Assembly (NCBI GenBank): GCA_000708835.1
Contig: DF237536.1
Location: 1-54,335, forward strand
Reading direction: 5' to 3'
DNA: 54,335 bases
From: Klebsormidium nitens
Lineage: Eukaryota > Plantae > Klebsormidiophyceae
Shown here: positions 1-54,335 of the stretch, piece after piece
Layout: every line of letters starts with the position of its first letter
Numbering within the stretch: the first letter of the stretch is position 1
Program-made: the position numbers and the translations under genes
The notes under the pieces: model-generated
Databases searched by the model: none
Seen by the model: only the letters and a program-made list of their open reading frames with translations
What the model was told of the DNA's origin: nothing

Positions 1-522
1 GTGGCAGATTCCTATGTTCTTGTCCTGTCGCAACAGCACGAGAGCAGTTTCAACGTTCGACGCGGTTCGGTACGCTTAGTCGATATTCTGCGGTTGTCAT
101 CCAGAGTCAGCTCCGAAGATATCTAAACTTCCGTTTTTTTTCGATCCGTCGAAAAAAAACCCCAGTTCAAACCCCAGTTTCATCGCTCTTGGCATGCATG
201 AGCGTTGTGTACATGGCACGCAGCAATTGAGTGATTGTGGCCCGTAGGTGAGCCGATTTTCGGACTCAAACTCGGGCCGTCAGATGGGAATGAGGAAGCA
301 TCAACGTTTGAACTTCAAGTGTCAAATCGATGATTCCGATGCATGACTCACGGGGGGCCTAGGCTTACGGTAGTACTAGCTCGGCGGGCCGAAGATCATC
401 CGACGGTCGGCCAGAACCCTGTCAACCGAAACCCCTCAGCTCTCATGGACCGAACCGGCCAACTCACGTACGTCGGCCGCGACCGGGGGTACGTCCAAAA
501 ACGAGTACGGTCAAGGCTCCTC

Positions 523-554
523 GGCGTCCTGTGACCCGGGCGTCCTGTGACCCG
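523..554. repeat. Perfect 2 x 16 bp tandem repeat (GGCGTCCTGTGACCCG)
   Basis: Read directly: copies at 523-538 and 539-554, inside a non-coding, palindrome-rich block. Confidence 0.9.
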
Positions 555-2370
555 TAACGCCTGACGTCAGCCGCGTACGGTGAATTTTTATCGCACAGAA
601 AATCTGCCCGCGTGACGTGAAATTTGAAAACCAGTGTTTTAGAAAAGTTGCTCCGACCGAGTTTTGATCGCTCGATTTCACGGCGAAGGTCGAGCACCCT
701 TGCCAACTGTGCTAGGAGTCACCGTGCTTCCGAGTTGGTCCAAGAAAACACGAGCCGGGACGGTATGTATAGTCTGACGCCCTCTAGTAGAGAGTACGGT
801 CGGACTCAGGCTTGAAATGCTTGCTAAGCCTTTCAAGTTGGAGGCCGGCCCGGCGCGGGCCCGCGGGCGGCCGCGCATTCAAGTGAGACGGTCCGGCCGA
901 TGCACTGCAATTGAAATGATACTTAGATACTTATACAATGGATATATATATCAGGTCAAGCTAGTAGCTAGTATCTGGACCGCGGCCTTGATTATTTAAG
1001 TTAATAGTAAGGCCGGGTGGTCACGGACGTCACGGTGCATGTGGTGCAATGAGCCTACTAGCCCGGGGCGGCAACTTATATATGATACAATCATAACTGA
1101 CTCTATCGATTTGATGATCGCATTCAAACTCGCACTCAAAGTTGCACGAACTCAAATGATTTGAGTTCGTGCAACATGTGAATTGTCGGATATCGACCAA
1201 AAGCTGCATGCAGCGGCCGCGGATCGACGTACGGTTATCTGGTTACGTCAAAACCAATGCATCAGCGCAAGTTATGCGCGCGCGGGCCCAGCTAGCGGCG
1301 CGTGGGTGTTTCAAGATCCGGTCAACTAGCTGTAGCAAATATCTCCACTGATGTCAATGCGCAATGACATGCCAGTGGGGATTCGTGCGACATCAATGCG
1401 CATGACGTACATCAGTGGGGACTCATTCACTGATGTGTCGGACATCAATGCGCATTCATGAAGGTACCGTTGATTTGCATGCCAAGTGAACTAGGCTTTG
1501 GAACCGAATAACTTCACGTGTTGCTTCAATAATAGCCTGCAACATTGGCATCATTGACCGAAATACGGATATTTACTATAGCTATATCTGACCCAGGCTA
1601 TGTCATGCAACTCATTCCGGATCCGAAATGTTCAGGCTGGTGACATAGATTTTCAAAATAGTCCGGTCCGCAACTGCATGTCGGATCATTCAGGATGCAG
1701 CCAGAAAACACGAAATTGACCTTATCGGACATGCTAATATACCCAGTTAAACTCCACGTACATCGATCACGGGCTTAGGGTCGCCGACTGGAAACTGACC
1801 GTCCGTATCAGAGTAAAACTAGCTAAGCACCAAGCCCTACATCACACGTTAGCTAATTGGCCGGCTGACCAGGGCGCACTCCAACGAAAATGGCGCATCT
1901 GATCTCAATTTACGCTACGTAAAAGCCCTTCCAACAGTAACCCCGTATTGCAGGGTATCTGTATGTTGCTACGGCCGACCTGACACGGGCAGGTGGATCG
2001 ACTCCTTTGGCACTAAAAGCTCTGTTTCACTTTACACAACCCGTGACTATCTTTACTGACCGAGAGAGCTTCCACGCAGCCGCGCCAAGCAGAAAAGTAC
2101 TATAATGGGTTAACCTGCTCCGGTGACGACCGAGACTTGCGGTATGTGATATCTCGGACGTGTTAACATGGACCAATCTAAAGCAAGCTCAAGCCTTCTT
2201 TACACAGCGACAGCTCATTTTCACTGGCAGATAGCCTTTATCGTCGAGGTCGCTCTGGTCCTACACAGCTCATTCCGAGCATGCGACCTGGGAGAAGCGC
2301 TTTCAATCGGAGGGTCGTATGGCTCTACATACATACTGATCGAACACCATGTGTGGGTTAGTGCGTCGCT

Positions 2371-5300
2371 TTATTGCGCTGGCCTTGGCTCCCCGAGCAA
2401 CTCCCGCTTCACAAGCCTGAGAATCGTCTCGCACAATTTGCCCGGAGACACGGGCTTACTCAGGTAAGCGTCCATCCCCGCCTCGAGGCACTTCTTTTCG
2501 TCCGAGAGCATGGCGTGCGCAGTTAATGCGATGATGGGTACCCGTCCGCCGCTGCTCTGCTCCTGGGCTCGGATGGCCTGCGTTGCGGAGTAGCCGTCGA
2601 GCACAGGCATCTGCAGCCGAGGAAAGAACCAATTTGAGAGCGAGCCCATGCGTGTTCACATAATCCTCCCGATGCCCAGGCCCTACCTGACAATCCGTTA
2701 ACATGATGTCGAAAATTATTCACAGTCTAGTGACGCCGAGGCCCAGTGCCTGCTGGCCGTCCAAGCTCTCAATGCGGCGCACACGTGTGTGGAAAAACCC
2801 AACATAAAACCTCGATACTCAGTAAGGCGCCCAGAAGACTTTAGCACTAACACCAGAAAAAAGCATAACGCACCATCAGTTGTTGATCAGTGGACTGGGG
2901 GCATTCTAACAAATTGGAAACAAATTTTAAGAACACTTCTTTTGTTTCCTCCTACAACAGGGTGGAATGGGAGATGCAATTCTCAAAGATCGACACCCGA
3001 GATGCCAGACGCCCCACCTGGCAGTCCATGAGGATGATGTCAACGCTCCCCCGCAGCGCCGCCGCGGTGCCCACTGCCTGCTGCCCGTCCCCCGCCTGCT
3101 CCACGCGCGCGCCCATTCTCACCAGCATGCTCGTCACCAGTTTCTGCAGCACCGGGCTGTCCTCCACTACCAAAATCGTGAGCCCCGCAAGCGCGCGGTC
3201 CCGCCCCTGCCCCTTGCCCCGGGTCCGCTCCCCCGACTCGACGCTTGCCGACGAGCTTTCTCTCACCGACGCGCTTTCTTTTACAGAGCCGTTCACCACT
3301 GCACTGGTTTCTGACTGCGAGGGGGCGACCGGGAAGGGGAGCGGGGAGGGTTGCAAGTCGCCCGGGTTCTCTCCCGGCGACTGGCCCGTGGCCTCGTGGA
3401 GGGTTCCCGAGCCGGGGCGTCCCACCATGTTCTCGCGGGCCTGCTTCAGCTGGGCGCGGCGCTCGCGGACTGTTCCCACCTGTTATCAGAGAGAGAGGAC
3501 AATAAAGCAGCTGTCAACGACCAGAACTTGCCAACGTCTGCGGAAAGGACGCGAATCTCACAGAAACGGACCGGAAAAGAGCAGCTACGTGGCAGCACAC
3601 TTCAACCGACACGTACCAGTGTCGCGATTTTCAGAAGACGATTCCACCAGTTTGTCAACTCATTCTGCAACAGACGAACGGGGAGGCTGGACAACGAAGG
3701 ACCTTGTGACATGATGAAACCTTTCCTGCTTGATCTTATTTGGGGTTACTGGGCAAATCAACACGATCCTATTCCGAAACTTATGGCGTGTACTTTTATC
3801 CTGAACTCAAAATGCTTTTGTTCCTTGAATTGACGAGTGTTTTTTCCAATGCACTCTCTCAAGACCTACCTTGCGCATGATTTCGGAGAGTCGCCCCGCA
3901 TGCAGCGGCCGTAAGACCAGCAGCGCAAAGCCGCGGCTTTTCACCAGGTTGGTACGCACAGCAGGGGGGGTGTTTGGGTCGAGCAGCCACACGATATTTG
4001 CGCCCATGTCCGCTTTCAACCGCGCCATCGCATTGATCACCTCCACTGGACCGAGCACGGGTTCCGGTTCCGGATCGGGGCTATCTGCGTCGAACACTGT
4101 GGGGAGGCCCAAGGGCGGAACGCTCAGAAGCGGCCGCGCCGGCCCCGCAAAGGGAGAACGTGCGCCGTGGGGGTGGGTCGTAGGACTGAGGATGAGTCCT
4201 TTTGGGTCGGGGGGGTTTTGGAGGGCGGCCGCTTGAACCATGGCGAAATCGATGATGACTACGGGGGGTACCGGCGAGGCGGCGGGGGGGTCGGAAGCAG
4301 TGGCAGGGCTGGGGGGGGCCGACGGGTCGCTGACGTGGAGGGGGCTGACGGGGGTTCCGGCGTCTGCTTTTGGGGGGACGGGAAAAGTGAAGCCGGGAAC
4401 GAGGGTACCTGAGGGGAAGTCAGTAACAACTACCAGCAGAGGCTGCATGCTCTGAAGCATCCTAAAAAGCGCGACTTCTGGGTGAAGGAGAGGGCTTACT
4501 TTTCTTCAAAGCGGATCAGAGGTCAAGCAGAAAAGGACCCCTAAGAAAGCAGATTTGGGCGTACGGCACGATCCCGATATAGCAACTGAGTATCCGAGCT
4601 TCGCAATAAGCTGTGGAGTTAGCGTAGGCCAAACTGCAATAAAGCTCCGCTGTCACCTTTTTCGGAGGCGCCGCTCAAAAGCTAGGCCTCCTTTACATTC
4701 AAGATCGGAGGTAAAATTATGAAACGGAAAATCACATAGCATGAAACGAAGAGCCTTGGAGTTCAGGGTAATTACCTGTGCTAAGGGCGCTCATGAGCTC
4801 ATCCACGGAGCTGCAGAGCGTGTAATCGAAGCGCCGCTCGCGCAGCCACTTCTCGGCGAGGCGACGGCTCAGGTGGGGGGGCATTGCAAGGATGATCTTC
4901 GCGCCTTGCACCAGTTCCGGGACAGGGGCGTGCAGCAGCGCGTGACTGGGGGACTCGGAAACTGGACCGACGGGGGGGGGGAGGGAGAGCTGGACGCGGA
5001 CGAGCGCGCCGGGGCCCAGCTTGTCAACGAAGCCAATCGTGCCGCCCATCATGGTTACTGCACGTAGGGTAAATTCCGGGGTTTGAATAAACTGGGTTGT
5101 TTCAGCGACTACCGTGAATCCATGGGTCTGAAAAAGGGCGAAGGTTTGCCCAACGTCAGCAGCTAGCTCCGAAGGCGTCGAAACGAGGATGGGTTTGGGG
5201 GCTAATAACGTTGTAACCTTGGCAGAGTGCCACCCGCATGGCCATGCATGGCCAGAACCTACTTGGAGCTTGGAGAAGAAGGGGCTTCAGAAGGAGTCCG

Positions 5301-8300
5301 CGACAGAGCCAAGGTTGGCGCAACGCATTTTTCTGAGGTGAATTGAAAACTTTAGTATAGGGGTGGCAATAACCATGAACAACGACAACGGTGCTTCTAA
5401 CGACTAGCTTTAACGCTTGATAGAGTGCTCGCAGTTCCCTTCGTTTAACCAATCGAACCAGAAAACCAAGGGGGCATACAAACAGAAAAGTGCGGCTGAG
5501 CGCATTAGGCAGCATGGAGCACGTTCACAAGCAAAGTCAGAGAACGTTCAAGATTACTTTTCAAGGTTATTCCAGAGGATGTCTCAGTCGTAGCAAGAGG
5601 TCTGACGCATGCTTTTACGGAAGCGTCTGCAGCTTGTGTACAAACAGAGTTGGTAGAAAGCAAGGTCTGTCCGAACGAAGCGACAACAGTGGTGTGGCCC
5701 TACCTAGCTTCCTAGTGATTCCCAGTCCGAGACCTGTTCCACCTGCAACAAACACCCACAGCAGAGTCGATAAGTCGGCGCTCGAGTACTTTTCTTCGAC
5801 AACATTGCAAGCTTGAGGTCGACTCTCTGAAGCCGGGCCAAAACCTCACGGTTGCAGAGCAAGCTCGGAGCTCCGGAATCCAGGAGAGAAGAAAGGTATG
5901 CAGAGACCAAAACAGCGAAGCTGAGCGCACCCAGGTTTCACCAAAGCAACAACGTTGGTACCTTGTGGCCATCCGGCGTGAATTGAGTGCGACTCTCTGA
6001 GAACCTGATCTAAGACGGAGCAAGTCGGATACTACGTCTCTGGTTCCCTGAGGTTCCAAGCGGCTTTGCAATCTTCACGCCTATAAAAGGCCCGAAGCGA
6101 AGTCCATATTGCAGACGCACGTGCAAGAAGCTGCATGATCCAGCTGATCCGATGGCCCTCTCAAACGCCGCCTTGCGCTTTCCGTCCGAAACCTGAAGAT
6201 CCAAAGTCGAAGGTCCTGACATATCAAAAATCTGAACATGCAAACCCCCAGAATGCTACTCACCATACATCCGGGTCGTGCTGCTATCCGCCTGCGTGAA
6301 GGTCTCAAACACCGCCTCACGATTCTCCGGCGACAATCCGCATCCCGTATCGTTCACCTCGATCTCAAACCGGAGCATCCCCTCGTTCTGGGTTGCTTCT
6401 GCCACGTCCGAGTCCCTCCGTTGTAGCCAGTTCGAAGCGCGCTGCATCCACGACGTGTCGTCGGGAGAAGCGGGAGGTTGGGCGGGGGAGCGAGGATGCG
6501 TGGGGGAGTCCGAGGAAAGGACGCTCTGGCGCGCGCTCACGTAGATGCTGCCGCCCGGGGGGGTGAACTTGATGGAGTTGCTGCAGGAAATGAGATCGCC
6601 ATCAGCTTCAGAGCTTTTGGCGTGCCGGAGGGGTCCTTGACAGTGATAGTCGTTCAATGATGTCAACCATTAGATCAAGCAATCTGAATGTCGTCTTGTA
6701 GATATGGAAGTAAACACGAGCATCTAGAACACGACAGTTGTCAAGAACACACAGCGCGATCAGCTAGCTCATCGACCATTTCTGTGGTCTGCTCGAAGCG
6801 TGCACGCTCGAGGCCTAGGCACATGGTCTGCTAGAAACGTCTTAGCTGCTTTGAGGGAAACCCTAACATGCAAGACCCCAGATACGCGGAGTCTCTTCGG
6901 CAGACAGCTGCAAATCCTCCCGCCACTTCCTGCCGTCCTAAGCTCACGCCCATCGAACCTGATACAAAGTCTGCCGTCGCTTCGCTGTTCTGCCTCGTGT
7001 CACTTACAGACAAGGAGACAACTCCGAACGAGTTTTGAGGAACCCGCCGGCAATCAATGGACTTGACGTACCTAATGAGGTTTCCCAGGATCTGTCGGAA
7101 GCGCAGCGGATCTCCGTTCACTATCCGCTCCATCTCATCTGAAGACACGGGGCGGAACGCAAAGTGAGAATTGGTCAGAGGCCACGTGGCAGCCAACGAG
7201 CCATCACACGCATGCCTGCCGGACAAAGTGGCGGAAGAGCACAACGACATGCTCCAAACAATTCCAACACAGCGACCCTGTCTCGACCCAAGCGAGGGCA
7301 TACTTTACTTGGTCTCGATTCTGCATGCCGAACCGAACTGCCTTCTTACACCGAACTCTGAGGCTGTCAGAAAGCTCCGGGTTGCAATCCCTTGCTAGCG
7401 CGGCTTGAACAACCAAACGACCATCAGAGTAACCGACTTGATCTACTTCCTCTGCCAAAAGTTCTGCTGCTATCTCCTCCCACAAATGATGGACGGAAAG
7501 AACTATAAACCTGCACAGTGCATCCATAAGGTGGCGCTTTCTCTCCTTTGACTGATTCAGAAACGGGTGTCCCTTTTTTCTGCAGTCTACTTCCAAATAC
7601 CCTGTCGCGAGGTCATCCAGAAATCCCCAGACGACCAAGAAGTGCAATTGAGAGATTGGATGCACGTGCGGCTGCCTTGCAACCTCGAGCCAGCAATTGC
7701 AGACGTGAATCGGAAGAAGGGATGCGAGAGACAGTTTTCGAGAGTGAGAAAGCTGACACAAAAGGACTGCGTTTCGGCCACAAAGAAAATGGAACGAACA
7801 AATCAGGGATTAACACGGCAGAGATGGAGGCAATGGCTGACCTGCGACCTCGAGTCCGATGATGATGCCCTTGCCGGCGCACTGGATGCCGAACATGTCG
7901 ACCACACTCTGGATCTCGTGCGCCAGGTCGAAGTCTACCGCCTCTAGTCGGAACTTGCCCGACTCGATCTGCGCACAGGGAACGTGAGCTTTGCATGAGC
8001 AGAAGGGCAGGAAAGATCGTAAGCAAACGCACTCTTGACAGAAAGGATGTACGGGCTACACGCTCTGCAAATAGAGCCTCGACTTGAGAAGTTGGACGAA
8101 AAAGCGAGAGGTTGATTGCGCAAGGAAAGACCTCGTGCGAAACGGCTTGGCAAATGTGAATAGATTCGATTATACCAAATGGGGGTTTCTTGGCTTTTTT
8201 AGCGAGGTACACTTATAAACCCTCACGACGCTGGTCTCAGGGCTTCATCAGGCATACTCACAAGCTTCCGAAAGGCAGACTCGATGCTCCGGAAACTGTC

Positions 8301-11300
8301 AGATGCACAAACTTGCGCGAACCGGCCTTACCTTGCCGAGGTCCAGGATGTCGTTGAGCAGCGTGAGCAGCTCCGACGCGCAGTGCTTCACCTGCAGCAG
8401 GCTGCTCTCCTGCTCCTTGCTTAGCGAGTCAGCCTCCAGCACCAGGTCTGCAATGTGTGATCAATACTTAGTGATACGTCAAGAGGCAGATAGTAACCCA
8501 TTTGCAATCGGTTCTTTGCTCCAGGAGATCACTGGAATCCTCCGGGTGGTTGACACGTGGGGCCGCCAAATATCGAATTGATTCTCCTTCACCCGGAAAG
8601 GATCAGATCGAGTCCCCAACACAGTTGGTCCTGCTGCACACGTCAAAGTAAGGCCCTGAACGCAGATCCCGGTGTCCAATACTCCGTCTCATAGATAGCC
8701 TTCAGAAATCTTTTGGAGTCTCATGTCTAGCTCATAGATAACCTCGAAGAAAAGGATGGTAACCAGCGCAGAAACCGGCATTGACGCCGAACGAAAAGCA
8801 GGGTAGACCTGACTCCTAATCTCGGTTCAAATCTTTCGCAGCAAGCGTAAGTCTGTGGTCCAAAAGTGAGCGACCGGCAACAAAGTAGAAAGTCTGCATC
8901 CAAGAGTGAAACTAAGAATGACTCCGTTTAGCAGAAAGAAACCGGGGTCGGACTGGCTGAAACGAAAAGACCACGCTGGCGGAGCCAAACGACTCACCGA
9001 GCCCCAGCAGGATTGCTGCCATGGGCGTGCGCAGCTCGTGACTGCACAGCCGACAAAGGACGAGAGTCAGCACACAGAAGCAGAGATTCAGCCACGATCT
9101 TCGGCCTTGTTGGGGCTCCAGCGGGCGGGAAACCCGTTCACTTGCCCAGCATTTAAAAAGAAACTGATGCGGTTGGTGAAAGGCAATCAAGTGCATTCAA
9201 GGCTGCTTCATACTCGCTGGTTTTCTTCCCTCGATCTACCAGGGCTCACGCGGTCTGCTCATATTTTTCTCAAGAAGAGACCTTCATCTAAATCCACTTG
9301 CTGAGCACTGCACATTCCCTTCAAAGGCAGCTCATGACTGCAAAATCTCTTAACTATGATGTGATTGGCAGCCACCAGATCAGAACTTCCGCGTGACCGC
9401 TTCCTGGAAAGAAAGATCAGTCATCCTACATAAGCTGCAACTCGTGCAGACCCTCGACTCCTGAACCAGGGGAATCGTGCAACTCACCTCATGTTTGCCA
9501 GGAACATGGACTTTGCGGAGTTGGCCGCCTCCGCCCGCTTCTTGTCGTCCAGGTGTCCCTGCATCTCCGTTATAAGGGCGTCCTCCGACCCGCACCGGTG
9601 CAGCAGCCAAAGTAACCACCCAGTGACCCCCAGAGCTGCCAGAAGCCCCACGACGCGCAGCGCCAGGGCCCCTGGGGAAAGTGACGACTCCGCGGCAGAG
9701 GGCGGGGGGCCGTCCCAGGGCATAATAAGGACCTGACGGGGGGAAGAGAAGCTCCAGTCAGGCGGTGTGCTGTCTCCCGTGCGCCCCCTTTTGAGCGGAC
9801 AGACTATAAGATGTGCAGATTGGTAAATGGATAGATAGGGAGTTCAATACATCAACCGAAGCTCTTGTGTGACTTGCAACGCGCATCGGTGGATACCCGG
9901 TGGTCGCCCAAACAACTAGAAAGGCGGACTGCATCGGCTAACTCTCGATAGGTCAGCTCTTGTGACACGACTCTTCACCCCCTGCCCAGCCGCTCGTTTC
10001 GCTACGAATGGCTCATTGTTCCCCTCAGCTTCTTAAAACACAGACCCTTCAAAAGACAGGTAGAACCTGGTCGCCTCAAGCCTACTCGCAAGAGAGACGG
10101 CCCAAACCAGCTGCACCTGTTGCTTAGTCAATCGCCCGGTGTCTCCTACAGCAGTGGCCCATATAACCCCCTATAAACCTGTATTAGCTTCGAATCTCAC
10201 ATTCAGGTGTTTCCGTGCTCTGGAATTCAGGGTTCTGCTGGCGAGTGTCTGGGCAGAGAAGGCGCAGGGCGTGGAAGAAGCGCAAGACGGCTCACCCCGT
10301 GCAGCTGCAGCTGTTGCATGGTGCGCCTGTCGCTGGCCACCACGTGGTCCCCATCGGCCAGCCGGACGACCATGGACTGCTGAGAGCCATGCGACACGCA
10401 AGCCTGCACCGCCTCCGCAACACCCTCCGGGTCGTTCATCACCGGGCCTGCGTTTTGAGGGACTTGCTTGAATGCAACTTGCACAGAGGGATAGTGCTCA
10501 AGCGAACATTTTAGGGATGTGGGGGTGCCTTAAAAAAGGATTCTAAGAAGAAGCTATGGGTCTTCTGCCAAGAGCAAAAAGGACTGCAGACGATCCACTA
10601 ACAGCAACACACATCCGCTCTGCAGGCGGCGCCTTGACTTTTGCGAGGGCGCAAGCTGTCCTCCATGTTGAGAAATTGCCCCTCAGAAGGGACATGCTTT
10701 GCGTATGGGCTTAGTGGATCCTGGAACCTTATAAATGCTTGTATGCTGACAAGGCTTGGAGGCTTGTAAGTTGGGGAAAGTCCTCTAGACACATCTGGAC
10801 ACAAGTAGAACAGCACATCATGGAGGCCTAATGCACCTCTCGGCATACTGCGCGGCTCACGTGTATGTACGGCTGCAAAGATCTTCCCTTCCGCATCCGC
10901 CACAACGAAGCTTCCCCCTCGCCAGTCTAGTTCCTCCAGCCCCGCCTCCATGCTCTCCAGATCCACCGCCACTGCAACCACCCCGCCCCCGGAAAGGGGC
11001 ACCACAAAGAGAGCCCCAGTCTCCCCCCCAGGAAGAAGTTGCCACTCCGGCTTTGCCTGCGCATGTTTATTACCATAGCGAAGGTATCCCTCAGCGCGCT
11101 TTTGTAAGAGCGGGGACCAGTTTCCCGCCCACTGAGGGATGGCGGAGTGGTCTACGAGGACGGCGATGCCGGCGCACCAGGGGCGGCACACCGAGTAGGC
11201 GAGGTGGAGCAGAGTGGCAAGCTGTAATCAAGCGGGGAGGGGCGTTAATTAGCCCAAGGAAAATGTCGTAAAGGTACAGTGCGGCAAAAGCAGAAACTTT

Positions 11301-12392
11301 GAGAAATGTGGAAGACTGGAAGAGAGTGGAAGTACACTGGGAGGCTTGACACGTAGGAGGATTGGAGGGAAGATGGATAAAGAAGAGCAAAGCATTGGGG
11401 ACTGCCAAGCATAGAATCAGAAATGCCTGCATGAAATGATGGAACAACAACAGAACCACTTCATGTCTGCTCCGCGAGCTGGTATGGCTACACATTGAGA
11501 GTTCCGTTGGGAACGCGGCTTCAATGCCAGGCTCAAGTTTAGAAGCAGAGAAGCAGATTTTCAAAAGCGTGCAAAGGAGATGAGAAGTTACGCCAGGTTC
11601 AATAAGCATAGAATACCATAAAGATGCCCCCTAGCAGGAGGAGCGTGGAACTGGCATGAAGTCTCATAGCTATGTAGTAGGATGTCTTACTTGCTCATCC
11701 TTCCCTCCACTTGCTGCGCCGCTGCCCTCTCCCGGCACACTCAGTGTGGGTATTGTCTCCGCCACCGAGCGGGCAACTTGAGCCGACACCTGGAGATGTG
11801 TCGCCACTTTCTCTAGACCAACCGCCAGCAGTGGCTGCAAGCTGGCGCCCCCGCACCGTGTATCGCCTGGCTTGCAGCTGAGGCTGGTGCCGAAACCAAA
11901 CAGGGCGAGCAAACAGTAGAACAGGACCTGCGATAAGCGAAGCAGCATTTGAGCCGACCACAAATGTCCATGACGAAGAGTGGGGTGGACTGAAGGGGCT
12001 ACATTGGAGGCTGCTTCCCGACTGAATCTGCCGGGTGATTAAGGCAACTGCTATTCGCACAGAAGCGAGGCCGATGCTTCAGTACCGGTGCCAAAATTTC
12101 TGACAGGAACACCAGGAAGTTCCGAGGGAAAGTTGACTGCGATGATTATAAGTAGGTGAACGTTCAGGGTTTACACGCAAATGGAGCTGAACAGCAGGAA
12201 CGCCTAATTCATCATGGAAACCAAGTGTTAGATACAATACTTTTCCCAGTCTGTGCCCCAGTGTTGCGGTATTGTGACACCACACCACCCTCGCCAGCAA
12301 ACTCCGCTTGACTGTTTCGGCAAGTAGGACCATTCCAGTTTTCATCTCTATCGCCAAACAAGCCTCACCTGTTTCATTCTTTGAGAAGCCAT
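2371..12392 (-). CDS. AHK1: AHK1-like transmembrane hybrid histidine kinase: N-terminal hydrophobic segment, Cache-like ectodomain, TM, HisKA, HATPase_c, degenerate receiver, C-terminal receiver (about 1091 aa)
   Basis: Hand-built model with GT-AG introns and matching phases. Exons: 12369-12392, 11691-11927, 10837-11221, 10296-10447, 9488-9732, 8998-9041, 8332-8447, 7842-7968, 7072-7138, 6264-6580, 5704-5742, 4776-5057, 3870-4408, 3018-3479, 2371-2610 (sum 3276 nt, divisible by 3). Kinase motifs: H-box FLANMSHELRTPMAA, LLNDILDLGKIESGK, N-box GDPLRFRQILGNLISNSIKFT, G1 EVNDTGCGL, F-box FETFTQADSSTTRMY, G2 GGTGLGLGI. Receiver motifs: ILVVEDSPVLQ, ILMDCQMPVLDGY, IIALTAHAMLSDEKKCLEAGMDAYLSKP. These closely resemble Arabidopsis AHK1 as I recall it. 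The start exon (MASQRMKQ) is the least certain part. Confidence 0.92.
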
Positions 12393-12499
12393 GCTGACCA
12401 AGCTTCGTGTAACTTTGCCTGGCGCCAGGCCCAGCGACTCAGCGAGTTCTCACATGCCAACTTTGAATGCACATCTTTGCTTACCAAAACCTGGAAAGA

Positions 12500-15400
12500 G
12501 AAAGAACGCCAGTCGTAAGTTCGAGCATCTAACTCTGAAGTGAAATGTCAAAAGGCTACCCCACTGATATGGTCACAAGGGGATTTTTAGCAGCTTTTGT
12601 ACCCACGTTTTGACATTGAAGTTGTTCCACAAGCTCATACGCTATCAAGTTGTTTGCCTAGCCGGTTCAAAAAGCATTCGAAGAGTTTGATGCCTTTGTC
12701 CCTGGCTTGCTGGCTGGCGGTTGAGAGGTAAAGTATGCCTCTCAGCACACCTATTTTGATTTTGGCTGACCCAAGCAGGAGACAAGACTGAGCTTTTATA
12801 ACAAAGTTCACACCCTACCAACAAGCTTCATGGGTGAAATACTGGTGGCTATGCCCAAACAGATGGCTGGGAAAACACCATTTTTCAAGAAAAGAAGAGG
12901 AGTCAACGCAGGAATATGTCACATTTTCAAGCCATCAAGTAGTTCATACCATACCAATTTGAAAACATTTCAAGCAGTCACAATCTAGCAGCATGACAGC
13001 CACATTGAAATCAGATGTAGCTCTGAACCACGCCCCCACAAAAAACTTCATACTCTGCACCGTAGAGCCTTATCTTCAGTCGGTCAATGTGGGCAGAAGA
13101 AAGGAGCCTAAGTCGACTCTCACCAAGCTTGGGGAGCAAAACGACCATATTTATCAATCCCAAAATACTTTCCGCTGGTCTCAACACGGAAATCTCTCGG
13201 AAGTAATCAAGACTGACTTCCACAAGGAAAGGCTATAAAATAGTAGATGTCAACCTTCAGCGCTGCATTATACCAGAACAAGCGTTTCAGGTTTCCTAGC
13301 ATTGACATGAGGCTTCCATTGTCAACCGCCTCGTTCCAGACCACAAGGGTTTGCACCTCTTCTACAGTTACCAGGATCAAACAAGACCTCAGGGCATGAG
13401 AGTTCCATCAGTTCTCTGCTAAAGCTCACATTGCCTGACTAACTCCCAGTCCAAGACGCGTTGCAAGCACGGGGCCTGAAGGTATGTATGCTTTCGTCGA
13501 GTTCCCCCGGTCTTCAACCGTTCTCTTGCAAACATAGGCCACTCACGTCAGCCTCCTTGCAATCAGATTTGTTATGATGCGGGGACCAGCGCTGCTACCA
13601 GACGCAAGCTTCTCAAGCGCCCCTAAGTCAACCGCGTCTGCACTTGTGCACGTTGGCAACAGACAGGATACAGCTGTATATACACGGCGTTTTCTCTTGA
13701 GTTTCCCTGCTTAGCGATTTGTTCAGCTAAAAATATTAGCTAACACATATGAGCTAAAGTATTCTCTCAACTATTTCAGCAGATGTCAAAGGTTAACATG
13801 CGTCTGACGCCCATTCAAACTGCTAGAAACAAACTTCGTCTCACTAAAGCCTCTTAGGTGTCTAGGAGCATCCGAGTGGGAAAGGCATCCGGATGACTGC
13901 ACGAGCGCTAAGCGTCCCGGCACACTTGCAAGCCCTTTTGAACGATAGCTCCTCTTCCGAAGTTCCAAACAAAAGCTTCTCCAACGCTAGCTCCACCGTT
14001 TCCACCACATGCACATCGGCAGTCTGGCTGGACAGGTCCAGGACTAGCGAGCAGGACGTGCAGCCTCAGGCTCAGGTGCTCCCCGGCATTTGCCTTCTGG
14101 ACAAGGCAGCCAGTCTGTCCTGCCAGCGCCGTTCAACGTCATGCCTCCGTCTTTCCTCCGGCTTCTTGCCTGCAAGTGGTCACCACAGTGCTTGACACAA
14201 ACGAAAGTTCAGAACGGCAACATACGGAGGTGCAGTGTCATGCATCTTGTCTGTTCCTGCGATTGAATCCAATTGAAGAACCTGGAAGAGCGAGGTTATC
14301 CAATCGATGATCCGGTGTAGACTAATACCGCCGGGGCTCTTCCCCCGTCCATCGAGTATCTTGGTTCCAACGCCCGAGGTCTAACCCAAAATTCTGGAAA
14401 CAGGAACCGGTCCTTGAACCGTCTATCCTAATATCATTAACCGTCGTGCAAACACAGCCAGGGTTCGGGAGCAGCAACCAGGGTCCCCCTACATCGGGCT
14501 GTTTCGTTTGTTGCACGCGGCCACGCCTGAGTTACCCGCAACTCGATCACAAGTTGACACCTGGCCACGCGTGATTGCGCACAACTTGGGAAGTGCCGTC
14601 CAATCATTGCGAACTGCAGCGCTTTTTGTCACTTTTTGCCGTCAGGTAGCGTCAGCAATCACGTGCTTCAGGTGAATAACAGTAACGCCATGCAGCATAA
14701 GTTTTTTTCCGGAATTACCTAGTGCTGTACGTACAATGTATGATATCATTCCTGACTCTCAAGTTCTCCAGCTTGATCTGCCAGACCGGGCCCCCTGATC
14801 TTTCATACTGCACAAGAACTGCACAATGCACTGAGGTTCCAAGCTCACTAGCTAGGTATGGTAGTCATCAACTGACAACATGAGCGGTGCGAATGCCAAC
14901 AGTTGCCAAGTTCCAGGAAGTTGGTTCGACAATTGACGGTCAGTACTGATCCTGATAACAGTTGATCTGCTGGGTGGATGAGGCCGCGGGTAGGCCGCTT
15001 GACTCCAGGTTCCGTAACCTCTGCCGTTCTGTTGTCCAATAATGTCCGAGTTCAATGTTTAGTAAGCATGATAGGTGACGCAGCCAGCCTGACGACAGCC
15101 TGCATGTGATGTCATCGTCAAAGCGGCTGTGGATTTCGAAGCTGGTGCGCCCCTTGCGTCCAATACCACAGCTAGCCTTCCTATGAAAAGCTTCTTTGCT
15201 TGGCACCTGCAAATAGTGAAGCAGCTGCAACTTGCGCTAGCTGAGCTACTTTGGCTTTAGTGATCACCTAGTACCCCAGTGATCAGACATGAGCTGCATG
15301 TCAAGGTGCAGGATTCATTAAGCTAGCAGCTCGTACTCTTTGCACAGGCTGCATAACTGCCAGTCTAACTGCCCTTGCTTGTTAGCGGGTTGTTAGCAGT

Positions 15401-16300
15401 CAGCTGATAATCTGCTCCTAGCGACTCAGCTGTAAACGGGGTGCCAGGTGGGCAGTGAGTAGAATTCATAAGATGGGAAATCCTCGCAGCTCATATGACT
15501 CGAGCTCTCAACTCGTCTTGCAAGTCTGCATCAAGTCATCAACATACAATATGAGTGGCTGTGGAGCTAATCCGAGTCAGTGACCTACATTGAGGAGAGA
15601 TCCAGATATACTTTATCGTTATCACCAGTTGGGAAGCATGATTGAAGGCTTGAGCTTGAGCAGACTATAACGGCTACACATATTATACGTCTGAGCCCAA
15701 CGAGAGAACCTCGTACAAGATTCACCACGGTAGCCTTTTGGCCTTCTCAAGATCATGGCTTCTTGCTGCCTCGAGCCAGTCGAGCAACTTGCAGGACGTC
15801 GGATTCAAGGGAGAAAAGTATAGTCCTCAGATCAGTGAGGAGATTTTCCTCCATCTCAAATTAACTGAGATTCCAGAAACGATTCTCTCACTGCGGGTTT
15901 GGGGCCTTGAAGAACCTTCATCCGGAGACCTCTTTACCATCCGCAGAATATCCGCAGGCCCCTCTGCTAATGTCTAGTATCTCTTCTGAAAACCTTTGGC
16001 ACTGATTGTGGACGATTCAGGTTGATCAACGAGTATTCAGAGAGTCGTGACCTCACTGCCCAATCGTCAGCGCTCCTTTTGCCATCAAACCCATCTCTCA
16101 ATGGATTTCAAAACTGTAGATAACCGTGACTCCAAAAGAAAGCAGCGTCCTCGAAAAGCGATCGACGAAGAGGATTCACAAAGCTGAGTCAGTCAAGCCG
16201 ACGAGCTCGTAAAACTTAAAATCAAACGAGAGGAATTGACCTTGATCCTTGGATTTTTCTCAGCTTGATCGTGGTTCCTATATGGCCGTCAGTCTGAGGG
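12500..16300 (-). pseudogene. Probable decayed gene of unknown type, possibly LRR-like
   Basis: Protein-like frames broken by isolated stops: KKPEERRRHDVERRWQDRLAALSRRQMPGST*A*GCTSCSLVLDLSSQTADVHVVETVELALEKLL (~14170-13950) and SMLGNLKRLFWYNAAL (~13310-13260). An exon-like piece, DAVDLGALEKLASGSS...RRL, ends at a GTGAGT donor (~13540). No family recognised and the limits are approximate. Confidence 0.25.
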
Positions 16301-19300
16301 ACGTTCGTCAGCCCGGCCCCTGGATATTCGGCCGACCGAAGCGGCCTGCGCCGTTCAGCTGAGCTTTGAATTTTGAGTTCCGTTTCAAAGTTCCTAATCA
16401 AGACGGGGCGTCTGATAATGAGACAACAAGGGACATTCCGATGTCACGCAACGTGTCTTTGTGATCAAGCATTACCTTCTTGGATTCAGCTGGCATCAAC
16501 ATGCTGACCTCCCGTTAGCTTCTCACGTGGACCTTAAAACTGTCAACTTTGACGGCGGTGTTTACCAAGCTGTACGTATCTCTACGTGCTAGTGAAGTTA
16601 TCAAAGTAGGTGGACGCCGCCGGCCCCGCGCCAGCTGAATCTGGCCAGCATGAAACCTAGGCACGGAGCTGCTGATCGTGCCCTGTCATTTTTGCTTCGT
16701 GGTTGGATAGGCGGACGGCGATGACGTCCTCAGCCTTTTTGCCACGAGCAATGCCAGAACGGTCCCGTCGTACGTCTGGGCTCCGTAGCGCTGAGGATCA
16801 CGCGCCGAATATGTCAATCTGGAGAACTGTTTGCTCCTCAGGCCGACAACAAAAGCTTGTAAGACGAGACTGACTGGCTCGCCTGTCATTTTGCTTCAAC
16901 TTCATTGAACCCAAGGAGTGAAAGGAGCAGTTTGCCATTCTGCCATTCTTTTAGGTAACGGACTGCTTTCTGATTCTCCTGAATTGATCGATACCCATCG
17001 TGCAGCGGTTGACTTTCGCAGACCTTCAGCTTCAGTGAACGAAGCAGAAACGACGTGTTGCTGCTTCTTTCCGGAAGGTCGCCCAGATAGACCTGGTAGA
17101 CTTTTGAGATGCTGGTCGAGCGCCGCCTGCTAAACGTTCGTTCTTACCCACCCACCCACCCTCATTAATTGCACAAACTGAACAGCCTTTTCAGTACGTC
17201 GGCCTCTTAGACGCGAGCTGATTGAGCTGGCCCGGCTCAACATCAGTTAACCGTTCGCCCAACTCTTCTGCTCAGTCTTTCAGCCCAACGCCCCTTTGTT
17301 CCAAGGTTCAAAAAGGATGCATGACCAGCATGTTTCAAGACCGGCACGACCGGTCAGCCGCCAATTGGCCGAATCCAACGGAACAATCTCATGCAACGGT
17401 CCGATCAAAGACATATATATAAATCCGCAGATCCACAACGACCCAAAATGCATGAAAATGAACGTCGATCGCGGCACAGGGCCGGGCGCCGGCGGCTGTC
17501 ACTGCGTCCTCGCGACCAAGCGTGTCTTAGACGGTGTAGTAGCTCATGATCAGCACACTAGCTTGACTTAGTAAAAGTGACCTTGCACTGCAAAAAACAC
17601 GTACAATTGGTCAACGGACGGTGCCGCGGCGGCTGACCACTGGCACGTACGTACTTTGGTAAAAGCCGGATCTCGGGAATGATCTGGCTAGATATAGCTA
17701 GAACGATGGCCGGCATCACCAGAACTCCTCGATATGACTCGGATGCGGTATACGTTAGAATGTGCTTGTATATAAGACGGGCCGGGGCGGCCGGCAACGG
17801 GAGCCCAGTCATGATGCAAGGAGTACACGTTCGATCGTTTAGTATGATTGAATGGTCCTTGCACTACCTGGATGTTGATCGGATGACCGATCATAGTGAC
17901 ATACATGGACGACGGTACGCGTCCCGTCTGGATTCGAGACAGCCGTCGGTCTTGCATGTAACTCTTTGTCGGGTACGTATTTTTTGCCGCCCCCGCGCGA
18001 TGGCGGCGCGCAACTTAAACTTCGAACACCATGCATGCAGCAGGACTTTTGTGATGGAACCGTACTTTGATTGTTAGACAGGCCGCGCCGTCATGCATCC
18101 GACTCTCTCATATAGCAACTGGGCAATTAACTGGCAACAGACAAGACGCTGAAATACGTATAATGTCCAGGCTAAGATATTAGCAGACGTGGTCCCAAGT
18201 GACAGGACTCACCCAATGATCACTAAATATGGTCCGGTTTGCATGTGGTACGTGGCTGCAGCGCCGGTGCATATGGCGGTACTCAAAGAAAACGCCTTGC
18301 AACTTGAAGCGCCTTTCAAGTTTACGCGGCCAACTGCCATGCGGTCTGCGGAAGACTCATGTACTCCGTGCAAAATGCTATGTTTGCGAGCATAGACCAA
18401 TTATGGATTGGGGGCGGCTTGCCCGCCTACCTGGACCAAGAATTTCCGAGCGGCTAATGGATGCACCCCTGATGCGCAAAGTCTACCCTAGCTAGGAATT
18501 TACGAGCCTCAACACGTGTCCTGTCATGTTTGGCCGTTATACTGGCCGCAACGATCCTTCCGGGAGCCTGGCCGCCTGTGTCGAGGAGCTTCATTGGCGA
18601 TAGCGCCGCAGGTAAGCTCTGGTCGTCAGCGGCCGCGCCGTCAATCATCTGGACCTGTGGGAGATCGGAGGGAACAACGTCGGATGATGAAAGTTGTCTC
18701 GCCCCGCTTACCGCCGCGTAGAAACTATTTGGGTGCTTCAGCCCTCTACTGAATACCTGTTGTGGGGCGTTTTCAGACTGCATGGCGTGTCCTACACGCT
18801 GCGCATTCTGAAAGGGGTGAAACAGAGTGCACACAAAACTTGTAACGTAATGAATCTTCCTTTCATGTCACTTCTTGAATCGGTAGCAGTATGCTTCGAG
18901 CGGCAATTCACAGAGGCCACCTGACACACGTAACCTTGTCCGCAAGTCACAAGGAGATTAAGGCTTCAGCAACCTATGCAACGACTCCACGTATGCGTCA
19001 AACGAGGCGGAAAATCTCCAAAGAACAGCAAGAGTCTAGCATACGGTACTCAACCCCAAGTGCAGTCAGGAACACTTTAAGGGACACAACTCCAAGCTGT
19101 TAGCTTTCAAAGCTCGCTGCTCGACCTTTCTCAAACTTACTGGTCGACCTAGAAGGGTGTCTTGAGTTCTCGGGAGGCGACAGTAAAGTTTGGCGCTCTG
19201 CTTCTCAAGTCGCCGCTGCCAAGTTCTCTTCCGGGCACCTTCAAAAGGCTGACAATGTTTCTCTCACCTGGATTCCGCACCGTCTAATGACGGATCCGGC

Positions 19301-20269
19301 GCCACCCCTCCGATTCCGGAGCCGGCCCTCAGCGCCCGGGTCACTCTTCCGGGCGGCCTTTGGAGGCCGGTACAGCCCTCGCCGTTCCCCCAGGCCCTGA
19401 TCCGAAGCCCTGCACTTTCTCTTCCTTGCCCGGTGCAACAAATCCGCCTGCCTCTGTCTTCTTCCGTTTGCCGCCCCGCCGCCTCCAGGTTCCCTTGACC
19501 CGTCAACGAACGGGCATTTGGGCGCGGGCGCATCGGCGCGCGCACTCTACTTGCCCCGCCCATCCGAGCCCTTTCTCCGACCGTCCTGTAAAGACGCACC
19601 ACCGCCTAAAGACACGTACCCACCGTGAAGCCGCCCGCGTGGCCTGTCAAACCCGACTTTCCAAGAGCGCTTCGCCAGGAGCCGCGCCTGGGTGTTCTAC
19701 CGCGCTCGTAGACTGAATACGTACGAGAGCGGTCCACACCAAGTCGCAGCAGCTATGCGACGCTGGCACAGGAGGGTTCCCCAGGGTTTTTGGGTTTTCG
19801 AGTTTTCGGGTTTCCAGGTGTTTGCTCACTTAAGCTTAGTCACTCATCTCCCAACGGCGCATCTCAAGAGGCCGCACGGCGCTGTACCGCGGTGGAGGGT
19901 ACCCACGCGCGGGCGTCGCTTGCGCAGGCGGGCCGCGGCTCGCGCCTCGGAAAGTAGAGCGACCAGAGATGCGGCGCTGGAAGTGCGCAATCCAGGCGTC
20001 GGCTCCGCGTGCGGACCTGTCAAGAACGATACTGTGTTACCCTTAGTGTGTTACGTAAGGGTAAGACACTACGGCGCTGTGTTACCCTTACGTATGGTTG
20101 GATCCGTCCGTAGAGTCAACAAGGCTGTACTTAGCTGCAAGCGCAAAAAGGCAGACAGAGCGAGGAGAGGCTTAGTTCATCCGGACGTCATGTTCGGTGC
20201 CCAGGAATGTCATAAGGCCGTAACGAAGGTGCGCAGCCTTAAAGATGGTCTCAAGCTTTTTGGAAAAAG

Positions 20270-23200
20270 AAAATCGCATGCGGTGCTTGGAGGCGCCGGG
20301 ACTGCGCCTATTTCAGATGTCTTGTTTTCTGTACAGAGCATCGGCGGTCCCTGTCATCGCGACACGACGTAAAGGAATGTCGAAGGGGGCTGTGACTCCC
20401 AAATCAGCGCCGCAATCGGACAAACAGAAGCCAAACCCAGTACTTGAACACTACAACATTTGGGGCAGATACCTCGGATTCGCGGCTCCTGCAGAACACC
20501 GATGAGGTGAAGATACACAAGCTGCCAGTTGAAAAGTCGTCGCAGGGAACGATCAGAGGAGTCTTTTGGCCTTATGTGATTCCCTGAATGAAGCTCAGAA
20601 TTCCAAAGGTCAAAGCAAAGACTCTTTTCATATCCCTCAATACAAAACGGACATCGCTCAACTCAAAAAGGCTCTGCTCCTCGCCAATTGAAAGCAGTCA
20701 GAGACATCTAAGACTCAGTACTTTTTACGACCACTGGGCGCATTAGATCCGCTGATATTGAGACTTCTTGCAAACAAACAAACCATCAGGCTTCACCATG
20801 CCTTAGCTGGACGAAGCATCGCACCTGGTAAGCGGCGAGCCCCTAGATCCGCCCTTGCTCGTCGCCGTAACGGCAGATAAGATCCGTCGAATAGCCCCCA
20901 CTTTTCTCTCAATTCCGCCCACAGCCGAGCGGACTCCGTCTCGTGACAGTGGCCGGAAACGGTCCCGAGGCAGCGGCCGTCCGCTCCGGTTAGCTGATGG
21001 GCGGTCGGGTACGTGTCCCGGCAGCGCGCTGAGCCGGAAGGTGCCACGTCGACTCGAGGGATCCCCAGATTAAGGAGCTCCTTGCGCTTTGGCTGGGCCG
21101 TCTTGGACATGGACGTCCTGCTTTCGCGGGGAGTGCCTGAGAGGAGAGAGACGAGCGGAAGGGTTAAACCAGTTGCGACACGGAAGTGCTCTCAAAACGT
21201 AGACAATCCAACGGCCCAGATTCAGTTTGAGGACAACCTGTTTTTGGCATTGCGCTCGCCATCAATCTGGAAGAAAATACGCGCTCAAGAGCGTCGGGGA
21301 AGGGGAGTTTTAGGCCGTCATTTATATTGGCGTGTTCTCTAGATCCCGAGAACTCTGGCCGGAGGATACAAGAGGCAAAGTCCAGAGGAAGACAATTGGA
21401 CGTCACGAGCAATCTGATGAGCAAGATAGACTGTTGCGCCCCACCAGAGGATAGCCCGCCGTCAGTTGACGTCATCATACTGGTCAGTAAGGGCCACATA
21501 TTGAGTTATGCAGCAAGCTTTGCCGAAAGCGGAATTCGAAGTAGCTGGATCTTCAATGCGGAAGCGTACGTGCAACGGGAAACCGCCTTATCTTTGTCTA
21601 ATTCCCTTTCAACTGTCACGTCAGCACTGATGCACGGAAGAGGCAAGCCAAGCTGGTAGCACAACCAAAAAGATATCCTTAGGTCATGACTTCAGATCTG
21701 GCAGATTCCCAAAATTCCTGAACGGCCCCAATGTCAACAAATGTTAAGGACGTTTCAATCTTGGTGCTCCTAAACGGCTCTTAGCTCGTGCAACACTCAA
21801 GAGCAGGATCACTGTCAAACAAAATCTTTTGCAGAGCTCACATCTGCGCTCCGCGTCGGGCCTGAAGGCACTCTGGCCGAGGCCTCCCCTGAGTCAGCTC
21901 CGCTTCGATAAGCCCCACCGCAGCGCCCGCCATTCATTCACCGTATACGGAGGGATAAGGCCCAACAGGACCGTCTTTGGAGCGGACCCCTACTGCTCTT
22001 AGGGCCTGCAAGCGGAGTGAGGGGATGTCAGCAAGGAGCAAATCCCAACGCACTTTCTTGCTGACGGTTCAAAGCGCTTGATGAGCAGCCTGTCACCGAA
22101 TGAGGGTGCCCCAAAAACAGTCACGAGCCTGTTGAAAAGAGATTCGCATGCGGACCTTGAAAGCGCCGGGACTGCTGTCTTCCAGAAGTCTTGTTTCTCG
22201 CATGTACGGAGCAACGAAGGTCATGTCATCGCGTGAGGCGGAAAGGATTTTTGAGTCGGCAGTAGCCAGTGGCTCCTAAGTACGCAACTCATTTCGACGA
22301 AGAAAGGCCACATCCGACACGATTGAAACACTACTAAGCCGGGGCAGATGGTTCGGAGTCTACGACTGCTACAGAACAGTGATTGGGACGAGATTGAGTC
22401 ACAAGCCGTCAAACAGAATGTCTTTGCACGACCGGAAGAAGTCTTTCGGTCTTTCGCCATCCCCGGAATGAAGCTCAGAACTCAAAGGTCAAGGCAGAGA
22501 CTCTTCCCAGATTGCCTCCTACAACACGGATTATTGCTCCAGACCGAAAGGGCGCTGCTCCTCGCCACTGAAAGCAGTTAACATACCAACAACTAAGAGT
22601 TCCTTTCCTGCACATGGGCGGCATTTGATCCGCTGACGATGAGACTCTCTGCAAACGAACACATCATCAGGCTTCGCCATGCCTTAGCTGGACAAGGCGT
22701 CTCACCTGGTGAGCGTTGAGCCCCTTGCTCGTCGCCGTGGCCGCAGATCCGTCCAACAGATCCAACTTCTGAGCGGATTCCGCCCACAGCCCACCGGAAC
22801 CTGTCTTGTGACAGTGGCCCGATTTGTTCCGAGGCAGTGACCGGCCGTCCCAGTACCTTGATGCGCGGCGGACAATTGTCTTGGCAGCGCGCTAATCCAG
22901 AAGCTGCCACGTCAGCACGAGGGATCCCCCAGACTAAGGAGCTCGTCGCCCTTCAATTGGACCGTCTTGGACATGGATGTCCTACCGCTCGCATGGAGTG
23001 CCTGACAGGAGGGAAACAAGCGGAGGGTCATATTGTACCAATTGTCTTCCAGTAAATGCTCTAAACGAAGTGAAGAAAGTCAAACGGGGGCAGATACAAC
23101 TAGAGGACGGCCTGTGTTAGGCATTGCGCTCGTCCTAAACCTGGGAAAGAAAAGCGCGCTGAAATGCGTGTCGGGGAAGGGTAGTGCCAAGCCGTCTCCC

Positions 23201-24000
23201 AAATGGCGTGTTCCCCAGGGTCCTGAGAACTTTGCCCGAAAGACAGAAGACGAAACCAAAAGAATACATTTGGAAGTTTGAAAGTAGTCCTGAGGGCATG
23301 ATAGAATGTGGCGCCTGTCAAGAAATTGGACCGTTGTCGTTGACGTCATCAAGACCGTCAGCAAGCCCCACAGAACGATTCTGCAGCCATGTTTGCTGAC
23401 TCTGCCGGAAGCAAAAGTGGACAGAAGCTGGAACTCTGAGTGGGAGGGATTTGCAGTTGGAATATCCTTTTTCCTTCTTCGCATCTTCTACACATGATAG
23501 AGTCAGCGCTGATGCACGGGGTCGGCAAATCAAGCTGGTAATACAACCAGAAGGAACATGTAAACAGGACTTTCAGATTTGGCAGATGCCCGTATCTCCT
23601 CGAACGCACCCAATGTTAATCAGACGTCACGGAGTTTCATTATTTTGGCTTCTCAACGGCTCTTAGCCCGCGCAACAAATGAAAGAGGGCACTGTCAAGA
23701 AACATCTTCTGCTTGCTCACATCTGCGCTTCCGCGTCGGGCCTGAAGGCACTCAGGCACTCTGGCCGACGCCTCCCTCGGCCAGCTCCGCTTCAAAAGGG
23801 CCCACCGCATCGCCCACAACGCGTTCATCGTAAACACAGGGATAGGGCCCAACACGGCCGGCTTTGGGGCGGACCCCTACTGCCCCCAGGGCCTGCACGC
23901 AAAGTAAGGGAATGACAGCAATAAGCAACTTCTTAGGCACTTTCTTGCTAACGGTCCAAAGTGCTTAAAGGGCAACCTGTCGCCGCGGTGCTCCGCGGAG
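20270..24000. repeat. Diverged tandem duplication, two ~1.88 kb units (~20270-22140 and ~22140-24000)
   Basis: Collinear shared anchors at near-constant offset: CGCATGCGG 20275/22145, GCCTTAGCTGGAC 20800/22681, GCGTCGGGCCTGAAGGCACTC 21853/23733, CACTTTCTTGCT 22051/23938. Confidence 0.9.
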
Positions 24001-24687
24001 GCCTCCAAAAGGTTTTCGAGAAGCTTCTTAGAGATATTTCTCGACAGACAGACGTCTTGACGTGTTCAATCCAGTCCTTTTCTGAAACCATTGAATAGGA
24101 TGGATTTCTGAATGGAAGTTCCAAAATGATACCCTAAAAACGTAGGCCGTAAAGGATAGATATAGCCAAAACGTTGTGATTGACACCATCGTTTTTGATC
24201 GTATAATCCTTTTCCGCCCAGCTCGTGTTGCAGAAAGCCGAGCTATGGGCTGCTCTTATTGAAGACGACGTCAGTTCACTGCGGCCGAGGGTCCCGTAGT
24301 TTTATGGATAGACGAAGAACAAAAGGATCTGACAACTGGAGTCACTCACGGACAGGAACACTTGACTGCTTAATCCACCCGGCTTTCAGGCGGAGAGATG
24401 CATACGGCAGAAAGGACAACACTCTTTTTCCGACGCGCGAGCATCCTACACTAGGAAGAATGACGATGAAATCTCTGCGGATTGACACCAAACTCCGGCC
24501 TCATCCAAGACAACCCACCGACTTCTGTTCTGCTTTAGGGCTTCGTCCTTCCGTACCTAAGCACCGTCACACGGAGTCAAGGCTCCACCTTCCCGTTCCT
24601 TGCAGCTAAAGAGCAAAAGAAAAGCGTCTTACCCATCATCACCGTCAAGACGATTCCTCCGGACATTTTCCCGGCTGCAATCCAGCC

Positions 24688-35243: not shown

Positions 35244-38200
35244 TTTGGCAGGCAACCAGACAAGAATTATTTTAAGCACTTGGTACGCCACAGTTGGCCG
35301 GCCTGGCCGAGCTTTCAAAGCAAGGCTCGGGTTTACACATGTTGTGGGCCCTGTAGATTAGCTTGCGCGCGGCACACACCATTGCCTGTGGCGCGCGGGC
35401 AAGTTCGGGGCGCCCTTTCAGAGTCGCACCCAAAAGTATCAACATGCATCGGCAGACAGCAGAGAAAAGCAGAAGGCTGCGCGCAATCATATTTCTCCGA
35501 CGTGTTGCGATCTTTCGAGGACCTGATTCAAATATATATCACTGGGAGACTGGTACACCTTTTCTCCTTTGGTACTCCTTTGCAACTGCTTACGTTCAGA
35601 GTATTTCAGACAGTGGACTTCCGTTTTCGGGGCGGCCCTGCGAGTTCGATGAGGGGTTTGTCCAAAGCCTTTCAGCACCCTCAGGACGCAGATTTAAGAA
35701 GATAACGCTAAACTAGTGTTGATGTATCGAGCAATCATCACTTTCGAAGGGCAGAATACTTAGTACCTCACTGGTGATACGCCCTTGATCTTCCGAAATT
35801 TTCCGAATTCCTCCTTCCATCACTCAGTATCAAGTACAACGTATTAAACACTGCTTGCGTCCACATAGAATCGTTTCGGCATCTTGTTTGCTGGTCCCCT
35901 TTTACATTCAAAACTGGACAGGTAATCTATTAAACAATGTGTATCGTCTTCCGACGGCTAAAAGTCATTCCGCCGCTTTGCACGGCCTGGCGGGTGATCG
36001 CGAGGCCGGACCATCGCGCTTTTGTCAAGCGCTAGAAAGCCCAAGTCCTAAAGCCCTTTAAACCTTCATCAATCAGTGTATGAGTACGATTCAAGAGCTG
36101 TCCACTATAATGGACGGGGAAGCGGACATGACTTTCGGGGCACGCTCAAAATTGGAGGATCCCCTTGAGAATTCTCGTAGAACAGGAAGACACGTGGCGA
36201 AGGGGTGAGCCACGTGAGGGGGCGGCTCCAGGGGAGCGCTGGGTTCATCTGGCCGAGGAGCATTCCCGGTATAGAGCGGGCCCAAAACGTATTACGAACT
36301 TTTTAAAGAGGAGAAGCCATCTGGCAACGAACGAGACCGACAAGAAAGGGGACCACGTGACGGCTGACGAAGATGTGACGGTCGAATATGGCTCAGCGAT
36401 TGAGGCTTGTCATAGCTGTGCACTTACGGTTAGCTGTGTCTCTGCAAAAACATAAGCCTAACGAGTGCAAACGAGAGTGCTCCCCCACTGAGAAAGGGCT
36501 TCTCCATATGGTTCGTTCGTCCATGTTCCTCGTCGGTTTCTCAACCAGACCCTTCGTCCCGTCCGTCCGGAAGGAGCTTTTTCTGCGATCAGCTTTGCAA
36601 TCAGCATTTTTTTGAAAAAAAGTTTCATAATCCAATCCAGGTGAGTCAGGCTTTTTCGTAAACCTTCTCTGAGGAACTGGCAAATATGACCCACAGATGC
36701 TGGGAGCGCTGACTCAAAGCTTTGTGTTCGGAGCGGATCGGAGTACGGACCCCGCTCTCAGGAGGCCGTTGGAATCGGTGTGCTGTCTGGTCAGAGCTTT
36801 ATCTGTGCCAACTACTCGTGGAAAGCATACTATATAAGTATCCAAAAGAATTACACGAACTTAGTGGCTTAAGAGAACCATCCTTACACACCAACTGCGG
36901 ACACTGTCGGAAAGTCGATCGTTCTGTTTGACAGTTCTACGGCCTACCTCACTCTTCCTATATTCGTTCCTTTCCTCCGTCCGTCATCTCGCGACCACCT
37001 TCCAAGCCCGAATTTGACAATCGAGGGTGCTTCGAACAAGAGCTCTCACAAAAGCCATTACGCGCGATGCGGCCGCGGGTATCAAAGTTGACCGGAGCGT
37101 TTACACGTGCATTTTGAAAGGCGCCAAGGGGCCGCTTGCTGCTTGAACCCGCCTCTCCGGGCTGCATCTGTTCTTGCAAAGACTGGGTTAGTCTCGCCAG
37201 CACTCGGTTCACCATTTACGTCCGCCCGCCAACTACAGGGATGTTGAACGTCAGATCAGTTCGTTGAGCTAACTGCACAATAGTTGCTAGGCGGCCGATC
37301 TCATCGGCTGCGGAGCCCCTCGACCCAGGTCCTCACATGTCTCAGGCTCTGTGCAGGCCGTCTTATTTGCGGCTCATGATCAGCCGCTGGAGCTGCTTGT
37401 CGATCCACCTGGCAACATCGAGTTGAGGATGTTGCCATGTTTTTCGATTGATTCGGCAGATCACGAGATGGACCTTTCTGCCTTTCATGCAAACGTGGGT
37501 TGCTCTCCTTCCGTAGGCTTTCAGCTCCGCTGCCTTCATTCGGCCGACGGTAAGATGATTCGCGTGACTAGCGAATTGTGTTGGAGAAGAACTTGCTGCA
37601 AGAATCTGTGTCCGCGCTCGTCGGTTCTCGGTTCTCGGTGCTTTGAGTGTGAAAGGTTCAGGCGATGAGCAACCGGCTTCCGTGCCAGTGCTATCCTACA
37701 ACCTCTTCTCAAAGCGGTTACGTATCTAGCAGACGGACGACGCACAACGCTTACCGGTACTGCCTGCCACTCTCTCGGTTGCGTCTTAATCCTTTGAGCT
37801 TTCTGACCCGGATCACGTTTACGGGCCGGGTACTCAGGTTAGTGTAAACGGCGGTAGTTTTGCCCCTGGTTTTCTTTCTCCGGCCGGCTTCCTATAACGC
37901 TCGCCACCTCCCCGCGTCCAGAGATAGTTTTAAGTTCGTTCCAATAAGGTCGAGAGAGGAGGATTTGGTCTTAGCAGAAATTACAGGGGTTCTGATTGAG
38001 TTGCACTTCACTTATCATGAAGAGGTCCCCGTAGTACTGCCGATATCTTGGAGTGCGCTCAACCACTGTTCGTCACTTAAAAGACGGCGAATTCAAAACG
38101 AGTCTGAATAAAAAGTCCTACTGTTGGACTAACCATGCCACAAAATTTGAATCAACCTGATTTGGTAGTCGGTACCCACTAAATATAAGTCCCTTTTTGA

Positions 38201-41200
38201 TTGGCGTTGAAGTTCTCCTCGCTGCGTGCATCGAAAACTGGTGCTTTATGAGGGTCTTATTCTCTCCGTAGCCCCTTTCGAAGGCTATTAGTGACACGTG
38301 GAAGGCGCGCAAAAGCCTCAAGTCGCCAACCAGAAGACGAAAGCTTCGGCGCGCTTCTCCTACTGCCGGAAACAGTTCTGGCGGAATCCTGGACCAACTG
38401 TATAGTCCAGTGAATATATAAAGGGAAGGGACGGCGGCGTTCAGCTCTCAGGTCCTGAAATGCACGGGGACGATGAGATTGCCGTCTATGCATCTCGTCG
38501 CGTACGGCGACTTTTTCCAAACAGCATTGTGGCCTTGAGAACATTCAGTTGTCATCTGACCATTGGACCTCTCTGGGCCACTGACGCTCCTTTGTAAGAC
38601 GCCCGGCGGACGCTAGCTAGGATAGTGTTCGCCGTTCTATAGCTACAGTTTCCAATCTAGTTCGTTGATTCGTGTCTGCAGCTGGAGTTCCTCAGTGAGG
38701 GCGCGGGGCTAACTCAATGCGTCTCCCTCTAGAGGAAGGATACGCATGGCCATTCTGTATCTATGTTTGATTCTCCAAGTGTGACAAGACTTTCTACATG
38801 TAGAAAGAAGAAGAGCTGCGCGCCATCTGGTCCGTCACGGTACGTTCACACAGCACACGGCCGCCGCACGGACATGATGCCCCGCGCAGCATGCGGCGGA
38901 GCCGCGTAGGCGCGCCGCGCTGCTAAGGGCCTAGCAGGCTGGGTTGTTCTGACAAACATAAATTCGCATGCACCATGTGCATACAATAATCTACGGATTC
39001 TGAATGCAGTATTGATTCATTGGTCGGGCAAATCATGCAATGTACTATGAAGGGCGGAAACGACGGTCGAGTCGCGGCTGCGCCGCGACCGCCGACGGTT
39101 CGGCATACCCGGCGTCCCGGCCAGAGCTTTCGCAATGATCCCGTCACTACCGCAACTTGGCAAGCTGAGGCAATGATGCTGGCTATTATCCTCGGAGCCT
39201 GCCTTTGGTGCGGAAGCTGCCGGCAGGCTGTCCGCCCACAAGCCAGCACGGCGGTTGGCAGCAAAAGACCAATGTCATTTGCATTTCAACCTGATTGTAT
39301 GCACTTTAAGAGATTACGAAAAAACGTACTATCTCAAGCTTGCGTCCAGCCTACGTTATGCCAATGGCACATGCATGCGATCAGCGCCGCGCTGATTTAG
39401 CCTGCGGAACCGGCCACGACTTTATTGATGGAAATGTAGAGACTCATCGGAAAGCTGGGCATACTGTAACCTTGGAAAAATCGTGCAACTGTGCGGATGT
39501 CTGTACCGTCAATCTTTCATATTCTTCTCTACGTTCTCCTAGGTACTTAAATTACCGTATGGCATCGCCGAAGTGGAAGTTTATGGCGATGCCGGCACCC
39601 GCTCTTACGTGTCCTCTTAGCAAACCGTGCCGAGCGGCCCTAAAACTTCCGGCCCGTACTCAGCGGAACACTCTTTCCAAACCGCTCAAGAGCGGACATC
39701 CTTGAAATTGGTCACCGCTGTTCCAAACCTACACCTTGCCCCCACCCAGCGCCACCGTGACCCCGAGGAAATAAATAGTCTCGCCGCCCTGGCCTCCGCT
39801 CACTTCGGCCCCCCAATTGGCGCCACGTGCTCTCTGTAGACTGTGGCCAGCCCTGCCTGTCGGCCGTTCCGCCGCCTCAATCGGTCTTCGTGACACCGAG
39901 CCGCGCTCAAGCAACCAACCGGGCCGTGGTCAAACGGGCTGCCACGTGTGCACCGATTTTTTTCGTCGACGCATGGCCCGCGGCTTTAACGGGCGCCCAC
40001 CGAGCGCGCCGTTGTCCATCTTTCCTGCTAGGATTAAGAGCGAGCGCCGAAAGTCGCACTTTCTTGCTTGGGCCGTGCTTTGGATCTGGAGAGGTCCTGA
40101 CCGCTGTGCTGGAGGTGCAGCGTTTTTCTTTGCGATCTGTTCGATGCGAAGTTCGTCGGTTGCGTTCCTCCTCTTCAATCATCTGATCGATAAGAAAAGT
40201 AACGGAACCATATCAGACTCTAATCTGGAGCGAATAGACGACCATATATATCGGGACTTTTATTCACAAGGGAGGGTTGCTCTGAGATCTGGCCTGCCCA
40301 CCGGGCCGGCGCGCCTTCGACCCAATTTGAACGGAACCGAAAAAGGAGCATCTTTGCTCCGAAAAGGCGGGATACTCTTTGAAGCAAAGCGGCACCAGAA
40401 GCGTTGTTTCCTGAGTCGACAGCGGTTTAGACGTACGTGTCACCCCGGAGGCAAATTGAACCGCTTAACTTTCTTCTTCTGCAGCGCTGGGCGCCAACGC
40501 GAACTTTTTCCACATGGAGAACACCGGAAAAACTGCCGCAATTGACCACTGCGCACTGTATCACCTAGCTATTGCGTCTTCAAAGTATCGTCTAGGCTGT
40601 TCGCTAAGAGTTGCTCTCTGATGTTTTGAACTTAGCAGTTTGTCGGCCAAGTTCTGTGATTGACTCTGATACCGAAGTTGTCAAAAGACTCGACTCCGGA
40701 AATTAATGCTATGATCAGGAAGCGCCGATGAATTGGTGCACCGTGTTTCGGCAGTCAACATGATTTTGTCCCACTTAAAAAGACCGGAAACCTTGCCCCG
40801 TAACTAAGTTCACCCGTTCACCCGCGCAGCCGTCGGCACCCCCCTTGTCCCGGAACCAGAACGGGGGGCTTGAAACCAACAGACCTTTCGTCCTCAACCT
40901 TGATGAGTGGACAGGCATGTGATAGTTTAGAACGACTTCGCATTAGAAACCTTGTGACATCCTAGGTCGATGGAGGAAACTCGTCTCACCTCAAGTACAG
41001 AGAGCAATCTGTGTGGCCGCGGCCGCGGCCGCGGCCGCTCAGCCTGTTACCGGCGCCGAGAGCGCTGGTCTCCCCTGTTCCCCCCACCTGTCTTGTTCGT
41101 CCCGGTTGTTCTCTTGTTGATGACGGCCACTTCGATGGGCTTCAAGCTGCACAATAGAAACGGACCCGCTTTGCAGCCAAATCTATGAGTCAAATTTTGG

Positions 41201-41710
41201 ATAGGAAAGGAATCTGCTTGAGTTTTGTGCGATTGAAGACGCCTTGTGGAAGGAGCTGGTGAGACATCCTGTTCAACCCAATCAGGAAACGCTTCATGTC
41301 CTGGAATTGTCAAGAGTATTCGGTCATATACAGAGACGCGGGTGATATTTGTACCAGAAAGCTATACAGAAGAAAGAGGCGACTTACAAAGCGGCTTCCT
41401 CAACGATGACAAAGACTGTAATTCACATGAGACAAAACTTGAGATCGGCAGCCAATCAAGCAATCTTCCATTTGCGGATCTTACGTACGATTATGCTTCT
41501 TTCAGAGAGGAAGACTGACAAACCGCCTCACAAAAAAAGGGATGTTTGCCTTCGCACATCGATGGCTGGCTGAGAGAAAATTCCGCGCCGGGTTCGGTCT
41601 TGTCTAAAGCAAGTTGTCCCTGAGGTTGGAAAACTTTGCGACTTCAAGACCGACAGCCGGGCGGAAGCCCACCTTCTTGTCGTATAGTATTCGAAGTGGT
41701 AAGCCCTTAA

Positions 41711-41870
41711 AGAGGGCGTCTACCCACGTGGTACTCCGGCGGTCCCTTCGCAGCAACTCCACATCTTGTGTCGCCAAAAATTTGGTCACGTGGTTCCAGA
41801 TTTAGCGACCAAACTACCGGCATACGGGCTAGTTGGTCGCCGAAGCGTGACGGGTCCCAGGACGCCCCCT
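41711..41870. mobile_element. Tourist/PIF-Harbinger-like MITE, 160 bp
   Basis: TIR AGAGGGCGTC ... GACGCCCCCT (10 bp, 1 mismatch), flanked by TAA at 41708-41710 and 41871-41873. A related fragment lies at 50458-50535. Confidence 0.6.
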
Positions 41871-42367
41871 TAAAGATTCTCCGGCTTCTCCGCGGCGGGC
41901 GGCGCCTGGCGGCCGCGCGCCCCCGCGGCGCATCCAGCCTGGCAGGGCAGGCGGGGCCGGGCCGGAACTTGCCTTAAACGAAGCGTTCCATTCCGGTAGT
42001 CCGCCAGGCGGTGCGGCAGCGGACCGCCGGAGTCCGGACACATGTACCTGCGACCGAAGACGTCGTGTGAGCGTCCGAACGAGGTCTGGCGTGTGCGTCT
42101 AGATTCTGCGGACTTGGTGTTGACTTCTTGTTGGAAATGAGAAATGTAAGATAACCTAAATCTCTTCCCCGTCCTTTCTTGTTAGCAATTAGAATTTTGA
42201 ATTAACCTGAACTTGTTCCCCTTCCCCGAACGAGTCTTTTCCAGGGCGTGCTCTTCTCCAAATGCCCCAGCGAACAAATTCGGCTGCAGCAGACTTGTGG
42301 GCATCCGGGTTGCACTTTCAAAGCTTGAAGAAGCTGAAACCGGTCCCGAATGTTCAACGATTAATCT

Positions 42368-42452
42368 TCAAGTTGAACTGGGTGCCGCATCTTCAAAGAT
42401 GAGTGTACAGGAAAGTGATCGTCAAGCTGAACTTGGTGCCGCATCTTCAAAG
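42368..42452 (+). repeat. Two 31-bp direct repeats at a 54-bp (in-frame) period
   Basis: TCAAG(T/C)TGAACT(G/T)GGTGCCGCATCTTCAAAG at 42368 and 42422; reads Q(V/A)ELGAASSK twice in ORF 42213-42461. Confidence 0.85.
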
Positions 42453-44172
42453 GAATTGTAGAGGCAAGGAAAGGACAAAACACAGGAAGCGAAGACTGTT
42501 TACCCCACCTCCTTTGTCTGAAAAGTCCAGTCCCACAAGCGCGCTTGCCTGCGCTCGTGTGCGCGCGCTCGCGCGCGCGCAGTCGTGGTGCGGCAGCCCA
42601 GCCCCTCATTGGCACCGGGGTGGTTATCCAAAACTTTCCTGGACCGGTGTTATACTTTCCGGCGATCCGTCTCTTGCTGACCGTCTGACCCGCCGAAATC
42701 CACTCTGCAAAGTCAACAGACGATGCCATCAGATAGGATCCACTTCAAGACGGGGCACGAACGCTCTCAATAATTTCTCCCTTGGACGTCTTGTCTTCTC
42801 GAGGACGCTGCTCGCTTTGAGATCGTCGTCAGGTTAAGCTGGCAAACGCCTCGTCGAGACTCGAGTCGAATGCTTTGCAGAACTCTGGCAATTTTTCAAG
42901 CCCATGGGAAATTTGACGGACCCGGTTCACCAAATTGATTGCGATACACGTGGTCTCACGGACTGAATAGGGCAGGCCTGTCAGGATGCAACGTAGCGAA
43001 CATGAAACGAGGCATAGAAGCGAGTAAGCATAGGGCCGCTCGACACCCCAGCCCTTACCGTGCGGCTGGTAGCATGATTTGGCAAAGAGGTTTCCGGCAA
43101 TCGGGAAGCGAGAAAGAATCGAGCGGGCTCAGTCAGCCGTTCAGTCGTCAGCTACCCCTCAGTCGGAGTTGCTATTAAGATTCGAATATCTAGACAAAGA
43201 GTTTTGTGCCCCAACCTCGACATAACAAATGGCAGTCATTACTCACGGGTCTACAGCTAGTTGAAATGCCGATTGACGAGGATATAGTAGGTAAAAGGCT
43301 GTCTCACTTCCAGTTCCTTATCACCATAGACCGTCGGCTTTTGGGCGCGGCCGCGGCCGCGGCCGCCCAGCGCGTCACTGGCACCAAGGGCGCTGGTCTC
43401 ACCCTTCTCCCCGACCAGTCTTATCCGTCCCGGCCCGTCTCTTGCGAAATGCTTCTTCTCTGCACGGAATGCTTCTCACGCTGCATAGAAGGAATGGATC
43501 ACGTTTGTCGCCCATCTCACGAGGTGGAAGTAATTCTCAAGAAGGTCAGTCGTCTGACTTCTCTTTGTAATCGAAAGACGACGATTGGAATCGGTTCATC
43601 GGACAGCCGTCCAACCGGGTCAGATAATGCGTCGAATTTCTGAACGTTTAGACTCTGTGGCCAGTATCTACAGACGTCAGAAGAATTATCGTTTAAAAGA
43701 GGTGCGCTTCCTGATCTGCATGAAAAACCAGATTAGAAGAGCCAACGACTTCTTCAAAGCCATCGAACAGAAAATCCCTGCAGGTACTTTGAATGTGTAC
43801 GCCACTGTAGAGGACACGACTGTTCAACCCCCTCACGAGGGTTGGGAGCAGAGTACTTCTCGGTTGCTCTCGCATTAACTCCGTTGACCGATAAAAGGTT
43901 TTGGGGCGGGGGTTCTGCCCTGCCGAAACCGCTGTGCCTGAGATCTTCTAAAATACAACGGACGGACCGACAGCTAAGCGGAACCTCACCTTCCTGCCGT
44001 CCAGAGTCCAAGCGGTCAACCCTTGGAGAACTCTATGCTCGACCGGTCCGCTACCGTTTCCGGCCAGCGCTTGTACCAGCGGATTCCGTTTCTCCCGTTC
44101 CCTGAGGAGGTCGTCCGCGCCCAGAGCCTGTATCGTTCTCTAGATTCGGTATAGTAAGCTCAAGTTGTAGTA

Positions 44173-44245
44173 ACTGGGACGGGTAGGGTTAGTCTGTAGT
44201 TAGGGTGGGTACGGGTGCGGAGCGGGTGATTATATGGGTCTGGGT
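44173..44245 (+). repeat. G-rich (GGGT)n-containing repeat, copy 1
   Basis: ACTGGGACGGGTAGGGTTA...GGGTGGGTACGGGTGCGGAGCGGGT aligns by eye to 49952-50027. Confidence 0.7.
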
Positions 44246-45989
44246 GTTTTATTTTAGCTTCCGTTTTACTATAACGTGAGCTTACTCCTGAGTATTCTAG
44301 AGAAGTTTGGAGTCTGTCCCCAGTTGTGCACCCGCACTGAGACACAAGGAGGGCAACCGGTCATGGCCTGTTCAAAGTCTTTGACGACAGCAGGATCTGT
44401 GAAGGCACTGAAATTCGACGCACTGTCAAAAAATGAAAGCAACATCCTTTCACTGTCGCTTCTTTTACTTGAGCGACACTCATTTCGACACTCATGTCTA
44501 GAATCATTTCCTGTCCACTATTGGACCTGCTCACAGATACCTGCCGGGAGCTTTTGGCGACGACTTTCCACTTTTTCTTGTCCAGTCTCCAATGAGATTA
44601 TCGACAGCAGGCAGCCGCCGGGAAGTGAATGCTCAAATTCAGAGTAATACAAGATCCACGGACTCCGCATTCAAGGTACCGGAAAAGAGTAATCGACACA
44701 CCAGCTCGATTCATTAGAGACAAAAGCGGACAGCGCAAACAGCGACGGAGGAACTTTGGCCCACCTCTCGTTCCGTAAGGAGACTCCCCGCGCATGTTCG
44801 CGCATGCGCCCGGCCCGTTATCGGCACCGAGGGAGCAGATCCGTCACCTCCCCAGGACCAGTTTTATCCGTCCAGCTCGCCTCTTGTGAACGTCTGCCCG
44901 CCGGAATCCACGCTGCAACGTGAGATAGGAGAGGGATTGGATTGCTTTCAAAAGAAGAAGGGGCAAGAAGGCTTTCTGAAGAGCTCCTCCCGTAGACATA
45001 CCCCTCGTCCGACCCCTCTTGTGAACCGGTCTTATCCTTCCCAGCCCGTCTCTTCCTGAGCGTCTGTTTCGCCATGATTCATGCTGGAGGGCAACACAGA
45101 CGAGGCCAAGACACTCGGATCTATTGATTTCGATGATTCTGATTTCTCTTTCCAGCTGGAAAGTGTTTCTCCTCGCAGACGCTGCGCGCAGCTGGACCTC
45201 AGGACTGGAGTGGAGACTTGAGGAATTGCAAATCCCACTTTCTCGTGTGCTGAACCAAGTTTAGTCGCAAGCCTTTCTAGTCGGCGCCGGAAAGAAACTG
45301 AGTTGGTTTTGAGGATGCTGGGCCATGACTGACCCCTCACCCCAGGATTCAAGCATTGTGTTGGCGATTATTGGACAACATTGAAAGAGCACCTGAAGTG
45401 TCGCTTGGAAATCGCCCTGGAGTAACGTGACAGGGCCAGGTTTCCAAGAAGATGGTGTGTTGCTGCAAGGAGTGCTTGAAAACCTTCCACAAAACACAAC
45501 TTATATTGCAAATATATGTAGCGAAACCCAACAATGTAGCAGTGAACAGACAACACGTGGTTAGACTATACGGCCCCTGCCCTCAATAGCCTGTCATTAA
45601 GCAATGCAGCTTCTTTTTGTAAGCTCTTACAGACAATTAGTGAACAATCAACAGTTGTACATATAGTGGAATTAAAGATAACACCCTTCTGCCATGCATT
45701 GATCAAGAGAATGCAGTTACAGTGGCACCGTGCAGGCACTGAGTAACTAACTGGGTAGGAGAAGGGTTCTCAAGAAGGTTTTGTGAGCTAGCAGGAAGCA
45801 AAAGACAGATTCAAGCTTAAGTCAATTCAGCATAGCCTGCCATTGGAGAAACATGACGCAGCATTGCTGGCAGCTCCTGCCTGTCATGATCTAATGTTGC
45901 TCAAACGATGAGATGCATGTCAATTGAAAACCCTAATTCATTTCGACAGAATCGTCTGAATCTTTTTGAGCAGAGACTCCTTTCTGCAG

Positions 45990-48900
45990 GCTTCCCCAGT
46001 CAGCATAGGCTGGACGCTAATGCCAGGCGAGCTCAAGACTATCAGCAGCGGGGACGAGAAGACGGTTGTTGGCACCGATGCGACGGACAATGTGTGGCTG
46101 TTCAACGGTGCGACATGGGACCAGGCCCCCGGGAAAATGACCCAGGTATCAGTCGGGCTGAGCGGCATGTGGGCGGTTGACAAGGCGAACAAGCTGTACT
46201 ATTGGTAAGTACTAGGTTACGGACCTGGTTTGAGGCGGATTAAGTCAGTTGAGTTGCCATAACCCGGGTTCCACAGGCAACTGGCTATCTGTCAGTCGGG
46301 ATGAGCAGCATGTGGGCGGTTGACAAGGCGAACAAGCTGTACCATTGGTAAGTACTTGGTTACGGGCCTGGTTTGATGCAAACTAAGCCAGTTATACGTT
46401 AGTAAGTCCAAGCGTGGATCCTCAGGCAACATTGACCAATTGCAGTCAGGATGCATTTTGCCTTCAAGTATCTCCCTAGGAGGCCTATGGGGACAAGTCC
46501 TCCTACTAGCGAAGCACAGGAAAGGTTTCGGTGCTGACTAGACCCAGTTACGAGTGTACCTGACCAGCTTTCAACCAGGATTCGTCTGAACGTTGTAGAA
46601 AGATAACTAACGAATTCTAACCCGTTCTGCTTAACGGCGGGTTCTCCCTGCGATGCGCGCAGGGACGATGGCCAACAGAACTTCGTGGAGCTGAAGACTG
46701 GCGTAGCTGTTACCCAGGTGGCGTCCGGGCAAGACGTTTACATTTTGGATACCCAGCGCAACATTTTCAAATACCAAGGCGATGGTAAGTTACTATCTCG
46801 ACATGCGAAATGGGCATACACACCCACACAGGAAGCTGCTTTCGTTCCTAACCAGGTCTGGTTTAAAGGTCTCGAACCAGCTTTTGTCGGGTAGAAGGGC
46901 ATCTAACCTAAGGCCTAAGAAGGTTCATGTAACAGTCGTTTTCTTCGATCTGCGCGGCTTCTTCGATGGTATCCTGTAGCAACCCACCTCTGGGCCAGAA
47001 CGGACCCACTCTTTTGCGACTCTTTTCCGCCCCGTTGTAGCAGCTCATTCTCCTTGCCCTCATTCAGAAATGGTTTTTAGCGTTAATGCCAACTGAGACC
47101 AAAGCCCTTCAAAGACCACAGTCACCAGCAGATTCCCGTCCCCCTTTCCATTGTGACAGAGTGCCACCCTCCTCGCCGATTGATCTCGAAATCCCTCCTC
47201 TTTCGCTCTGTCTTCAGTTTCCAACCAAAAATCAGCGGAGCGTAATTAGAGACTGTTTTAGATGCTCTTCGTCCAGCCTGATCTCTTACTTGCTGGTCAC
47301 AGAAGCATCAACCAGGTCCACGTTAAAGCGAAACCCTCCTGTGCGCGTGTGCATGATTCAGAGAAGTGGATCCAGTTGGACGGCAAGCTTGATTCAATCG
47401 ACACGAGCGATTACGGGGACCTGTGGGGGATTCAGGTCGGGGAGTTGAAAAGGGCGCACCGCCGCATTAACGGGGGCTGGGTCTATGTCCTGGGGCCAGA
47501 CAACCGGGACACTCTCAAGCAGGTTTGCATGCCCGGTTCAGCCCTCGGGTCAAGCTTGAAACAACATAGGTCGCCTGAAACGATGTCACAGGAAGGTTTC
47601 GGTGCTAGTAGGTCTGGTTAAGAGGTTTTTCAACGAGCTCTCAACCATCGTTGTCTGGCAGAAGAGGATCTGGTCGGGACCTATTCAGGTCCAATAACGA
47701 TGGCTTTTCTTTGTGAGTGTATGGGCTTGAAAGGACGACTTAGCTTTCAAGTGCCTTTCGAGGGGCCGGTGCATGTACTTTGAGTGCTGACCTTCTCAAA
47801 TTCTGCTGATCTCGATGGAATTTGATGAGACATGGTGAAACTTGTGAAGTGGCATACGACGTGTCACTCGGTTTGACAGAATGCCCTCTCCTGAGAATGT
47901 AGTACGACATGAAGTATGTAGGTGAATCGAAGCGGAAGTGAGGGAATCGACAAAGGGCGAGAAGGGACAGACGAAGAGAAAGGTTATGATACAGACTCTT
48001 AGTATATTCAAGGATGGACGAGGTGAGAAACGAAACATTGAATCTGCCACATATTTAATCGAAGGGAACTCCTGGTTTCACGATGGGAGAAGGGGCACGA
48101 TCCCGAGGCGGCAAAGTACAATAAAAGAAGAACAACTCGAAGCTTCAAAAAGTAAAAAGCGCGAACGAAGAGGACGGTTGTTCCAAGCAGGTGTCCACCG
48201 GCATCAGCGGCGTGTGGGCAGTCGACAGCAATGGCACGGTGTACCGTTGGGTGAACAGCACGAGACACGAGGGCGCGTGGGTCAAGGCAGAGGGATCCCT
48301 CAAGTCCATCAGCGCAGGCTACCCCCTCGTGTGGGGGCTCGACACAAACGGCAAAGTCTACAAGTACAGGTAAACGTTTGTCTGCAGTTACGCGCGCAAG
48401 ACATTTGAAAAGTGCTCTACCCACACCTTTCTTGCGCATCCCCTTTCACGAGGCTGTCTCTTGAGATGGGGAGTTTCAGACTTGCTATCTGAAGCTTTGT
48501 TGCATGACGCGAAGAACAGCCTTGTTCTCATTATTGAATCCAGAAATTGGGCATGTATAGTCGAACACCTAACCCAGCGAGTGGGTTGTTGACGGGAAGA
48601 GACACACTGGCAGGCGCAGGGAAGTAAGATACCATTTGATGATGTTAATTCGGCTGACCTAGAAAGAGGCGCCGTAACGGAACCGGGGCGACGACAGAAG
48701 GATCAGACGTCCTCTTCTCGTGTCTGTACCAGAAAGAACTGTTTCGCTGCGGACATTCGGAGCCACGTCCACATACGGATAGTTTGATTAACCTTGCAGC
48801 CAATGTGCCCTCATCAATCCCTTGTGTTGCCCAACCTGAGAAGAGTGCACCGGGCTTTGATGAGAATGATGTAAGACTAACAAGTGTTTACTTTTCCGGG

Positions 48901-51477
48901 TGCTTTTTCCTTGTGATGGCAGTGTGCAGTCAGAATGGCACCAACTTTGGTCATGGGCTTTGAACGTCACGGTCTGTCTATCGATCTGCCTTCGCAGTTT
49001 CTGAAGTGTAGAGAGCGAGGAGGAATCTGTTATTAGAGGACGGTTCTGCTGCTAATCAAAGCTGGTTACGGGGCATCTAACAGCTCTCAACCAATGATCC
49101 TCGTCTGGTAAATGGCAGATACACCGAAGCCTAACCAGGTTTAGCTAAACGCTAGTTCTTCCTTGTGACATTCAGTTCGGACGGCACTGACTCTGGTGGC
49201 CCTCAAAAGACTTCAACGGCCGTCGTCCCTGTTGCACAAAAGCTGCGGTAAGCCACAGGAAAGGATTCGCTCATAACCCAACCTGGTCAAGGCGTATTCA
49301 ACAGATGGTAACCAGCTTCTGGTCAACATCCGGTAGAGGGGGGTATAACCGTCGGAAGCCTAACCATGCTTTGTTATTGATACTTTCTCCCGACGAGCAC
49401 ACTCCGTGATCTGACAGCGTCACGTGTCGCTTTTAGATCCGCGGCTGAGCCCGTTAAGATCGATTTCGAATCAGCTGTTACTTTTTCAAGTCAGTATTAA
49501 TTGTCGGAGGCGATCACACTGTTTCCTGTTATTAAAAAGCTGCGCCCGTTATGTTTGGTTGCGCGCGCATCGGCAATTACTCTTTTAAAATCACTCTTGA
49601 TTGTTGGAGGCGACCAGACTGATCCCTGTTACCACAAAGATGCGGCGGCCCGTCACCGTATCGGCTGGAAAAATTGCTCAGGCTTCATTCATGGACGCCG
49701 GAGGGATCAACCCGTTTCCTTGTTTCACAAACTCACAACAACTTCGCAATGCGCGCTCGCGGATGTCTCGGAACAAGGACGGGAGCTGGACAACTGCGAA
49801 GCAATCTGCAGTCGATGCTGTTAAACTTTTAAACGGCCCACCTTCGTAACTGCGGACGAAGTGAGACATCTTTTCCGGGCATTTGCAGCATTGAACTCAA
49901 GAAAGATAATAGTAGTACTTAAAGCGAGATAATCAATGATAAGGTAATCGCACTGGGACGGGGTAGGGTTACGTTGGTGGTAATTCGGGTGGGTATGGGC
50001 GCGGAGCAGGTATCTTTTTGGGTTGGGATTACCCACTGAAACACCAAACTTATCTTCTTATTATCTTGGCATAATGGTATCTTTGTTGCGGATTTTTTTT
50101 GCAGCGTGGTCGGGGAGTATGTACCGACGCCCGGCCCCCGGCACAGCGCCTACCCGGCGCACCTCGACCCGACCAACGACGCGACTAAACTCGGCGACTA
50201 TCTTGCCTATTCCAACGAGCTCTGCACTCTGGAGGACGTTTTCCCCGATCCGGGCCCGGGGAAGCGCGAGCGCATCGGGCTGTCCACCGGGGTTTGCACG
50301 GTGATCCAGGAACCGAGCGCGGGCGACCCTGCCACGGTGTTCCAGTGCCAAACGTCGCTGCAATTTCAGTCGGGGAAGTACGCCGGGAGCAGCATCTTCC
50401 TCGCCAGTGAGCCCTCTGGAAGGCCGTCACTTGACTAGCTTTCTTCGGAGTGCTTAAAGAGGGCGTCGGGAGGTCGCCCCTCGGCGACCCGAAAAGTGCC
50501 CATAGAGCCAAACTGGTCGCTCGGGGCAATCTGGAGATGGGATCTGGTCCGTCGGATGAAATTCCTCTTCAGATGCACGAGTCTCGCACGAGTGTTCCTT
50601 GAAATCTGTTGCCCTCTTCAAGTATACTTTCTTGAAAGCTTTGCTCCAGTTTACCCACTCATTAAGTACGAACACAGAAGAAAACCCACCACAAGCCATT
50701 TTCCCACCACAAGCCAGACCTGTTTACTGATTGGTCCAGCGCGTTCATACCAGGTCAGAACTGTCGAAGACGGGTTCAAGCCTACTCAGTTCGATCGCGT
50801 CCCTAGAAAGTCAAACTTTCAGCTGTCTGATTAATATCCGATTTAGGTGCGCCTATTCAAAGGTGATAGGCTTTCTCTCCACAAAGTGGCCGTTCAATAA
50901 ACCGCTAGCGTATGCCAGGAGACGCGAACTTTGATTCATCGGATGTGAAATCAAGAACCTCAGGTTTTAAACTCGTGTCTCGGCCATCACCGCATGCACC
51001 TTTCACTCTGGTGGCAATTCTTGTTCGATCCTTCGTGTTCTCGACACTGGTTGGTTACTCGCAAGCATCCCAGTGCATCTGGTAAATGTAGTGCAATCCT
51101 TACGTTTTTCGAAAGCGGTATGCGATGGTGTCCCCTTTTTCGCTTGTGAAACTCAACCATGATGTTCAGGCGAGTTGACAGCTCCCCTTCTCCCGCTTAG
51201 ACACTTTGCTCAGTCGCGCCCGTTTCATCCGTCCCCCTCTGCAGTTGTTTACAGCGACGGCAACGTGCCTGCATACGCTATCCTCGGAGGGACCGGCTAT
51301 TTCAAGAACGTCCAGGGGCAGGCCACCCAGGTGGACGAGACCCCCTTCGCTGCCCAGTCCCCGCACGGAGAGTACTACATCGATCTCGAGTACTATCTAC
51401 CGGGTGGTTCCAAGGCCGGTGCACCTGCGCCAATCACTTCAGACGATTTCAAAGTAGCACTACGCACGTCTGGATAG
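45990..51477 (+). CDS. Tectonin six-blade beta-propeller lectin fused to an allene oxide cyclase (AOC)/dirigent-like beta-barrel (at least 427 aa; start exon not found)
   Basis: Exons 45990-46204, 46663-46784, 47362-47522, 48191-48369, 49176-49247, 50105-50406, 51245-51477. All introns are GT-AG, phases are 2,1,0,2,2,1 and all match, and the sum of 1284 nt gives an open frame. Six tectonin-type blades (W..xxG.L..ISxG...VW(A/G)VD..G.VY.W/Y) are followed by the linker SSDGTDSGGPQKTST. Then come VAQKLRVVGEY...RHS...KLGDYLAYSNEL...RIGLSTGVCTVI...FQCQTSLQF...YAILGGTGYFKNVQGQA, paralleling AOC QELSVYEI...RHS...LGDLVPFTNKL...RVGITAGLCVVI...FEATYSFYF...LAITGGAGIFEGAYGQV. Confidence 0.82.
46149..46430 (+). 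repeat. Local tandem duplication (~143 bp period) of the 3' end of a tectonin exon with its 5' splice site
   Basis: TCAGTCGGG..AGC.GCATGTGGGCGGTTGACAAGGCGAACAAGCTGTAC.ATTG|GTAAGTACT.GGTTACGG.CCTGGTTTGA occurs at 46149 and 46292. Confidence 0.9.
49500..49631 (+). repeat. Two imperfect 32-bp direct repeats at a 100-bp period (intronic)
   Basis: ATTGTCGGAGGCGATCACACTGTTTCCTGTTA versus ATTGTTGGAGGCGACCAGACTGATCCCTGTTA. Confidence 0.75.
49952..50027 (+). repeat. G-rich (GGGT)n-containing repeat, copy 2 (intronic)
   Basis: Homologous by eye to 44173-44245. Confidence 0.7.
50458..50535. mobile_element. Fragment of the 41711-41870 MITE family in an intron of the tectonin-AOC gene
   Basis: TAA-AGAGGGCGTC end followed by TCGGCGACC, TGGTCGCT and AATCTGGA in the same order as the reverse complement of 41790-41870. 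Confidence 0.55.
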
Positions 51478-51962
51478 GCACAGGGAGAAATTAGAACCAT
51501 GACCAGACCTGGTTGCATGGGCTTTGTTTACATGCCCTTCTACCAGACGAAGCTGATTAGGAAACCCTTAACCAAGATTGTAACTGCGGTAAGTAGCCAG
51601 AGAACCTTCCCACACCAGGTTCGTCATATAAGTGGTCGCATCCCGCACTACCGAAAAGCGATGTAAGTTATTTAACCACGTACTAACCAGGGTTAAATTA
51701 GATGCAAAACTCACCATTTGTGAGCAACTTGTACCTAGCTAGAAATCGTCGTCAAGAGTGGAGTAAATCATTGAGATTAGTTAATTGACCTGTCCGGTGG
51801 TTTATTGCCGATTTCCGCTTAACTCTAATTCGTTAACAAAAGATTGTGTAAGTACGCTTTGGTCTAGACCCAGACTAATCCAATCTAGAAATGCCCCGAA
51901 AACATGCAGTGGATCTTCAGCACGTAAATGTCCGAGAGGCGTATGATGGACCATCATATCGC

Positions 51963-52341
51963 AATTTTAGCTCCTCATTGCGGCAACGTTGCGCCACGTT
52001 TCGAGGCGTTGCTGCAACACTAGGCGTTGGCAAGTGTAAGGAATCAACGCCTAAAACGTTGCGAGAACTGGTTAAAGCTAAACCAAACTTAAACCCTCGT
52101 TGCTGCAACAGAGATGCAACGTCTCGCAACAATCTTACAACGTTGCATGACCGTTNNNNNNNNNNNNNNNNNNNNAAGGTTTAGCTTCGGTTTAGCTTTA
52201 ACCAGTTCTCGCAACGTTTTAGGCGTTGATTCTTTACACTTGCCAACGCCTAGTAGTGTTGCAGCAACGCCTCAAAACGTTGCGCAACATGATTGCGCGC
52301 GGCAACGCCGTGCAACGTTGCTGCAACGAGCGGCTAAAATT
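51963..52341. mobile_element. Foldback/MITE-like element with long (>130 bp) inverted arms spanning an assembly gap
   Basis: ~51963-52100 is the reverse complement of ~52177-52341 with several substitutions and one small indel. The arms contain many CAACGTTGC-type motifs. Confidence 0.75.
52156..52175. other. Assembly gap (20 N)
   Basis: Run of N in the sequence; the true length is unknown. Confidence 1.
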
Positions 52342-53438
52342 CCGATTGGCATGATGCAACTTGAAGTGGCAGCATTTCGATGATGCAGCCTGTAGCCGTA
52401 CTGACCAACGCAATCCTTTAAGCATCGATTGACGTACACTTATAACTAAAGCTGGCATGCATGTGGTGACGTCCGATTTCAAAAGAAAGGTGCATGATCG
52501 GATTAGTATTTGAGATATAAGTTCGACCGACCAGACTGTTGCCGCTCACCAATTTACAAACCAATGATGCCGCCAGTGAACGCAAGTTTTGTACATGCCC
52601 GCCTTGAACGTGAGCGCGCTGCCCGTGCCGCATACTCAGCGCAATTGCTGAGACTCTTGCAAAAATTGAGCTTTGCCAAAGAATTAAAAGGGATTGCTAT
52701 GTTCGGCAGCTCTACATCATATTTGTCTTTACCACATACCGTACTAAGATTTCTCGTGAAGAAGTAGGGCAGACATGTGACATCACGCGCGCGTGTCTCG
52801 TTCGCCGCGCCGCGCAGCCTGGAATTGAGTCCGGCTCCGGCCGGTACGGAAGCATTGAGACAGATCGGCATTCAGAACTTCAAGCGCCGGCCGCGGTGTA
52901 GCTAGCGTCTGACACTTCGAAGTAGAAGGGCGTGCCCGTATAGTTCAGCGTACCTGCATTCGAGAGCAACGGACGCTTCACATAAGCGTCAAGCGCTTCA
53001 GCACCCTGTGAAAAGAATTAACGGCTCAAGCTGGAAATGGTCATCATAGCTCAACAGGTTGTTTGTGGGCCACCATTCTTTTCAGACAAGCTTTCTGAGA
53101 AAATGTTACTCCGGGCTTCTATGCTTTGGTTGGGATTAGCGACAGTTCCAGACACCATTCTGGTTTGCCGTGGCGGAAAATCAACTGCGTCTGATGGGCA
53201 GCGTGAGCGTGCAGTACTTTGGGCCGATCTTTTGCCGACGGGTGAAAACAGGTTCAGAAGGTGAAGAATGGACATGACGCTGACACTTTGAAGGTCGTGA
53301 AAGTAGCTCAGCCTGTTTATCGTTGACACACATATCTGCTGAAAAAAGCTGCTTCTGAGACAAGTACCCATTGAAAGACGGCAGTTGATCTGAAAGTAAC
53401 TGAAATACCTACGATGTAAACCATGAGTCTGAGAGTAA

Positions 53439-54335
53439 TTAAAACGTCGAAGTCAGTAGGAAGATAACTCCATGAAAGGGTCGGTGACGGAACGTTCCGG
53501 CCCACCGTCCATCCGCAATAGACGAGGCATCCCAGATGACAGCAAACCTGCAGCGAAACGCAGTTGCAGTCGGGAGTTGCCAACGTCGAACGTAAACTCA
53601 CACGACAATAGAGGGGCTCCATTTGATGCGAAAGTTGTGCGGCGCGGCGGAGCAGTCGAACCCCAGGTCCACAACTTGCTCGTTGCCCCCTTGGCCGTAT
53701 TATGTCATTCTGGTGACATCATTGAGACGTGGGCAGTATAGCAAGCTTAAAATGCCTACAAGATCAGAGCGCAAGGATGTTCACCGAGTGGATCAGCTGT
53801 CAAAAAGCTGTAATCAGCTTCATTTGGAGATTGTGGAAAGGCGCCATTGAAGTCCGTTCTGTCTCTTTCCGACCCACTGTAGGAGCACAGTTACAGAACT
53901 CACCTGGATAATCGTTTTGTCCCGACCCAGGAACTCAAAATCCAGCTCATTCTGTAGCCACGTGGCGCCTCCTTAGAAGGTCACGCCAGCTGAAGCGGGC
54001 AGAATCTATGTGCCCAGCGTTCGAAGAGAAGGACTTATTCTTAAGAGAAACAAACGGCGTCGACTTGATGAGAGGGATGACCGCGATTCACAAAGAATGT
54101 GCTTCATTCAGCTGCTGCCCAAGATCTAGAGAAATGCACATTTCGACAGGGTAAGCCCCCTTTTCGCGCCGGGGCGATAAACGGCTTCCGTCAGACAGTG
54201 CGTTCATCAGACGCACGTGAAAGGTTTCAAAATGCCTCTTCTAACGGCAAAGAAACGTATCATCAATGAAAGCAATAGGAACGCTTTTAATGCTTCTTAC
54301 CTGATCATCAGACTCGCCGCTGCACGCCATAAAGC
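53439..54335 (-). pseudogene. EG16: EG16/licheninase-like GH16 endo-glucanase gene, 5' part outside the window, with apparent lesions
   Basis: Exon >54335-54301 reads FMACSGESDDQ. Exon 53951-53904 reads NELDFEFLGRDKTIIQ, with the GH16 ExDxE catalytic motif. 53709-53602 reads GQGGNEQVVDLGFDCSAAPHNFRIKWSPSIV, and 53547-53439 reads FAVIWDASSIADGRWAGTF. These match recalled EG16 segments YLSSLEGDKSQDEIDFEFLGKD..IVQ, LGFDCSDGFHEY.IKW and YASVWDASYIDEGRWTG. The third exon is out of phase and has an in-frame TAA, and the LIDG...KPMFL segment is absent. Confidence 0.8.

Follow-up and report, generated by a model that had tools for sequence, protein, structure and literature searches.

The window analyzed here, a stretch of 54,335 nucleotides on scaffold DF237536.1 of Klebsormidium nitens NIES-2285, contains KFL_005870070, a gene whose product is already public as a 417-aa "hypothetical protein". 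An earlier note on this DNA had outlined it as a tectonin propeller fused to an AOC/dirigent-like barrel. When the public protein (P0001) was compared with the locus by tblastn, all seven exons matched at 100%, exon by exon, in agreement with the coordinates and phases assigned in that note. P0001 is identical to the exon model and was used for the protein-level analyses. RNA evidence was taken from contigs of four RNA-seq runs, from four studies, mapped to the locus.

All seven exons lie on the forward strand. Exon A (45990-46204) encodes tectonin blades 1-2, with the annotated start codon at 46020-46022, and matches Pfam Tectonin at 6.5e-13. Exon B (46663-46784), covered by a P0001 match, encodes blade 3 and is joined to exon C in the four runs (46784→47362). 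Blade 4, encoded by exon C (47362-47522), is degenerate and gives a weak Pfam Tectonin match; joints were seen on both sides of this exon in the four runs. Exon D (48191-48369) encodes blades 5-6, with matches to Pfam Tectonin (4.9e-10) and Hyd_WA, and the fusion point lies at its donor. Exon E (49176-49247) is a 72-nt exon of phase 2-2 with joints on both sides; it carries a Ser/Gly/Thr linker and the beginning of barrel strand 1. The first half of the barrel, with the RHS(A) motif, GD, an invariant Asn, and two invariant Cys, is encoded by exon F (50105-50406), and the second half (GGTGxF motif) by exon G (51245-51477), which is reached by the joint 50406→51245 in the four runs. Exon G also contains the C-terminal tail and the stop codon, and the annotated CDS ends there.

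The donor of exon A lies in a 143-nt tandem duplication (first copy 46149-46291; second copy 46292-46434, forward strand), the second copy of which forms a pseudo-exon A'. The duplication repeats the final 56 nt of exon A together with the donor and the start of the intron, and a repeat search returned it as 102 nt at 90% with a spacing of 143. One X1 contig (depth 2) carries the single-copy form. Directly 5' of exon A, an unannotated block (45500-45962) is expressed at contig depths of 12-100. No genes are annotated between 42610 and 46019, and the contig ends of the block differ by run, falling between 45845 and 45962. This block probably belongs to a separate transcript.

Predicted Fold of the Two Domains

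P0001 as a whole scored 108.4 bits against Pfam Tectonin (PF19193; cut-off 30, E 4.4e-31), and exons A and D each exceeded the Pfam threshold alone. By sequence, the propeller matched Laccaria Tec2 (5fsb) at E 1.9e-15 and fishelectin (4ruq) at 1.1e-6. In Foldseek, the AF2 model of the annotated protein aligned with Tec2 5fsb at a TMt of 0.83 (rmsd 2.2 Å, 230 columns) and with carp fishelectin 4ruq at a TMt of 0.79, the rmsd over these matches being 2.2-2.6 Å. Both AF2 models of KFL_005870070 are of middling confidence (pLDDT 62-65); within the propeller, blades 1-3 reach a pLDDT of 72-96 and blades 4-6 one of 57-76. The claim of six blades was upheld by the Pfam score and the Tec2 match, and exons A-D of the annotated protein are confirmed, at the level of the predicted structure, to encode a six-bladed tectonin propeller. 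Tec2 of Laccaria bicolor (5fsb/5fsc) and carp fishelectin (4ruq/4rus) are likewise six-bladed propellers of ~220 aa, and 5fsb is a complex with O-methylated sugars. These lectins stand alone, whereas the KFL_005870070 propeller precedes a barrel and the observed RNA lacks its blades 1-2.

Searched singly in Pfam, exons E, F, and G gave no match because the pieces are too short; recognition of the barrel came only with the full-length public protein and a profile of the family. P0001 itself stayed under the Pfam cut-offs for AOC (PF06351; 18.3 bits, cut-off 31.2, with 24.8 for its relative P0003) and for Dirigent (PF03018; 18.7 bits, cut-off 29.1). The Dirigent threshold was exceeded by the relatives P0004 (31.1) and P0009 (53.1), and a paralog of the barrel, KFL_000200110, is named 'Dirigent protein' in UniProt. 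The barrel-family profile (alignment A1) matched AOC structures in the PDB at 3.6e-6 and dirigent structures at 1.2e-5, and P0001 retains all 14 invariant residues of the family. Foldseek returned AOC (4h69/4h6a) and dirigents as top matches to the barrel model. VIA-align gave Z scores of 12.5 for 6ooc, 12.4 for 8th2, 11.1 for 5lal, and 11.8 for AOC 4h6a (rmsd 2.7 Å over 129 aligned residues, at a model pLDDT of only 62). The Atlas model reached a TM of 0.66 to a Dirigent cluster over residues 229-396. As far as modeled structures can tell, the product of exons E-G is confirmed as a barrel of eight strands that belongs to the AOC/dirigent superfamily. Strand 1 was modeled at residues 236-243 (AQKLRVVG), spanning the E/F junction, and the linker has low pLDDT. 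Exon E therefore carries the linker plus the first strand, as had been read from the DNA.

Judged by sequence, the barrel belongs to a tiny RHSP-motif family that lies between AOC and dirigents and is nearer AOC; its members are the C-terminal domain of KFL_005870070, KFL_000200110, and a small number of relatives found in uncultured algae. Compared with AOC (AtAOC2 2brj/2gin, PpAOC1/2 4h6a-c), the barrel model gives Z 11.1-11.8 and rmsd 2.7-3.2 Å at 17-20% identity. By profile alignment, motifs common to the two are R29-H30-S31, G46-D47, an aromatic at F51, N53, C71, and the GGxGxF turn. In a profile alignment to 2brj, P0001 retains AOC Ser31, Asn53, Cys71, and the aromatic at 51. In a low-confidence segment of the alignment, AOC Glu23 aligns to Val, and the pocket residues Asn25, Tyr105, and Pro32 (AtAOC2 numbering) to Thr, Ile, and Ala, respectively, with a Glu present two residues before the Glu23-equivalent on the same strand. 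The modeled barrel fold is also common to the dirigents (AtDIR6 5lal, PsDRR206 4rev, and the pterocarpan synthases 6ooc/6ood/8th2), with Z 12.0-12.5 for the pterocarpan synthases and 8-13% identity to solved dirigents. Dirigents and the stand-alone barrel relatives have signal peptides, whereas the KFL_005870070 product does not. Judged by eye, signal peptides are present in P0003, P0004/P0015, and P0007, and a hydrophobic leader is missing from the annotated N-terminus (MPGELKTISSG...). The secreted barrel relatives keep the two invariant Cys, likely contain a disulfide, and, unlike AOC, are not plastidial.

Transcription Across the Fusion Point

A tectonin paralog, KFL_003060060, has the same exon structure and ends exactly at the fusion point (...ACA GTG TAA AC), and the barrel gene of a related alga stands alone, with no tectonin exons upstream. 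Both observations would suit two genes wrongly merged by prediction, namely one for a tectonin, with its end at 48369, and one for a barrel, whose start would precede 49176/50105. The RNA contigs argue against such a merger. GT..AG joints B-C, C-D, D-E, E-F, and F-G were present in all four runs, backing five of the six introns. In X1, the joint depths from B-C to F-G were 138, 243, 212, 255, and 199, respectively, while intron depths were 82 for B-C, 31 for C-D, and 11-13 for the three 3' introns. Depth at the D-E and E-F joints equaled that at the other joints in the four runs, and at the fusion point itself (48369→49176) it was 212 in X1 against 13 for the intron, only ~5% of exon depth. 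Moreover, a single X19 contig covered D-E-F, no contig break or new start was seen between D and F, and no remnant of a signal-peptide exon was found in the D-E intron, nor was a counterpart of the relative's signal-peptide exon found in the window by tblastn or sensitive blastn. A pair of merged genes is therefore almost certainly the wrong description of this locus. From the spliced joints and the contig over D-E-F, the fusion is one spliced mRNA, as had been proposed, and this fused, correctly spliced mRNA is abundant. Roughly 37-60% of the RNA keeps the B-C intron, a form that brings upstream ORFs with it.

Proposed Origin by Exon Capture

The exon D donor (CAG/GTAAAC) overlaps a would-be stop codon (KYR*), and the fusion donor and acceptor are both of phase 2. 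In the stand-alone barrel gene of the related alga, a signal-peptide exon is followed by a short exon of phase 2-2 and by counterparts of F and G; the short second exon (L003:9184-9265) is homologous to exon E and has the same phases. We infer that a tectonin gene was duplicated, leaving KFL_003060060 as the paralog, and that in the duplicate a 5' splice site may have arisen where the stop codon used to be. Splicing from this new donor would keep the reading frame and lead into exons 2-4 of a gene for a barrel that had been secreted and disulfide-bearing; the signal-peptide exon of that gene would have been lost. The locus would thus be a clean case of gene birth by exon capture, in which a stop codon became a splice donor with compatible phases.

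At the 5' side, the paralog begins with a transit-peptide-like first exon. No counterpart of this exon was found by tblastn or sensitive blastn within 8 kb upstream, and the region 5' of exon A is repeat-rich.

The 5' End of the Gene

In each of the four runs, contig depth over exon A and the A-B intron was at most about 1% of that over the remaining exons. Exon A had a contig depth of ~0 in three runs and ~2 in X1; together with the A-B intron it stood at ~0-2x, compared with 100-250x for the other exons and 10-80x for the other introns. No joint into 46663 (A-to-B) was seen in the four runs. A hole in contig cover by itself is not proof of absence. The 143-nt repeat was considered as its cause and rejected, with the unique 150 nt of exon A also uncovered and junction contigs of ~60 nt surviving elsewhere. 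Spliced-leader trans-splicing at the exon B acceptor was also rejected, as contig starts vary and share no common loose end at 46663. The RNA contigs begin inside exon B, at about 46670-46722, and one X1 contig has adapter directly before 46691, as expected of a transcript 5' end. Transcription of the observed RNA appears to start near 46670-46700.

All three Met codons of the ORF sit in exon A and exons B-G contain none; the dominant RNA thus offers the fused ORF no canonical start codon. Across the four studies, the dominant mRNA loses with exon A not only all Met codons but also two of the six blades. The complete six-blade fusion put forward in the earlier note stands in part: its architecture and spliced fusion hold, but exon A and the A-B joint are without RNA support. 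The full six-blade protein is a prediction, as the observed RNA is without the sole exon bearing the start codon.

These data could point to a non-productive young chimera that lost its original first exon(s) and start codon and is transcribed from an internal start near exon B. Its RNA would give no protein, or at most four blades plus the barrel via a non-AUG codon or the intronic ATG at 47262. Besides the RNA-free exon A and A-B intron in four runs and the lack of Met in exons B-G, this reading draws on B-C intron retention with its upstream ORFs, the repeat-rich region without an exon 1 homolog, the tandem duplication at the exon A donor, and the loss of the barrel gene's signal peptide. 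However, the 417-codon ORF is intact through seven exons, and dN/dS is low (0.08-0.27) across all of them. Exon A itself shares 73% aa identity with exon 2 of the paralog at a dN/dS of 0.15, and its acceptor is intact, with a context conserved in the paralog. Every invariant barrel-family residue is retained, expression is high and even, and the case for a non-productive gene comes from four runs viewed as contigs only. We regard it as a possible but somewhat improbable outcome.

Function and Distribution

We consider it somewhat probable that KFL_005870070 is a chimera of a tectonin duplicate and barrel exons 2-4 with an abundant fused mRNA and a product that tethers its barrel by docking on glycans. 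In the annotated product, a flexible linker (~20-40 residues) would connect a six-bladed propeller resembling Tec2 and fishelectin to an eight-stranded barrel. The propeller would dock on glycans, and the tethered barrel would bind or steer a hydrophobic, reactive small molecule. Such a mechanism would parallel that of the grass dirigent-jacalin chimeras, whose role in defence is established. Rice OsJAC1 likewise combines a dirigent-type barrel and a carbohydrate-binding domain in one polypeptide, and its dirigent domain (7r5z/7ywe) matches the fold of the KFL_005870070 barrel at a VIA-align Z of 10.6 and 8% identity. The lectin of KFL_005870070 is an N-terminal six-bladed tectonin propeller, whereas that of OsJAC1-type proteins is a jacalin prism in the reversed order, a difference in fold and order that the earlier note had pointed out correctly. 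P0001 has no Pfam match to jacalin. KFL_005870070 is an analogue, not a member, of the monocot chimeric jacalins, and its fusion, in a charophyte alga, is independent of the grass chimeras.

The earlier note went further, with a complete six-blade plus barrel protein that may act in defence by targeting oxylipin cyclization or phenolic (phenoxy-radical) coupling to microbial or wall glycans; such a protein might be made from an upstream promoter used on induction. Several points speak for this proposal: binding of microbial or O-methylated glycans is known of tectonins, rice JAC1 unites a lectin with a dirigent domain that is among the fold matches, all exons are under purifying selection, and the architecture and fusion transcript were confirmed. 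However, the RNA of the four studies is without exon A, no signal peptide would carry the product to the wall or to a microbial surface, and the AOC catalytic Glu23 aligns to Val, albeit in a low-confidence segment. We consider the whole proposal unlikely, and a role in defence, oxylipin cyclization, or phenolic coupling would be purely inferential.

K. nitens is counted in the literature as having no AOC orthologs, yet this species has AOS and makes OPDA. RHSP-motif barrels could be the unrecognized cyclase behind Klebsormidium OPDA/dn-OPDA. The fusion removed the secretion signal and the paralog has a transit-peptide-like exon, so the tectonin fusion could relocate the barrel inside the cell. 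We hold this combination to be a long shot.

Among 1.84 billion representative proteins, only KFL_005870070 pairs the barrel subfamily with a tectonin domain. An exhaustive phmmer search with exon F returned stand-alone barrel proteins, with a tectonin domain in only one of its 10 matches. Apart from the paralog and one relative, nothing was returned by three word-indexed protein searches, which cannot gauge the spread of the architecture. So far, the fusion of a tectonin with an AOC/dirigent barrel has been seen in one species only, Klebsormidium nitens. A literature search for 'tectonin' together with 'dirigent' found no paper. As had been supposed, neither a paper nor a second protein with this pair was found; the protein itself was already public as hypothetical.

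Conclusions

Herein, we find KFL_005870070 to be a real, new lectin-barrel chimera. The weight of this finding is limited by its occurrence in one species and by a protein start that is only predicted. The barrel family occurs in the one alga where OPDA arises without a recognized AOC and may offer a concrete cyclase candidate. To our knowledge, chimeras of lectin and dirigent domains have so far been known only from grasses, where they act in pathogen defence. An independent fusion in a charophyte alga with another lectin fold would show that tethering a stereo-directing barrel to a glycan reader evolved more than once.

Gene structure and transcript

The tectonin-barrel fusion corresponds to KFL_005870070, annotated at 46020-51477 as a 417-aa "hypothetical protein" (P0001) on scaffold DF237536.1 of Klebsormidium nitens NIES-2285 (GCA_000708835.1), whose entire 54,335 nt form the window. 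Seven exons, A (45990-46204), B (46663-46784), C (47362-47522), D (48191-48369), E (49176-49247), F (50105-50406), and G (51245-51477), were read from the sequence and matched P0001 at 100%. Exons were searched singly, and the public protein was used for full-length analyses. A short assembly gap (N run) at about 52150-52180, roughly 700 nt 3' of the gene, gives X in ORF translations.

Logan contigs of four RNA-seq runs from four studies were aligned to window positions 45500-51499. GT..AG joints at 46784>47362, 47522>48191, 48369>49176, 49247>50105, and 50406>51245 were found in all four runs. Joint depths in run X1 were even, at 138, 243, 212, 255, and 199 for B-C, C-D, D-E, E-F, and F-G, respectively, with intron depths of 11-13 for the three 3' introns, 31 for C-D, and 82 for the partly retained B-C intron. 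One contig of run X19 traversed exons D, E, and F. The D-E and E-F junctions, on which an earlier note had based a fusion through a 72-nt phase 2-2 exon, are thus in use in the dominant RNA, and together with the X19 contig they reject the alternative of two separate genes. The B-C intron (46785-47361) was retained in roughly 37-60% of RNA, compared with about 5% for downstream introns, and contains an ATG at 47262 in frame with exon C.

The 5' end

Exons B-G contain no Met codon; the three found in P0001 are all in exon A. Exon A and the A-B intron were practically free of contig cover, with none in three runs and a single unspliced contig of depth 2 in X1. No joint into the exon B acceptor (46663) occurred in the RNA contigs of the four runs, and contigs covering exon B started at about 46670-46722. 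The X1 contig starting at 46691 carries read-2 adapter in front, as expected where many fragments share one 5' end. A length filter was rejected as the cause of the exon A hole, as junction contigs of about 60 nt survive elsewhere. Because cover of the A-B intron was about ten times lower than that of other introns, transcription probably starts downstream of exon A, and no more than probably, since a gap in the contigs does not prove absence.

Two explanations remain. The abundant RNA could come from a young chimera as a 5'-truncated form that is poorly translatable, or an upstream start could yield a full-length isoform under conditions outside the four runs. Exon A is intact, 73% identical to the exon of its paralog KFL_003060060 (dN/dS 0.15), and has the same acceptor context, all of which count against a long-dead exon. 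Within 8 kb upstream of the gene, a repeat-rich region that includes an unannotated expressed block, nothing corresponding to the paralog's first exon was detected.

This block (45500-45962, reaching upstream of 45500) showed expression comparable to the tectonin-barrel exons and no convincing ORF, and its contig ends differed by run (45845, 45867, 45906, and 45962). The block and the transcript starting near 46690 may be a divergent pair. A 143-nt tandem duplication (46149-46434; copies 90% identical over 102 nt) repeats the final 56 nt of exon A, the donor, and the intron start, and the second copy retains an intact donor and in-frame ATGs. Its single-copy form in one low-depth X1 contig could be an allele, a reference assembly error, or an artefact of the contig assembler collapsing the copies. 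Dispersed 50-70 nt repeats (43364-43443, 44807-44873, and 45004-45054; 73-76% identical) lie upstream of the gene and, with a pair seen by eye at about 44170-44260 and 49945-50040 (the latter in the E-F intron), may be mobile-element fragments.

Origin of the fusion

The paralog encodes a tectonin-only protein (P0011, 305 aa, 65% identical) from the four tectonin exons and an extra first exon for a Ser/Ala-rich, transit-peptide-like leader. It ends in ...ACA GTG TAA AC where the window reads ...AC AG|GTAAAC, so the donor feeding exon E sits on the old stop; unspliced reading past exon D gives KYR-stop. The nearest barrel relative, P0003 from uncultured algae, is 67% identical, and its cDNA-like contig codes for a signal peptide, a Cys-rich stretch, and the barrel. 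Genomic contigs of P0003 have four exons: the first encodes the signal peptide, the second is short, phase 2-2, and homologous to E, and the other two correspond to F and G in identical positions. There are no tectonin exons in about 8 kb upstream. Signal peptides also occur in the stand-alone relatives P0004/P0015 and P0007 (KFL_000200110). A paralog ending at the fusion point and the stand-alone structure of P0003 mark the event as exon capture, in which tectonin exons of matching phase took the place of a barrel gene's secretory first exon.

The 3' end of the paralog's intron 1 is a tandem array of 9.6 copies of an 82-nt unit (L002:10985-11771). Every unit includes the 3' splice site together with about the first 27 nt of exon 2; the annotated acceptor is that of the final copy alone, and the window has one copy at about 45962-46015. 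A polyphenol oxidase gene (tyrosinase/PPO1, L002:1-2033) lies about 8 kb from the K. nitens paralog; according to one review, algae lack PPOs (PMC7010833).

Domain assignment

Exon A alone and exon D alone passed the Pfam Tectonin threshold, and P0001 scored 108 bits. Residues 1-220 matched Laccaria Tec2 (1.9e-15) and carp fish-egg lectin (1.1e-6). The AF2 model (pLDDT 72-96 in blades 1-3, lower in blades 4-6) fits the six-bladed 5fsb (TMt 0.83, rmsd 2.2 A), bearing out the proposed propeller. By analogy with Tec2 and fishelectin, it would bind glycans.

The proposed AOC/dirigent-like barrel held for the fold and fell short of the Pfam thresholds. Exons E, F, and G singly had no Pfam match, and full P0001 scored below threshold for both Dirigent (18.7 bits) and Allene_ox_cyc (18.3 bits). 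The seven-sequence barrel family profile (A1) matched AOC structures (about 4e-6), dirigent structures (about 1e-5), and PodA (0.008). Best Foldseek matches of the barrel model (pLDDT 62) were AOC and pterocarpan-synthase dirigents, and VIA-align gave Z 12.5 for 6ooc and Z 11.8 for PpAOC2 (rmsd 2.7 A), counted as tied. Identity to AOCs (17-20%) exceeds that to dirigents (8-13%). In the model, the first strand (residues 236-243) straddles the E/F junction after a low-confidence linker, in agreement with exon E encoding linker and first strand. Profile alignment with AtAOC2 retains R29-H30-S31, G46-D47, an aromatic at position 51, N53, C71, and the GGxGxF turn, whereas it places Val, in a segment of low alignment confidence, at catalytic Glu23, Thr at Asn25, Ile at Tyr105, and Ala at Pro32. 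The domain is therefore classed in the AOC/dirigent barrel superfamily rather than as an AOC or a canonical dirigent. Both invariant Cys of the barrel family are retained in the fusion.

Novelty and implications

The claim that no described protein is known to have this architecture was supported. No paper in the literature combined "tectonin" and "dirigent" or named KFL_005870070, only P0001 among 10 exon F matches (1.84 billion representative proteins) had a tectonin domain, and the Atlas search gave no cluster combining both. Among known concepts the dirigent-jacalin chimera of monocots comes closest; its dirigent domain matches the barrel fold (Z 10.6), but it differs in lectin fold, domain order, and lineage. 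The observation of a fusion is confirmed, and the interpretation given in the earlier note is partly supported. The fusion is known from a single species and the N-terminus of its product is putative, which limits its weight.

By analogy, the ligand that the barrel binds or steers would be a reactive hydrophobic molecule. The signal peptides of stand-alone members, which mark them as secreted, argue against a plastid-type AOC role for the family. AOS is present in K. nitens and the alga produces OPDA and dn-OPDA, yet it "lacks AOC orthologs" (bioRxiv 10.1101/2023.02.03.526968), and for this reason the small barrel family merits an enzyme assay.
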